Assembly: GCA_008080735.1 (NCBI GenBank)
Contig: SHMW01000021.1
Coordinates: forward strand, 1-54,674
Origin: Promethearchaeota archaeon
GTDB taxonomy: Archaea; Asgardarchaeota; Lokiarchaeia; Sigyniarchaeales; SOKP01
Direction of reading: 5' to 3'
Length of the DNA: 54,674 nt
Shown here in pieces: positions 1 through 54,674 of the stretch (its first letter is position 1; each line of letters begins with the position of its first letter). A program made the position numbers and the translations under genes. Under the pieces are notes generated by a model. It was given only the letters and a program-made list of their open reading frames with translations, had not been told where the DNA came from and made no database searches.

Positions 1-1376
1 TAGATTTTGGATTTTAATTCTGATACTCTTTGTTTAATCTTTACAATATCATTTGAAAGATTTATTTTATCCTTAGGTAATGAATTATATATATCTAGGA
101 TGAGTTCATATCGGCCAACTGCTCGCTTTATTTTTCCCAAACCTTCTTCTTTTTCAGCCTTATCTAATAACAATTGCGCTTTCTCGAGTTTCTTTTTTTC
201 ACCTGGAGAAAGTGATCTAATTTGTTCGAGTCTACTTTGTTCTTCTTTTTCTTTTTCCAATTTGACATCTTGGATCCTTTTTTGGAACGCTTCTTGCTGT
301 TTTTTCCTTCTCTCTTCTTCTTCTCGTTGTTTTTTGATATGTCCTAACTTATATTGTTCTAAATTTTTAATTTCATCATATAAATTATCGACTTGAGAAA
401 ACCAACCGAGTTCTCTGAATTTTTTTATTGCTATTCGATATGATTCTTTTGCATTATCAAATTGTTTATTATCAACTTGATTTTTAGCGAGATCTAAGAA
501 CTTTTCAGCTTCTTTTAATAATTTTTCTTCATTTAGTTTCTTTTCTTGCATTTTTTTCCTCGTTTCTAATGCTCTTTGCTTTTTTTCGCTAACAATCTTT
601 TGTCTTTGAGTCATTTTCTGCTCTCTGTTTCTTGCTTCTTCTGCTTGTCTGATTCTTTCTTCAGTTCTTTCTCTAATTTCTTTTCTTCTTTTTTCTTCTG
701 GTGTAAGGGGGCTTGATTCCTCTTTAATAAGGGCTTGCTCATTTATATTTTGTGAAGTCCTCGTAGAGTTTGTGACCCTATATCTGCTTGACGGATATGA
801 TTTAGTTATATGAGTGCTTTTCGTAGGTTTAGAAGCTTTTTTGTATTGCTCAGCATAAACATCAATATTGTCCAATTCCTTTTCCAAAATTTGGATTTGT
901 CGTTCCCAACCCCCTAAATCTTTGAAGATTTCTATAGATTCCTCATAACACCGTTTTGCTGCTATATAATCTCTCTCTTGGATACACTTGTTTCCCCTAT
1001 CCAAAGCGTCTTCAGCGCTTTTTATCAATTCCCTCTCTTTCTGCTTTTCAGGATCAATTGAAGATTCTTTAGAATTTTTTGAATACGTCTTTTGAGCAGG
1101 AGAAGTTGAGCTGGATGTAATTTTCTTTTCATCAATCTGTTGAAATGTCGGTGTGTATTCTGAAGTTGATGATTTTTGATAGTCAATCAAATTTTGCGTT
1201 TGCTGGATTTTTTTTCCAATCATATTCACTTTCCCTTGAAACCCAAGTTTCTGGTTAATGGATTTTGCTTTTTTAAGTAATTCGATGGCATCGGAGTATT
1301 CACCTTGAGATGATTTCATTTTTGCTTCTCGTTCTAAAATATCAGCTTCTTTTTCTAAGTTTGAGTTTGATGACAT
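1..1376 (-). CDS. Partial (3' end outside window) TPR-like/coiled-coil helical repeat protein
   Basis: Not in the ORF track because it runs off the edge. ATG at 1376 gives MSSNSNLEKEADILEREAKMKSSQGEYSDAIELLKKAKSINQKLG…, with repeated TPR-like helix pairs (ALDRGNKCIQERDYIAAKRCYEESIEIFKDLG; AKNQVDNKQFDNAKESYRIAIKKFRELGW) separated by low-complexity and charged linkers. Confidence 0.75.
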   Translation of the reverse strand, partial: MSSNSNLEKEADILEREAKMKSSQGEYSDAIELLKKAKSINQKLGFQGKVNMIGKKIQQTQNLIDYQKSSTSEYTPTFQQIDEKKITSSSTSPAQKTYSKNSKESSIDPEKQKERELIKSAEDALDRGNKCIQERDYIAAKRCYEESIEIFKDLGGWERQIQILEKELDNIDVYAEQYKKASKPTKSTHITKSYPSSRYRVTNSTRTSQNINEQALIKEESSPLTPEEKRRKEIRERTEERIRQAEEARNREQKMTQRQKIVSEKKQRALETRKKMQEKKLNEEKLLKEAEKFLDLAKNQVDNKQFDNAKESYRIAIKKFRELGWFSQVDNLYDEIKNLEQYKLGHIKKQREEEERRKKQQEAFQKRIQDVKLEKEKEEQSRLEQIRSLSPGEKKKLEKAQLLLDKAEKEEGLGKIKRAVGRYELILDIYNSLPKDKINLSNDIVKIKQRVSELKSKI

Positions 1377-1535
1377 ATATAGAAAATAAAAATTGAACTA
1401 TTAAAGAGTTATCAAATCTCAAAGAATATTAGTTTCATTTTTAGAATGCTGTGATAACTTGTTAGAAGCATTGCAAAGAATCAAAAAATTATAAAATTTT
1501 GGAGTATTACCAAACAAAAACTCTAAGAAAAAAAA

Positions 1536-2630
1536 GTGATAATGGAGAAATTAAAAATTGGCATATTAGGTGCAACCGGTATAGTTGGCCAGAATTATAT
1601 TAAATTACTACAAGGACATCCTTGGTTTGAAGTGGTAGATGTTGCCGCATCACCCCGATCGGCGGGAAAACCATATGAAGAAGCTGCAGGACCAAAATGG
1701 CAAATGCCGATTCCAATTCCAGAGAATATAAAAGGACTCATTGTTCGGGATGTTCAAGATTTTGATTCTATTCCAGAAGATTTAAGTTTTGTATTTTCGG
1801 CGATAAATATGCCCACTAAAGATCAAATAAGGGAAGTAGAATTCAAATACGCGAAAAATAATATTCCAGTAGTGAGCAATAATTCAGCACACCGTTGGAC
1901 GCCAGATGTACCTATGATAATCGGAGAAGTTAATAATGAACATTCAGAAGTCATCCCAATCCAACAGAAGAAAAGGGGTTTTTCCAAGGGATTTGTCGCA
2001 GTAAAACCGAATTGCTCTATTCAAAGCTATGTGACTCCCATATATGCTCTTGAAAAAGCGGGATATAAAGTGGATAAAATAATAACCACCACACTCCAAG
2101 CAGTCTCAGGAGCAGGATACCCAGGAGTCCCCTCTCTCGATATGGTTGATAATATTGTTCCGTATATTGGTGGGGAGGAAGAAAAATCAGAAAAAGAACC
2201 TTTGAAAATTTTCGGTAAGGTAGCGGAAGATGGTATTGTAAATGATGACTCTATTGAGATAAGTGCCACGACCACAAGAGTTCCCGTCACTGACGGCCAT
2301 ACAGCAGTTCTCAACGTTAAATTTAAAGATAGCATTCCTGAAATAAATGAAATAATAGATATATGGACGGAATTCAAATCTGTACCCCAAGAATTGGACC
2401 TTCCGTTTGCTCCAAAACAACCAATAATATATCTTTATGGAGATAACAGACCTCAACCGAGAAAAGATAGGGATAACGATAAAGGAATGGCAGTGACCGT
2501 GGGGAGATTGAGGGAAGACAACGTATTTGATATCAAATTCGTTGGGCTGAGCCATAATACCATTAGAGGAGCCGCAGGTGGCGCAATATTAAACGCAGAA
2601 TTATTGAAAACAAAAGGATTCATAAAATAG
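1536..2630 (+). CDS. asd: Aspartate-semialdehyde dehydrogenase
   Basis: GILGATGIVGQ Rossmann motif, KPNCS catalytic Cys, QAVSGAGYPGV, RVPVTDGH, HNTIRGAAGGA. The true start may be ATG 1542. Confidence 0.97.
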   Translation: MIMEKLKIGILGATGIVGQNYIKLLQGHPWFEVVDVAASPRSAGKPYEEAAGPKWQMPIPIPENIKGLIVRDVQDFDSIPEDLSFVFSAINMPTKDQIREVEFKYAKNNIPVVSNNSAHRWTPDVPMIIGEVNNEHSEVIPIQQKKRGFSKGFVAVKPNCSIQSYVTPIYALEKAGYKVDKIITTTLQAVSGAGYPGVPSLDMVDNIVPYIGGEEEKSEKEPLKIFGKVAEDGIVNDDSIEISATTTRVPVTDGHTAVLNVKFKDSIPEINEIIDIWTEFKSVPQELDLPFAPKQPIIYLYGDNRPQPRKDRDNDKGMAVTVGRLREDNVFDIKFVGLSHNTIRGAAGGAILNAELLKTKGFIK

Positions 2631-2649
2631 AAAACTACCTTATTTTTTA

Positions 2650-4227
2650 TTAAAATAAATGTCTATCGATGAAAATTGATAGGAATCTCTTAGCTAATGA
2701 AAAAGTCCCAGTATTTTTGATATATTTTATTTCAGGTTTGGTTGGGTATACATCAAAATAGTAATCTTTTTTAAATTTACCCAAAGTCCTAATTTTAGAG
2801 AGAATATTGAAGGAATTAAATTTTATAATATAATTTTCGATTACTTTCCTTAATAAATGGATGTCAATAGAGATCAAAAGATCTATATATCCAAATTGTT
2901 CCATTAGCTTACTTCGAATTCTTTTTAAGTCCAGATTGCTGAATTCCTTTACTTTTTCGGTAATAGAGATAATATTAGTTAATTTTCTATTCTCTGATTC
3001 CAGTAGAACCGCTTCAGTAAAACCTAATTCTATGGGATTGTCAATATCCTTCAAAGAACGTTCTGAATGGTTATGGAGATCTGTAAAGATAATTATAATT
3101 CTATTCTTCAAGCCATTATTTAGATTAAAGGAAGAAAATAAGAATTCTGGGATTTCCCAATGAGATAATTTCTTTAGGTGATATAAAATACCAAAAATTT
3201 CTAAAAACCAACGTATAAGAGGATTATATGACAATGATTTCGGATATTGATTCCAAAGTCGCTCGTATGATCTAAATCCAAAGAGAATTTTCTGCATAAA
3301 CAACTTCAATTTACCAAAATCGATGGGATATTGCAGTTCAAATATATTTCCCAACAGTTTTATGAGAAGTTTTTGTTGAGTAAGAAAAATTGAATCAATG
3401 TCTAATTGAGAATATAATGATTCTAATATTTCTTGGTTATTCATATTCTCGGGATTAATGTCAAATTCTTCAAGCTTAAGGATTTGTATATCTAAGTGGT
3501 TTTCTGAAGGTTTTTCTTTCATATTTTCCAATTTTACAACAAATGATTGTTCTGGCGCTTTAAGCACTAGTCCAACGTTTAACTTTGGAAGAAGGTTTTT
3601 AATAAAACTGAAAAATTTAGACAGAAAGGGTAGATTGTCTGGGACTCGTAAAATTTCTTCAATAAAATTCATTATATTCGGTTTCGGAAATATAAAAAAT
3701 AACTCATCTCTAATTAACTCTTCAACAATATCTAAAAGATTTGTAAAGGAGTTTTCAAAAGATACTTTTTCGATGTCTTCCAAATGGTTATTTAGAATCC
3801 CTAAGGCTTTCTTATTTACAACGCGCATATGAGAAACTCTAATCTCATATTCATCAAAGATTTCAGTTTGAAGTTCATTAAAAAATTCGGCTCGTTCACT
3901 AATGGGATATTTTTTTAACTTTATAATATCCGTGTCTATCTCTTTAAAGGAAGTATGTACGCCGGGTTCTGGGGTTTTATACAATTTAATGCTCACCAGT
4001 TCCTCTTCAGTTTCAGAAATAATAATATCTGCGATGTTTTGTTGATCGTTGATAAAGTGTGGATAAAAAACACTAAATAGGTATGATAATAAATCAGGTC
4101 GAATTCTTATCGGTGTCAATGGGATTCTAACTTTTGCTAATTCCTGCGTAGAAATCTTTTTTTGGATGATTTTTTCATTATATTCAAGAATTTTTTTCCA
4201 ATTATCGCTTAAGTTCTGATGGATCAT
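2650..4227 (-). CDS. Hypothetical protein (525 aa)
   Basis: Long ORF with host-like composition, 4 bp downstream of the DUF362 gene. No motif recognised. Confidence 0.8.
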   Translation of the reverse strand: MIHQNLSDNWKKILEYNEKIIQKKISTQELAKVRIPLTPIRIRPDLLSYLFSVFYPHFINDQQNIADIIISETEEELVSIKLYKTPEPGVHTSFKEIDTDIIKLKKYPISERAEFFNELQTEIFDEYEIRVSHMRVVNKKALGILNNHLEDIEKVSFENSFTNLLDIVEELIRDELFFIFPKPNIMNFIEEILRVPDNLPFLSKFFSFIKNLLPKLNVGLVLKAPEQSFVVKLENMKEKPSENHLDIQILKLEEFDINPENMNNQEILESLYSQLDIDSIFLTQQKLLIKLLGNIFELQYPIDFGKLKLFMQKILFGFRSYERLWNQYPKSLSYNPLIRWFLEIFGILYHLKKLSHWEIPEFLFSSFNLNNGLKNRIIIIFTDLHNHSERSLKDIDNPIELGFTEAVLLESENRKLTNIISITEKVKEFSNLDLKRIRSKLMEQFGYIDLLISIDIHLLRKVIENYIIKFNSFNILSKIRTLGKFKKDYYFDVYPTKPEIKYIKNTGTFSLAKRFLSIFIDRHLF

Positions 4228-4231
4228 TTTC

Positions 4232-5650
4232 CTACTCTACTCCCTCCCATTTTTTTAAATTTTCTTTTGAGTCTTTAAAGCTTGATTTTTTTATGACTTT
4301 AAAATAATATTGTAAATTTGGCATATTCTTCTTCCCGAAATATTCATAAAGAGCATTGAATGTTTGATCTAAGTTTGGAGGACATCCAGAAATTGATAAG
4401 ATTTTCTTATTCTTAACCGTTTTTTCATTTTTTCGTATTAAAGTCTTTTTCTTAAGTGTGCGAAAATTATAATCCTCTGTGGATTCGATCGCACAGTCAC
4501 CAAATAGAATTATATCATTCTCGGTTGAAAGCTCGGGCGGTTTTAGTCCAACTACTATATTATTATTTCCAATGTATTTTAGATCTTTTATTAAATATGA
4601 TTTTATTATATGTAAAAGGTGATATGCTTTTGAAAAACATCCCGAACACATTTTTCCGCAATGAGTGTGGAGATTTTGAATTTTAATCTTGCTCAAATCT
4701 TTCTCGCACATTTTTATTTCAAATTTATTTTCATCCAGATCCAATCCCACAAGTTCTATATCAGAGAGTAATTTAGGACCAATTTCTCGATTAACTGCCT
4801 CCACGAGTAAAGAGCTTTTAGAAGTTTCAATATTCATCAGCATCAATGTAATTACATCAACTGCAATCGAATCAGTTCCTACAACTAATAGATATGTCTT
4901 TTTTAGGTTCGAATCTTTATATATAAATGGTCCCGCACCTTCTAAAACGTAGAAAAGATCATTAATCGTTAACGTTGGTTTTTTAATGAGATACGTTTCA
5001 AGAATTCTATTTATTTGGTCTTTTAGATATAATTTTTTCTCAATTATCTTGGTTTTTTCTCTTCCAGCACAATCTAAGTTTCTATGATGATAAGGAAGTA
5101 TTGAATATTGGTTTATCAGAGATATTGTGCAAATATTGTTTGGAGCCACATTTACTTGATTAATGTTTATGACTTTATCAGAATCTAATATAATTTTAGG
5201 AATTTCAACAGTCTCATTATCAAATTTAACCTTCTGAAGAGTGTTTTCCTTAATCTTTTTTAATTCCTCAGACTTAACTGAATTAGTACGGTATATATCG
5301 CTATTATCCAAATATATGAATTCTGCCCCCAAATTCCTAAAATATTCTTCTAAATCCATTAAATCATCAAACTTAGCGAGAGTAATACTTCCAGCAGGAA
5401 AAGAACTTACATAAATTTTCTTAGGATTCGCCTGCCCGCATAATTCAATTACTTTTTTGATCAAATCTAAATTTGAGTTAGTAGGAAAACCAAATGGAAG
5501 GCGGAGTGAGATTTTCAAGAATACTATATCTCCCTCTTGAACAAATTCTCTTATACCTCCAAGACTTTCAATACTCTTGGAAAGACATTCTGAAGCAGTA
5601 TCTGCGCGTTCTATTGCCACTCTTGGTTTTGGAATGGTTTCTGAGGTCAT
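4232..5650 (-). CDS. DUF362 family protein with C-terminal Fe-S-type Cys motifs
   Basis: LGGIREFVQEGDIVFLK, IPKIILDSDKVINI, EGAGP, GTDSIAVD are DUF362 hallmarks; C-terminal CSGC, FGDCA, GCPP. Confidence 0.85.
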   Translation of the reverse strand: MTSETIPKPRVAIERADTASECLSKSIESLGGIREFVQEGDIVFLKISLRLPFGFPTNSNLDLIKKVIELCGQANPKKIYVSSFPAGSITLAKFDDLMDLEEYFRNLGAEFIYLDNSDIYRTNSVKSEELKKIKENTLQKVKFDNETVEIPKIILDSDKVININQVNVAPNNICTISLINQYSILPYHHRNLDCAGREKTKIIEKKLYLKDQINRILETYLIKKPTLTINDLFYVLEGAGPFIYKDSNLKKTYLLVVGTDSIAVDVITLMLMNIETSKSSLLVEAVNREIGPKLLSDIELVGLDLDENKFEIKMCEKDLSKIKIQNLHTHCGKMCSGCFSKAYHLLHIIKSYLIKDLKYIGNNNIVVGLKPPELSTENDIILFGDCAIESTEDYNFRTLKKKTLIRKNEKTVKNKKILSISGCPPNLDQTFNALYEYFGKKNMPNLQYYFKVIKKSSFKDSKENLKKWEGVE

Positions 5651-5749
5651 CTTGATTACAATAAGTATAAACTGAATTAAATATTTTAATGGATTGAATT
5701 AATAAAATAATGATAGTAAAGAATTTTAATTTAAGCAATATGAAAGCAA

Positions 5750-6826
5750 TTATTCTAAATAATAATTATTATGTCCTATCTCAACAATATTTGAAAATCG
5801 CTTCAAAATTCTAAACATATATTCTATCTCATTTTGATTTTTATCCTCAGGTATAATAATACTAAATGAATGTTCTTCATTGTTATTGATCTTAATCCAG
5901 TGGAGCTTTTCAAAGAATTGTAGTCGTTTCAAATTAAGATCTACAATCGACTTATTTCCCCTTGAAACCAATGCCATTTTTTCTAGTAAACTCTCAAGTT
6001 CGCTAAAATCATTGAAGCTGATCATAATGTCTTTATCAATGGAGAGTTTTGACCAAGTGTAGAATTTTTGATCGGATAAGATTAATTTAAAATTGATTAA
6101 TTTTTTTAGGTTCTGCTCTGCCAATTTCATCCTTTTTATTCTGTAGGATTTGGGATTAAAAAATAGTTCTGTAGTCTTAACTTCCATTCTAATATATGTT
6201 CCATCTTCAGAGAAGCGGGTTTTGTTTAATTTTGCCCCCATAAATCCGAATAAGAGGGCATTAAACTTAGCATTTTCAAATGTAAAATTTTTGAAATAGC
6301 TAGAAAACTCAAATATGCCTTGGAAGTTTTTCTCTCCATCTTGAGTCTTGATAGTGAATTTGAAATTTCTTGTGATGTTTTTCCGAATGAAATATTTTTG
6401 AATTTTCTGAAACATTTTTTTGAGATCATTCAAATCACGGGGATTAAGATCCTTAAGATAGAATTTTCTTACAGATAATAAAAAAAATGAGATGGATTTT
6501 AAATCCAAGCTGGTATATCTATTCGATTCTAAAAAGATCTCATAAGCGGGAGTAAAGCCTTTAAAAGAAAAATTGTCAAAAAAATCTTTCACATTCTTAT
6601 TAGGATATTTATATAAATCCTCTATTTCATTACCGCTTTCTAAAAATTGGAGCATATTTTCCATTATTGAAGTATAAAATGAGGAAATACTCTTATAACT
6701 GTCATCTCCCGGATCCTCCCTCTGCTTTCTCTGACATATTCTCTCAATCCCCGCTTTTAATTCTGGAGAAATCGAGATTGTTTGTTTCGCGGTCTTTTTT
6801 TCTGATAAATATCTTTTTGGAGTCAT
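5750..6826 (-). CDS. Hypothetical protein with N-terminal ribbon-helix-helix-like segment (tandem paralogue B)
   Basis: KTAKQTISISPELK…YKSISSFY N-terminus is shared with the adjacent gene. Confidence 0.7.
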   Translation of the reverse strand: MTPKRYLSEKKTAKQTISISPELKAGIERICQRKQREDPGDDSYKSISSFYTSIMENMLQFLESGNEIEDLYKYPNKNVKDFFDNFSFKGFTPAYEIFLESNRYTSLDLKSISFFLLSVRKFYLKDLNPRDLNDLKKMFQKIQKYFIRKNITRNFKFTIKTQDGEKNFQGIFEFSSYFKNFTFENAKFNALLFGFMGAKLNKTRFSEDGTYIRMEVKTTELFFNPKSYRIKRMKLAEQNLKKLINFKLILSDQKFYTWSKLSIDKDIMISFNDFSELESLLEKMALVSRGNKSIVDLNLKRLQFFEKLHWIKINNNEEHSFSIIIPEDKNQNEIEYMFRILKRFSNIVEIGHNNYYLE

Positions 6827-6853
6827 GATTAAGATACAAAATCCACTAGATTT

Positions 6854-7933
6854 CTATTCGTGTTTTAAATGGATTTTTCCATTAGTTTCAATGATATTTG
6901 TATACTTAGATAAGATTTTTCTTAATGCCTTAATTTCAGCTTTATTATCTTTCTTATCTAGATTATAACAATACTCATATCTTTTTGTATTGCTTGGTTT
7001 TATCCAGTTTAATTTTTGAAAGAACTTCAAAATGAAGAAAGATATTTTTTCTTCTTGGTCATATATACTCAAATCTTCCTCTATTTTGTTTATCCAATTC
7101 TCTAAAACTTTCACATTATTAAATTTTAAATATGAAGTCTCACTCTCTTCAACTTCCATCCAAAAATAATGATCCATATCATCCATAAGTCTATGATAAT
7201 CTTGGAAATAATTGTAATTCCTTTGGATTAATTCGATTCGTTTTATTCGAGATTTTTTATAAGAGAAAAATAACTCTGTGGTTTGAAACTCTAATTGAGC
7301 GAATAAGTCCTTCTCTGAATAAAATAGATCGACCAATTCGACTCCCAAAAAGCCTAGAAGAATCCCTAAAAGTTTCAGATTTTCATATTGAAGATTTCTA
7401 TATCCCCCAACATGCTCTATTGTGAGTATGATTTCCTCTCTTTTTCGAGATTTCGTAAGATAATAACGCAAGTTTTTAGTAATATTATGATGAATGGATA
7501 ATTCTATGCATTGCTCGAAAATTTCTTCAATATCATTTGGATTGTATAAACTTTTTTCTAAAAAGAGTTCATTCTTAACCATAAATAAAACAGGTATCAG
7601 TTTTCTAAAATTTATCTCCCGATATCGATTCATTTCTAACCATTTTTCATGTAGAGATATTATTCCACTAAAGGATATTAAATCAAACAGAGATTTCTCC
7701 TTTTTACCAAATTGGTTGTTGAAATCATCAATATTTTTTCCATCTTCCAAAAAATCTAACGCATTCTCTAAAATATAGTTATAGAATGCTGAGATACTGT
7801 CATAACGCTCATCTTCGGGATGCATATTATGATTTTTCTGAACATATCGTTCGATCCAATCTTTTAAAGCTGGAGAAATAGATATAGTTTGTTTTGCGGT
7901 TCTTTTTTTATTTTGAAAATAGGATGTGGTCAT
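6854..7933 (-). CDS. Hypothetical protein with N-terminal ribbon-helix-helix-like segment (tandem paralogue A)
   Basis: RTAKQTISISPALK…YDSISAFY. Motifs NRY, NITKN, EN.K, TTELFF, RIKR and KL.WIK are co-linear with 5750-6826. Confidence 0.7.
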   Translation of the reverse strand: MTTSYFQNKKRTAKQTISISPALKDWIERYVQKNHNMHPEDERYDSISAFYNYILENALDFLEDGKNIDDFNNQFGKKEKSLFDLISFSGIISLHEKWLEMNRYREINFRKLIPVLFMVKNELFLEKSLYNPNDIEEIFEQCIELSIHHNITKNLRYYLTKSRKREEIILTIEHVGGYRNLQYENLKLLGILLGFLGVELVDLFYSEKDLFAQLEFQTTELFFSYKKSRIKRIELIQRNYNYFQDYHRLMDDMDHYFWMEVEESETSYLKFNNVKVLENWINKIEEDLSIYDQEEKISFFILKFFQKLNWIKPSNTKRYEYCYNLDKKDNKAEIKALRKILSKYTNIIETNGKIHLKHE

Positions 7934-8230
7934 TGATAGCTGAAATAATTTTATGATTCTTACATTTAAAAATCTATAATATCTTTACATTTTAATTAGA
8001 TTTAAATTTATTCATTCCATAAGAAAATTCAAGATAACATTTTCTTTTAATATTATGGTCTTCATATATCATCGACATCAGACTGGAGAAAGAAAATCTT
8101 TTCAGAGTTATTCAGAAAAACGAAATAATATGGATCTTTAAATATCGAAAATCCTTAGAATTAATGTCCCAAAAGACAAAAAAATGACGAAAAGGGAGAA
8201 GTAGGCGAAGACATTTGTGTCAAACGAGGG

Positions 8231-8263
8231 GGGTGCGGATTTCCGCATCCTTATTTCTTTTTT
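8231..8263 (+). terminator. GC-rich hairpin followed by T-tract (terminator-like)
   Basis: GGGTGCGG-ATTT-CCGCATCC (8231-8250) followed by ttatttcttttttt. No plus-strand CDS lies upstream. Confidence 0.4.
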
Positions 8264-8514
8264 AGCATGTATAAAGGTTAATAAGAACATTTGTGTGCCG
8301 CATTTGGAGATTTCTACTCACTGAATCGACTGATTCTCATAGAAACACTATAAATGGGCACATACTAAATAGTTTGTATATGAAAATAAAATTATTCCTT
8401 ATGTTATATCATTTAAGGTATTATGAAAACGACCTAAAGATATTGATTGATAAGAGAAAAAGAAAAAGAGAAATGAAGAATAGGGAATTAGATGAACAAT
8501 ATGAGTGTAGGCTC

Positions 8515-9153
8515 TTATGTACTATTTGAGTGTTGTTTTAAAAGATCCTCGTTGGTTTTACCCAGTTTTATGGCTAACTCCGCGATAATTGCATCTAAAT
8601 ACATAAATGCAGCGGCCTCGAACTGAGTTCCTTCTGGTGTGAGCGCAGCATGATTAGTATCATCTCGCTCTCGTTTAGTTCGCCCCAAAATCTTGATCGT
8701 GACATCACCCACTCGCCCAATCATTGTTTCTGGATGGCTTGTTATACACACAATGGCATGTGGTTTTATGGTGTTTACATAATTTTTTAAAAGACTTACC
8801 ACGATGCTAGTTGTTCCGGATCCTGATAAAACAATTAAGATATCTTTTTTCCTGATTGCGGGGATGCTCGCAAGGTTCGTGACCATATATACTTCCGCAC
8901 CTAAATGCACCAGCCGTGTAGCAAAACACTGTAGGATAAAAGCACTTCGCCCAGACGCGAGAAGAAAGAACCTTCTGCTATTAATTAAGCCATCATGGAC
9001 AATATTCACGAATTTTTGAGTATATTTGAAATTGAGATCCAAATGTTCCATATTTTCTTTCAAGTTCTTCATGATCAAGTCCATAGCTTGAAAAAGGATC
9101 CTTTTTGTCTTTCCATTCACATTTTGAGGTTCAGATTTAGCCTCATCAGCCAT
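8515..9153 (-). CDS. hxlB: SIS-domain protein, 6-phospho-3-hexuloisomerase (PHI/HxlB) family
   Basis: SGRSAF…FATRLVHLG, LSGSGTT, PEGTQFE and C-terminal HSN match the PHI family. Confidence 0.8.
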   Translation of the reverse strand: MADEAKSEPQNVNGKTKRILFQAMDLIMKNLKENMEHLDLNFKYTQKFVNIVHDGLINSRRFFLLASGRSAFILQCFATRLVHLGAEVYMVTNLASIPAIRKKDILIVLSGSGTTSIVVSLLKNYVNTIKPHAIVCITSHPETMIGRVGDVTIKILGRTKRERDDTNHAALTPEGTQFEAAAFMYLDAIIAELAIKLGKTNEDLLKQHSNST

Positions 9154-9369
9154 TTACAACACATTACATATTTTTTGTTTATATTTATTCTTGTGAGACA
9201 AGTAAAAAATAGATTGTGATCAAATTTAAAGTTTTAAGAGAGAACTAATAAAAAGCGTTATTAATCTGCTGTTTAGGAGGGAAAAGAATATAATAATATC
9301 TCAGAGTGGTTATAATTTTAATAAATGTAAATAATGGATATAAAGGGAAGAATAGTCATTTTCCGGATA

Positions 9370-10257
9370 TTAACTATTATTCAATGGCCATTCAAGCAGA
9401 GATCTTATAAGATTCATGATAGATAAATCACCATCCGTGAGTCTTCCAACAGCAGTCTCTCGTTTGAATAATCTCTTCAATACCTTCCGCAAAATTTTTT
9501 CCTCATCATCATACCTGTTAGACTCTTCGTTATAAAATTGATGAACCTTTTTATGAAGGTCTTCAATCTCCTCAAGTTTTTGTTTTATGAATTCCCTCCC
9601 CTCATAGACTCCCGGACCGCTAAGAAAGATCTTGAGATCTTCCATATTTGAGGTATATTTATATAATTTTTTTATGGAGCTATAAATTATTGCCATATCT
9701 TCTTGAATATCACTCGATGCTCCGAAGAGCATTTTATATTTGGGTTGAATGGCATCCGCGGCAAAAACCCATTCTTGACCCTTTTCAATTAGAGCAATTT
9801 GCTCGCTTGCATGTCCAGGCATCGGAAATACTTCAAATTGGTATGTTTCAGAAATGGATGTGATAGTTTCTGGAAGTTCTTGAGCTTGAACGGATCTACG
9901 TTTTTCTCCCCAGGTAATTTGACGATATTGGGGATAAGTATAATCCTCTTTTAACGGTCCGATCGCTCCCTTTGGGGCATAGATGGGAATATTAAATTCT
10001 TGTTTTAACATAAACGCACCCCCACAGTGGTCTTCGTGCGTGTGAGTTATTGCGCATAATTTAATGCGGGTATCTTTTAGTAAAGAACGGATAAATTTTT
10101 TAAAATCATTCACACCAGCTGGCGGGCCTGCGTCAATTAATATACCATCCACAAAAAAAGTGGAAGTAAAAAAGGGACTTGGAATTAATTTGTGGTCTGA
10201 TGCCCATTTCCATTCTAAGATTTTCCCATTTTCGTATGTTAGAGTTTTAGTTACCAT
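9370..10257 (-). CDS. Metallo-beta-lactamase fold hydrolase
   Basis: THTHEDHCGG (HxHxDH), PGH, ADA. Confidence 0.9.
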   Translation of the reverse strand: MVTKTLTYENGKILEWKWASDHKLIPSPFFTSTFFVDGILIDAGPPAGVNDFKKFIRSLLKDTRIKLCAITHTHEDHCGGAFMLKQEFNIPIYAPKGAIGPLKEDYTYPQYRQITWGEKRRSVQAQELPETITSISETYQFEVFPMPGHASEQIALIEKGQEWVFAADAIQPKYKMLFGASSDIQEDMAIIYSSIKKLYKYTSNMEDLKIFLSGPGVYEGREFIKQKLEEIEDLHKKVHQFYNEESNRYDDEEKILRKVLKRLFKRETAVGRLTDGDLSIMNLIRSLLEWPLNNS

Positions 10258-10332
10258 ATTGAATTGAAAATTATCATATTGAATTATAGTTCTACTTCGG
10301 AATAATAAACAATAATTCTTGGGTTTTTGGAA

Positions 10333-10728
10333 TTATAAATTACTAACTCTAAAATAAAGATCTAATTTTTGTTTAAATTTATCAAAAAAAGAAAGATCAC
10401 CATCCCATCCTTTAATATCTTCGGGATTATACAAGTCTTCAAAAATTTTCTTGAGTATTTTACATATTTTCTCAATTTCTTTATGCTTTGTTTCTTTTGA
10501 AACTTTCAAGACCAAAATTGCAGTATCATTTAGACATTTCGTGCAACTGAATTGAGAATTTCCCGTTTGGAAGGATTTGAGCTCTTTTCCAGAGATAGTA
10601 TTAGCAAAGGTCCGAATCGCCGAGATAGCCGACGACAACAATGACTTATTGATATTAGTATCCCTGCAGAAATCGGCTATAGGGATTCCGTCCTTCGATA
10701 AAATCCATAATGCATCTATTGTTTTCAT
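10333..10728 (-). CDS. Longin/roadblock-like small protein (Asgard type)
   Basis: LWILSKDGIPI…LLSSAISAIRTFA…LKSF and WDGDLSFFDKF follow the pattern of Asgard longin-like proteins. Confidence 0.7.
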   Translation of the reverse strand: MKTIDALWILSKDGIPIADFCRDTNINKSLLSSAISAIRTFANTISGKELKSFQTGNSQFSCTKCLNDTAILVLKVSKETKHKEIEKICKILKKIFEDLYNPEDIKGWDGDLSFFDKFKQKLDLYFRVSNL

Positions 10729-10751
10729 TTGCTTTGATATCTCTTATAATG

Positions 10752-11075
10752 CTACTCTGATTCTGTAATAATTAATTTATATGTTTTGTAGCTTAGGTTG
10801 ACCACAAAAAAGACAAATAGGGCACCAAAGATATAAACAATGGCAGTCATAAACGCAACGATTTCAGTCATATCTAGCGCTAAGAAGATAATGTTCGATA
10901 TATATCCAAACAGAAATAAAATTATAAGAATCTGGATAAGAATCCATTTCTTAATGATGTTTGCCCCCGGAAAAAGTTGCTTTATTTTACGGATAATATT
11001 TAGACTTAATATAAAAAACACTATCCCTCCAATCGAGCATATAAGATTGAAATAAAAGTTCCAGTCTAATACCAT
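10752..11075 (-). CDS. Small membrane protein (3 TM)
   Basis: Three hydrophobic segments; 23 bp upstream of the longin-like gene. Confidence 0.7.
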   Translation of the reverse strand: MVLDWNFYFNLICSIGGIVFFILSLNIIRKIKQLFPGANIIKKWILIQILIILFLFGYISNIIFLALDMTEIVAFMTAIVYIFGALFVFFVVNLSYKTYKLIITESE

Positions 11076-11277
11076 ATTATTTTCCCCTTATTGTTATGAT
11101 AATATATGAATAGCGAATCTATTTTAATATTTACTTTATTTATTAAAAAGACTTTTCTCTAATTCCAAGCTTATTTAGAATAATGCTAATGTCTTAATCA
11201 ACAACATCCATAAGGTTTGGCAATGATTCATATTTTATAAGAAAAAACTTTATTGAATTCTAAGGTGTTAATTTATT

Positions 11278-12276
11278 ATGAAATTGATTTTTTCCCAATT
11301 AGATCCCAAACCAAATAAACCGATAGCTATTCTTTATTCTCTCCCAGACCAAAACATATCCGATGATATTCAACATCAACTTGATGTGATCTATGAAAAG
11401 TATCAGAATGAAAACGCTGATGATGAGCCTATTGCATATCATTCTGGTCCGTATCTCTCCTATATCTTTAAAGCTGAATCTGCATGGGATTCTGGAGTAA
11501 AAGAAACCTTTATGCTTACTTTATATTTTGAAGAGCATGAAAATACCCATTTCTTTAGTTCGGTTGTTCGGAAAACCATTTCAGATTTACAGAGTCTCCC
11601 TAACCTCACTAAAATAATCTCCGTGAATACACCGCATGCCGACAAGGAATCTTATGCTATTTTGGGGAAAGTAATAAAAATTCTCACAGAGGGGTATTTT
11701 GAAGCCTCAAAACTACATGCTACCTATAATTTGGGATTATCAGAAGTGCTTATCTTAGGAGATAAAGGAAGCGGGAAAACGTCAATTGTCGACTATCTTA
11801 TTCATGGAGATTTTATTCCTCAATCAAGTCCAACTCTCACTCCCCAAGTGTATCAACTAGTATATGATCAAGTGGATTTTCGGGTACTTGATATCTGCTG
11901 TGAAGAGCATTTACAAGAGATTTTTGAAGATCATCCAATCGAGAAAGGAAAACTACCTCAAGCAATTGTTTATGTAATAGATGCCTCAAAAAATGTGGAT
12001 GAGCTGGATCAATCAATGGAGGAATTTGATTATTGGATGAAGTTTCTCAGTGAAAAATACTCCAAGTCTTTGTTTCTTACAGTTCCTATACTAATATTAT
12101 TCAATAAAGTTGACCTAAATCCAGCATTCGATCTTGACTCATATAGTTCTCGATTTAGTCCAAATATATCTGGGTTACGCTTAAAATATGCGGCTAGCTC
12201 GGTGAAGAAAGGACTCGGATTGAATGATAATTTTTCATGGGTCATACAACAAGTCAAAGTAACCCAGAAACATTGA
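11278..12276 (+). CDS. Arf/Rab-like small GTPase fused to an N-terminal longin/uDENN-like domain
   Basis: G1 GDKGSGKT, G2 SPT, degenerate G3 DICC, VYVIDAS, G4 NKVD, G5 SSVK. About 150-aa N-terminal alpha/beta domain. Confidence 0.8.
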   Translation: MKLIFSQLDPKPNKPIAILYSLPDQNISDDIQHQLDVIYEKYQNENADDEPIAYHSGPYLSYIFKAESAWDSGVKETFMLTLYFEEHENTHFFSSVVRKTISDLQSLPNLTKIISVNTPHADKESYAILGKVIKILTEGYFEASKLHATYNLGLSEVLILGDKGSGKTSIVDYLIHGDFIPQSSPTLTPQVYQLVYDQVDFRVLDICCEEHLQEIFEDHPIEKGKLPQAIVYVIDASKNVDELDQSMEEFDYWMKFLSEKYSKSLFLTVPILILFNKVDLNPAFDLDSYSSRFSPNISGLRLKYAASSVKKGLGLNDNFSWVIQQVKVTQKH

Positions 12277-12385
12277 AAATATAGTCCTTACAGATCTCCT
12301 TTACGTGGGCAATTTGGTTTTGCATCTCTTCTTGGGATATACCTGCCATTTTTTCCATGGTCTCTTCAAATTTTCCCATACACAT
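12254..12385 (-). pseudogene. Truncated DUF2769-like gene fragment
   Basis: GAGGTGA Shine-Dalgarno, then MCMGKFEETMEKMAGISQEEMQNQIAHVKEICKDY-IFNVSGLL*. It resembles the N-terminus of archaeal DUF2769 proteins but lacks the Cys-rich core, and its last codons overlap the GTPase 3' end. Confidence 0.55.
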
Positions 12386-12502
12386 TTCACCTCTATTTCT
12401 TAGAAGAGTAAAGTAAGTAATTTCTTATTGTAGTTGTAGAAATCTTTCAATAAGTAAAAAAAAGAAAAAAATATTAAGCCCGATTAATATTCCAATTCAC
12501 GA

Positions 12503-12721
12503 TTAGCGATATTTGATTGCCAATAGAAGATCGTTCTTGGTAATCTTCTTTCGGTTCGCATGCATCGTAAATTGTTTCGCTTGTTCGGTTAAACCTCGAG
12601 CAGTCTTTTCTAAATGATCGATTAATAGATCGACAGCATCTCGAGCGACAATGCTTGCGCCTTGTTGTTTCATTAATCTCCTAATTGGGCTCCACGCAAA
12701 AGTATGTTTTTTTTTAGCCAT
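12503..12721 (-). CDS. Archaeal histone (HMf-like histone fold)
   Basis: PIRRLMKQQGASIVARDA…HANRKKITKNDLLLA. GGAGG RBS upstream. Confidence 0.93.
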   Translation of the reverse strand: MAKKKHTFAWSPIRRLMKQQGASIVARDAVDLLIDHLEKTARGLTEQAKQFTMHANRKKITKNDLLLAIKYR

Positions 12722-12825
12722 TTTTAATTTTCCTCCACTTTGTTATTAGAAATTCTTAAAATTTATAGTTTTAATTTTTTTTTGATTTATATTTTGAAGT
12801 TCTTAGATAATAATATATCTGAAGA

Positions 12826-12845
12826 GATATTTAAACTTATTGGTA
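12826..12845 (-). promoter_or_regulatory. Putative BRE/TATA promoter of histone gene
   Basis: The minus strand reads ccaataagTTTAAATAtc about 110 bp upstream of the ATG. Confidence 0.35.
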
Positions 12846-13273
12846 AGTTGGGCAGATAGTGGTAAGGTAGCGAAAAAAAAATTACGACAAAATTTTTTTG
12901 AAAACAACCAAAACAGCAAAATACCAATAGCTATTGTATTGGATCATATTATGGATATGATCTGAATTTTGTATAATTACTAATCTTGATTAGAGATATA
13001 TGAACAAATTTGGTTATGACTTCCCAAAGGAATAATCTGTATAGATTTGGAAAAAATTTTGATAAAAGTATTTAATCTAAATGGAATAGCATGAAAAAAT
13101 GTAGGTGAATATCATTAATTCCTAATCATTTATTTTGCAAGTTACTATTAAGATTAAATTAGCGACTTTGATGAAAATATTGGTTCAATTTTTTCTAATA
13201 TGCGCGATTAGGATTAGATAAGAAAAACAAACTGGATCTAAAAAAATAATATGAAATAATTTTTGTAATTTCA

Positions 13274-14098
13274 TCAGCTTTCTATCTTTTTATATCTTAT
13301 GACGCAGATTATAAAAATACTTATCCCTAATGTACTCAGAATTATAAAAAGCCCATATCCGGAAATAGCACCATTTTCTTGAGATATATATAAGTCATAA
13401 ACAAGATTCAAGAATATTTTTTTTCCTACTTCTGTCATATGGTTTGGAGATATTTCAAAACCCCAGTAAATATAATCATTCCCTTCTTTTAACACACTGG
13501 AATAAACTGATCCTTGTGAAGATAGAGTCAATATTGTCAGATTGGAAGGGGGAGAATCTATATGGATTCGCTTTTCGACAACCGAACTAATATACACTTG
13601 AATTGTACCATTGCTTATTGCATAAGGTTCATTGAATATTGAAGAAGAGTTATCCGGAATGAAAATACTATCACCACTGGAAGTTAAACCATTAGGATAC
13701 CCTATTGATAATCCTAATTCCCCAAAAAACGCGTATCCTCCGTTTTCACCTATTCCCAATATTGGCTTATTGCTATTATCAATAGAATTCACCGTGTTTG
13801 AATCACCCCAATTTGAACCTTGGTCGCCACTTTCAGGATCGATAATGATGAGCCCGTAGTTTTCAAAATTTGTGGTTGTTATATCTGAAACATTAATTAA
13901 ATCAACAGCATAACTATTATTTTCCAAGAATTCTTGATAGTACAGGGCAGTACCATCATCTTTTGAATTATATATGTAAGCTATATTACTGTTCGAATTG
14001 ATAGACACAGGATTTGCGGTAGATTGATACGATAAATTTACAAAGCATATAACGAATATAATCAATAGAAAAATGCTAGTTTTATTTATGTTTTTCAT
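13274..14098 (-). CDS. Secreted/surface protein with C-terminal Loki-CTERM-like anchor
   Basis: Likely start ATG 14098 (MKNINKTSIFLLIIFVICFV signal peptide) rather than 14197. C-terminus ISGYGLFIILSTLGISIFIICVIRYKK is motif + TM + basic tail. Many N-x-S/T sequons. Confidence 0.75.
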   Translation of the reverse strand: MKNINKTSIFLLIIFVICFVNLSYQSTANPVSINSNSNIAYIYNSKDDGTALYYQEFLENNSYAVDLINVSDITTTNFENYGLIIIDPESGDQGSNWGDSNTVNSIDNSNKPILGIGENGGYAFFGELGLSIGYPNGLTSSGDSIFIPDNSSSIFNEPYAISNGTIQVYISSVVEKRIHIDSPPSNLTILTLSSQGSVYSSVLKEGNDYIYWGFEISPNHMTEVGKKIFLNLVYDLYISQENGAISGYGLFIILSTLGISIFIICVIRYKKIES

Positions 14099-14797
14099 AA
14101 TTTTTGGATAAACCTCTTTTAAGAAGTTATAAGCTATATTTCTATGGAGATTATATAAAGATTTTGGGTTTAGATTATCAATAAGATTTATCATCAAAAT
14201 ACTGTAAAATTTTATTAGATTTATTTTAATGATTTAAACACCTTAAAATCACCCTAAATTAAATCATTTCTTTTTCATTTTTACAAAATCTCAGAGAATT
14301 AATAATAAATTCCACAAATTATTCAAATCCATAAATAAATATTAAAATTGATTGCTTTTAAAGTAGAAATAGGGAGAATAATATGGTAAAAAGAATATTT
14401 CAGAGAAAAAATATTTTGAGATAACGAAGTTGATTTAAACAAAGTTAATATAGTCTATGAAGTCTCTTGATGAGTTAATCGTACATTGCATATGTTTAGG
14501 TAGATTTTGAGGAAGACTGAATCTTTGGCAATATAGATCCTACTTGTTAAATTTTGAAATATTAAATAATCTTCAAGAAATCCTTTCGAAATGATTATGA
14601 ATCTATGATAAGATTAGATTGAATTTTTAGAGAAAAAGAAATTACGAAAATAGACAAATTATTTCATAAATTTTGAATTATTAAGTAGGAAAAAAATGCG
14701 GTTTTATAAATTAAAAACTTAAAATTTTAATTACACTATGTACTTAAAGAATCATAATTCTAATTTAACGCTAAATTCATAAGAAAGGTAAAGAATA

Positions 14798-15415
14798 ATG
14801 TCTCAAGAAATAGTTGTGCCCGGAGCTTGCGGCGTTGCGATTAAATGCAAGGATGGAGTGGTCTTAGGAAACGATAGGCGCGCGATATGGGGATATACCG
14901 TAACTAACAAATCTACGAAGAAAGTCTTTAAACTGACCGAATACATCGGAATGGCAGCTTACGGTCTTATCGGGGATTATCAGATGCTCACAAAAATCCT
15001 TCATGCGCAAGCTAACTTATATAAGTTAGATACGCGTGAACGTATATCAACAAAAAGCCTTGCGAAGCTTCTATCAAATTATCTCTTCTCGCGAAAGATG
15101 GCCCCACTCTATACCAACCTCGTAGTTGCGGGTATGGATAAGGATGGCCCGAAGTTATTCACACTCGATGCCATTGGTTCCTTAATACCTGAAGATTACG
15201 GTACAACAGGAACGGGAATGCTTTTATCAATGGGAATTTTAGAAGCTGAATATAACCCAGATTTAACCGTCGCAGAGGGAGAAAAATTGGTTGAAAAGGT
15301 CATCAGATCTGCGATGAAGCGAGATGCGATGTCTGGCAACGGAATCGACATTCTCACAATAACCGAAGACGGCTCCGAAGAAAAGTTTATTGAAATAGAT
15401 GAATTAGGAGAATAA
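14798..15415 (+). CDS. psmB: 20S proteasome beta-type subunit, lacking catalytic Thr1
   Basis: KDGVVLGNDRR, KKVFKL, GLIGD, TLDAIGS, RDAMSGNGID. The N-terminus is VPG-ACGV in place of G-TTTV. Confidence 0.93.
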   Translation: MSQEIVVPGACGVAIKCKDGVVLGNDRRAIWGYTVTNKSTKKVFKLTEYIGMAAYGLIGDYQMLTKILHAQANLYKLDTRERISTKSLAKLLSNYLFSRKMAPLYTNLVVAGMDKDGPKLFTLDAIGSLIPEDYGTTGTGMLLSMGILEAEYNPDLTVAEGEKLVEKVIRSAMKRDAMSGNGIDILTITEDGSEEKFIEIDELGE

Positions 15416-15689
15416 TTTTTATCATTTCTTTTTCTCATACAGTTCTTTATTAGAAGCCTTATAGTATCAGATCCGTAATTTCTTCAGAATGAGAAATAAC
15501 GCATTTCATTGTTATTTTTTTTGCGGGTATTGTTGAAGTTTGGAATACTGCAAATCATAATGCTTCGAAGCTCCAAAAGGATTTAGAAGTAATTATTAAA
15601 CGGTTTGAAGACATTTAGAAATAAATTTGTTCCATAAAGATTTATTGATTTGTTTCATTTTCGTACTTAAACCGCAATTTCAGTGTGAA

Positions 15690-17753
15690 ATGGATTTGAA
15701 GTTAATAAACAATACGTTTGGCGAAAAAAGACAAGTAGCAGGTTTTTCTAAGGACGAGTTAGTGGAAATAAAAAGAAAGATTTCTGATTTTAAATCGGGC
15801 AAATTAACTCAAACAGAAGTTATGGAGTTACTTCAGAGAAAATTTCCAGAAGATCTATTGGAAGAGCATTCCAAATACATTGAGAATATTGAGAATTTTA
15901 TTAATACATATCTCAAGCAAGTCTCAAAGAGTCAAAATTTAGGTGAATTTAACTTTTTTTATCTTAAAAAAAAACTTTTAGAAGAAATAGATCTTATTTC
16001 TAATAACTTATTAAACCTTAAACTAAACTGCCAAAATTCCAAGAGATTCTTGAAAGACCATCATTATCTCAATGATTATATCTCAAGAATTAATCTGGTA
16101 TTTGAAAAAACGAAAGAATTACAGTCATCTTTACAGCCAATAGGTAGGCCTCCGCTTGATTTTGAAGATTTATCCCGTATTTGGTTTGACATGAATAAAC
16201 TGAAAAATTTTAAATTTAAAATGAAAAAGCCGATCGAGGATCAAATAATTTGGGAAGAAATATCAAATTTATACGATTACTTGACTAATAAAGGTGAAAA
16301 GGAAAAAAAGGGGGGAATTTTCAGCAAGAAAGAGTTAGAAATTATATTTTATTTTAAGATTTTGAATAACTATATTTCTAATTTACCTCAAAAAAATGCG
16401 GATTTTTACCTCGATTTGTTATTCCTCCTACATAAGAGTGACCTACTTAGTGTCCTTGAGGAGCAAGAATTTTCAAACATTCTTGAAAGAAAAGAAGCGA
16501 AAGATGAGATAAGAAGATATCTCCGCTCAATAATTAAGGAGGTAATTAGGGCCAACTTAGAGGAGTTCATTCAAGAGGTCTACAGATATGAGGAAAAGAC
16601 AGATTATGAAGGAGGAGATATTCAAAAAACTATTGAAGATCTCCTAGAGAAAAAAATTAAAATATTACTACCAAAATTCATCGATCTCTATTTTAATGGT
16701 TTAGAAAAACACTATCTATCAATCATTGCAAACTCAGAAGACTTCCACCAATTTGAGACTATTATTAATGAATATTCAAACAACATAGATGGAGTTTATG
16801 AAAGCATTGAAAATATCAAAGTTTATACGAATCATTACAAACCGTACTTAGATCCTTATGAAGAAATGCTTGAGTCTTTACACAAAATTTTTTCGAATCT
16901 ATTAGACAACATATACCGTCGAAAAGAAGAATTTATTTATCACCTTGAGGCAATACAACAGGAACGAATGAAGCAAGAGATAAGAACATATACATCAGAA
17001 AAAATCGAGGAACTAAATTCTCTCATTGAAAATTATCGTGATGAGGTTGCCGTATTATTAAAACAAAAGATGCCCCACCTTGAAAGTATTGAGGGAATTA
17101 TCAATACCTATAAGCATAAAATCAATAAAATAAAAGATGATGTTTACAGCAAGCTAAAAGAACAAGGACAAGAAGACTTGGATCAATATCAAATCATTAA
17201 AAATTGGGAAGAGAATTATAAACGCAGAAAAGAGCAAATTGGATTTTTGCTTTCGCAGTATTTAACAAATTTATATAAAGATTTTGAAGGTTTAATTGAA
17301 AAGGAAGAAGCTCTGTTCAACAGAATCAAAGATATATCTCAATATGGAGATGAACAAGATGAAGTACCATTAAATTATGCATTCTCTAGCTTTTTAGCAA
17401 ACAAGCTCACTGAAGATGAAATGCGGGAGCGTATGGTCGAATTAAAAGCCAAAATTAATAGCCTTAACCATCTGAAAGCTTTATACGAAGATGAATTGTC
17501 TCACCTAGAAGATACATTAAAAACAAAAGTGAAGATAAGAGAAGGGATTGCAACTTCTAATGTCCAGTGTGGAGTATGCAGAAAAGAGATCAATTTTGCT
17601 GATGATAAAATCATTAAATGTCCATTTTGTGATGCCGTGTATCATTATTTGTGTGTGGCCTTTTGGCTGTCAAAATATAATAGTTGTCCTTCGTGTCAGA
17701 ACGCATTTTTGGATCCTAATCAAAGTATTTATGAAACTCAACAAGAAGAATAA
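15690..17753 (+). CDS. Large helical/coiled-coil protein with C-terminal C4HC3 RING (putative E3 ligase)
   Basis: CGVC-x13-CPFC-x4-H-x2-C-VAFW-x6-CPSC. Probable start ATG 15690 (track start TTG 15627). Confidence 0.8.
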   Translation: MDLKLINNTFGEKRQVAGFSKDELVEIKRKISDFKSGKLTQTEVMELLQRKFPEDLLEEHSKYIENIENFINTYLKQVSKSQNLGEFNFFYLKKKLLEEIDLISNNLLNLKLNCQNSKRFLKDHHYLNDYISRINLVFEKTKELQSSLQPIGRPPLDFEDLSRIWFDMNKLKNFKFKMKKPIEDQIIWEEISNLYDYLTNKGEKEKKGGIFSKKELEIIFYFKILNNYISNLPQKNADFYLDLLFLLHKSDLLSVLEEQEFSNILERKEAKDEIRRYLRSIIKEVIRANLEEFIQEVYRYEEKTDYEGGDIQKTIEDLLEKKIKILLPKFIDLYFNGLEKHYLSIIANSEDFHQFETIINEYSNNIDGVYESIENIKVYTNHYKPYLDPYEEMLESLHKIFSNLLDNIYRRKEEFIYHLEAIQQERMKQEIRTYTSEKIEELNSLIENYRDEVAVLLKQKMPHLESIEGIINTYKHKINKIKDDVYSKLKEQGQEDLDQYQIIKNWEENYKRRKEQIGFLLSQYLTNLYKDFEGLIEKEEALFNRIKDISQYGDEQDEVPLNYAFSSFLANKLTEDEMRERMVELKAKINSLNHLKALYEDELSHLEDTLKTKVKIREGIATSNVQCGVCRKEINFADDKIIKCPFCDAVYHYLCVAFWLSKYNSCPSCQNAFLDPNQSIYETQQEE

Positions 17754-17765
17754 GAAAAATAAATT

Positions 17766-18017
17766 TTATTTTCTCTGGATTTTTAAAAATTCAGATACTT
17801 CTTTTCCCCTTACCGAGAAATTTGAATCTATATACATTGTAAGAGCATGAACAGGTGTTCCGTTATGGGAATGGCAAGGTGTATATTTTACTGGCCAATG
17901 ATTGATTTTAGTTATATCGATATTATTAACGTCAATGTCTTTTCCATAAATCGGTTTTTTACAGACGGGACAAATTGCCAATAATTTTTTCATAAGTAGA
18001 GCTCGAGAATCAGACAT
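17766..18017 (-). CDS. Small Zn-binding protein (CxxC…HxH…H), Asgard-type
   Basis: CPVC, CHSH, HALTMYIDSNFSVRG. Confidence 0.7.
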   Translation of the reverse strand: MSDSRALLMKKLLAICPVCKKPIYGKDIDVNNIDITKINHWPVKYTPCHSHNGTPVHALTMYIDSNFSVRGKEVSEFLKIQRK

Positions 18018-18109
18018 GGTTATTTAAACTCATAAGCTTTTGAAAAAAGAAAACAATCAAAGTTAAAATAAGATGATAATATTTGGATCATACTTGAAAT
18101 ACGAAATAC

Positions 18110-18964
18110 CTAACCAGGTCTCTTTGATTTAATCCTTGTTTTAGGAATATTCTTAAATTTTTCAATTTTCTTTTCTAATTCCTCTTTTTTCTCATTTAAT
18201 CGTTCTCTATCTTTTTCTAATTTCTCTCGCTCTCGTTTTATGGTGCTCTTTTCATCTTCAATTCTCTGTTTTTCACTCTTCATTCTATCAACATCATTAG
18301 AAAGCTTTTGTCTTTTTTCTTGAATATCACTCGCAATTTTGTCCCTTTTTCTTTCTAATCCACCGACATCATTTTTTAGTCTTTCCTTTTTATTTTCCAA
18401 ATCATCTACATCTCTTTGAAGATAATTCTTCTTATTCTCAAGCTTGGAGATATGATCTTTTAATTTTCTGAGATTTTCCTCCTCCTTTCGCTTTTTCTTT
18501 TCTAAATCACGCTTTTCATCTTCAATGTCATCCCGAATGTCTAATAATTCTTTCTTTTTACGTTTTAGATCATCTATCTCGTCGTTTATTTGATTATCTT
18601 TCCTTCGTAAGTTGTCTTTCGCTTTTTTTAATTTTTGTTTTTCATCTTCGATTTTCCTTTTTTGATTTCTAATATCATCTTCAACTTCTTTGATTCTTTC
18701 CTTTGCCTTTTTCTTCTCTTTCAAAAGGTCTCGAATATCTTTTTCGATAGATTTCCTCTTATCTTCAAGGTCCTCTATTGTTGTATTGTATTTCTGTATT
18801 CTCTTAATCACTTTTTCCCATTTTTTTCGTTCTTTTTTCAATTTTTTTCGTTCTTTTTTTAGCTTTTTTAGAAGTTTTTTACTTGGTCTAGCATCTTGAT
18901 CCTCGAGAGGAGTTTTTTCTCGTATGGTATATTTCGAAGGTTTTTTTTCTCGCATACATATCAC
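18110..18964 (-). CDS. Lys/Glu/Arg-rich long coiled-coil protein
   Basis: Near-continuous heptad pattern over about 240 aa; divergent from the Ubl operon. The start may be the second Met (MREKK). Confidence 0.75.
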   Translation of the reverse strand: MICMREKKPSKYTIREKTPLEDQDARPSKKLLKKLKKERKKLKKERKKWEKVIKRIQKYNTTIEDLEDKRKSIEKDIRDLLKEKKKAKERIKEVEDDIRNQKRKIEDEKQKLKKAKDNLRRKDNQINDEIDDLKRKKKELLDIRDDIEDEKRDLEKKKRKEEENLRKLKDHISKLENKKNYLQRDVDDLENKKERLKNDVGGLERKRDKIASDIQEKRQKLSNDVDRMKSEKQRIEDEKSTIKREREKLEKDRERLNEKKEELEKKIEKFKNIPKTRIKSKRPG

Positions 18965-19129
18965 TCTAATATAATAAGACTAAACTCAATTAAATGTGTA
19001 TTTTTTAGTATAAAGGATAATGATAATTAATAGGATTGAGATCATTCATTTAAATAGGCAAATTACTATCTATTTATTATTCTAAATATTTAAAATCTAA
19101 TCTACTAAAAATAAAAGAGGTTAATAAAG

Positions 19130-19492
19130 ATGAGTTTTGATGAGTTTGATGATGAATTTGATGAAGAATTAGAAGAACCAACCGGTAAAACTCCATCTTC
19201 AGATATTAAATCCAAGACTCCGGTTATAAAAGGTCCAGGAGGAGGTAAGAAATTATCACTGTTTTTCACTTCTACAATTGGACCAGGAGAGAAGAAACAA
19301 AAATTAATTGTGGATGATGCGAATAATATAGGAGCGATTAAAGAAACAGTTGGAAATATTTTTGGATTAGACCCTACTGATTTTCACCTATCTTCCGGAG
19401 GAGTGACTATGGACGAGGCAAATCCTCTAAGTGAATACAATGTAGAGGATGGAGACGAAGTGCTTTTGATACCAGCGAGCACTGCTGGATAG
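19130..19492 (+). CDS. Ubiquitin-like modifier (beta-grasp) with acidic N-terminal extension and single C-terminal Gly
   Basis: IGAIKETVGNIFGLDP…FHLSSGGVTMDEANPLSEYNVEDGDEVLLIPASTAG*. GAGGT RBS at 19117; first gene before an E1. Confidence 0.88.
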   Translation: MSFDEFDDEFDEELEEPTGKTPSSDIKSKTPVIKGPGGGKKLSLFFTSTIGPGEKKQKLIVDDANNIGAIKETVGNIFGLDPTDFHLSSGGVTMDEANPLSEYNVEDGDEVLLIPASTAG

Positions 19493-19589
19493 GTTAAAAA
19501 GCGTTTATAGATCAAATATTAGTTAAACATCTATTTTTTTAAATTTTTATTATTATTAATATGAATCAAATACCCTTAAGTGAGATGAT

Positions 19590-20816
19590 GTGAAAGAAGA
19601 TTCAAATTTCTTTAGCGAAGAATTATCGGCAAATGAAAGAGATCTTTATGATAGGCAATTCAGATTAGAGGGGTGGTCTCAGCAGATTGTAAAAAATGCT
19701 ACAGTACTAATTGCGGGTATAGGAGGGCTGGGATGTGAAATTGCGAAGAATCTAGCCATGGTTGGAGTTGGACGGTTAGATTTGGTAGATATGGATATTA
19801 TTGAATATTCTAATTTGAATCGCCAAATATTATTTGTTGACGCTGAGATGGGAGAATCAAAGGCGATTGCCGCTGCCAAAAAGCTTAAAGATATAAATCC
19901 ATTTATCGAGATTAATGGATATAATACATCCCTAGAGCGTTTAGACCCAATTTTATATAAACAGGCGGATGTAATTGTAGGGGGCCTTGACTCGATGAAT
20001 GCTCGGTTAAATCTGAATGCTCAAGCAATTCGATTTGATAAGCCTTTCATTGATGGCGGTGTATCTGGATACCATGGGCATATATATACCATTTTTCCCT
20101 ACGAAAATGCCTGCTATGAATGTAATCCATTACCAACCTCAGAAATTGATGATATGGCAGCCTGTACTGTAGTGGGTATTCCGAGAAAAAGGATTCATTG
20201 TGTTTTTAAAGCAAATATGAGTTTTGAGGAAGAACATGAAAGAGGTCCAAATGTAAAAAATATTAAAGAGATTTCTTATATACAAGAGAAAGCTAATGAA
20301 TTAGCTGAGAAACATAATTTCCTTCCTTTATTTAATAAATCAGAAATCATCAAGATATTAGACCAACATGACCCTGGGATTATTACGATTAATGCGATTA
20401 TTTCCTCACTTCAATCCCATGAAGTTATAAAAGTCCTTCATTGGCTCAAGAATAACACAGCATTAGGAGAACCCGTAAAAAACTATGTGGTGTTTAATGC
20501 TATGACGATGAAGTTTTATCGTATTCAAAAACAGAGAAATTCCAATTGTATTCAATGCGGAAATAATGTGAGAAGGGAAGAAATAACAATAAACCCCACT
20601 GATGAATGTGAAAAAATAATAGATAAATTAAAACAGAAAGGATACCGTTTAGATCCCGATATGGAACCCATTTTAACCTTATTAGATTTTGACGATATTA
20701 AAATTGTTGATCTTGATGAAAGTAGTGAAGAAAATAAATTAAGAGATTTCGAACTCATAACTGCTGCTGGATTTCATAAGGGAGAAGTTTACGTAACTCT
20801 CCGAATTAAGGATTAA
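19590..20816 (+). CDS. Ubiquitin-like activating enzyme E1 (ThiF/UBA3-like)
   Basis: YDRQ, GIGGLGCE, D…IEYSNLNRQILF, SKA, Zn motifs CYEC and CIQC, catalytic-Cys region ACTVVGIPRKRIHC, and a C-terminal extension of UFD size. Confidence 0.93.
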   Translation: MKEDSNFFSEELSANERDLYDRQFRLEGWSQQIVKNATVLIAGIGGLGCEIAKNLAMVGVGRLDLVDMDIIEYSNLNRQILFVDAEMGESKAIAAAKKLKDINPFIEINGYNTSLERLDPILYKQADVIVGGLDSMNARLNLNAQAIRFDKPFIDGGVSGYHGHIYTIFPYENACYECNPLPTSEIDDMAACTVVGIPRKRIHCVFKANMSFEEEHERGPNVKNIKEISYIQEKANELAEKHNFLPLFNKSEIIKILDQHDPGIITINAIISSLQSHEVIKVLHWLKNNTALGEPVKNYVVFNAMTMKFYRIQKQRNSNCIQCGNNVRREEITINPTDECEKIIDKLKQKGYRLDPDMEPILTLLDFDDIKIVDLDESSEENKLRDFELITAAGFHKGEVYVTLRIKD

Positions 20817-21002
20817 AATTTTCTAAAAAACAATCTAACAATTAGACTTAAAAAAATCTAAGAAGTATATTATCCAAATTAAAAAATACATAAAATTCCG
20901 ATATGTTTTAAAGAATATCTCAATTTATAAAATAAACAATAAATTTTTAAACCCAATAAATCATTACATTTACAAAAATTAATCTAAGAGGGATTAAGAA
21001 AA

Positions 21003-21530
21003 TTGTCATCAAGGAGTAGAAGAGTTAGCCAAGATTTTGCATTGCTAAAAAAGATGAGAAAGAATGGTGATATTATTCAATTAAAACCATGGGACAAGAA
21101 AAAAAAGAGTATTGATCACCTGAAAATCACTATTCCAGGACCTAACGGGACAGCATATGACGGAGGATATTTCCGTTTGGAAGTAAAATTTCCTAATAAT
21201 TATCCAAAAGTTCCTCCATTCGTACGTATGCATACACCTATCTGGCATCCAAATTTTTGGCCGAAGCCCCACGAATATAAAGGTCAGCGGAATATCTGTT
21301 TAGCATTAATCGATCCAAACTATGTTGGTAAGAAGGGCGGATGGAGCCCATCAAAAACTATTAAAACGGTAATTCAAGCAATCAAGGCGATGCTAAACAC
21401 AAGAGGAAAATATGTCAATCCTACCGATGTTTTCAACAAGAAAGCAGCTATTGAAATGATGGAAAAGCCAAAAAAATTTGAAAAAAAAGTTCGATACCTT
21501 GTTAAAAAATATGCAAATGAAAAATGGTAG
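21003..21530 (+). CDS. Ubiquitin-conjugating enzyme E2 (UBC fold)
   Basis: GPNGTAYDGGYF, FPNNYPKVPP, IWHPN…NICL (catalytic Cys), GWSP. TTG start. Confidence 0.93.
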   Translation: MSSRSRRVSQDFALLKKMRKNGDIIQLKPWDKKKKSIDHLKITIPGPNGTAYDGGYFRLEVKFPNNYPKVPPFVRMHTPIWHPNFWPKPHEYKGQRNICLALIDPNYVGKKGGWSPSKTIKTVIQAIKAMLNTRGKYVNPTDVFNKKAAIEMMEKPKKFEKKVRYLVKKYANEKW

Positions 21531-21539
21531 GTAAATGGG

Positions 21540-22334
21540 ATGGAAAATGAAAATAACAGTCAGAAGGAATCTCTTAAGAATAATTTAAAAAGAGAGATTA
21601 AAGAGACGTTAAAATCAGAAATTATAAACGAGATTGTCTCAGAGCTAAAGGCAGAGGAAAGTACCCTAAAAAAAGAGTTAATAGAAATTTTAAATCAGAA
21701 GATCAACTCCGAAAATATTGAGCAATTCGCGCGAGAAGAGAAACAAAAAAAAAGACTTAAATCGGGAAAAGAGCCCGAGTGTTATATTAGTGTGAAAGCC
21801 ATATTGAAGATTAGCAGCCACGCATTAAAATATGCTAATGAAAATATACCTAAAGAAGAATGGGTAGAGGTAATAGGATTATTAGCGGGTAAAATAAACA
21901 AGAAAAATCAAAAACTATATATCGAAGACGCATATCCCATGGGACACGGTAATGCAGTATTTGCAGAAATTAAGGAATACAAAAACTTTGTAAAAGCATT
22001 CAAGGATATTAAGAGAAATGGTCTTTTTATCTGCGGATGGTATCATTCTCATCCCTCATACGGGGCATTTATGAGTGCAGAGGATTTGGGAACTCAAGCA
22101 CGATATCAAAAATTATGGGATAAATCAGTTGCGCTCGTAATCGATCCTTATCAAATCGATGGAAGCTCTTATGGGTTCAAAATATTCCGCTCTAATTTAC
22201 AGACCCAGAAGTGGTATTCTATTCCTTTTGAGATAACTGAGTCTTTGGGAGTTGGTGCCCTGCCAGAATTGATGGAATTCATTAGGCCTATTATTGATGG
22301 CCAAGCATTATTCTTGGAATATGATGAAGAATAG
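21540..22334 (+). CDS. JAB1/MPN+ (JAMM) metalloprotease, Rpn11/CSN5-like
   Basis: ISVKAILKISSHA, EVIGLL, GWYHSHPSYGAFMSAED (HxHx7Sx2D), ALVIDP. N-terminal coiled-coil extension. Confidence 0.93.
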   Translation: MENENNSQKESLKNNLKREIKETLKSEIINEIVSELKAEESTLKKELIEILNQKINSENIEQFAREEKQKKRLKSGKEPECYISVKAILKISSHALKYANENIPKEEWVEVIGLLAGKINKKNQKLYIEDAYPMGHGNAVFAEIKEYKNFVKAFKDIKRNGLFICGWYHSHPSYGAFMSAEDLGTQARYQKLWDKSVALVIDPYQIDGSSYGFKIFRSNLQTQKWYSIPFEITESLGVGALPELMEFIRPIIDGQALFLEYDEE

Positions 22335-22360
22335 TCCTAAAACGTATTAAGTCCAGGTGA

Positions 22361-23485
22361 ATGTTTATTAAAAAAAGATATATTATTCCACCTTCTATTA
22401 GTTTGATATTTGCTCTAATACACGGAATATTTATTGAACCTTCTCTAAATATATTTCTCTCATGGACTTTAGTGGGCCTATGGGTTGATTATGTTATTAA
22501 ATTTTTTGAAAAGATTAAGAACTATAGAGAATTTAATTCTCCTCATAATACTTCTTTTTTTGTAATTAGTGTGATTTTCATAGGACTGTTTTATCTTTAT
22601 TCGGGTTATTATACCCGTCTGTTTAATGAACTTTTAATTGATTTGGATCTGGTCTATGTATTGCTAACTCCTTGGATAACTATTTTTTCCTTTCCCTTCT
22701 TACTCTATGGAATATATTCTCTTTTTGCGTGTATTAGGAAGTATGAGGTAGTATATATCTATAAAGAGCGGTCTGTGAATGCGCGCAAGTTTTCTATTGG
22801 TTTCTCGATATTTATCCTCATTCAAAATATGGTCTTCCTAATTCTAATCTTGGAAGAAGAGCCCATTCTAACATTTAAACCAATTTTCCAATATCCCGAT
22901 TTGATTTTCTTAATTATTACAATTTTTTTGGTAATCCTTCCCATATACGGGGTTTTGAAAAAAGAACCGAGTATTTCAGATATAACACCTGAAGCCATTG
23001 CGAGTAGAAGAGATCAAGTGAGAAGCATTGAATCCGCAGCGTCAAGAAGTTCACAATCTAGACCCTCTCGTCCAACTCAGAGACATATCGAACCAAGAAG
23101 CAACACTACTTCACAAAGGACTAAAAGAAAACCACAAACTAAAAAGAAAACAAAAAGTAAACGGAAGCTGTCAAAAGATGAAATTATCAAGAGAATAAGA
23201 AGTATGAAGCCTAAAGCGGGTATACTTAATCTTGAGGATTTTAAATGCATTTTTTGTTTCAATCTGCCACATTATCCCCAAGATAAAGGAAGGGGTATTG
23301 TTCTCTGTCCGAATTGTAAACATCCCGCTCATGCAGATGAATTTAGAGATTGGCAAAGACATTCTAATCTATGTTCTCGTTGTGATGCGGAAATTCCTTA
23401 CTCCTTTCGAACAAATCCCAAAATTATCCATGTAAAGTCCTATGTAAAAGTAATCGAATATTTTAAGAAAAAGGAAAATCTATAA
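22361..23485 (+). CDS. Polytopic (~6 TM) membrane protein with C-terminal RING-like finger (putative membrane E3)
   Basis: Six hydrophobic segments in the first ~200 aa, a Ser/Arg/Lys-rich linker, then CIFC-x16-CPNC-x4-H-x2-E-FRDW-x6-CSRC. Confidence 0.78.
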   Translation: MFIKKRYIIPPSISLIFALIHGIFIEPSLNIFLSWTLVGLWVDYVIKFFEKIKNYREFNSPHNTSFFVISVIFIGLFYLYSGYYTRLFNELLIDLDLVYVLLTPWITIFSFPFLLYGIYSLFACIRKYEVVYIYKERSVNARKFSIGFSIFILIQNMVFLILILEEEPILTFKPIFQYPDLIFLIITIFLVILPIYGVLKKEPSISDITPEAIASRRDQVRSIESAASRSSQSRPSRPTQRHIEPRSNTTSQRTKRKPQTKKKTKSKRKLSKDEIIKRIRSMKPKAGILNLEDFKCIFCFNLPHYPQDKGRGIVLCPNCKHPAHADEFRDWQRHSNLCSRCDAEIPYSFRTNPKIIHVKSYVKVIEYFKKKENL

Positions 23486-23539
23486 ATCGCACAAGATAAG
23501 ATTAAAACCCTAATTATAACCCACCCATTTTTCTAGCTA

Positions 23540-24217
23540 TTAGAATATATAAAATAAATTAAACTCTGGAAAGAATACTATTTTTAGGGCTAAATAACTT
23601 CCAAAAAAAATCATAAATGCACCGCAGAATAGTAATACTCCACGATATATTTTTGGGTTTAAAGCCTTCCCTCCAAGATACACGAAAATTGAGACTGGCC
23701 AAAACCAAATCAAGTCGCCCATTTCATGCCCTAAAAAAAATAGTAATAAACCTATTGGCTCTTGAAAACTGATTTCTAAACTAACCATTAAACCTAAACC
23801 AATGCCAGCCCACCAGAGAGTCCAAAAAGGATTGGATAAACTCACGATTATTCCTCCTAAAAAGCTATTTCCCGTAAAACCTTTGATGTCTTCTTCTTTT
23901 ATTTCTGCAAGATTAATATCTATGGGTCTATTATAGATATCCTTTATAACTACAGCGCCGAAAAATATAAGTAAAATCCCTCCAACAATGCCAATTATAG
24001 TATATACGATAATATTCTGAAGAAAAAAGGACGCTCCGAGTAATAGAGCGACTATTAGGCCAAACTCCAAAGTGGCATGCCCTAACGTTATAAATAATCC
24101 CGCCAAGTATCCTCGCTCTCCCTTTAGAGATCGATAAATAGTAAACGTCAGAACTGGTCCAGGAGATAAGGCACCAGTTAGTGCTACAAGAAAAGAGACA
24201 AAAAAGATATTAATCAT
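23540..24217 (-). CDS. LysE family transporter
   Basis: GALSPGP, GHATLE, GIIVSLSNPFWTLWW. Confidence 0.9.
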   Translation of the reverse strand: MINIFFVSFLVALTGALSPGPVLTFTIYRSLKGERGYLAGLFITLGHATLEFGLIVALLLGASFFLQNIIVYTIIGIVGGILLIFFGAVVIKDIYNRPIDINLAEIKEEDIKGFTGNSFLGGIIVSLSNPFWTLWWAGIGLGLMVSLEISFQEPIGLLLFFLGHEMGDLIWFWPVSIFVYLGGKALNPKIYRGVLLFCGAFMIFFGSYLALKIVFFPEFNLFYIF

Positions 24218-24247
24218 GATAAAAATAATGAACTCTAAAATTTGAAA

Positions 24248-25504
24248 TTATTCTCTAATCTGGCCGCTTCCATAAATTATGTATTTCGTGGATGTAAGTT
24301 GGTTAACCCCCATAGGACCACGAGCATGCAGCTTCTGAGTAGAGATACCTATCTCTGCTCCAAGTCCGAATACACCCCCATCGGTTAATCTTGTTGCCGC
24401 ATTAACATATACTGCCGCCGCGTCAACTCGATAAAGAAACTCTCGCGCATCTTGATAATTTTTCGTGATAATGGACTCTGTATGTTTTGAATCATATCTG
24501 GTAATTATTTCGATTGCCTCATCAATGTTTTTAACGACTCTTATGCTAATTTTAAGTGATAAGTATTCTGCTCCCCAATCTACCTCCGTGGCAGGTATTA
24601 TATCGGGCACTAATTCTTGGGTTTTTTGATCTCCTCTAACTTCTACACCGTTTTCTCTCAATGATTTGACGATCCGGGGAATATATTCATCCTTAATACT
24701 CTCATGGATGAGTAATTTATCCAAGGCATTACATACCGCAGGATAAGAGCACTTCGAATTAATGATAATTTTATCAGCCATATCGAAATTCGCATCATAA
24801 TTTACAAATATACTTACGATACCTATCCCCGTTTCAATTGTGGGCACCAAGGAATTTTGGACCACTTTTTGAATTAAAGTTTCACCCCCGCGCGGAATAA
24901 TCACATCTATATATTCCTTTAATTTAAGCATCGCGTCCACATACGCTCTATTCGTCTCCCTAATCACTTGTATACAATTTTTAGGTAATCCTGCTGAGAC
25001 TGCGGCATTATGAAGGATATCCGCAATAGCAATATTGGAATTAATAGCTTCGCTCCCTCCTCGTAAAATTATTGCATTACCCGATTTTATACATAATCCT
25101 GCAGCATCAGCAGTTACATTAGGTCGGGACTCATAGATGATTCCAACTACTCCTAAAGGAACTCGAATTTTCCCGATATCCATACCATTTGGTCTTCTCC
25201 ACATAGATATGATTTCATTGATCGGATCGGGAAATGCAGCCACCTCTCTCAGTCCCTCTGCGATTTTATGAATTTTATCTTTATTTAAAACCAATCTATC
25301 AATTTTGGATTGTTCCAAATTATTTTTTTCAGCGTTTTCAAGATCTAATAAATTCGCTTTGATAATGGAATCTGTGTGTTTCTCGAGATCGTCTGCCATT
25401 CGATTTAGAGCATTATCCTTCATCGTGGTCGATGAATTTTTTAATTCGAACGCCGCGTTCTTTGCATTTTCCCCAATTTCTTTCATTTGATTCTCTATAG
25501 ACAT
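24248..25504 (-). CDS. proA: Glutamate-5-semialdehyde dehydrogenase (gamma-glutamyl phosphate reductase)
   Basis: VPLGVVGIIYESRPNVT, LRGGSEA, IPRGG, VCNA, GAEIGISTQKLHARGPMG. Likely start ATG 25504 (MSIENQMKEIG). Confidence 0.96.
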   Translation of the reverse strand: MSIENQMKEIGENAKNAAFELKNSSTTMKDNALNRMADDLEKHTDSIIKANLLDLENAEKNNLEQSKIDRLVLNKDKIHKIAEGLREVAAFPDPINEIISMWRRPNGMDIGKIRVPLGVVGIIYESRPNVTADAAGLCIKSGNAIILRGGSEAINSNIAIADILHNAAVSAGLPKNCIQVIRETNRAYVDAMLKLKEYIDVIIPRGGETLIQKVVQNSLVPTIETGIGIVSIFVNYDANFDMADKIIINSKCSYPAVCNALDKLLIHESIKDEYIPRIVKSLRENGVEVRGDQKTQELVPDIIPATEVDWGAEYLSLKISIRVVKNIDEAIEIITRYDSKHTESIITKNYQDAREFLYRVDAAAVYVNAATRLTDGGVFGLGAEIGISTQKLHARGPMGVNQLTSTKYIIYGSGQIRE

Positions 25505-25819
25505 AATACTCACATAATTTTTGATTGCTCTATAAAAGGTTAAACAACCACAAATTAAGTAATTTTCTGTTTCGAATAATATGAATTTTTTGTAGCCTAT
25601 AGTATGAAAGAGGTATAAAGAATGAAGAAGATGAACTAGATTTAAGATGATATTTATATCTTTCAATTTTACTGAGTTTTCATTGAATTAGATTAGCATT
25701 AAGACTAATATCATCTGAACCTTATAGATTTTAACCTCATTTTTTAAAAAATCTTAAGGATTATGGTAGTTTAAGTATTATCGAAAACCATAACAAATTT
25801 GAAAATTGGGTTAAGAAAA

Positions 25820-26191
25820 ATGCCATTTGATCTGACTTTTAACGAGGATAATGATAGGCTTTATTATGATATCAATTGATATATTTCGAATGAGGAAGTA
25901 GAGGATATTATGGTAGCAATGGATGATTTTCTCAGTGAACGTGATACAAGATTTACCGCAGTCATCGACATGAAAGATTTTCGAGTTTCGGAAGACGTTG
26001 AAGAAGCCGCTAAATCAATTCAGCAAGTTATTAAATCGGGAAAATTATTGGCTGATGCATTTAAAGTTTCTCAATCTTCGATTGGTAAAATGCAGTTTGA
26101 ACAAATTGAAAAAGATGCTGAATCAAAAACTTTAAGAAACGTATTCAATAACCAAGATGATGCGGAACAATGGTTAGATTCCATTGCCTAA
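25820..26191 (+). pseudogene. STAS/SEC14(SpoIIAA)-like protein copy 1, interrupted by in-frame TGA at codon 20
   Basis: ATG 25820 gives MPFDLTFNEDNDRLYYDIN-TGA(25877-25879)-YISNEEVEDIMVAM…, in frame with the track ORF at 25910. The paralogue has Gly at this position. Confidence 0.7.
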
Positions 26192-26516
26192 TCTCTTAAT
26201 ATTAGATAAATCTTTTATCCTCCATAATGTTTCTTTTTTTCTAATTATTTGTTTCCTTTTTCATATTTGTAAAATAAGTAAAATATAAGACGTTAATAGT
26301 TATCTAGCCTAATAAACGGCTTCAAGATACACCTTCTGCGAATTATACAATTATGTATCTCTAAGTTATACACATAAGTCGATTTATTTTAATCTATGCG
26401 TTTTCTGAAAATTCTATGATATTATAACATATATATTTTGAATCGGAATAGTTAAAAAAAACTGCTTTTATTATTAGATTAAATAATTTAACACACACAC
26501 CAATAAAAAGACCAGA

Positions 26517-26900
26517 GTGAAGAAGAAGATGCCTTTTGACGTGACCTTTAACGAGGATAAGGATAGGCTTTATTATAAGGTCGATGGTTTTGTTTCAAAT
26601 GAAGATGTAGAAGAGATTATGGAAGCTATGGATGAGTTTCTACAAGATCATGAAGGGAAATTTACCGCAGTCATCGACATGAAAGATTTTAAAGTATCAG
26701 AAGATGTTGAAGAAGCAGTAAAATCAATTCAACAAGTAATTAAATCAGGAAAATTACTTGCTGATGCATTTATTGTTGCTCAATCTTCGATTGGAAAAAT
26801 GCAATTCGAACAAATTGAAAAAGACACAGAAGCAAAAACTGAGCGAAGGATCTTTTCCAATCAACCAGATGCCGAAAAATGGCTTGATTCTGTAGCATAA
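26517..26900 (+). CDS. STAS/SEC14(SpoIIAA)-like small protein copy 2
   Basis: RLYYKVDGF, VIDMKDFK, C-terminal RRIFSNQPDAEKWL, typical of SpoIIAA-like proteins. The start may be ATG 26529. Confidence 0.75.
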   Translation: MKKKMPFDVTFNEDKDRLYYKVDGFVSNEDVEEIMEAMDEFLQDHEGKFTAVIDMKDFKVSEDVEEAVKSIQQVIKSGKLLADAFIVAQSSIGKMQFEQIEKDTEAKTERRIFSNQPDAEKWLDSVA

Positions 26901-26978
26901 AGCAATTTTGATATGGAAAAAAGCTATTTTTTCAAATTATTTTTTTTTCATTTTTTATGTAATTATTATTTAGAGATT

Positions 26979-27776
26979 CTATTTTTGTGCAATAAAATAA
27001 GTTCCGATTTCTTTTCCCGCTAATATATCTTCTAAGGAAATTCCATCGTAACTAGTAATGATGGCGGGAATTCCAATGTTTATCAATTTTTTGATGGTGT
27101 TTATCTTGCTTTTCATCCCCCCAAATGTGATGCCTCCGTCGATATCTTCTACTATTTTTTCGATTTTATAATTAATTTCTTCCACTGAATAAAGAATTTC
27201 GGCATCCTCATGGATCTTCGGATTCTTATCACACAAACCTTGTACATCTGTTAGCATTATGAGTAAATCGACAAATAATAAGATGGAAACTAACCCAGAT
27301 AGTTTATCATTGTCCCCATAGCTCAGTTCTTCAATGGCAACAGAATCATTTTCATTTATTACGGGTACAATTCCTTTTTCCAATAAAACTTCTAAAGTGT
27401 TCCGTGTGTTTGCCCGTCTGGTTGAATCTTTCATATCATCAGCAGACAATAACACCTGCCCTACATGGAGTCCGTATTTACTAAATTCTTCTTGATATAT
27501 CTTCATTAGATGGATCTGTCCAACCGAGGCTAAAGCTTGGAGTTTTTTATAATCTGTGGGGCGTTTTTTTAGACCTAATTTCGCTAACCCACATCCAATC
27601 GCACCGCTACTCACGATTATAATCTCATATCCTTCTTCTATTAATTCTGCTACTTCCTTTACAAAAGTCTGGATTTTATCGCAATAAATTTCAGCGACTC
27701 CGTCTGTGATCATCTGTGTAGATACTTTCACAACAATTCGCTTGATTTTGGAAGGAAATGTCCTAATTGTTATCAT
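26979..27776 (-). CDS. proB: Glutamate 5-kinase (no PUA domain)
   Basis: VSSGAIGCG, QALASVGQ, PVINENDSV, GDNDKLS, GGMKSKI, GTYF. Confidence 0.95.
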   Translation of the reverse strand: MITIRTFPSKIKRIVVKVSTQMITDGVAEIYCDKIQTFVKEVAELIEEGYEIIIVSSGAIGCGLAKLGLKKRPTDYKKLQALASVGQIHLMKIYQEEFSKYGLHVGQVLLSADDMKDSTRRANTRNTLEVLLEKGIVPVINENDSVAIEELSYGDNDKLSGLVSILLFVDLLIMLTDVQGLCDKNPKIHEDAEILYSVEEINYKIEKIVEDIDGGITFGGMKSKINTIKKLINIGIPAIITSYDGISLEDILAGKEIGTYFIAQK

Positions 27777-27898
27777 CCAAAAAGAATTAATTGAAATAGA
27801 TGATTAAAGTAGACCAGCATAAAATTTAGATTTTTAGATTTTTATCACTCTAAAAAATAATAACTAGATAACTTAAATAAGTTCAATATTATGTATTT

Positions 27899-28372
27899 CT
27901 AGGAAATAGCGTTAAAAATCATCGTTATGGCAATTGCAATTACAATTAGGACAATAAGAATTGGAAGCATAAAGAGCAGAAAGTTCCACGAACTTTTAAT
28001 CCAAAATCGATTCCATGATTTAACCCCTTCCTCCCAATCTTTCTTGGTTTTCTCTTGCCAATTCTTAAAATCTGTTTCAATTCTCTTTTTGTTTGCTTCC
28101 CATTGCTCTTTAGATTCAATATGAAGCTTGGTTAGATTGGCATTCCATTCTTGTAATTTGTTATCCCAATTGTGTTTTACATCTAGGAAAAATTTTTCTA
28201 CGTGTTTTTTATTCTCATTCCATTTCTCAATATTCTGCCTAGATTGATCTTCTAACGAGCTTTGAAATGTTTCGAAATTATTTTTCATTGTTTTAACAAA
28301 ATCGTTCCATCCTTTCGCTATTGGACTTTCTCGAGGTGTTTTTTTTTCTTCCTCGTTATTGTTATGACTCAT
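27899..28372 (-). CDS. Tail-anchored amphipathic helical protein, Trp-periodic
   Basis: Soluble helical region with recurring Trp, and a single C-terminal TM (FLLFMLPILIVLIVIAIAITMIF). Confidence 0.75.
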   Translation of the reverse strand: MSHNNNEEEKKTPRESPIAKGWNDFVKTMKNNFETFQSSLEDQSRQNIEKWNENKKHVEKFFLDVKHNWDNKLQEWNANLTKLHIESKEQWEANKKRIETDFKNWQEKTKKDWEEGVKSWNRFWIKSSWNFLLFMLPILIVLIVIAIAITMIFNAIS

Positions 28373-28884
28373 CTTATTTAGTTTTAAGTTATTTTTCTAC
28401 GAGTAATATATTAAATTATTATCTTAAATTTTTATATCATTTCTATAAGTATTTAAAATAATGAGCTTTTGGGTAATTTTCGTTGAGTTTTAAATTTTTC
28501 ACGATTATTTTTTTTATTTAATATTTTTAGCGCATGCATCTCTCATCTAATGTGCGCCTCGAGGTTATTAAGTATTTACCCAACAAAATAAATAATTAAC
28601 AAAAATAGATCAAAAAAATCATTATGGCCCTTTATCAATATTTTTTAAAAAGGATTAGAAGTAAAATCCATTATTCATCTAAAAAATAATTGAAATAATG
28701 GGTAATATTTGCTTATTTTGATAGATGATTCTGAACATCTTTCATATGATTAATAAATACTATTGAATGATAATAGTGATTCTTTTAAATCTCCATAACA
28801 GATTAATTACTTCTGAAAATATTAATATAGAATCGTTCAATACAATATTCAAGTTTAACAACAATTTAGAAGTGTGTAAAAATC

Positions 28885-30270
28885 ATGGAATTCACTTTAT
28901 TAGAAAAAACCACGTTATACCAATCATTTTCGGATTTAGGAAAACGTATTTTTCTGCCCGATGGAATCTTTTATTGGTCGGGAAGAGCAAAAAAGGAGGC
29001 TGAACTCATTGGGACAATTGGTTCCGCCTTCTGTTATGATAATGAGATTACTAGTGATGGGGATAATGAATGGGTGCCGTGTTATCTGGAAGAGATAAAA
29101 CAATATGCGAATTTGGGAATAAAAGATATAGTACCGTATGCCTCTATAGGAGGATTAGCTGAATTTCGCTCAATTTGGAAAGATTGGATTCTTAAAAAGT
29201 CTGGTTTTGATGCGGAATCAGAAAAGCAAAAGCTAGACCATCTCAGAACGTATATCTCCAATCCGATCGTCACGGGTGGAGTGACGAATGGAATCTATAT
29301 GGCGTGTTCTATGTTTTTAAATCCCGGGGAGACCATAATTTGTCCAAATAAACGATGGGGCAATTATGACAATATAATTGTAAAAAATATAGGAGCTCAG
29401 ATTAAATCCTTCGACTTTTTTAAAGATCAAAAGATAAATATAGATGGTTTGAAAAAAGCGATAATGCAAGTCAAAGAAAGTCAAGAAAAAATCGTTCTAA
29501 TGCTGAACTTTCCTAATAATCCGACCGGATATGTACCCTCACATGAAGAAGCTCAAAATTTAGTTGAATTACTACGAGAAAGCCAAGCCCAATTGGGCGT
29601 CCCATTTATCGTTATTGTAGATGATGCCTACGAGCCGTATGTATATGAAGAAAAAGGAATGCTGAATACATCATTCTTTTATATGCTCCAAGAACTTCAA
29701 GATCCAATTATTCCAATTAAATTAGATGGGTTAACTAAAGAATTGCTTTTCTATGGGGGTCGAATCGGCTTTGTCACCGTTGGATTAAAACCCAAATGGG
29801 CGAAAAATGATAAAGAGCTTGAACAGCTTAAAGATGAAATTAATAATAAGTTAGAAGGTTTTAATCGAAGCTCTATTTCTAATGCTAACCATTTCTATCA
29901 AAAAGTCGCAATCAAAATGTTCCAAGAGTTTGGAATGGACAAGATTATTCAATCTCGCGATAAAGTGAAAACGGTGCTGAGCGACCGATATAAGAAAATC
30001 AATGCCGAGTTAGCCAAATTAGACTCGCCAGATATTTCAGTCGACCCAAATGCAGGCGGTTTTTTCCTATTCGTGAATTTAAATAAGGATAAAGTAAAAG
30101 CCACAGAATTCGCTGATTACCTTCTCAAAAGATATAAAGTCGGAGTTATTCCGATTGAGAAACCCGCTGAAAATATCAATGGAATCCGAATCGCCTATTG
30201 CTCTATAGATAGTGATAAGATAAATGAATTCATTTCGAGAATTCAGAAAGCCCTTGTTGATGTCTCATAA
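28885..30270 (+). CDS. PLP-dependent aminotransferase class I/II
   Basis: NFPNNPTGY, DDAY, DGLTKE…GGRIGF, GIRIAY. Confidence 0.93.
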   Translation: MEFTLLEKTTLYQSFSDLGKRIFLPDGIFYWSGRAKKEAELIGTIGSAFCYDNEITSDGDNEWVPCYLEEIKQYANLGIKDIVPYASIGGLAEFRSIWKDWILKKSGFDAESEKQKLDHLRTYISNPIVTGGVTNGIYMACSMFLNPGETIICPNKRWGNYDNIIVKNIGAQIKSFDFFKDQKINIDGLKKAIMQVKESQEKIVLMLNFPNNPTGYVPSHEEAQNLVELLRESQAQLGVPFIVIVDDAYEPYVYEEKGMLNTSFFYMLQELQDPIIPIKLDGLTKELLFYGGRIGFVTVGLKPKWAKNDKELEQLKDEINNKLEGFNRSSISNANHFYQKVAIKMFQEFGMDKIIQSRDKVKTVLSDRYKKINAELAKLDSPDISVDPNAGGFFLFVNLNKDKVKATEFADYLLKRYKVGVIPIEKPAENINGIRIAYCSIDSDKINEFISRIQKALVDVS

Positions 30271-30413
30271 TTTAGTTTGATAATGATGTTTTTCACTTAT
30301 TTTTTCTTTTCAAAAACTCTTCTATTCAAATGAAAAATTTGAATAACTCAATATTTTTATAACGGTTTATTTATATTTATAATAATTATATAAGTAAAAT
30401 TTGTGTTGAGGAA

Positions 30414-31448
30414 TTGAAAATGAAACTCTATTTAGTAGATAAAGGAGAACTAAAAGAAATCAATAAACCAGTGTTTTCAACCGGGGATGTATATCTCTTA
30501 GACAACGACCATACCATATACGTCTGGATTGGCAGTAAATGCAGTGTGGATGAGAAGACCTCGGGAGCGGCTCAAGCTCGCTCACTAGATCAAGAACGGG
30601 GTGGTTCAGCGAAAATTATCACCGTTGATCAAGGACAAGAAGGTGATGAATTTCTCAAATTAATCGCGGAAATGGGGGCGATGAAAATCGTCAATAAAAA
30701 TGTCGCAAAAACGATGTTAAAAGACGTCTATACTGGTGACTATAGTGGATTCACAGAACATAAAAATGTCCTCTATCGTATTAGTTCTGAAGAATTTGAA
30801 GATATAAATACGATGAAAATGGTTCAAGTTCCCTATTCGGAAGATTCACTTGATTCTGAGGATTGTTTTGTCCTCGATTTAGGAACAAAAGTATATATTT
30901 GGCAAGGAAATGCTTGTAATGTAAAAGAAAAAGTCAAATCTGGACAATGGGCCCGAAAGATTGATGCCGATCGTGCAGGGTCGCAAAATGAGGAAATATA
31001 TGAAGAAGGAGACGATGCAAAATTTTTGGAAGCCCTCAGTAAAGGTCCTGACTATAAAGAATCTGATGCAGTACAATTAGAAGCGGAATCGGAACTCGAA
31101 GAAGAAGAACCAGAACAAGAGATCGCTCCCGAATCAAAAGGAATGGTGGGAGAAGCAGAAGAGATCGAAGAGGAAAAGGAAGAAGAAATCTCTATAAAGC
31201 CCGAACAACCAAGGATTAAGGAATCTGTCGCATCGAAAGCGGCTCCAGGAATTCCAGGACGACAAGATGATTCCATCCTCACAATCGAAAAGACAGAAGG
31301 TAGGCGTGTCTGTCCAAATTGCGGTGAAGAAAATAAATCTATGATTCACGAGAGCGTGGACAAAAGTAACATCATTATGGATTACCCAAGGATGTATGGT
31401 AAGAAATATAAGTGCGGTTCTTGTGGAACCGAATGGAGAGAAAAATAA
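30414..31448 (+). CDS. Two-domain gelsolin-like protein with acidic linker and C-terminal zinc ribbon
   Basis: Gelsolin repeats FSTGDVYLLD…IYVWIGSKCSVDEK and SLDSEDCFVLD…VYIWQGNACNVKEK; C-terminal CPNC…CGSC. Confidence 0.9.
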   Translation: MKMKLYLVDKGELKEINKPVFSTGDVYLLDNDHTIYVWIGSKCSVDEKTSGAAQARSLDQERGGSAKIITVDQGQEGDEFLKLIAEMGAMKIVNKNVAKTMLKDVYTGDYSGFTEHKNVLYRISSEEFEDINTMKMVQVPYSEDSLDSEDCFVLDLGTKVYIWQGNACNVKEKVKSGQWARKIDADRAGSQNEEIYEEGDDAKFLEALSKGPDYKESDAVQLEAESELEEEEPEQEIAPESKGMVGEAEEIEEEKEEEISIKPEQPRIKESVASKAAPGIPGRQDDSILTIEKTEGRRVCPNCGEENKSMIHESVDKSNIIMDYPRMYGKKYKCGSCGTEWREK

Positions 31449-31676
31449 AAATCCCCAAATAAGCTACAATTTTTATTCTTATTTTTTTATGATTCATATC
31501 TTAATAATCTAAATTCAAAAAGGAAGTCAATTTCCTCTTACTCTAGCTATATTGTATAAAAATTTAAAATTCTCTAAATTTCCCTTAATCAGTTTTAGTG
31601 GTAAAATAATTAAAAAGCCAATATTAATATTAGTTCGTTATAAGCTTCTTTTAAAAGAAGGAGAATTTAATTAAGA

Positions 31677-32837
31677 CTATGATTTTATTTTATCCCTTCG
31701 TAGCAACTTAATACGTTTTTTCAGATCTACGATTTCTTGGTCTTTTGCCTCGACTTCCGATTCTAATTTAAGCTTCTCATCCTTGAGAGCTTGTAAATCT
31801 GAGAGAATTTTATCTTCGATTTGCTCAGTTTCTTCCAATTTATTTCGTAGTTCTTTTTGCTCTTCCATTAATTCTTTAATCTTGGAGTCCTTCTCTTGGA
31901 GTCTGTATTGCATATTAGAGTATTCAATTTCAAACTTCCCTGTTAACTCGCCCGATTTTTGCTGCGTTTGTTCTAATTTATCTTCCAGACGATTTATTAT
32001 TTCCTGGTTAGTTAAATTCTTCTGTTTTAGTTTTTCATTTTCCAAAACCAATGTTTCAATACGCTCTTCCTTTTTTTCTAAATCTTTTTTAACCAAGCTA
32101 AATGTTTCGAGCTGTTGTTCTAATTCATTAATTTCTTTTTGAGCATCTGATAGGTCATTCTTAATTTCGAAAATCTCCTTTTCTTTTTGAGTAAGGAGTT
32201 CGTCTTTTTTCTCAACCAAGACCTCTAATTTATCATATTTAGATTTCGGGATGGTGTCCTGTTGGAGATAATTGATTTGTTCATTTAAATCTTTGATTGT
32301 TTCATTTTTCTCCCGAAGTTTTTCGGAAAGGTCGCTTTTTTCCATTTGTCCCGACTTCAATTCGTCTACGGAGTCTTGAAGCTCAGTTATTTCATTTTGA
32401 AGGTTCTGAATTTTAATGGTTTGATCTTGTATGATAGTATCTTTCTGATCTATCCTCTCTTCCAAAGAATTAATTACCTCATCTTTTTCTTTCAGAGTCA
32501 GATTTAATTCCTCTACATCTGCCAGATGAGATTCGTTAACTTGCATATTCTGTTCCAAATCATCCAATTTTTCACGAAGTTCCTCCTTTTGAGTCTTCAA
32601 GGACTCATTTTCCCGTAGTATTGAGTCTTTCTCTTGCCTCATTTCCGCAATTTGTTCGTTAAGTTGTTCATTTTGTTGACGAAACAATGTAATCTGTTCG
32701 ACTAACCCACTCTCTTCGGGCTCTTCTTCAGATTCCTCTTCTTTCTCTTCGACCCATCCCAGAGAGGAGAGTGCATCAACGATAGGTTGATCATCTTCCT
32801 CGGGATTTTCCTTATTTTTATTATTTGGATTATTCAT
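31677..32837 (-). CDS. Long acidic coiled-coil protein
   Basis: Continuous heptads over about 330 aa. Confidence 0.8.
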   Translation of the reverse strand: MNNPNNKNKENPEEDDQPIVDALSSLGWVEEKEEESEEEPEESGLVEQITLFRQQNEQLNEQIAEMRQEKDSILRENESLKTQKEELREKLDDLEQNMQVNESHLADVEELNLTLKEKDEVINSLEERIDQKDTIIQDQTIKIQNLQNEITELQDSVDELKSGQMEKSDLSEKLREKNETIKDLNEQINYLQQDTIPKSKYDKLEVLVEKKDELLTQKEKEIFEIKNDLSDAQKEINELEQQLETFSLVKKDLEKKEERIETLVLENEKLKQKNLTNQEIINRLEDKLEQTQQKSGELTGKFEIEYSNMQYRLQEKDSKIKELMEEQKELRNKLEETEQIEDKILSDLQALKDEKLKLESEVEAKDQEIVDLKKRIKLLRRDKIKS

Positions 32838-32938
32838 TGCTATACCAATTGGGGATTATTACTATTAAATTCAAGAAATTTTTTCTTGCTCTTAAAGATA
32901 TAGTAACAAGATATTCTAATAATTTTTACTAATAATAT

Positions 32939-33415
32939 TCATTGAATAAAAACGTATTTCCTATCAAGAAAAAATTTCGTCAGATACCCAATAGATAAGG
33001 CAACCGCCATACTGAGTTCTAAAGGAGTGGAGAAAAAGTTAGTAAGCAGAAATTGGATACCAATATTTAAGGCAGTTGTTAGAATTGCAAATCCAAAATA
33101 TTTGAGAAATTCGATTGAAGTTTCCTTCATTTTAAGTTGTTTTTTCTGAAATACAATAAATTTATCTAGGAAATATTTAATAATATAGGTAATTCCCACC
33201 GCTGCAATTGAGCCTACTAATTCTCTCATATTATAAGGAGTTATTGCACAATAAAAGGTATGGAAGAAATCAATTCCGCCAAGGGAGGTACAAATCCAAG
33301 GAGCGATGAGAACTTGATTGAGCTTTTGGATTAAATAATTTAAAATTATCATTAAAAAGGCAAAGAATAGATATAATGTCATTTGCTGTTTAATATTATT
33401 TTCAGAGTTTTCCAT
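32939..33415 (-). CDS. GtrA family membrane protein
   Basis: YFLDKFIVF, EFLKYFGFA, FFLDRKYVF. Likely start ATG 33415. Confidence 0.8.
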   Translation of the reverse strand: MENSENNIKQQMTLYLFFAFLMIILNYLIQKLNQVLIAPWICTSLGGIDFFHTFYCAITPYNMRELVGSIAAVGITYIIKYFLDKFIVFQKKQLKMKETSIEFLKYFGFAILTTALNIGIQFLLTNFFSTPLELSMAVALSIGYLTKFFLDRKYVFIQ

Positions 33416-33431
33416 TTTTCTCGCTCCTCTG

Positions 33432-33761
33432 TTATAGTTTTGGTAATTTACTCCCACATTTTGTACAATAATTTAAATTGGGCTGGTCTATCAATTCTCC
33501 ACATGTGGGACAATAAAATTTTAACCTGTTCGTTTCTGTTTGGACATCACGAATACTCTCATTCTTTTTTTCTCGTATGCCTTGAGGATAAGTTTCTCCT
33601 TGATCTTCATTTTCTTGAGAGCTTTCATTTCGCCCCCCGCAGGAGAGCGGAAAGACACAAAAAAGAGGAAAGAGGAATATCTCTCCAAATAAAAAGAATA
33701 AAACCACACTCACCAATATAGCGGCAAGAAGGATGATAATATAAACAATATTCCATTTCAT
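33432..33761 (-). CDS. Membrane-anchored zinc-ribbon protein
   Basis: N-terminal hydrophobic segment; C-terminal YCPTCG…YCTKCGSKL. Confidence 0.75.
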   Translation of the reverse strand: MKWNIVYIIILLAAILVSVVLFFLFGEIFLFPLFCVFPLSCGGRNESSQENEDQGETYPQGIREKKNESIRDVQTETNRLKFYCPTCGELIDQPNLNYCTKCGSKLPKL

Positions 33762-33830
33762 AGTAGTGAATTAGAAAAAATTGCTAAGATTAAAAATATT
33801 GTGCTGAGGTCGTTTTGAAGAAGAAATTGT

Positions 33831-34454
33831 TTATGAATCCAATTTTTCCTTCCAGCTATCTTTCTTTTTAAGGGCATTAGATTCGCCCTCTTGTTCTTTT
33901 CTCTCATCTGGAGAAATAGCTTTGGAATAGTCCATTATTTCGGAGGTTGTGTCTTGGTTTGGAGAGAGCATATTCATCATTTCACCGGTTAAGCCCGGTC
34001 CTTTCGATTCTTTTCCTGTTGCCTTTTGGTACAATTTCTTTCCAACAAAATACGTCAAGGAAATACCTAAAGAGAAGAGTAAATAAATCGCAACCCATCC
34101 AGTTCCGAAAAATAATATCGGGAACGGTAATAACCCTTCATTGTAAGGAGAATAAATTAATCCTAAGACAGCAAAAATACCTAAAAAGAGAATACATCGT
34201 GCGCATAGGGGAATAAATTGTTTTTTCATCATTTCTTTAGTTAATTCCATCGAATCTTGTTGAATTTGTTGCATCATCCGTGCGTCTCCTACAAGCTGAG
34301 CATTTCTCATACGTTCTTGGATATTTTTTGCTTTTTCTTGTATTTTTCGTATTTCTTCTCTATTTAGTCCAAAAATCTTATTGAAGATTAACCCGACCGC
34401 AAACATTCCTAACGTGATAAAAAAGATCTGGAGTATAATTCCGCCGTCTGCCAT
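33831..34454 (-). CDS. EMC3/TMCO1 (DUF106, Oxa1 superfamily) membrane insertase-like protein
   Basis: TM1, Met/Gln-rich coiled coil ending MMKKQFIP, TM2, LPFP…GWVAIYLL TM3. Confidence 0.8.
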   Translation of the reverse strand: MADGGIILQIFFITLGMFAVGLIFNKIFGLNREEIRKIQEKAKNIQERMRNAQLVGDARMMQQIQQDSMELTKEMMKKQFIPLCARCILFLGIFAVLGLIYSPYNEGLLPFPILFFGTGWVAIYLLFSLGISLTYFVGKKLYQKATGKESKGPGLTGEMMNMLSPNQDTTSEIMDYSKAISPDERKEQEGESNALKKKDSWKEKLDS

Positions 34455-34557
34455 ATAAGTTCACTATCTAATTAAATTCTGAATTGATAAAAAACCTTGT
34501 TATTATCTTATCTATAGGAAATAATTTAAATCTATGGAGAAATTCCAACAATCACTA

Positions 34558-35637
34558 TTATCGTAAATTCCCTCGAAAAATACTTTTAATGTACTTTTCG
34601 TAAATAGTAGACCATTTTGCGGTCATAGAAGAGGCGACAGCGCATCCAAGCCTACAATGACTACAGAACTCAAAAGAATCATGTTCTTTCATAATTTCAA
34701 TTACTTTTGGGGACTTATAGATAGATGATAAAGGATTTTTTAAGGCATTGAAGCTTAGAATTGGATTTATTTTACAAGGAAAGTCCACAAATCCGTTATG
34801 GCGAATAAAAAGATACGCGCTGGCTACATGACAGCGTAAAAGATCTTGAAATTTAGGATTACCTCCAAATCCTCCTCGCTCTATAGCTTCAATAGTGACT
34901 AAATCTGTGAGCACATTCTTATGGTCTTTATGTAAGCGTTTAATAAATTTTGCCCATAAATGAAGCCTAGGGATCAGTTTTTCTACATTCTTAGCTCTAT
35001 AATGAGTTCCATTATAGGATCTAATGATATCCTCGCAGGGATATAATTCAATGGAACAACCAAGCTTTTCTGCCATTTGACATATTTCTGGTAGATACTT
35101 CAGATTCTTTTTCATCACATTTGTACTGATAATTACATTTATATATTTTTTATGTGCGAGATTTATGGATTTTATAACTTTCTCAAATACATTAATACCT
35201 CTTAGTTTGTTATGAAGCTCATGCGTAGGAAAATCCAATGACAAAAGAATATAATCCAATCCAGACAGAGAATTTTCTCTAAGTAATTGAGGTAAAAAAT
35301 AACCGTTTGTAGCAAGTCCAGTCGTGAGATTATGGGATATACCCGCGTAATTGATCAATTCTGCTAAATCGTGCCGCAAGGTAGGTTCTCCTCCTGTGAA
35401 TGAGAGAGCAACGACTCCAAGATCGGCAACATCAGCAATTATTTTTTTGACTTCTTCCGTATTCATCTCGGGATTTTTTAATGACTTGGGAATGGAGGGG
35501 ATTGAACAAAATTCACATTTTCCCATACATCTTAGAGTCAATTCTATCTGAGCAAAATAAGGATTCTTGATATCTGAAACTTTATTTACACAATAGTTTT
35601 TTAGATATGAGAGTCCCTTAAATTTCCAGAAGTGCAT
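34558..35637 (-). CDS. Radical SAM protein with C-terminal SPASM/Twitch-like Cys motifs
   Basis: CMGKCEFC (Cx3Cx2C), TGGEP, TNG; C-terminal CHVA…FPC…CSHCRLGC. Confidence 0.9.
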   Translation of the reverse strand: MHFWKFKGLSYLKNYCVNKVSDIKNPYFAQIELTLRCMGKCEFCSIPSIPKSLKNPEMNTEEVKKIIADVADLGVVALSFTGGEPTLRHDLAELINYAGISHNLTTGLATNGYFLPQLLRENSLSGLDYILLSLDFPTHELHNKLRGINVFEKVIKSINLAHKKYINVIISTNVMKKNLKYLPEICQMAEKLGCSIELYPCEDIIRSYNGTHYRAKNVEKLIPRLHLWAKFIKRLHKDHKNVLTDLVTIEAIERGGFGGNPKFQDLLRCHVASAYLFIRHNGFVDFPCKINPILSFNALKNPLSSIYKSPKVIEIMKEHDSFEFCSHCRLGCAVASSMTAKWSTIYEKYIKSIFRGNLR

Positions 35638-35897
35638 TATTGTAAGTAGTTTTGGATTAATTCCTTAGAAATTTCCACTTCGATTAAATAGACTAGATCA
35701 TATTTTGTAGGAAATACTGAGAAATGAAGATGTTCTTTGCCATGTTTTTCTTGCTCTGCAGATGAAGTTAAGAAAAAATACTCGTATGTATCAAGCGCTA
35801 ATTGCTCTTCTAATTGCGGAGGTAAGTCCCATCTCTTTATTGTATCTTTATTATAGAGTTTTCCGTTAAAGTGGTCTAGGATATGGTGCTCATTCAT
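35637..35897 (-). CDS. Small hypothetical protein
   Basis: 86 aa; its stop overlaps the radical SAM start (TAATG), which suggests translational coupling. Confidence 0.65.
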   Translation of the reverse strand: MNEHHILDHFNGKLYNKDTIKRWDLPPQLEEQLALDTYEYFFLTSSAEQEKHGKEHLHFSVFPTKYDLVYLIEVEISKELIQNYLQ

Positions 35898-35935
35898 AAT
35901 AATATTTATAAATCATTATCTCCTAAAAAATTATT

Positions 35936-36778
35936 TCAAAGTGGTTTTTCTATTGAAAATCGCTCATGATTCACAGTACCTGGGTTAAAGATCACGTAAT
36001 TTAAATACTTTTCATAATGATTTGATTGACCTGGTTGAATACATAAAGTATTTCCAATCTTATTGACCCATTTATCACTCATTTGAGGGGATTCATGAAT
36101 ATGTCCGTGAAGCGTGAATAAAGGTTGATTTTTTTTTATAAAATTAAAAATCGCTATTGACCCTACACGGCGCGCATCGCTACACACATCTAATGAAACA
36201 TTAGCAGGAGGCATATGCATAATGTAGATAGCTTTTCTCATGTTTTCAGGTTTTGCTAAGCCTTTTAGCTCATCTTCTATTGTAGGAAGAGATTTTGCAT
36301 ATGAAAACCAATCATCCAATTCCTTCATTCCTTCTTCTGTGGATATTAATGGCTTTCCAATTTGTCTTGGGAATTTAAATTCTGAGGTGTCCATTCTGGC
36401 TCTGTCCTTAAGACCAAATGGCAAATCTGTGACGAAATTGAACCCAATAAATTCGTATTCATTAATTTTGACTAATTTTTGAGCAGTATAATCGATATAA
36501 TCATATTTGCCCGAAATGCGTTCGAGTAGAGAATCATGAATTTGTAGATCGTCATTTGCGGGCTGGAATAAATAGAAGATTCCCTCTTCCTCGAATTTGG
36601 TGAAATATTTATCAAGATATTCCGTGATAAATGTTTCTTGAATGAAAAAGCTGGGGCGAGTAGGCAAAAGATCTCCACCATTAATGACCATATCCACCCC
36701 ATATTTAAGAGCTTCATTAAATATAGTTTCATATTTCCATTCAACGCCATGAATATCGGTGACATATAAAATCTTCAT
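35936..36778 (-). CDS. Calcineurin-like metallophosphoesterase (Icc-related)
   Basis: TDIHG, GGD, ANDD, HMPP, HGHIHE. Confidence 0.9.
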   Translation of the reverse strand: MKILYVTDIHGVEWKYETIFNEALKYGVDMVINGGDLLPTRPSFFIQETFITEYLDKYFTKFEEEGIFYLFQPANDDLQIHDSLLERISGKYDYIDYTAQKLVKINEYEFIGFNFVTDLPFGLKDRARMDTSEFKFPRQIGKPLISTEEGMKELDDWFSYAKSLPTIEDELKGLAKPENMRKAIYIMHMPPANVSLDVCSDARRVGSIAIFNFIKKNQPLFTLHGHIHESPQMSDKWVNKIGNTLCIQPGQSNHYEKYLNYVIFNPGTVNHERFSIEKPL

Positions 36779-36871
36779 ACCACAATATTAAACTCCATAT
36801 TAAATAATAGTTTTCGTAAATCATTTACAATTACATAAAAAAATAAAAATAGATTTAGAATTTTGATTTTA

Positions 36872-38206
36872 TTATGGTTTAAGTATATCTGACTTACTCA
36901 TAGCTCTGATTTCTTTATCCAAAGGTTCCGGTACAAAAATCAACGAAATAAACACCCCTATCATTGCTATAAGACTTAAAGTCATCCCAGTTCCAAGTGC
37001 CTGTATAGAAATTACTGGATTAGCTAGCCTCGCTTCTATGGTCGGAAATGGATTTAGTGTATCAGCAATAAGCCCTACAAAAAAGGCCCCGAAACTAAGA
37101 CCTCGAGCGATAGAAAAGATTATTGAATTTGCCGATGCGCGCAATTCCGTATCATACAACTCAGAAGACCACACTCCGAAAATTCCGTGCAGTCCAAAAC
37201 CTAAAGTTATTACTATCGCTGACACTAAGATAATAGGTTGGTTATAAATCAGTAATGTAAAGATCACAAAAAATATACCTCCAATTATTCCGATGATATT
37301 ATCTAAACCAAATGCTTTTTTCCTTCCGATGTAATCGCTTAAAAAGCCAAAAAAGAATAATCCTCCGGCAGCAATCACCATGATTACTAGCATAAAAAGC
37401 AAGGAACTTGTTTTTGGATTGGCTGCTCCGGCAATTGCGAATAAATATTGAAAGAACTCGGGTGCATGATCAACTAAAGCATGATACGCTGTTTCCGCAA
37501 ACCAAAATAGAATAGTTAATAGAATTGTCAATTTAGCCCATTTCTTACTAAATATCTCCCTAATCCTGAGTTTTTGTTTTTCTCCAGATTCTTTTGTGAT
37601 TCTATCATATTCGGACCAAACCGCAGATTCCGGTAGATAAAACCAGAATAATACGAGAAATGGAAACGGAAATAAAGCCGTAATGAAACACCATTGCCAG
37701 CCATAAGGACCTATTAATAAGGAAACCAGTAGAGCGGCAACATAGCCAAAAACAAAAGTAGAATGGACTAATCCTCCAACCGCTCCTCTTCTTTTGGGTT
37801 TAAAATATTCTGAGATCAGAGAAAAAGAAATCCCCCAGCTAACACCCAATCCAGACATTAATCTCAGCACCGCAAAAAGCCAAAACATATTGGCGGGCAC
37901 CAATGCAGTCATTGATGAAAATATGGAATCCCATGCGATTGAGATAAGAAGTGCTTTTTTCCGTCCAAATCTATCTCCGATTTCGCCAAATAATATTGCC
38001 CCTGGAACAGTAAAGACGAATTGTAAAGAAATAACTAAACCAATTTGAGCTGTTGTTACACCAACAAAATATGCTTGTAATTCTGTTGAGAGAGTTGAGA
38101 TTAGAACTAAACTATAGCCATCATGCATCCAAGCGATGCTGGCGGCTAAAATAATAACTAATATGGTAAATTTTGATAATTCTCTTTTTTCAGTCATTCG
38201 AAACAT
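36872..38206 (-). CDS. MFS transporter (sugar porter/aromatic acid-like)
   Basis: GEIGDRFGRKK and GFLSDYIGRKK motif A repeats, LPES, SELY…LRA; about 12 TM. Confidence 0.92.
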   Translation of the reverse strand: MFRMTEKRELSKFTILVIILAASIAWMHDGYSLVLISTLSTELQAYFVGVTTAQIGLVISLQFVFTVPGAILFGEIGDRFGRKKALLISIAWDSIFSSMTALVPANMFWLFAVLRLMSGLGVSWGISFSLISEYFKPKRRGAVGGLVHSTFVFGYVAALLVSLLIGPYGWQWCFITALFPFPFLVLFWFYLPESAVWSEYDRITKESGEKQKLRIREIFSKKWAKLTILLTILFWFAETAYHALVDHAPEFFQYLFAIAGAANPKTSSLLFMLVIMVIAAGGLFFFGFLSDYIGRKKAFGLDNIIGIIGGIFFVIFTLLIYNQPIILVSAIVITLGFGLHGIFGVWSSELYDTELRASANSIIFSIARGLSFGAFFVGLIADTLNPFPTIEARLANPVISIQALGTGMTLSLIAMIGVFISLIFVPEPLDKEIRAMSKSDILKP

Positions 38207-38404
38207 CCCATTTTTATGTGAAAAGTATATTCAATGCAATAGTATTTCTTCTCCTAGTATATAAATATTGTAAATGTTATTGATTTTGATCACGAAATAA
38301 GGAACAGGTATTTGCATTTAATAGTTCTAAATTTCAAAGATAAGATTAAATTATAAATAGATTCAATCCAATAAGTTAATTATTAAAAGTTAAGAATAGA
38401 AATT

Positions 38405-39964
38405 ATGTCGAATGTGGATAAGGCTTATAAAGAAATCCAAAGAATTGTCGGCAATGATTATATTACAGATAAGGATTTCATGAAAGCCTCATACTCGCGA
38501 AATGTGGATCCAGCATTTCCCGACCGATGGGCGGATATTATAATCAGACCTAATTCAGTAGAAGAGATCTCAGAGATAGTAAAAGTGGCAAACAAGTATA
38601 AAATAAACATTGTCCCTCGAGGTGGAGGTGCGGATTTAGTAGGAGGAGCTACGACAAATAACGGAATATTATTAGATCTGACGAGATTAAATAAAATTAT
38701 AGAAATAAATGAAGATGATTTTTATTGTGTCGTAGAATGTGGAATTACTTGGGGTGAGTTAATCTCGGAATTATATAGACTCAACTTAACAACTGGAGTC
38801 TTAGGTCCAGGAAGCGGATATTCTGCCACAATAGGAGGAGCAATTTCTAATAGTACCGCGGGATTTGGTTCCACCAAGTATGGGTTAGTCCCAGATAATT
38901 GTCTTGGTGTAGAAGTTGTACTTCCAAATCCAGAAGGAACCGTTATCCAGACAGGATCTAAGTCAAATAAATATGCGGAACCGATATGTCGATATGGAGT
39001 GGCACCAGATTTTACGGGTTTATTTATGGGGGATGCGGGTACATTAGGTATAAAGACAAAAGCCTATTTACGTCTTTTTCCAAATTCCCCATTCAAAGTG
39101 CAAAGAAACTATATGCTCAAAAAAAATGATTATAAGACGATTTTTAAATTAATGAATACTCTCCAAACGCACATAAGAGACGGATTACATGATTTATATA
39201 TTAATCCCAAAGTGGTTGTACAGCTTTTAGCGGCACAAGCAGAAAATAAACCACCGAAAAGACTAAGAGTAACTGGTCCGGTATTTATGTTTATTTTAGA
39301 GGCGTTTGATGAAAGAATTTTAGAAATATATGTAGAATCTGTTGATAAAATCATGTTAAATGACGCTAGGTTATTTGAATGGACTGAAATTGATTTGGAT
39401 GAGAAGAATTCAGAAGATTGGGAATTAAATTTGAAATTTCCCTATAGTTATTTTAATAAATTTATCTCTCTTGCTCCTCCTAAAATTTCTTGCACCACCT
39501 GTCATAAACTCCCAATTTCTAAAATCGAAGAGAAAAAGAATTTAAGCACTAAATTTGACAGAGATCATCAGGGAGAATTTCCCGAAGACAGTTTCTCCCT
39601 TTTTGCCCGATCGATTCACCTATTACCAAACGGACATTGCGTATTTGCGGGAGGATTTAATGCTGAAAACATAGATACTCAGAGAGAGATTGCAATGAAA
39701 ATATGGCATAAAAAAGTTAGATCCCAAGTTCGATATGGAGGTGTCCATTATTGGTTAGGAGAGTCCATCTCGCAATCAATAGTAGAAGCTGATGCATATA
39801 CATCTGATTTTATTAAATTTTTTAAACATATTAAGAAAACTGTTGACCCGAATTTCATTCTTAGCCCAAATAAATTTCATTTATATGATTTTGATGATGA
39901 TTATATGAAATATGTTGTAAAAATGGAGGAGGAGGAGAAAATTAATGATTCTGAAGAAAAATAA
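38405..39964 (+). CDS. FAD-binding oxidoreductase (GlcD/D-lactate dehydrogenase family)
   Basis: PRGGG, ATIGG, GTLGI, KKTVDPNFILSPNK. Confidence 0.9.
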   Translation: MSNVDKAYKEIQRIVGNDYITDKDFMKASYSRNVDPAFPDRWADIIIRPNSVEEISEIVKVANKYKINIVPRGGGADLVGGATTNNGILLDLTRLNKIIEINEDDFYCVVECGITWGELISELYRLNLTTGVLGPGSGYSATIGGAISNSTAGFGSTKYGLVPDNCLGVEVVLPNPEGTVIQTGSKSNKYAEPICRYGVAPDFTGLFMGDAGTLGIKTKAYLRLFPNSPFKVQRNYMLKKNDYKTIFKLMNTLQTHIRDGLHDLYINPKVVVQLLAAQAENKPPKRLRVTGPVFMFILEAFDERILEIYVESVDKIMLNDARLFEWTEIDLDEKNSEDWELNLKFPYSYFNKFISLAPPKISCTTCHKLPISKIEEKKNLSTKFDRDHQGEFPEDSFSLFARSIHLLPNGHCVFAGGFNAENIDTQREIAMKIWHKKVRSQVRYGGVHYWLGESISQSIVEADAYTSDFIKFFKHIKKTVDPNFILSPNKFHLYDFDDDYMKYVVKMEEEEKINDSEEK

Positions 39965-41147
39965 GAAAGAATATAAATTCCTTGCAGAATATGAAAAAAT
40001 GCTTTTACAATGTATCGCTTGTGGAGATTGTAGAGAAGCGATAGACATTACCTCCAATCCTCCAAAATGGGGTGTTTGCGCTGTTCGGGATCATTCGCCT
40101 GGGTTTGAACCCTTTTTCGGGAGGGGAAAGATGCAAATAATTCGCTCAATTTGGCAAAATAAATTAGAATTAAGTAAAGAGATGGCAGAAGTCATTTATC
40201 AATGCCCTACATGTAACGCATGCGCAGAAACGTGCGTTTATGATTTAGATAATGCTCTAATTTATGAAGCATTACGAGCTGAATTGGTTGAAGAAGGATT
40301 TGAGCTTGAATCTCATAAGGAAATGAACCAGGCAATGGAGAGCCTTTTGAATCCATATAATAGGGAAAATGAAATTAAAAGAGATTGGATAAAGAACCTC
40401 GAATTTAATATCAAAAATGCAAAAGAGGAAAAGGCTGAGGTTCTATATTTTGTAGGTTGCACTGCTGCTTTGACTCCTGAAATTCGTAGCGTCGCTATAA
40501 ATACTGCAAAGGTGTTATATAAATTAGGTTTTGATTTCTCTGCATATGGTGAGGAGGAAATCTGTTGCGGAAGTGTTGCTATGCGGACGGGTAATAGAAA
40601 GGCATTTGATTCGGTAGTTGCCAAAAATTATGAATTGTTTAAAAATTCCGGTGTTAAAAAAATCATAACCAGTTGTGCTGGATGTTATAGAACCCTGAAA
40701 ATAGATTATTCCGATATAATGGAGGAGTTAAATATTGAAGTTTTACATACAATTGAACTTATTAATGATAGGATAAATCAAAAGAATATAGAACTCAAAA
40801 ATTTAGGGATTATTACAACTTATCATGATCCTTGCCATACTGGAAGACATACGGGTCTTTATGAAGAACCAAGAGAGATTTTAAAAAAAATTGCGACTCT
40901 TAATGAAATGAAAACAATAAAGAATAACGCGAAATGCTGTGGAGCAGGAGGAGGTGTGAAGAAAGGGTTTCCAGAATTATCATTAGAGATTGCAAAAGCA
41001 CGGATTAAGGAAGCGGAAGAGACTGGAGCAGATTTTCTAGTAAGTATTTGTCCTTTTTGTTTCAGAAATCTTAGTGATGCAATAAAGGATTTGAATTCCG
41101 ATCTGAAGATGATTGACTTATTGGAATTAGTAAATCAAGCATTATGA
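39945..41147 (+). CDS. Fe-S oxidoreductase (GlcF/HdrD-like, two CCG domains)
   Basis: CIACGDC, CPTCNACAETC, YFVGC, CCG, YHDPC, CCGAGGG, CPFC. Overlaps the upstream gene. Confidence 0.92.
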   Translation: MILKKNKKEYKFLAEYEKMLLQCIACGDCREAIDITSNPPKWGVCAVRDHSPGFEPFFGRGKMQIIRSIWQNKLELSKEMAEVIYQCPTCNACAETCVYDLDNALIYEALRAELVEEGFELESHKEMNQAMESLLNPYNRENEIKRDWIKNLEFNIKNAKEEKAEVLYFVGCTAALTPEIRSVAINTAKVLYKLGFDFSAYGEEEICCGSVAMRTGNRKAFDSVVAKNYELFKNSGVKKIITSCAGCYRTLKIDYSDIMEELNIEVLHTIELINDRINQKNIELKNLGIITTYHDPCHTGRHTGLYEEPREILKKIATLNEMKTIKNNAKCCGAGGGVKKGFPELSLEIAKARIKEAEETGADFLVSICPFCFRNLSDAIKDLNSDLKMIDLLELVNQAL

Positions 41148-41225
41148 ATGAATAAAAGTAATTAAATTTAAAATTTTAAAATTTGAAAGTCAGATTTAAA
41201 TTATAGAAAAATGAGATGAGAAAAA

Positions 41226-42026
41226 ATGAGTTTTAAAAGGTCACTTGAGGATATCAAAAAGAAAAAGGAAGAAATGAGAACAAGCGTTTTTAGCGGTGCC
41301 GAGATGATGTGGGTATTATGGGAAACTAAACAAGAAATTATTGATCGCGTACTCCCACCACCATTAGAACCAATTGAACACCCGATCGCATTAGCATTTG
41401 TGGCAAATTATCCTTCACATTCTTATGGATTACCATATACAGAAGCTGCCTTGATTCTTAGATGCCAATTTAAGGGCGAGTTGGGCAATTATTTTCTCGC
41501 TATGCCTCTCACCGATGATAGAGCTACATTTGCAGGTCGTGAAATTTGGGGGTTTCCAAAAAAAATTGCAAATGTTCATTTTAAAAAAAGGGATAATGAG
41601 ATTTATGGATATTCTGAACGGTTAGGGGTAAAAAATATTGAAATAGAATTAAAGCTAACAGGTAAATTTAATGAAGAAGAAACTCCTGGTATTGTGGCTG
41701 AAATTGATATGATTCCAAAGAGAGGAAAGGGAACTACTAATTATCTCTTCAAGCATTTTGTTCACCCTACAAAAGAAGGATTTGATTATAATCCGTGGTT
41801 GGTAAAGCAAAAAACCACTTCTAAGATCAAATCTATGCAAATGGGAGAAGCAAATATAATATTAAACTCAACTATTCACGATCCATGGGGTGAAATTGAA
41901 ATTGTTAGAACACTCGGGGGAATGTATTTGCAGACGGAAAATGAAATGTATCCCGGGGAGATTGTGGCTGAAGTTGATCCGGACGAATTTTTGCCTTATT
42001 CTTATATAAAATGGGATTGGTATTAA
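41226..42026 (+). CDS. Acetoacetate decarboxylase-like family protein
   Basis: LPPPLEP, PYTEAAL, GREIWGFPKK (Schiff-base Lys region). Confidence 0.88.
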   Translation: MSFKRSLEDIKKKKEEMRTSVFSGAEMMWVLWETKQEIIDRVLPPPLEPIEHPIALAFVANYPSHSYGLPYTEAALILRCQFKGELGNYFLAMPLTDDRATFAGREIWGFPKKIANVHFKKRDNEIYGYSERLGVKNIEIELKLTGKFNEEETPGIVAEIDMIPKRGKGTTNYLFKHFVHPTKEGFDYNPWLVKQKTTSKIKSMQMGEANIILNSTIHDPWGEIEIVRTLGGMYLQTENEMYPGEIVAEVDPDEFLPYSYIKWDWY

Positions 42027-42083
42027 TTTGTCAAGCTTAATCTTTAGTCTTTATGTGATGATCTTCCATTTTCCAATAATTTA

Positions 42084-42947
42084 CTAATAACCTTGATATT
42101 TTGGTTCTTTTTTCCGTAAGAATGCTTTAATTCCTTCTTGAACATCTTCAGCAGCAGAATTCACACCAAATCCAAGCTGTTCAAATTGAAGCCCTATTGG
42201 AATAGAAACCTCGGTTCCAAATTTTAGACACTTTTTAATGATTGAGAGCGCGGTCGTAGCAGAATTCCCGAGCATGCATGCCTTGTCATGGAGCATTTTC
42301 TCAAATTCATCTCCCTCTTTTGCTAGAAAACTCACATATCCATTCTTGTACAATTCTTTCGCCGATACTCTTTCCCCAAAATAGAGCATTTTAATGCTTC
42401 TTGAGAATCCTAGATTTCTCACCGCCCTTTGAGTTCCACCCCCAGATGGGAAGATACCTCTCAATATTTCAGCGAAACCAAATATAGAACGTTCACTTGC
42501 GATGAGTATATCACATGCTAACGATAATTCGAATCCACCTCCAAGAGCATATCCATCAACCGCAGCAATCAACGGTTTAGCAAAGCTTTCGATTCTGTCA
42601 AAACAATTATGGAAAAGTGTAATGGCATAAGTCATATGGATAGGTATACTAGGTTTTATACCCGGTTCAAAAGGATTACTTAAATCAGCACCTGTAGAAA
42701 ATGCGGGTTTTTTTGTATAATCTTTAGTACCACGCAACACCACACATCCAATATTGGAATCCAGTTCCATAGATTCTAACGCATCTACTATTTCTCTTAG
42801 TGTTTTCAAGGTTATTGCATTTAATTTTTCTGGTCTGTTTAAGGAGATTACCGCGTAATTAGCATCAATAGATCCTCCACTGCTTTGAGGTAAATCGAGT
42901 TTTACGTGTTCATATTGATTATTTTTTTTCATAAATTTTAGATCCAT
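42084..42947 (-). CDS. Enoyl-CoA hydratase/isomerase
   Basis: LNRPEKLNA, FSTGADL, KPLIAAVDGYALGGGFEL, AEI…GGGTQR. Confidence 0.93.
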   Translation of the reverse strand: MDLKFMKKNNQYEHVKLDLPQSSGGSIDANYAVISLNRPEKLNAITLKTLREIVDALESMELDSNIGCVVLRGTKDYTKKPAFSTGADLSNPFEPGIKPSIPIHMTYAITLFHNCFDRIESFAKPLIAAVDGYALGGGFELSLACDILIASERSIFGFAEILRGIFPSGGGTQRAVRNLGFSRSIKMLYFGERVSAKELYKNGYVSFLAKEGDEFEKMLHDKACMLGNSATTALSIIKKCLKFGTEVSIPIGLQFEQLGFGVNSAAEDVQEGIKAFLRKKEPKYQGY

Positions 42948-43092
42948 ACGGTATTTGTTTTTTTTTCGTAAAACCAGTAATTTTTTATCAGTTTTGCTTA
43001 TCTGGAATTATTAATTGTATATTCAATTTATATAAATATAAACTTTAAATAATTGAATTTTTTATAAAAATAGAGAATATTCTTCAATTAAA

Positions 43093-43112
43093 ATAGGATT
43101 TTCAAATCCTAT
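43093..43112. promoter_or_regulatory. Perfect 9-bp inverted repeat in divergent intergenic region (candidate operator)
   Basis: ATAGGATTT-TC-AAATCCTAT, 38 bp upstream of the ATG at 43151. Confidence 0.45.
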
Positions 43113-43150
43113 CCAATAATAAAACTACATAATACTAATGAGGATAAAAA

Positions 43151-43504
43151 ATGGAACCAATAGGAATTGTTTTTCTGTTTAGTATGGATGAGGGAAACCC
43201 AAAAGAAGTCTCAGAGGAATTTAGCGAACATTTTCCGAGTGTGACAGAAAACTTAGTAAGAGAAAACTTGCTCGAGTTAGCGCAACTGAAAGAAATTATC
43301 GATAATAAGAAAATATATTGGGGAGGTATCAAGAAAGACTTTGATAAAGTCATCCAAAACACCGACATGATTGGGGACCTCGCGTGGCAAGTATTCAAAA
43401 AACACACTGAGATCGAAGCTTCCGAGGATGTGCGCTGTTTGATTTATGATGGTAAACAAGCACCTTGGGGTTTTACTTTAATGAGCTGTGTGCTATATAA
43501 ATAA
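43151..43504 (+). CDS. Hypothetical protein
   Basis: GAGG RBS, globular composition, no recognised motif. Confidence 0.75.
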   Translation: MEPIGIVFLFSMDEGNPKEVSEEFSEHFPSVTENLVRENLLELAQLKEIIDNKKIYWGGIKKDFDKVIQNTDMIGDLAWQVFKKHTEIEASEDVRCLIYDGKQAPWGFTLMSCVLYK

Positions 43505-43623
43505 AGGTTAGAACAAATTTCCCATCTTTTTTTAATTTAGGTTATCGCTTTAAGAATTTAGTTTTCTCTTATCAAAGAGATAAAAATTATATAAATGATA
43601 AAAGAAAAAATTTAAAAATTTGA

Positions 43624-44133
43624 TTAATCGTATATTACGGAACCGATAATAGAAAGAATTATTGCGATGACTGCCATAAAAAAACCTATCCATAATCCCC
43701 AGCTCCAAGGATCAGCACTTCCAAAAAATACAACATACTCTTCACCTGTCAAAAAACTAAGACCTGATAGAATTGATTCATAATCCTCTATGCTTCCTAA
43801 ACCTACTAAAAATAGAGCGACGCCACCAATCATAAGAAATGATCCCAAAAACCCATATGCTTTACTATCTTTAAATAAAGGTACTAGAACACATATAGAT
43901 CCCACTATAAAAAGAATTGGTCCAAGTATTCCATAAAATCCAAGAATGGATTCTAAAATATCATCACTAGTGCTATATGTTCCAAAGGCACTCATATGAG
44001 AATTGAAGAATGGGCCATCTACTTGCCACCAGGCACCAAAGGTAGGCTCGATAAAATAGGCAAGGATGCTAAACAGACCTAATAGTCCACCAAGTACTAA
44101 AAGGATTTTGGCAGTTCCACTATTTTTCGCCAT
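43624..44133 (-). CDS. Four-TM membrane protein
   Basis: Four hydrophobic Gly-rich segments with two longer loops. Confidence 0.75.
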   Translation of the reverse strand: MAKNSGTAKILLVLGGLLGLFSILAYFIEPTFGAWWQVDGPFFNSHMSAFGTYSTSDDILESILGFYGILGPILFIVGSICVLVPLFKDSKAYGFLGSFLMIGGVALFLVGLGSIEDYESILSGLSFLTGEEYVVFFGSADPWSWGLWIGFFMAVIAIILSIIGSVIYD

Positions 44134-44298
44134 TATTAATCAAAATTTATTTTTATTCAATTGAATTTGATTATTCTATTAAATTCACAATTGATATATT
44201 AAAGTTCTTCTTTTTTTATCTTTTATTGATGATCATTATCGATATTTTTCTTAATCTGTTAGACTATTCCTAATTTGGAAAAAATGAAAATCTTAAGT

Positions 44299-45870
44299 TT
44301 AATAATATCTGTTAAATAATTCCAACCAATTTTGATATCTTTTCTCAAGTTTCTTGAGCATAGATTCTCTTGGGGTGAAATTTTTTACCGAATTTAAATC
44401 TTGATTTCTTTTTTGAAGATCCTCCAGACTTTCAATCCCTCCTGCGGCGATGTCGCATAAGGTTAGCATACCTTGGATTGTAGATTCAAAATTTTTAGAT
44501 GTATTTATTGGGATATTTAAGAGATCTGAAAATCGCTGAACCAGTACTGGATTCCGAGCGGCACCTCCCACGATTGAAATTTGGGGGTTTTTAAGATCTG
44601 CTATTTGTTTGGCGATTTCAATATTTTTTGTTACAGCAAATTGAATATTGTCGAACACTGCAGTAATAAATGAGTTCTTGTGGGTTTTGATTTCTTCCAC
44701 ACCTCCCGGGCTTTGGAATGTAAATATTCCAGGAGCCATCTTCAGCTGAGTATTTGAAAGAGGCGCGGGTCCCAACAAGGAATATACACGACTATTATCT
44801 ATCTCTGAAAGAGTTGCGTGAGCCTCAAATTCATCATATTCTTTATAAGCTTGGTCCAGCAATTTAAAATTCTCGGTTAGAGTATTATTTTCATCAGCAT
44901 AAAATAAATTTGCCGCCCATTTGAGAATTTGGCCTGTCATTCCAGTATTAGTTTCAAGATAATAATTATTGGATAAATTTTTAATCATAAAAAGCCCAGC
45001 CCAAATTTGTTCCTCTTCGGGAATGATAAGTTGTTCTATTATCGTTTGTACAGGAGTTGTGGTACCTAACACAGCGGTTATATTAGTAGGCTCAATATTT
45101 TGACATCCTAATAACGCAGCGTGTGTATCTGGGAAGCCAGATACCAGCTTAGTATCGGGGCTTAACCCTATTTCTTTCTGAGATTTCTCATCAACCATAC
45201 CAATAATCTCACCAGAGAAAACCGGCCAAGGTAGAAAGAACTCTGGTAAATCAAGGATATCTTCCCATGCGGGATGCCAGAATTTAGTGGTGAGATCAAG
45301 AAACCCGGATTCTGCCGCACTTGAAAAGTTAGTGTGAAGCTCTCCCCCAAATTTAACTAAAATCCAACTTTCTAAGGGAAGATATTGTGTTATTTGTTCA
45401 ATTCGATTGTCAGAGTCTTTCTCTTCTTGAAAATATCTATATCGAGCTGGGATAAATAAAAATGAAGGAAAATGACCCGTACTTTCATAAAATGTCTTTC
45501 CTGTCGCCTCATAAAATTCATCCTCAATTTCTTCTGCATAATCAAATCCAAGAAGTTCAAAACTAGCACCAATATAGACCGCATTATTATCCTCATCAGC
45601 AAAGACACAACTGGGCCGAATAGATGATGCGGAAATATATTCAATCTCTTTCGGATTAATTTTTGCCAGCTTTATCGTAGTTTTCGTTAACTCAACTAAT
45701 TTATCCCAATAATTCCCATAATTCCATTCTCTTTGCAGTCCATTTTCACTGCTGAGTACTTCTGGTTCATAAGAATTAATCGCAATTACATTTCCCAGTT
45801 CATCAGCTATAGCACATTTCAACAATTTAGATCCAGAATCATAAACCATTCGATAGCTATTATTATTCAT
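44299..45870 (-). CDS. FGGY family carbohydrate kinase
   Basis: YDSGS…KC, SSAAESG, PDTHAALLG, LGTT, VGGAARN. Confidence 0.9.
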   Translation of the reverse strand: MNNNSYRMVYDSGSKLLKCAIADELGNVIAINSYEPEVLSSENGLQREWNYGNYWDKLVELTKTTIKLAKINPKEIEYISASSIRPSCVFADEDNNAVYIGASFELLGFDYAEEIEDEFYEATGKTFYESTGHFPSFLFIPARYRYFQEEKDSDNRIEQITQYLPLESWILVKFGGELHTNFSSAAESGFLDLTTKFWHPAWEDILDLPEFFLPWPVFSGEIIGMVDEKSQKEIGLSPDTKLVSGFPDTHAALLGCQNIEPTNITAVLGTTTPVQTIIEQLIIPEEEQIWAGLFMIKNLSNNYYLETNTGMTGQILKWAANLFYADENNTLTENFKLLDQAYKEYDEFEAHATLSEIDNSRVYSLLGPAPLSNTQLKMAPGIFTFQSPGGVEEIKTHKNSFITAVFDNIQFAVTKNIEIAKQIADLKNPQISIVGGAARNPVLVQRFSDLLNIPINTSKNFESTIQGMLTLCDIAAGGIESLEDLQKRNQDLNSVKNFTPRESMLKKLEKRYQNWLELFNRYY

Positions 45871-45935
45871 ATAAATATCCTAAAATAAATTCATAAAAAA
45901 TATAATTATAAATTATAGTTATTATTTAATAAATT

Positions 45936-46763
45936 ATGAGTTCTGCTAGTAATCAGAAAAGTATTATCCAAGCTATTAATGCATATATGCTTACAGCTTT
46001 GCTTTCTATATTCGCGGCGGGGATCATTCTAATCCTATTTGTATTCTTATTCGGAATTCAGGTATTTAGCATTAACGAAGGCTCTAATCTGTATATAGGT
46101 TTATTCTTGATTGCAATCGGAGTAATTCAATCAATTCGATTAATGAAAAACATGAAAAAAATATCTGATGTAGTATTATCAAGAAAAGAAATAGCCTTAG
46201 AATCCACAGCTCAACAACCTACTGGAACTGGAAGAGGTTTGAATATAATACGTCCAACTATGAGCGAATCAACACCACGAACTAAACCTCTTCCCACATC
46301 AACTAAAACGCAAAAGCCAATCCAGAAAAAACCCGAGAAGGAAGTGGAACCCATTTCTGCCACTAAAAAGGAAGAATCCGCTAAAGAACCAGAAATATCT
46401 GAAGAAAGTGAATCAAAAGCGGAAGAGGAGCTTGAAATCACTCTGGAGGAAGCACTTCAAAAAATTGTTGATAGATACAACGATCCAAAAGTATCTTCTT
46501 CATTTAGTAAATGGGATGATACCTTAATGATGACCTTTCCCAATATTGATACCTCTTACTTATATAAAATCAATAGAGATCAAGGAATAGAACTGGTGAA
46601 GGGATATGAGGAAGATGCCGCAGTACAAGTTAATATAGATTCAGATGTATTCATTAAGATGATGACAAAACAAATTAACCCGATTAAAGCGTATAGTAGC
46701 GGGAAACTTGAAGTAGTTGGGAAGATGAGATCCTTATTAAAGCTACGCAAATTAATGTTTTAG
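45936..46763 (+). CDS. Two-TM protein with C-terminal SCP2 sterol/lipid-binding domain
   Basis: Two N-terminal TMs, a Pro/Thr/Glu linker, then DSDVFIKMMTKQINPIKAYSSGKLEVVGK (SCP2 signature). Confidence 0.82.
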   Translation: MSSASNQKSIIQAINAYMLTALLSIFAAGIILILFVFLFGIQVFSINEGSNLYIGLFLIAIGVIQSIRLMKNMKKISDVVLSRKEIALESTAQQPTGTGRGLNIIRPTMSESTPRTKPLPTSTKTQKPIQKKPEKEVEPISATKKEESAKEPEISEESESKAEEELEITLEEALQKIVDRYNDPKVSSSFSKWDDTLMMTFPNIDTSYLYKINRDQGIELVKGYEEDAAVQVNIDSDVFIKMMTKQINPIKAYSSGKLEVVGKMRSLLKLRKLMF

Positions 46764-46800
46764 AAGATTACTTAAATATTTAATAGCGATTCAAAAAATT

Positions 46801-48525
46801 ATGAAAGCATACATAACTGCTCCCTTTTCAGAGGAAGCGATTAGTGAACTAAAAAGAGTATTAGATGATGAAGTAGTCTATGAAAGCTGGTTAGAGACGA
46901 ATAAAGTCTATTTCCAAGCAGATGCTTTAGTTGAGAAAATAAAAGAAATAGGTGCACGAGTATTTATTTGTGAGGGAGATAATGTAAAAAAGGACGTAAT
47001 AGAGAATCTGGACCTAAAGATAATCGGTTCTACTCGCGGGGATCCCAATAATATAGATATTGAAACGGCAACAAAACGAAACATTCCAGTCCTTCACGCT
47101 CCAGGGAGAAATACAATCGCGGTAGCAGAGATGACGATAGCGATGATGCTCGCGTTACTTAGAAAACTTCATAAAGTAGAAAGAACCCTGCATTCAGATG
47201 CATTCCATGTGGAGGATTTTAGCGACTATGTTAAGTATTATAATAGCTTTAAAGGGCATGAATTGGAAGGAAAAACAATTGGAATAGTTGGTTTAGGAAG
47301 GATAGGATTCGAGGTAGCAAAGCGACTCAAACCATTTAATGTGAAATTCTTGGTCTACGATCCCTATGTAGATGATGTAAGATTGAGATTTATCCAAGGA
47401 AAAGCGGTTGATCTAAATACATTAATGAAGGAATCGGATATCATCACTCTTCATTGTCCCCCAACAGATGAAACTGATGGATTGATTGGGGAGGAGCAAA
47501 TAAATCTTATGAAACCAGAGGCATATTTTCTAAATCTCGCTAGAGCATCAATAACCGATGAGTTTGCTCTTCATGATGCTCTTAAAGAAAATAAAATTGC
47601 TGGGGCTGCACTGGATGTGTTCAATATAGAACCGGTTGATGAGGATAATGAATTCTTGGAATTAAATAATGTTATAGTGACTCCACATTTAGGCGGAGAT
47701 ACGTATGAGACCAATCATAAACACGGAATGATGATGGTGGAAGGAATATATAAGATTTTACATGGAGAAATTCCTTTTAATGTTGTCAATCCCCAAGTTA
47801 TTCCTGGATACACTCCAGAAAAACTGCCAAAACCAAGTCCAGGCGATGAAATACCCATAACCCTCTCTCTGTATAAGAAAGAATGTAAAAAAATAATTGA
47901 AATTTGTAAAAAAATGCTGGATAAAGGATTAATTATTGGTACAGCGGGAAATGTTTCAATGAGAGTCAAATTACCCAGCGGAGATGATGGATTTCTTCTT
48001 ACCCCTAGCACTGTTCGATATGAGAATATGACTGAAGAAGATCTAGTGTTAGTAGATGAAAATATTAAAGTACTAGCGGGAACGAGGAATCCCACTTCTG
48101 AAAAACATCTCCATGTATATACAATGCTAGCAAGGCGGGATGTCAATGCGATAATTCATTCACATGCAGAATATTCTACCATTCTTTCAATAGCTCGCAT
48201 GCGGTTAGGGCCAATCGTTGATGAGATCATTCCATTCATAGGAGGATGCGAAATCGCCGAATATGGAATGGCAGGCTCCGAAGATATTGCCAATAAAGCT
48301 ATTCAAGCTTTGGGAAACAATTATGCGGTATTCTTACCTAATCATGGGAATGTATGTTGTGGAACCAACATGAAACATGCATATACAGTCCTACAGCAAG
48401 TCGAATTTGCTGCCAAAGTTCAGTATAAAGCTGCTTTACTGGGTACAATATATGCTCTTCCAGAAGAAGCTGAAGAGGATGAAAAAGAAATGTTCGAAAT
48501 TATGCGAGAAGTTGGAAATCTGTAA
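46801..48525 (+). CDS. Fusion: D-2-hydroxyacid dehydrogenase (PGDH-like) + class II aldolase (FucA-like)
   Basis: N-terminal half has GIVGLGRIG, NLARA, AALDVF.EP, TPHLGG. C-terminal half has GTAGNVS, TPS, PTSE…H, IHSH, NHG. Confidence 0.9.
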   Translation: MKAYITAPFSEEAISELKRVLDDEVVYESWLETNKVYFQADALVEKIKEIGARVFICEGDNVKKDVIENLDLKIIGSTRGDPNNIDIETATKRNIPVLHAPGRNTIAVAEMTIAMMLALLRKLHKVERTLHSDAFHVEDFSDYVKYYNSFKGHELEGKTIGIVGLGRIGFEVAKRLKPFNVKFLVYDPYVDDVRLRFIQGKAVDLNTLMKESDIITLHCPPTDETDGLIGEEQINLMKPEAYFLNLARASITDEFALHDALKENKIAGAALDVFNIEPVDEDNEFLELNNVIVTPHLGGDTYETNHKHGMMMVEGIYKILHGEIPFNVVNPQVIPGYTPEKLPKPSPGDEIPITLSLYKKECKKIIEICKKMLDKGLIIGTAGNVSMRVKLPSGDDGFLLTPSTVRYENMTEEDLVLVDENIKVLAGTRNPTSEKHLHVYTMLARRDVNAIIHSHAEYSTILSIARMRLGPIVDEIIPFIGGCEIAEYGMAGSEDIANKAIQALGNNYAVFLPNHGNVCCGTNMKHAYTVLQQVEFAAKVQYKAALLGTIYALPEEAEEDEKEMFEIMREVGNL

Positions 48526-48610
48526 TATTTAATATTCTATTCTAAAAAATGTGATTAGAAACTTGAATGAAAAGCTATTTAGCAGATAAATAAAAAAAAA
48601 TGAAATAGAT

Positions 48611-51409
48611 TTATAATTTTAATCTCTTTTTCTCTAAGGTCAATTCGAACGCTTCTTCCATTCCTTTCTCATATACATCTATCGGAAATTTGTTATGTAA
48701 AGGACTCAATCTGGCACCTAATTTTGCTGATTTATAGATACCTCTCGCAAAACCGCCTATCAAAGGAATTTTGACCATTTGTGAGGCCTTTTCAAATTCT
48801 TCAAGGGTGTTATCGTCATAACCGCCCAACAAGCCTTCGATAAAAGCGTAAAAGAAGATAAAGATAAACACGCCAACCAAAAATATTAAAGCTGTATTTA
48901 TTATCTTATCTCCTAGGTCCAAGCCAAACACCAAATTGCCGAAAAACCCTAATATAAAGAAATTGATCACAGCAGCGATGAACGGGGTAATAAATGTCTT
49001 AAATGGATATAATTTAAATTCAGAGACCTTATATCGTACAATAATCCACGCAACCACATCCTTTGTAAACACAGCCGGCCAATATGCAATAATTACCCAT
49101 ATCATATCATTGAAGATCGAAACTAGTAACCACATTATTAATGCCCTGATTGTTTGCTCCAATATCCAGACTGCCGCAGCATAGCCCGTTCTGCCCGTTC
49201 CTTGAAATACTGCATCAACAAGCCATGAATAGATCCCAAATCCGTGGAATACGAGAATCAAGGGTAAATATTCGGAGGCAGGACCACCTATATCTGGACC
49301 CGCAGCACCCACCAAGAATAATCCCCCTACTGCAAATAATACTGAGATAAGGAAGTAACCAAAATAGTTGCCCCAACGGAATCCTTCATAGATATAAAGT
49401 TTGGTCAATTCTTTTTTATCATGTGAATGAGCTTCACTATATGCGCCGAGTAAAGATTGGCCATATAGCACGATTACTTGGATCATCATTCCGACTGTCC
49501 ATGCTAATTGATAGTAGCCTAACTCTTGGGAATAGTTTGCGATAAACGCAGAAGTTAAAAGAATTTGAATAAACCAGCCGACTTGGACGAATGCTTGACC
49601 AAAAGATAATTTTGAGCCATATGACATTGATTCCTTGAATTCTTCTTTAGTAAAATCAATTCTAAAGCATGAGCTGGCGGAATAACCTTGTTTCTTAAAC
49701 AGATACAAACTAAAGAAGAAAGTCAGCCAATAATCAAAATATCGTGCGAGCGCATAACCGACGCCAGCTCCTAAGGCTTCTCCGAATATAGGATTAGCTG
49801 CGCCCCACAACCTTCCGAGATAACAGAAGATAGCTTGACCAATTAATAGCCAAAATATTTCCCATGAAACATAGGTAAGAAGATGAAGATCAGCCCTCTG
49901 AAGCCCTTGAAATGTATACATGAATACCAAAAAGAAACCAGGATATTGAACTAAAGAGAACATTACAAAAATCCATGTCATATGAGCTAAATCGGTAAGC
50001 GGAAAGACAATTGATCCTAAGAATGCAAAGATGCTAATTTGGGCTAAACCAGTAAAGAGTTGCCACCATACAAATATTTGGATGTAATGGATAGCTTTTT
50101 CTGGATTATGGACACGGTATTCTGAGAAGTATTTTGCCAGTGCGAAACTTGTACCGAGATCGAAGAGGAGCCATGCGATTTGGAATAAATTGTATGCATA
50201 ATTATACCAACCCGATGCTTGTGCGTAGGTGTAATCCAAAAGAAGTGGTAGGATATATGAGGTTAAGAGAAGTTGTGGAACAACTAAGAGCAATCCAATG
50301 AAGAATGTAAAAAGGAACCCACCTAATTGTCTATGTATACCAATTATCTCCCAATCATCTTTTAGATCCTCTCTACCTCGCTCCTCAATTTTTTTCTCGA
50401 GTTCTTCCCGTTCCGTTATCTCTTCTTTTAGTTCCTCTTCGGCACGCTTTTTAAGTGCTTCTACTGTCTCTTGATCGATTCTACCTCCAGTTTTCTTTTT
50501 AACAGTGATGAATAAGGCGGCAGCGAGGCATCCCAGAACGACTACAACTAAAAGCAGGATTATTTGTTCGGTAAAATGGGGTACAGGCGAGAACGACCAC
50601 GCCGCATATGTATCAAATTCTGTGCCAGAACTTTCCAACATCATAGCATATATTAGATAATTGAAATAGGGCCAAATACTAAATTCGATGTTTGCACTCG
50701 CATCTTGATCATTTGGATCTCGTTGAAGCCATCCAGTAAAGAGCATAACAGTACCACTACCTTTTATGCTTTTAGTTATGAATGGTGCGGTGAATTGTTC
50801 TCTCTCCAAACTCTCAGAAGCGTTATAGACATCAATAATGCGGTTAACTGAAGAATTTATTTGAGAATCCTTAATAAAACTCATGTTATATGGATTTAAA
50901 TTCGGGGCAGAATTCCATGCTATGTTTTTGCTGATAGGATTAGTGGTGTCGTTCACTAAGGATAACATCGATTCAATATTGGTAGCTAAGCTATCGGGAG
51001 CAGAATTTCTTAAAATATTCATCGTTTTAAGTAATGTTGTATTTTGCTGCAAATTTGGTCCCATAAAGATTACAAGAGACTTTCCTCCGTTAATATAAGT
51101 TTCAAGATTAGATATTTGTTGAGATGTCAAATTTGGGTCAAAAAGTACGACTATATCATAGATGCTTAGCAAGAGAGGGCCGGTTCCAATGGTATTATTT
51201 AGAGTGACATTGAAATTGTTTGAATCAATTCTCAAACGTTCTACAAAGTATTCATCCTTCCCTCCACTTAAAACCAGTACATCTTTTTGGTCTGTTGGTT
51301 GAGCTGTAGTTGGTGTCAAAAAGAGAAAAAAAAACGTTCCTCCAGTTAAAATCAAAGTGATGATACAAATTACAACAAGCGTAGAGGATTTATTTTTTAG
51401 TTTCAACAT
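48611..51409 (-). CDS. Large membrane protein: N-terminal extracytoplasmic domain + MOP/Wzx flippase-like polytopic domain
   Basis: N-terminal signal/TM, sequon-rich domain (YDIVVLFD…YINGGKSLVIF), TM, charged coiled coil, then 12 or more TMs with FDLGTSFALAKYFSEY and LGYYQLA. Confidence 0.75.
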   Translation of the reverse strand: MLKLKNKSSTLVVICIITLILTGGTFFFLFLTPTTAQPTDQKDVLVLSGGKDEYFVERLRIDSNNFNVTLNNTIGTGPLLLSIYDIVVLFDPNLTSQQISNLETYINGGKSLVIFMGPNLQQNTTLLKTMNILRNSAPDSLATNIESMLSLVNDTTNPISKNIAWNSAPNLNPYNMSFIKDSQINSSVNRIIDVYNASESLEREQFTAPFITKSIKGSGTVMLFTGWLQRDPNDQDASANIEFSIWPYFNYLIYAMMLESSGTEFDTYAAWSFSPVPHFTEQIILLLVVVVLGCLAAALFITVKKKTGGRIDQETVEALKKRAEEELKEEITEREELEKKIEERGREDLKDDWEIIGIHRQLGGFLFTFFIGLLLVVPQLLLTSYILPLLLDYTYAQASGWYNYAYNLFQIAWLLFDLGTSFALAKYFSEYRVHNPEKAIHYIQIFVWWQLFTGLAQISIFAFLGSIVFPLTDLAHMTWIFVMFSLVQYPGFFLVFMYTFQGLQRADLHLLTYVSWEIFWLLIGQAIFCYLGRLWGAANPIFGEALGAGVGYALARYFDYWLTFFFSLYLFKKQGYSASSCFRIDFTKEEFKESMSYGSKLSFGQAFVQVGWFIQILLTSAFIANYSQELGYYQLAWTVGMMIQVIVLYGQSLLGAYSEAHSHDKKELTKLYIYEGFRWGNYFGYFLISVLFAVGGLFLVGAAGPDIGGPASEYLPLILVFHGFGIYSWLVDAVFQGTGRTGYAAAVWILEQTIRALIMWLLVSIFNDMIWVIIAYWPAVFTKDVVAWIIVRYKVSEFKLYPFKTFITPFIAAVINFFILGFFGNLVFGLDLGDKIINTALIFLVGVFIFIFFYAFIEGLLGGYDDNTLEEFEKASQMVKIPLIGGFARGIYKSAKLGARLSPLHNKFPIDVYEKGMEEAFELTLEKKRLKL

Positions 51410-51628
51410 TTTTTTTCCAATTTTATAATTAGATTATTTGTAATGATTAATGATTTTTTATCATTTATTAGCTTTTTTAAAGTTCTTAAAGGATTGAGAA
51501 TCAAATCTGCGAAAAGTAAAGCAGAAGAATTCAAAATAGATTCAAATTAATGAAGGTAACCAAGTATGATTCGTGATTATAAGTATCGCTTTAATATTGA
51601 GTTGAAATTATTTTAAATAAAAGGAGGA

Positions 51629-52264
51629 TTAAGAAGATAATTCTTTTCTGACGACTTCTCCACGGGGCTCTGTCTCTTCAAATAAGATTGCGGAAAATTT
51701 ATAGATATTCGTGTTCTCTTGTTTCCAACAATCTTTTGAGAGCCATGCTTTTTGACAAGTTTGTTCCAAGAAAGTTTGAGCGTCCCAATTTCTGTCGTGT
51801 TCCACTGGTACTTGAGGCAATAACAATCCTCTACGCATTCCTTTTTCCATTATCAATCCATCTTCTCCAATCTTGATTTGATTGATAATTTCTTCGGGAT
51901 TATTTGTTTCAATTAATTTTGGAGGTGTTAATATGGAGATTTCAATAACAATGTTATCCATTTCCTCGAGTTTTACAGAGGGAAATCGTGGATCCTCACA
52001 CGCAGCATTTACAGAAACACGATATAAAACTTCACAGAGCTCATATTCGGGTTCTATATATCCAATACATCCTCGCAACGGGTTTCCGCCTACATTATGT
52101 CGATTAAGGGTTACAAACGCCCCGCATTTCGTGTTAAACTTCGTTTTTAATTCTTCTGGAATTGTTATTCTTTTACCCGTTTCCAAGTAAGATTCAATAT
52201 TTTTTCTTACAAATTGGATCAATTTTTTTCCATCTTCTAAGGTTATATTCATTTCCGTGGACAT
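51629..52264 (-). CDS. AMMECR1 / TIGR00296 family protein
   Basis: GAFVTL, LRGCIG, DPRF, GLLLPQV, CQKA. Confidence 0.93.
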   Translation of the reverse strand: MSTEMNITLEDGKKLIQFVRKNIESYLETGKRITIPEELKTKFNTKCGAFVTLNRHNVGGNPLRGCIGYIEPEYELCEVLYRVSVNAACEDPRFPSVKLEEMDNIVIEISILTPPKLIETNNPEEIINQIKIGEDGLIMEKGMRRGLLLPQVPVEHDRNWDAQTFLEQTCQKAWLSKDCWKQENTNIYKFSAILFEETEPRGEVVRKELSS

Positions 52265-52323
52265 AGCTAGTTTTAATTGTATGATTGTTCTTTTATAATT
52301 ATTTGTTTGATAAAGTATAATAT

Positions 52324-53712
52324 CTATTGAGGGGTAATAATTTTACCAGAAGGGTTCATACTCTCTGATACTTCTTCTCCTCCTATAAATACTTTCCATA
52401 TTTGGAGATTAGTGTTAAATTTCTCAAATGGTGAAAATTTTGCTTTTGTTTTAAACCTAGCGATGTTAATTGGATGGTCCGCAACCTTATCAACAATGAG
52501 TAAATCTGCATCATATCCTTCTTTAATGAATCCCTTCCCCTTTAGGTTAAACATATCTGCGGGATGTTCACATGCAATTTTTACGAAGTTCTCTAAGGAA
52601 AGCTTATATTTACACACTTTATCCAGAACCACCAGGGGATATGTTTCAAATCCGGGAAATCCAGAAGGGGCCTGAAAAAAATCGTGAGTCTTTTCTTCTA
52701 TGCTGTGTGGAGCATGATCCGTGCCTATGAGCATAATTTCGCCTAATTTGAATTTATTATAAAGGAATTGACTATGGTTTTCATTCCGTAAAGGCGGCAT
52801 TACCTTCGCAAATATGGGATTTTCTATCTCAAGTTGATTTGATAAAAGCAGATGATGTGGTGTAATTTCATAAGTGATCTTATAACGGGGATTCTTTTTT
52901 AGAATAGAGTGAATGAGCAAATAACTCTCTTTACAGCTGATATGGCAGAAATGAATAGAAGGATATTTCTCTTCTTCGAGGTTATTAAAATTAATGAATT
53001 CTTGGTAATTCTCAACAGCATAATCTATAAATTTCTTCTCCGATTTACACGGATGCATCTTATCATGGGTTTTTAAAATGTTAGACTCTCTAAATACATA
53101 TTCTTCGAATATTTCCCGTTTTTCTTGATTCGAGAGGGGCCAATCAGGATGTATAAAAATCCGAATATTATGACGAGAAGATAAATTAAGGAGAAGTTTA
53201 AAATTTCCTTTCACTTTCCAGTCCAAATCGCTTATCGGATGATGTGGATATATTTTAAACCCCATAACGCCGAGTTTTATGATTTTTTTAATTTCCTCTT
53301 CGTTTAACCGGTTAGGCACTCCCGCGATAAACCCTACGTTGACATAGACCTTATTCTTCGCTCTGTTTATCCACTCTTGAATGATTTGTGAATTAATTGC
53401 AAGAGGATCTGTATTTGGCATCGTAAATACCGTTGTAATTCCGGAATGTGCCGCAGCCCGCGTGCCTGATTCAAATGTTTCTTTGTAACTCTGATTCAAA
53501 TCTCTCAAATGAGAATGAATATCTATGATCCCGGGTAAAATCACTTTACTTTTACAATCCAATTCCTTTCCGTCTTTATTTTGGGATTTAAATTCTTCTA
53601 CTTCTTCCGGACTTAGATCATAGCGGATTTTTGAGATAATTCCGTCTTCGATATAAAGAGCCCCCTTTCTTAGAATCCCGTTAGTATAGATTTTAGCGTT
53701 ATAAAGGATCAT
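52324..53712 (-). CDS. pyrC: Dihydroorotase
   Basis: PGIIDIHSHLRD, MPNT, FKIY, CHIS, EITPHHL, PPLR, TDHAPH, GYDADL. Confidence 0.88.
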   Translation of the reverse strand: MILYNAKIYTNGILRKGALYIEDGIISKIRYDLSPEEVEEFKSQNKDGKELDCKSKVILPGIIDIHSHLRDLNQSYKETFESGTRAAAHSGITTVFTMPNTDPLAINSQIIQEWINRAKNKVYVNVGFIAGVPNRLNEEEIKKIIKLGVMGFKIYPHHPISDLDWKVKGNFKLLLNLSSRHNIRIFIHPDWPLSNQEKREIFEEYVFRESNILKTHDKMHPCKSEKKFIDYAVENYQEFINFNNLEEEKYPSIHFCHISCKESYLLIHSILKKNPRYKITYEITPHHLLLSNQLEIENPIFAKVMPPLRNENHSQFLYNKFKLGEIMLIGTDHAPHSIEEKTHDFFQAPSGFPGFETYPLVVLDKVCKYKLSLENFVKIACEHPADMFNLKGKGFIKEGYDADLLIVDKVADHPINIARFKTKAKFSPFEKFNTNLQIWKVFIGGEEVSESMNPSGKIITPQ

Positions 53713-53723
53713 ATTTTATTCAT

Positions 53724-54374
53724 TTAATTTAATTCCAATGAATCTAAATAGAAATTAATATATAAGATTTTATCTTGAGGTTTGTGTAAATTGGGAAATG
53801 CCAGGAAGGTTAATGGATGTATTATGGAATTTAATTCTCCAATAAACCCAGGATTTTCTTCGGTTATGTTAAAGATGGGGACAAGAAAGAAGAGATTGGG
53901 ATAATCGGACTCGATTAATATGGTTTTTAATGATGAATTTTTAGGTCTTTTATTTGTGTTATTTGAATATTCAATAAAAATAAGAGACGCTTGTTGGGAT
54001 TCAAATATATCTTTTAACATGAATTCATAACTCTTAAAATAGTTCACGAAAATTCCTGGAGTAGAATGCATCCACCTATCCGGTTTTCTCTCCCTAAATT
54101 TATCAATTGCTTTATTGAGCAAGAGTGCTTGAGAGCGCTCATCCGAGCCCAAAAAGCGGAGCTCTGAACCGATCAATTTAATTGCACAATGATCGTCAAA
54201 GAAATATAAATAAAGATTATTGGTTTTTCTAATGGAATATGACAAACAAAAAGTTTCACGTATGATAGAACATAGCGTATAGATTTTTTGAGGAGTTTCT
54301 CCTCGATCTATATCCTTTTTCGTATAATTGATGATGCTTTTTAATAATATGAGAAAATCGACCACAATCATCAA
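53724..54374 (-). CDS. TrmY (DUF358, SPOUT)-like protein, divergent
   Basis: FCLSYSIRK, GSELRFLGSDERS…LNKA and STPGIFV resemble the TrmY N-terminal half. The C-terminal SAM-knot motif is not evident. Confidence 0.55.
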   Translation of the reverse strand: MMIVVDFLILLKSIINYTKKDIDRGETPQKIYTLCSIIRETFCLSYSIRKTNNLYLYFFDDHCAIKLIGSELRFLGSDERSQALLLNKAIDKFRERKPDRWMHSTPGIFVNYFKSYEFMLKDIFESQQASLIFIEYSNNTNKRPKNSSLKTILIESDYPNLFFLVPIFNITEENPGFIGELNSIIHPLTFLAFPNLHKPQDKILYINFYLDSLELN

Positions 54375-54531
54375 TTCTGTTTTTATTTGATTCTATATTG
54401 TTTTTAGATCATCTCAACGTCATTATAAGCGGTTGAGGGATCAAAAGTAAATCTTTGGTGAGTCTCATTTGTGATGTTAAGGATAAAGAATATCTGAAGA
54501 AACATAATTTACCGCATTTTGAAGTAAGATG

Positions 54532-54674
54532 TTATGGGTACCAGTCCGAGTGCCCTTGGCTGTTAAACTCATAGCACTCCTCGCAATACCATTCCTCAAA
54601 CACGGGGTTAAATACGAGGTCGATATCGATCCGACCGCACGTGGAACACCCAAGGGGGGCTCTCCTAAACGCTA
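54532..54674 (-). CDS. Partial gene (5' end outside window): C-terminal CxxC…CxxC zinc finger
   Basis: …AFRRAPLGCSTCGRIDIDLVFNPVFEEWYCEECYEFNSQGHSDWYP*, stop at 54532-54534. About 52% GC by hand count (75/143). Confidence 0.65.
   Translation of the reverse strand, partial: AFRRAPLGCSTCGRIDIDLVFNPVFEEWYCEECYEFNSQGHSDWYP

Follow-up and report, generated by a model that had tools for sequence, protein, structure and literature searches.

A conserved Asgard gene cassette for a putative membrane-associated ubiquitin-like conjugation pathway with an Ala-Gly modifier

Does a cluster of ubiquitin-type genes in a genome of the Sigyniarchaeales (Promethearchaeota archaeon, assembly GCA_008080735.1) represent the archaeal ubiquitin operon already characterised, or a separate conjugation system? 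The operon of Caldiarchaeum subterraneum, which encodes pro-ubiquitin, E1-like and E2-like enzymes, a small RING finger protein and an Rpn11-like JAMM protease, has been reconstituted (PMC5654768, PMC6043591), and its Helarchaeal counterpart is also described (bioRxiv 10.1101/2023.07.25.550441). The window analysed here is a stretch of 54,674 nucleotides of contig SHMW01000021.1. An initial annotation made from the sequence alone had recognised five co-oriented genes for a ubiquitin-like modifier, an E1, an E2, a JAMM protease and a membrane RING protein, and both the coordinates and the orientation agree with the list of open reading frames (Table 1). The intergenic gaps within the cassette are, from 5' to 3', 97, 186, 9 and 26 bp; the gap of 186 bp ahead of the E2 gene is AT-rich, and the cassette may form two transcripts divided at this point.

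Table 1. Genes of the cassette and its neighbourhood (positions in the window)
Feature	Position	Strand	Size	Remarks
Proteasome subunit gene	14798..15415	+		directly upstream of the large RING gene; Pfam Proteasome 171 bits
Large helical protein	15627..17753	+	708 aa	C-terminal C4HC3 RING
Coiled-coil protein	18110..18964	-	284 aa	divergently transcribed, conserved cassette neighbour
Modifier	19130-19492	+	120 aa	
E1	19590-20816	+	408 aa	
E2	21003-21530	+	175 aa	TTG start
JAMM metalloprotease	21540-22334	+	264 aa	
Membrane RING protein	22361-23485	+	374 aa	

Conservation of the cassette

The five-gene set is conserved as one unit across Asgard classes. Twenty wider stretches containing the modifier gene were fetched, and 16 of them, from at least six Asgard families, have all five genes in the same order; this recurrence of the gene order shows that the arrangement is not due to chance. 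The cassette occurs, among others, in the cultured Ca. Lokiarchaeum ossiferum and in a closed genome with cluster mates that bear the label Hodarchaeales. Among 400 sampled Asgard genomes, the modifier was found in 195 and the membrane RING protein in 193 (~48% each), with matching distributions and identical families. In one genus the modifier occurs in one of five genomes and the membrane RING protein in none, and two genomes of this genus that are scored 100% complete lack both.

Components of the cassette and the membrane RING protein

Each of the five proteins shows the fold and catalytic residues of its family; as the initial annotation had stated, the catalytic motifs of E1, E2 and JAMM are intact, their residues having been located in all three proteins. 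The modifier matches the Pfam ubiquitin family with 23.3 bits, slightly below the 25.4-bit cut-off, and carries the database name 'ubiquitin-like domain-containing protein'; among solved folds it comes closest to Caldiarchaeum ubiquitin (6fno/6fj7), followed by ISG15, ubiquitin and NEDD8. The beta-grasp core (residues 41-115; AlphaFold2 pLDDT ~89 for the core) follows an acidic, disordered N-terminal tail of residues 1-40 that contains KTP motifs at positions 20-22 and 29-31, and the C-terminus reads LLIPASTAG, directly followed by the stop codon. The single-Gly end noticed in this one sequence proved nearly invariant, as IPASTAG, across 178 distinct relatives, and the Ala-Gly end is fixed across Asgard classes. 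The accompanying claim that the modifier has no propeptide holds in the source genome but not throughout the group, where ~35 of ~134 distinct free-standing relatives have a tail of 1-7 variable residues past the Gly. Since the conserved sequence stops at this Gly and the tails beyond it vary, the terminal Gly appears to be the processed, conjugated end. Ala rather than Gly stands at the penultimate position, an observation that speaks against a working cascade; we know of no UBA1/UBA3-type E1 documented as accepting a penultimate Ala.

The E1 (Pfam ThiF, 196 bits) has the motifs G43-x-G-G-x-G, N76-R-Q and D134. Its suggested resemblance to UBA3, the best solved match, was confirmed over residues 33-349 including the catalytic-Cys region (2e-36). 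Cys192 aligns to the catalytic Cys of UBA3, and both CxxC pairs of zinc cysteines (175/178/320/323) align as well, while a C-terminal domain of ~60 aa without an assigned fold sits where UBA3 has its E2-binding domain. The E2 (Pfam UQ_con, 95 bits) carries HPN at residues 82-84 and the catalytic Cys99; among solved structures S. pombe Ubc15 matches best (3e-17), and UBE2F is among the better matches. The JAMM protease (Pfam JAB, 52 bits) has an N-terminus extended by ~80 charged, helical residues and the active-site residues Glu110 and H169-x-H-x7-S-x2-D182. Its best solved match, with Glu110 and the HSHPx7SxxD motif aligned, is the Caldiarchaeum Rpn11 homologue 6fjv (8e-15), which processes ubiquitin and also removes it (PMC6043591, PMC5654768).

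In the fifth protein, annotated from the start as an E3 candidate integral to the membrane, six helices are predicted to span the membrane (about residues 9-199); a basic, disordered linker (~200-270) joins them to a C-terminal RING-variant domain (about residues 287-373). The mean pLDDT of its AlphaFold2 model is 84. The basic N-terminus, the even helix number and the basic linker predict that the RING domain lies at the cytoplasmic face. Comparison of the predicted C-terminal domain with solved folds gave RING/U-box matches (Z 6.2-7.4, ~73 residues), and BLASTP aligned it with the small RING protein of a Helarchaeal canonical cluster (E 3e-8), in support of homology to archaeal small RING E3s. 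The predicted zinc ligands are C296, C299, C316, C319, H324, D326/E327, C338 and C341. Several membrane helices combined with a cytoplasmic RING form a layout also seen in Hrd1, gp78 and Doa10/MARCH, eukaryotic ligases that serve membrane quality control, and the solved HRD1 RING is among the weak fold matches of the C-terminal domain. However, the likeness to Hrd1/gp78/Doa10 is one of architecture only: the membrane domain shows no detectable sequence or fold likeness to those of Hrd1, gp78 and Doa10/MARCH and no match among known folds, Hrd1 included, and the RING is a C4-H-(D/E)-C2 variant rather than the RING-H2 or RING-CH of polytopic ligases. The analogy to ERAD drawn in the initial annotation is hypothetical.

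We consider this protein the probable ligase of the cassette. It is unlikely, in our view, that it serves as a receptor, an anchor or a dedicated substrate instead, its zinc domain docking E2 or modifier but not stimulating transfer, with the true E3 encoded elsewhere (for example by the upstream large RING gene) or lacking. Glu327 aligns to the sixth ligand of the small RING protein, a His, and this Glu/Asp position is not fully conserved (one relative has Ala327, another Asn326), so that the putative zinc binding at site 1 and the E3 activity are uncertain; moreover, Pfam models give only weak zinc-ribbon/RING hints short of significance (E 0.01-0.4), the Caldiarchaeum E1 and E2 self-modify without an E3 (PMC5654768), and some genera have a second RING protein, of 708 aa, linked to the cassette. 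Yet seven of the eight ligands are invariant in sets of 34 and 50 relatives, as is Trp331, which aligns with a Trp of the archaeal small RING E3s, a class whose E3 action has been shown biochemically (PMC5654768; bioRxiv 10.1101/2023.07.25.550441), and of the RING genes, only the membrane RING gene is a constant member of the cassette, most stretches lacking the large RING protein.

Relation to other ubiquitin-type systems

Trees of E1 and E2 contain three paralogous systems, types a, b and c, of which type a is the cassette with the Ala-Gly modifier and the membrane RING protein and type c the canonical cluster of diGly-ubiquitin and small RING. Type a forms its own clade in the E1 tree (100/99 support) and, apart from types b and c, in the E2 tree (98% SH-aLRT). 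We propose, with a probability of about 0.7, that the type a cassette encodes a functional cascade for ubiquitin-like conjugation and is a paralogue of the canonical diGly-ubiquitin operon of archaea.

It is quite unlikely that the cassette is instead the characterised operon of the Caldiarchaeum/Helarchaeia type, with the Ala-Gly end and the membrane anchor as lineage quirks. Both encode the same five functional parts together, the closest matches of the modifier fold and the JAMM protease come from that operon, and the RING domain aligns to its small RING protein; its ubiquitins have a short C-terminal propeptide, here seen in some modifier relatives. No type c E2 was found in the source genome, so that type a could substitute for it there. 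On the other hand, the E1 and E2 clades are separate, types a and c coexist in four genomes, and the domain make-up differs: the type c E1 (~335 aa) matches UBA3 over the adenylation domain only, the UBA3-like Cys region of type a being not alignable in it, and the type c E2 is without the two loop insertions that flank Cys99 on either side in type a and are shared by type b only. Furthermore, the type a modifier ends in Ala-Gly, fixed across classes, rather than Gly-Gly and bears an acidic tail of ~40 residues with K-T-P motifs, and its RING forms one protein with a six-helix membrane domain, with Glu/Asp replacing the His of the small RING as the sixth ligand. The distinct parallel pathway postulated in the initial annotation thus finds support in the E1 and E2 clades and in the coexistence with the canonical cluster; its placement outside the diGly-ubiquitin clade does not extend to the JAMM tree, in which type a is not separated from the one type c sequence tested. 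The further claim that the system is undescribed stands for the Ala-Gly end, the membrane RING and the paralogy, on which we found no paper, but not for the locus as such, since Hatano et al. 2022 (PMC9192718) mention a lokiarchaeal 'Ub region' in general terms.

Among eukaryotic systems, the NEDD8 pathway shares the E1 likeness to UBA3 (a match of 317 residues that takes in the catalytic Cys and zinc site), and a modifier Ala, counted from the terminal Gly, would sit at the position of NEDD8 Ala72 (ubiquitin Arg72). However, the type a modifier has no diGly end, the cassette lacks a separate gene for an APPBP1-like partner, a cullin is not known here, and the putative E3 is a membrane protein, unlike the RBX RING. 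The UFM1 pathway acts at the membrane in eukaryotes, and its mature modifier likewise ends in a single Gly; nevertheless, modifier, E1 and E2 of type a all belong with those of ubiquitin and NEDD8, a JAMM takes the place of the UfSP cysteine protease, and the cassette has no UFL1-like protein, so the initial analogy to UFMylation is not upheld. A system of non-ubiquitin kind, whether UFM1-like, sulfur-carrier (SAMP/MoaD/ThiS) or antiviral E1-E2-JAB as in CBASS/Bil operons, is highly improbable: ATG8/12 end in a single Gly as UFM1 does, Ufm1 homologues are reported in nine Asgard clades (PMC12962969), the ThiF adenylation fold is common to E1 and MoeB/ThiF, and the adenylation domain gives generic matches to CBASS E1-E2 models, but the genome holds no Ufm1 Pfam match, UFM1 is absent from the top 50 modifier fold matches, the E1 scores 129 bits with UBA3 vs 65 bits with UBA5, the E2 is UBC-type with HPN, sulfur-carrier systems have no separate E2, RING or catalytic-Cys region, no curated MoeB/ThiF/UbaA model matches the E1 at cut-off, the PADLOC matches are limited to the adenylation domain (at most 65 bits), and stable synteny across classes with 45-86% identity among modifier relatives is unlike a defence island.

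Proposed pathway and neighbouring genes

In the proposed type a cascade, the modifier would be made either ready to use, as in the source genome with its Ala-Gly end, or short-tailed and then trimmed by the Rpn11-like JAMM protease. The E1 would adenylate Gly120 of the modifier, take it as a thioester on Cys192 and hand it to Cys99 of the E2. The six-helix protein would keep its RING-variant domain at the cytoplasmic face on a basic tether of ~70 residues, where the RING would bind the charged E2 through the surface with the invariant Trp331 and stimulate its discharge, the acceptors being lysines of proteins at the membrane or close to it; the JAMM protease would remove the tag from conjugates as well. 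Candidate substrates are membrane proteins, the adjacent coiled-coil protein and, for chain building, the modifier's own tail. Given a complete, widely conserved cassette with an Ala-Gly tag and a six-helix probable ligase, ubiquitin-type tagging probably had a separate, membrane-based branch before eukaryotes arose.

The RING of the 708-aa protein (Pfam zf-RING_2, 24.6 bits, under the cut-off) has ligand spacing identical to that of the membrane RING, and full-length homologues adjoin the cassette in a subset of genera; this protein, whose linkage to the cassette varies, may be a second E3. The proteasome subunit gene adjoins the large RING gene in nine of the 11 fetched stretches that hold the latter, several of these stretches being one genomic place fetched twice. 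The proximity of the cassette to these two genes in some genera hints at a link to degradation.

Of the 20 wider stretches, 17 have the coiled-coil gene next to the modifier gene. The coiled-coil protein has K-T-P-type motifs near both ends, and in 91 homologues the frequency of K[TI]P is 11.4 per 1000 aa vs 0.52 per 1000 genome-wide, with the motifs concentrated in the first and last tenth of the protein. The K-T-P motif is thus carried by both the coiled-coil protein and the modifier tail.

Composition of the conjugation cassette and its paralogous systems

The five genes encoding a modifier, an E1, an E2, a JAMM protease and a membrane RING protein (the putative E3) constitute a real, deeply conserved ubiquitin-like conjugation cassette, located exactly where the initial annotation had placed it, with intergenic gaps of 97, 186, 9 and 26 bp in gene order (see Table). 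The cassette is best filed with the known archaeal E1/E2/RING system as a variant, being set apart by its Ala-Gly modifier, a membrane-embedded RING variant and its own lineage of E1 and E2. The canonical archaeal systems from Caldiarchaeum and Helarchaeal genomes, which have been reconstituted, employ diGly ubiquitins and small RING proteins (PMC5654768; bioRxiv 10.1101/2023.07.25.550441). A 'Ub region' was reported in Lokiarchaeota using generic InterPro domains, with paralogues, C-terminus and ligase not distinguished (Hatano et al., 2022; PMC9192718), and our literature search turned up no publication dealing with either the Ala-Gly end or the membrane RING.

Table. Genomic location of the cassette, its neighbours and related genes. 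Positions without a contig name refer to the window; C118, C37 and C32 are other contigs of the same genome, G189 and G170 are related genomes, and L051 is a fetched locus.
Feature	Location	Strand	Remarks
Arf/Ras-like small GTPase	11278-12276	+	Pfam Arf 58 bits; ~150-aa N-terminal extension
Proteasome subunit	14798-15415	+	upstream of cassette
Large helical protein with C4HC3 RING	15627-17753	+	708 aa
Divergent coiled-coil protein	18110-18964	-	K[TI]P-rich family
Modifier	19130-19492	+	120 aa
Modifier tail motifs K20-T-P and K29-T-P	19187-19222		residues 20-31
Modifier residues past the final Lys/Arg	19343-19489		residues 72-120
E1	19590-20816	+	408 aa
E2	21003-21530	+	175 aa
JAMM protease	21540-22334	+	264 aa
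Membrane RING protein	22361-23485	+	374 aa
Second E2	C118:303-755	+	40% identical
Second, larger E1	C118:3105-4706	-	533 aa
Free-standing ubiquitin-like protein	C37:16834-17085	-	83 aa, ends QAGG
ThiF-type E1 homologue	C32:38576-39565
ThiF-type/weak E2-like pair	G189:C1:2667096-2668422; G170:C9:221015-222382
HerA-like ATPase fused to modifier domain	L051:11075-12814	-	ends ...IPSSRAG

The E1, E2 and JAMM proteins are recognized by the Pfam models ThiF (196 bits), UQ_con (95 bits) and JAB (52 bits), respectively; the modifier scores 23.3 bits against the ubiquitin model, slightly below the 25.4-bit cut-off, and the membrane RING protein gives only weak zinc-ribbon/RING hints. The modifier, the E2 and the membrane RING protein are not represented by any NCBIfam family, the modifier is named 'hypothetical' or 'ubiquitin-like domain-containing protein' in the databases, and a scan of the 15-25 kb region of the window against Rfam gave no match. 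In pairwise comparison with solved structures, the E1 aligns with UBA3 across residues 33-349 (2e-36), an alignment that takes in the nucleotide-binding motifs, Cys192 facing the catalytic Cys, and both CxxC zinc pairs. The E2 has its HPN motif at residues 82-84 and Cys99, and the JAMM protease aligns with the Caldiarchaeum Rpn11 homologue, with Glu110 and the H169-x-H-x7-S-x2-D182 motif intact. Features held in common with the canonical system are thus the E1 adenylation motifs and catalytic Cys, a UBC-fold E2 with HPN and Cys, and an Rpn11-like JAMM protease with the E...HxHx7SxxD signature. By analogy with these families, the cassette would operate through an ATP-dependent thioester cascade leading to isopeptide conjugation.

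A second E1/E2 pair is encoded in the same genome on a 5-kb contig (C118), and a separate contig carries a free-standing ubiquitin-like protein, the copies of which in the four related genomes holding it show 76-93% identity. In some other Asgard genomes, the cassette co-occurs with the canonical cluster, where a GG-ending ubiquitin, in some cases extended by a propeptide, is encoded together with an E1 (~335 aa), an E2 (~155 aa) and a small RING protein (87-127 aa); the canonical cluster of one genome also includes a 140-aa small JAMM, and UEV/E2-variant-like genes are found near it in two genomes. We designate the window cassette as type a, a further E1/E2 set as type b and the canonical cluster as type c. 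In trees built from these Asgard types only, the E1 proteins form separate clades (support of 100/99 for type a, 84/90 for type b and 99/100 for type c), and each E2 type is supported by 98% SH-aLRT. The separate clades and the presence of both types in the same genomes argue against orthology of the type a E1 and E2 to those of the canonical cluster, and bear out, for the Asgard taxa compared, the initial proposal of a distinct parallel pathway. In the JAMM tree, type a and the one included sequence of type c are not separated from each other.

The three types also differ in their structural relationships. Types a and b of the E2 have in common two loop insertions flanking the catalytic Cys, and type c displays the eukaryote-like HPN-x7-Cys spacing. 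Among the E1 proteins, the alignment with UBA3 extends through the Cys region for E1a only; E1c aligns with UBA3 over the adenylation domain only and with E. coli ThiF across the greater part of the protein (residues 8-256 of 335), and the best alignment of E1b is with the UBA1 adenylation domain. The suggested link between E1a and UBA3 is a matter of pairwise scores. A possible fourth activation system, consisting of a ~297-aa ThiF-type protein and an adjoining ~200-aa weak E2-like protein, is conserved in related genomes; the ThiF-type E1 homologue in the window's own genome lies ~400 bp from the contig end, which hides any neighbour.

The Ala-Gly modifier

The AlphaFold2 model of the modifier, built on 47 relatives, comprises a disordered tail of ~40 residues followed by a confident beta-grasp core (pLDDT ~89). 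The best matches among solved folds are the Caldiarchaeum ubiquitin structures 6fno and 6fj7 (E 3e-7, TM-score 0.76-0.83 relative to the target), followed by ISG15, ubiquitin and NEDD8. The modifier is accordingly predicted to be a ubiquitin-type rather than a UFM1-type protein, since its model is nearest to Caldiarchaeum ubiquitin, UFM1 is absent from its top 50 fold matches, and no match to Ufm1 (PF03671) was detected in the genome at E <=0.1.

These results also tell against the analogy with UFMylation drawn in the initial annotation. Ufm1 homologues have been reported in Asgard archaea (Köstlbacher et al., 2026; PMC12962969); the window modifier does not look like UFM1. The E1 scores 65 bits with UBA5 vs 129 bits with UBA3 and the E2 is a UQ_con protein with the HPN motif, so that a UFM1 system is rejected on modifier fold and on both enzymes, which are of the UBA3/UBC kind. 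A sulfur-carrier or SAMP-type function is rejected on the presence of an E2 and a RING protein and on the curated NCBIfam models for MoeB/ThiF/UbaA, with which the E1 scores 113-141 bits, far below the cut-offs of 266-450. An antiviral E1-E2-JAB module (CBASS Cap2/Cap3 or Bil) is dismissed given stable cross-class synteny and only partial PADLOC matches, which cover the adenylation domain of the E1 with at most 65 bits.

The window modifier ends in S-T-A-G and hence lacks the Gly-Gly end of the canonical ubiquitins, which is either exposed from the start or freed by JAMM cleavage and for which TGG+FPN and EGG ends were observed in two genomes (G067 and G128, respectively). We surveyed 178 distinct relatives from the fetched loci. 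Approximately 100 of them stop exactly at ...IP[ASVH]S[TIV]AG, and ~35 possess a variable tail of 1-7 residues past the Gly (I, K, YF, ITM, KYFV and others); conservation up to the Gly with variability beyond it is a sign of a processed conjugation end. A further ~40 are 260-aa membrane-anchored proteins, in which the C-terminal ubiquitin-like domain ends in ...LIPSRKEKN without a terminal Gly. The non-diGly, single-Gly end proposed at the outset is confirmed: the ~134 free-standing relatives have S-[TIV]-A-G with a single exception, which has S-R-A-G. The accompanying claim that the modifier has no propeptide is valid for the window's genome only, and fails for the ~35 relatives with tails. 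Because Lys71 is the final Lys or Arg of the modifier, the trypsin remnant left on substrates would be 49 residues long, and conjugates would evade routine Lys-GlyGly proteomic searches.

Many genomes encode three to five copies of the modifier. The ~260-aa ORFs for the membrane-anchored proteins, whose C-terminal copy of the modifier domain is without the terminal Gly, lie in convergent orientation to a modifier copy (in L016, L017, L022, L024 and other fetched loci), and in one genome a modifier domain is fused to a HerA-like ATPase.

The membrane RING protein

The AlphaFold2 model of the membrane RING protein (mean pLDDT 84) contains six long helices extending to residue 199, after which come a linker that is disordered and rich in Lys/Arg and, at residues ~272-371, a compact domain. 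The basic N-terminus, the even number of helices and the basic linker suggest a cytoplasmic location for this C-terminal domain. The domain matches RING/U-box folds with VIA-align Z scores of 6.2-7.4 over 70-75 residues (3lrq, Ring1b, CHIP, TRIM21/25, Rad18 and UHRF1), and the HRD1 RING is among its weak Foldseek matches; a RING/U-box fold with an E2-binding surface is therefore predicted from the model. The domain is also similar to the small RING protein of a Helarchaeal canonical cluster (BLASTP E 3e-8), a class shown to act as E3 (PMC5654768; bioRxiv 10.1101/2023.07.25.550441). The RING domain is thus homologous to that of the small soluble RING proteins, but here it forms the C-terminal part of a six-helix protein.

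All ligand positions align with those of the small RING protein, the sixth ligand being His there and Glu327 here, in the spacing C-x2-C-x16-C-x2-C-x4-H-x2-E-x10-C-x2-C. Seven ligands (C296, C299, C316, C319, H324, C338 and C341) and W331 are invariant, and Trp331 follows ligand 6 at a distance of three residues, a spacing also seen in the small RING proteins. The putative sixth ligand, Glu327 or possibly Asp326, is less strict, each residue being kept in at least 90% of relatives and neither in all. The position of His321 is usually occupied by Tyr, so that this residue is not a ligand.

Conserved residues of the membrane domain include N59-S-P-x-N63, W41, W105 and P112. Searches with this domain against the Foldseek PDB, VIA-align and the ESM Atlas returned generic helical bundles only; neither Hrd1 nor any other membrane protein scored above background. 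Since the membrane domain matches no known fold, the likeness to Hrd1/ERAD ligases is one of layout, with transmembrane helices plus a RING being all that is common to both.

Conservation, genomic neighbourhood and a possible role at the membrane

Among 400 sampled genomes of the phylum, the modifier is present in 195 and the membrane RING protein in 193, with the same spread over families. Both are common in the window's own family, f1 (119 and 117 of 134 genomes, respectively), and in families f13 (25 and 26 of 31), f16 (19 and 19 of 22) and f7 (both proteins in 2 of 2); most other families have neither or nearly so. Within the window's family, the five genomes of genus g2 (G145-G149) include one with the modifier and none with the membrane RING protein. 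Two of these genomes are scored as 100% complete and encode neither protein, suggesting that this lineage has lost the cassette in its entirety. The conservation of synteny across Asgard genomes suggested in the initial annotation is borne out, as 16 of 20 wider stretches, which represent six families, preserve the order modifier-E1-E2-JAMM-membrane RING.

The record titles of the carriers are Promethearchaeota/Promethearchaeia, that is, Asgard/Loki-type. The carriers include Ca. Lokiarchaeum ossiferum B-35 (modifier NEF87_002996), which is available in culture, and a closed genome with cluster mates that bear the label Hodarchaeales, a group proposed to be closest to eukaryotes; this makes the question accessible to experiment. 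For L. ossiferum we found no report of expression or conjugates in papers; the sole ubiquitylation search that we found covered histones only (bioRxiv 10.64898/2026.07.02.735847) and presumably used the usual diGly remnant.

Of 11 fetched stretches holding the large RING gene, 9 have the pair of genes for the proteasome subunit and the large RING protein next to the cassette; several of these stretches represent one genomic place that was fetched twice. The coiled-coil gene adjoins the modifier gene in 17 of the 20 wider stretches. Its family (91 homologues) contains 11.4 K[TI]P motifs per 1000 residues vs 0.52 per 1000 genome-wide, clustered towards both protein ends (the first and the last tenth); homologues from the fetched loci (L005-L133) start, for example, with M-x-E-KTP-x-KY-x-I-x-E-KTP and end with IK-SKTP. 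The modifier tail has two such motifs, of which K29-T-P is kept in at least 90% of relatives. A K-T-P-type motif is thereby common to the disordered tail of the modifier and both ends of its coiled-coil neighbour, and could represent an acceptor lysine, a docking site or a phosphorylation site.

On the boldest reading, to which we give a probability of about one in five, the cassette would constitute a third Asgard ubiquitin-type system acting at the membrane: the six-helix RING ligase would write the Ala-Gly modifier on membrane-proximal proteins, possibly at the K-T-P lysine common to the modifier tail and the coiled-coil neighbour, and would feed the adjacent proteasome. If true, the ubiquitylation of membrane proteins in eukaryotes would have had a precursor in prokaryotes or have been invented there independently, in a form to which standard diGly proteomics would be blind. 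The origin of eukaryotic ubiquitin signalling is generally placed in Asgard archaea, in which, to our knowledge, only the compact diGly-ubiquitin/small-RING operon has been studied so far. Several paralogous E1/E2 sets already exist in Asgard genomes; one of them, type a, has its own modifier with a non-diGly end and a putative RING ligase that is membrane-integral, a layout that until now was, as far as we know, tied to quality control at eukaryotic organelles and the plasma membrane.

The Arf/Ras-like small GTPase encoded in the window is a typical Asgard eukaryote-like gene with no relation to the cassette.

Follow-up and report, generated by a model that had tools for sequence, protein, structure and literature searches.

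A ubiquitin-type modifier with an Ala-Gly tail encoded in a conserved operon of Asgard archaea

The system of Caldiarchaeum subterraneum comprises ubiquitin (CsUb), E1, E2, a RING E3, and CsRpn11 (PDB 6fj7, 6fnn, and 6fno), which together form an operon-encoded eukaryote-like cassette. CsRpn11 both matures pro-ubiquitin and cleaves ubiquitin conjugates (PMC6043591). A ubiquitin modifier operon of Asgard archaea, from Lokiarchaeota and other lineages, is already on record according to the passages of PMC6043591 and PMC9192718 that cite it. The locus analysed here lies in a 54,674-nucleotide stretch of the genome of a Promethearchaeota archaeon, which is referred to as the window and has a G+C content of 31–36%. 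It represents the same operon as that recorded for Asgard archaea, with the best homologues in Lokiarchaeota and Promethearchaeota and a conserved gene order.

The locus also encodes the same kind of cassette as that of C. subterraneum. CsUb is the best Foldseek match of its 120-residue modifier, hereafter called the tag, and CsRpn11 is the best match in the PDB of its JAMM protease (8e-15), followed by Rpn11 and CSN5. However, CsUb has a Gly-Gly end with an extension that is cleaved off, whereas the tag ends with Ala-Gly and has no extension. The tag further differs from CsUb in the Pro at position −5, a 40-residue-long acidic N-terminal tail, and a Ser in place of Ile44, and the identity of the two proteins is about 23%. 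A literature search found no description of the invariant LLIP[AS]S[TI]AG tail, of the acidic N-terminal tail, or of tandem poly-tag genes. The tag belongs, as a typical member, to the known ubiquitin-type cassette of Asgard archaea, and its Ala-Gly tail is conserved and has so far gone undescribed. Very likely, it is the conjugatable modifier with which a eukaryote-like ubiquitin system operates in Asgard (Loki-type) archaea, and it is composed of a ubiquitin-type β-grasp domain and a disordered acidic N-terminal tail.

The tag gene and its operon

The open reading frame of the tag (positions 19,130–19,492, plus strand) is translated into 120 residues. It begins with an ATG codon, which is preceded at a distance of eight nucleotides by the Shine–Dalgarno-like site GAGGT (19,117–19,121, plus strand), and the TAG stop codon directly follows the codon of Gly120. 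The C-terminal end of the protein is ...EDGDEVLLIPASTAG, with LLIPASTAG as the last nine residues. An earlier interpretation of this DNA without database searches, the sequence-only reading, had held that the tag has no di-glycine and is mature as translated. Both claims are borne out: the tail is Ala119-Gly120 instead of the Gly-Gly of ubiquitin-type modifiers, and Gly120 is the free, exposed last residue of the translation product, so that no C-terminal trimming is needed in the case of this gene.

The N-terminal 37 residues of the tag contain conserved acidic and aromatic repeats and a KSKTP motif. They have pLDDT values below 50 in the AF2 model and are predicted to be disordered; K29 and P31 from the KSKTP region are invariant in an alignment of 59 Asgard homologues. 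Residues from about 40 to 115 constitute the β-grasp domain, with pLDDT of about 90 over residues 41–115. The sequence downstream of K71 is without Lys or Arg. Therefore, proteomics based on tryptic di-Gly remnants would miss conjugates of the tag.

The tag is co-encoded with an E1 that has a Cys domain, a UBC-type E2, a JAMM protease, and a putative RING protein. The E1 activating enzyme (408 residues; 19,590–20,816, plus strand; Pfam ThiF, 5.5e-58) has the ThiF fold with a catalytic-Cys insert and is UBA3-like. Its best match in the PDB is the NEDD8 E1 UBA3 (2e-36, residues 33–349), followed by UBA1, UBA7, and SAE2, whereas the match to UBA5 reaches only 5e-17. The E2 (175 residues; 21,003–21,530, plus strand; Pfam UQ_con, 3.9e-27) is of the canonical UBC type with an HPN motif and a downstream Cys, and its matches in the PDB are Ubc15, UBE2T, UBE2R, UBE2F, and UBC9. 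The JAMM metalloprotease (264 residues; 21,540–22,334, plus strand; Pfam JAB, 7.3e-14) is Rpn11-like, and its translation includes the motif H-S-H-x7-S-x2-D. The fifth position of the operon, as in most of 80 related loci, is occupied by a multi-pass membrane protein (22,361–23,485, plus strand), the translation of which ends with a Cys/His-rich finger. A Pfam search of this protein gave no match; it is a putative membrane RING E3.

A second putative E3, which would be soluble, is a helical protein of 708 residues that terminates in a RING finger (15,627–17,753, plus strand; Pfam zf-RING_2, 3.2e-05, below the cut-off). The assignments of the RING proteins are derived from sub-threshold Pfam matches or from sequence read by eye. 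The gene of the 708-residue protein is positioned downstream of that of a proteasome β subunit (14,798–15,415, plus strand; Pfam Proteasome, 3.4e-50). Two minus-strand genes separate the gene of the 708-residue protein from that of the tag.

Synteny was determined by a related-locus search and tblastn. Most of the 80 loci, which are from genomes labelled as Loki-, Hel-, Hermod-, Hod-, Thor-, and Odin-archaeal, have retained the order of the genes for the ubiquitin-like protein (Ubl), E1, E2, JAMM, and membrane RING protein, and the linkage of the tag to E1, E2, and JAMM is near-universal among them. In close relatives, the proteasome β gene accompanies the cassette, and synteny of the gene of the 708-residue RING protein with psmB and the Ubl operon is seen in loci L021, L022, L026, L032–L034, and L076. 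A role in anti-phage defence was also considered and rejected; PADLOC returned only generic E1–E2 and JAB domain matches, as the shared ThiF and JAB folds predict.

The homology of the enzymes and the order of their genes suggest how members of the tag family may be charged, transferred, and cleaved. The adjacent UBA3-like E1 would adenylate Gly120 and form a thioester with it, and the tag would be handed on to the adjacent UBC-type E2. RING proteins, for which the membrane protein encoded last in the operon and the 708-residue protein encoded next to the proteasome β subunit are candidates, would direct the tag to lysines of substrates, from which the Rpn11-like JAMM would remove it.

Archaeal ubiquitin-like proteins of the SAMP, Urm1, and MoaD kind are common, and a sulfur carrier that also serves as a tag would be activated by a MoeB-like E1 and would not need an E2. 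Genes of MoeB-like ThiF proteins are also present in the genome, and two of the 59 members of the tag family have marginal matches to ThiS, with E-values of 0.14 or worse. However, the E1 contains a UBA3-type catalytic-Cys region, and the tag is co-encoded with a UBC E2, RING proteins, and an Rpn11-like JAMM. Furthermore, the tail is AG and not GG, and the fold and profile of the tag, described below, are of the ubiquitin type and not of the MoaD/ThiS type. It is therefore exceedingly unlikely that the tag is a sulfur carrier.

Comparison of the tag with ubiquitin and UFM1

The score of the tag against the Pfam model of ubiquitin (PF00240) is 23.3 bits, which is below the curated cut-off of 25.4 bits; the model is matched by all 59 aligned members of the family, with the best E-value of 9e-8. 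Comparison of 162 domains from the family with ubiquitin units using hhalign gave probabilities of 96–97% and E-values from 1e-9 to 1e-11. A profile search of the PDB with the tag identified ubiquitin, the ubiquitin of Caldiarchaeum, and Hub1, and the neighbours of the tag in the Atlas are clusters of ubiquitin, Rad60-SLD, and Ubl5. The best Foldseek matches to the AF2 model are Caldiarchaeum ubiquitin (6fno/6fj7; E-value 2e-7), ISG15, ubiquitin, and NEDD8, with TM scores (target) of 0.77–0.88 to ubiquitin and ISG15. In two VIA searches, the Z-scores to ISG15, ubiquitin, Dsk2, and NEDD8 were 13–14.4. According to AF2, Foldseek, and VIA, the tag has the ubiquitin-like β-grasp fold.

The tag shares with the eukaryotic modifiers ubiquitin, NEDD8, and ISG15 the β-grasp domain (Z-scores 13–14), the length of the tail, and the motif LSxYN[IV]. 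The segment LSEYNVEDGD, which the sequence-only reading had recognized as ubiquitin-like, aligns with LSDYNIQKES of ubiquitin. In a global profile alignment that is ungapped through the C-terminus, residues V70-L71-R72-L73-R74-G75-G76 of ubiquitin fall on I114-P115-A116-S117-T118-A119-G120 of the tag. Leu8 and Val70 of ubiquitin correspond to Ile50 and Ile114, and Arg72 corresponds to Ala116. The position of Ile44 is occupied by the invariant Ser88, and therefore the recognition of the tag by ubiquitin-binding domains may differ. Lys11 and Lys27 of ubiquitin have counterparts in Lys55 and the invariant Lys71; by contrast, the tag is without Lys at the positions of Lys48 and Lys63, which are taken by Val92 and Asp107. 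The differences from ubiquitin thus include the penultimate Ala, the Pro in place of L71, the Ser88 in place of Ile44, and the additional N-terminal tail.

The sequence-only reading had attributed a UFM1-like geometry to the tail and regarded the tag as an intermediate between ubiquitin and UFM1-type modifiers. The resemblance of the tails is real. Eukaryotic UFM1 has the sequence KHGSELR[IL]IPRDRVG with a short extension behind it, and the spacing G-x-E-x3-IP-x4-G is exactly common to the two proteins, as is the single C-terminal Gly that follows a non-Gly residue in I-P-x4-G (LLIPASTAG versus R[IL]IPRDRVG). However, the tail of ubiquitin has an equal length (V70-L71-x4-G76), and what the tag has in common with UFM1 but not with ubiquitin is confined to the Pro and the penultimate residue other than Gly. 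A local profile alignment favours the placement of IPASTAG on an internal NPAQTAG of UFM1, and motif matches as short as this can arise by chance.

If the single-Gly tail were derived from shared descent with UFM1, the tag would be a UFM1-type modifier or an intermediate form. The UFM1 query of 79 residues was validated by database UFM1 proteins that were 100% identical to it, and the subsequent comparisons used database sequences. The full-length hhalign score of the tag family against the UFM1 alignment is 17–20, compared to 11.1 ± 2.1 (maximum 17.6) for column-shuffled UFM1 controls and 2–14 for ubiquitin against UFM1. However, the corresponding probability is only 4–12%, and that from a separate profile comparison of the tag family (A1) with the UFM1 alignment (A3) is 7.3%. 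When the nine-residue tails were removed from both profiles, the score decreased to 10.6–11.7, which is the background level. Therefore, all of the resemblance to UFM1 is located in the tail motif.

Other searches for UFM1 gave a consistent result. The Pfam Ufm1 model (PF03671) did not match the tag at E-values up to 10 or any of the 59 family members, and its search against the whole genome yielded nothing credible. UFM1 chains were absent among the best 50 fold matches listed for the tag by Foldseek and the two VIA searches. Instead of a UBA5-type E1 and a UFC1-type E2, the operon encodes a UBA3-like E1 and an E2 with the UQ_con domain, and searches of the genome (93% complete) gave no match to UFC1 or to the C78 protease. 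A UFL1/DDRGK-like winged-helix protein is encoded on another contig (C2) and could be taken as a sign of a UFM1 pathway. No Ubl, E1, or E2 genes were found in the neighbourhood of its gene, and a link of the tag to this protein is unsupported.

Genuine relatives of UFM1 in Asgard archaea provided a positive control. The scan of 301 Asgard genomes with PF03671 produced only sub-threshold matches, among which a few small frames covered most of the model. These frames encode 83–103 residues that end with ..VINRGVVG, ..IIDRGIVG, or ..IVPRDLLG and one to four additional residues, and the family is present in 35 of the 301 sampled genomes; the same scan did not find it in the genome studied here or in its genus. 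Alignments of the family (A2 and A4) match eukaryotic UFM1 with probabilities of 96.4% and 92.1%, but the tag family with only 0.8–12.5%. An AF2 model of the UFM1-like protein (pLDDT 88.9) has UFM1 at all Foldseek ranks from 1 to 12. The family has its own cassette, composed of a UBA5-like E1 (4e-25 to UBA5), a JAB protease, the UFM1-like gene, and a UFC1-like E2 (26–27 bits to PF08694, above the cut-off). At least 18 of 30 loci show this order, and some loci encode the UFM1-like protein as a fusion to the E2. The Asgard UFM1-like family is a real relative of UFM1, and the ‘Ufm1’ that has been reported for nine Asgard clades (PMC12962969) most likely refers to it and not to the tag family.

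Since the control recovers UFM1, the methods separate UFM1-type from ubiquitin-type proteins, and they place the tag with ubiquitin. The UFM1-like family resembles the tag in having one C-terminal Gly with a residue other than Gly before it and in a weak N-terminal motif F-x-S-x-IG..E-x-KQ, which the two share in a weak local match with a probability of 12.5% (in the form [LF][YF]F-x-S-x-IG..E-x-KQ). By contrast, the enzymes differ: UBA3-like and UBC for the tag, UBA5-like and UFC1-like for the UFM1-like family. The sequence-only reading had made the intermediate depend on a closer structural or profile match to UFM1 than to generic β-grasp folds. With a profile probability of 96–97% for ubiquitin against 4–12% for UFM1, and with the Pfam matches of the family, the listed fold matches, and the partner enzymes of the ubiquitin type, the proposed intermediate is largely refuted, and shared descent of the tail with that of UFM1 is highly unlikely. 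The tag is a relative of ubiquitin and not of UFM1.

Conservation of the Ala-Gly tail and the function of the JAMM protease

The best homologues of the tag are all from genomes labelled Lokiarchaeota, Promethearchaeota, Helarchaeota, Hodarchaeota, Thorarchaeota, or Heimdallarchaeota. The presence of the family in Thorarchaeota-labelled genomes (P0078; L092) contrasts with the report that Thorarchaeota seem to be without true ubiquitin (PMC9192718). Residues I114, P115, S117, A119, and G120 are invariant among the 59 aligned Asgard homologues; the terminal Gly, the conservation of which the sequence-only reading had required among orthologues, is thus kept. Distant cluster representatives retain IP-x-S-x-AG and vary only in the x positions. 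The proteins end exactly with AG in 88 of the 120 best homologues and extend one to three residues beyond it in the other 32. Among 70 operon-adjacent copies from other species, drawn from the 80 loci in species-representative genomes, the AG end is present in 45 and one to three extra residues in 25. The tag family is thus consistently characterized by Ala-Gly in place of Gly-Gly.

Two homologues contain complete tag units in tandem, three in P0121 and two in P0122. Each unit ends with AG (STAG, or SQAG in one unit), the units have an acidic linker, and the last one is followed by a two-residue cap, which gives the proteins a polyubiquitin-like layout. Because every tandem unit keeps the acidic N-terminal segment, this segment belongs to the mature tag. 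The polyprotein forms imply that cleavage occurs exactly after AG. The invariance of G120, the ends with AG or a short extension, and the tandem units identify the terminal Gly as a conserved and functionally exposed residue.

These features also bear on the alternative that the tag is a non-conjugated protein with a ubiquitin-like domain, for example a shuttle or adaptor of the proteasome or Cdc48, the Gly of which is never activated. The alteration of the Ile44 patch (Ser88) would fit such a function, and the conserved acidic N-terminal tail with the KSKTP motif could serve for docking. The structural matches of the tag include the UBL domains of Dsk2, Rad23, and BAG6, and other Asgard genomes have a paralogue on the minus strand with the end IPSRKEKN, which contains no Gly, showing that non-conjugatable relatives exist. 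However, a domain of this kind would be difficult to reconcile with an invariant terminal Gly that is followed by the stop codon at once or one to three residues later, with the cleavage after AG implied by the tandem forms, and with the near-universal linkage to E1, E2, and JAMM. It is therefore very improbable that the tag is not conjugated, and the reading of the tag as a conjugatable modifier is retained.

According to the sequence-only reading, the JAMM would act as a deconjugase rather than a maturase. This agrees with the tag from the operon studied here, which requires no trimming, but cannot be extended to the whole family, because the C-terminal extensions and tandem genes of orthologues make a maturase necessary. 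The JAMM is the only protease encoded in the tag operon, and in species with extra C-terminal residues or tandem copies it would mature the tag in addition to removing it from substrates. CsRpn11 cleaves a substrate in which the penultimate Gly is changed to Ala (G77A) slowly, whereas the Gly-to-Val substrate is not cleaved (PMC6043591). The slow cleavage of the Gly-to-Ala substrate indicates that Ala119 is compatible with JAMM chemistry, but it probably requires a co-adapted pocket in the JAMM of the operon.

A second ubiquitin-type system and implications of the Ala-Gly tail

The tag is not the only ubiquitin-type protein of this organism. Contig C37 of the same genome encodes an 83-residue-long ubiquitin, which scores above the Pfam cut-off and ends with ATQAGG, and contig C118 encodes another E2 together with another E1, of 533 residues. 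Relative to ubiquitin, the invariant Pro115 and Ala119 of the tag replace L71 and G75, and Ala116 is located at the position of R72. Residue 72, which is Ala in NEDD8 and Arg in ubiquitin, separates these two eukaryotic modifiers, and it is proposed that there is a parallel in the insulation of the tag by its tail. The tag has Ala116 at the position of Ala72 of NEDD8, and the E1 from its operon is closest to the NEDD8 E1 UBA3.

Pro115, Ala116, and Ala119 would most likely make the tag specific to the E1 and JAMM of its own operon. A tail of this composition may insulate the operon tag from the Gly-Gly ubiquitin, which has its own candidate E1 and E2. Tentatively, the Ala-Gly/Pro tail may constitute a specificity code that enables one Asgard cell to maintain two insulated ubiquitin-type pathways, one with the AG tag of the operon and its UBA3-like E1, E2, and JAMM, and the other with the ubiquitin from C37 and the E1 and E2 from C118. 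If this were the case, the two pathways would represent in archaea what the split between ubiquitin and NEDD8 is in eukaryotes, and they would predate eukaryotes.

Annotation pipelines that demand Gly-Gly or a score above the Pfam cut-off would overlook the tag. The results sort two Asgard tagging systems that are easily confused: the widespread operon encoding Ubl, E1, E2, JAMM, and RING proteins is of the ubiquitin type despite the lack of Gly-Gly, and the UFM1 lineage is separate from it. This separation matters for reconstructing which of the eukaryotic tagging pathways were already distinct in the archaeal ancestor.

A UFM1-type cassette in other Asgard genomes

Other Asgard genomes encode a four-gene UFM1-type cassette that is distinct from the operon of the window and consists of a UBA5-like E1, a JAB protease, a UFM1-like tag and a UFC1-like E2 (loci L126–L150; for example, L130:845-3275, L138:325-2300 and L127:48-1785). 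The cassette is preserved in at least 18 of 30 loci, and in some loci (L145, L148–L150) the tag is fused to the E2. The UFM1-like tag ends in ..RG[VI]VG. Its comparison with UFM1 by hhalign gives 92–96%, and the best 12 Foldseek matches are all UFM1. The UFC1-like E2 matches PF08694 with 26–27 bits. UFM1 and UFC1 have been described as restricted to eukaryotes (PMC10183829). The cassette was not found in the genome from which the window derives.

Further ubiquitin-type and UFL1/DDRGK-like genes of the window's genome

The genome of the window encodes a second ubiquitin, a stand-alone protein of 83 residues on the minus strand of contig C37 (C37:16846-17094, corresponding to L009:1489-1740), which matches PF00240 with 37.9 bits, exceeding the cut-off. 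It ends in ATQAGG and does not form an operon with an E1 or E2. A second E1 and a second E2 are located on a single short contig, C118, where a 150-residue UBC-type E2 (L019:303-755, plus strand) is separated by a 465-residue protein and a 203-residue open reading frame from a 533-residue Cys-domain E1 (L019:3105-4706, minus strand). Contig C2 encodes a 784-residue protein composed of repeated winged-helix/PCI modules (L020:5939-8296, minus strand) that matches the families E3_UFM1_ligase (68 bits) and DDRGK (45 bits); its C-terminus is weakly Vps28-like, and no ubiquitin-like protein, E1 or E2 was found among its neighbours.

Paralogues, tandem genes and fusions of the operon tag

Many Asgard genomes contain two additional tag paralogues adjoining the operon, positioned approximately 1.8 kb (minus strand) and 2.2 kb (plus strand) upstream of the operon tag (loci L037 and L039–L098). 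One of them is a second copy with a C-terminal Ala-Gly (AG end). The minus-strand paralogue is about 35% identical and ends in IPSRKEKN, lacking the glycine, and is presumably non-conjugatable. In the genome of the window, at a completeness of 93%, the operon copy of the tag was the only one found.

The search of representative proteins identified tandem genes of the operon tag family with three units (P0121, 372 residues) and two units (P0122, 250 residues). Each unit comprises a beta-grasp domain together with an acidic linker and a KSKTP motif, and terminates in AG (STAG in all units except one with SQAG); the final unit is followed by a two-residue cap. In the operon tag, residues 1–37 (window 19130-19240) form a conserved N-terminal tail, predicted to be disordered, that contains FDEF/DEDL acidic-aromatic repeats and the KSKTP motif, in which K29 and P31 are invariant. 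The tail is kept in the tandem units and therefore belongs to the mature tag.

Larger proteins, including P0125 (307 residues), P0139 (564 residues) and other long representatives, carry an AG-ended tag domain fused at their C-terminus. These domains would be either built-in tags or precursors that release no free tag. The tandem genes are an archaeal analogue of polyubiquitin genes.
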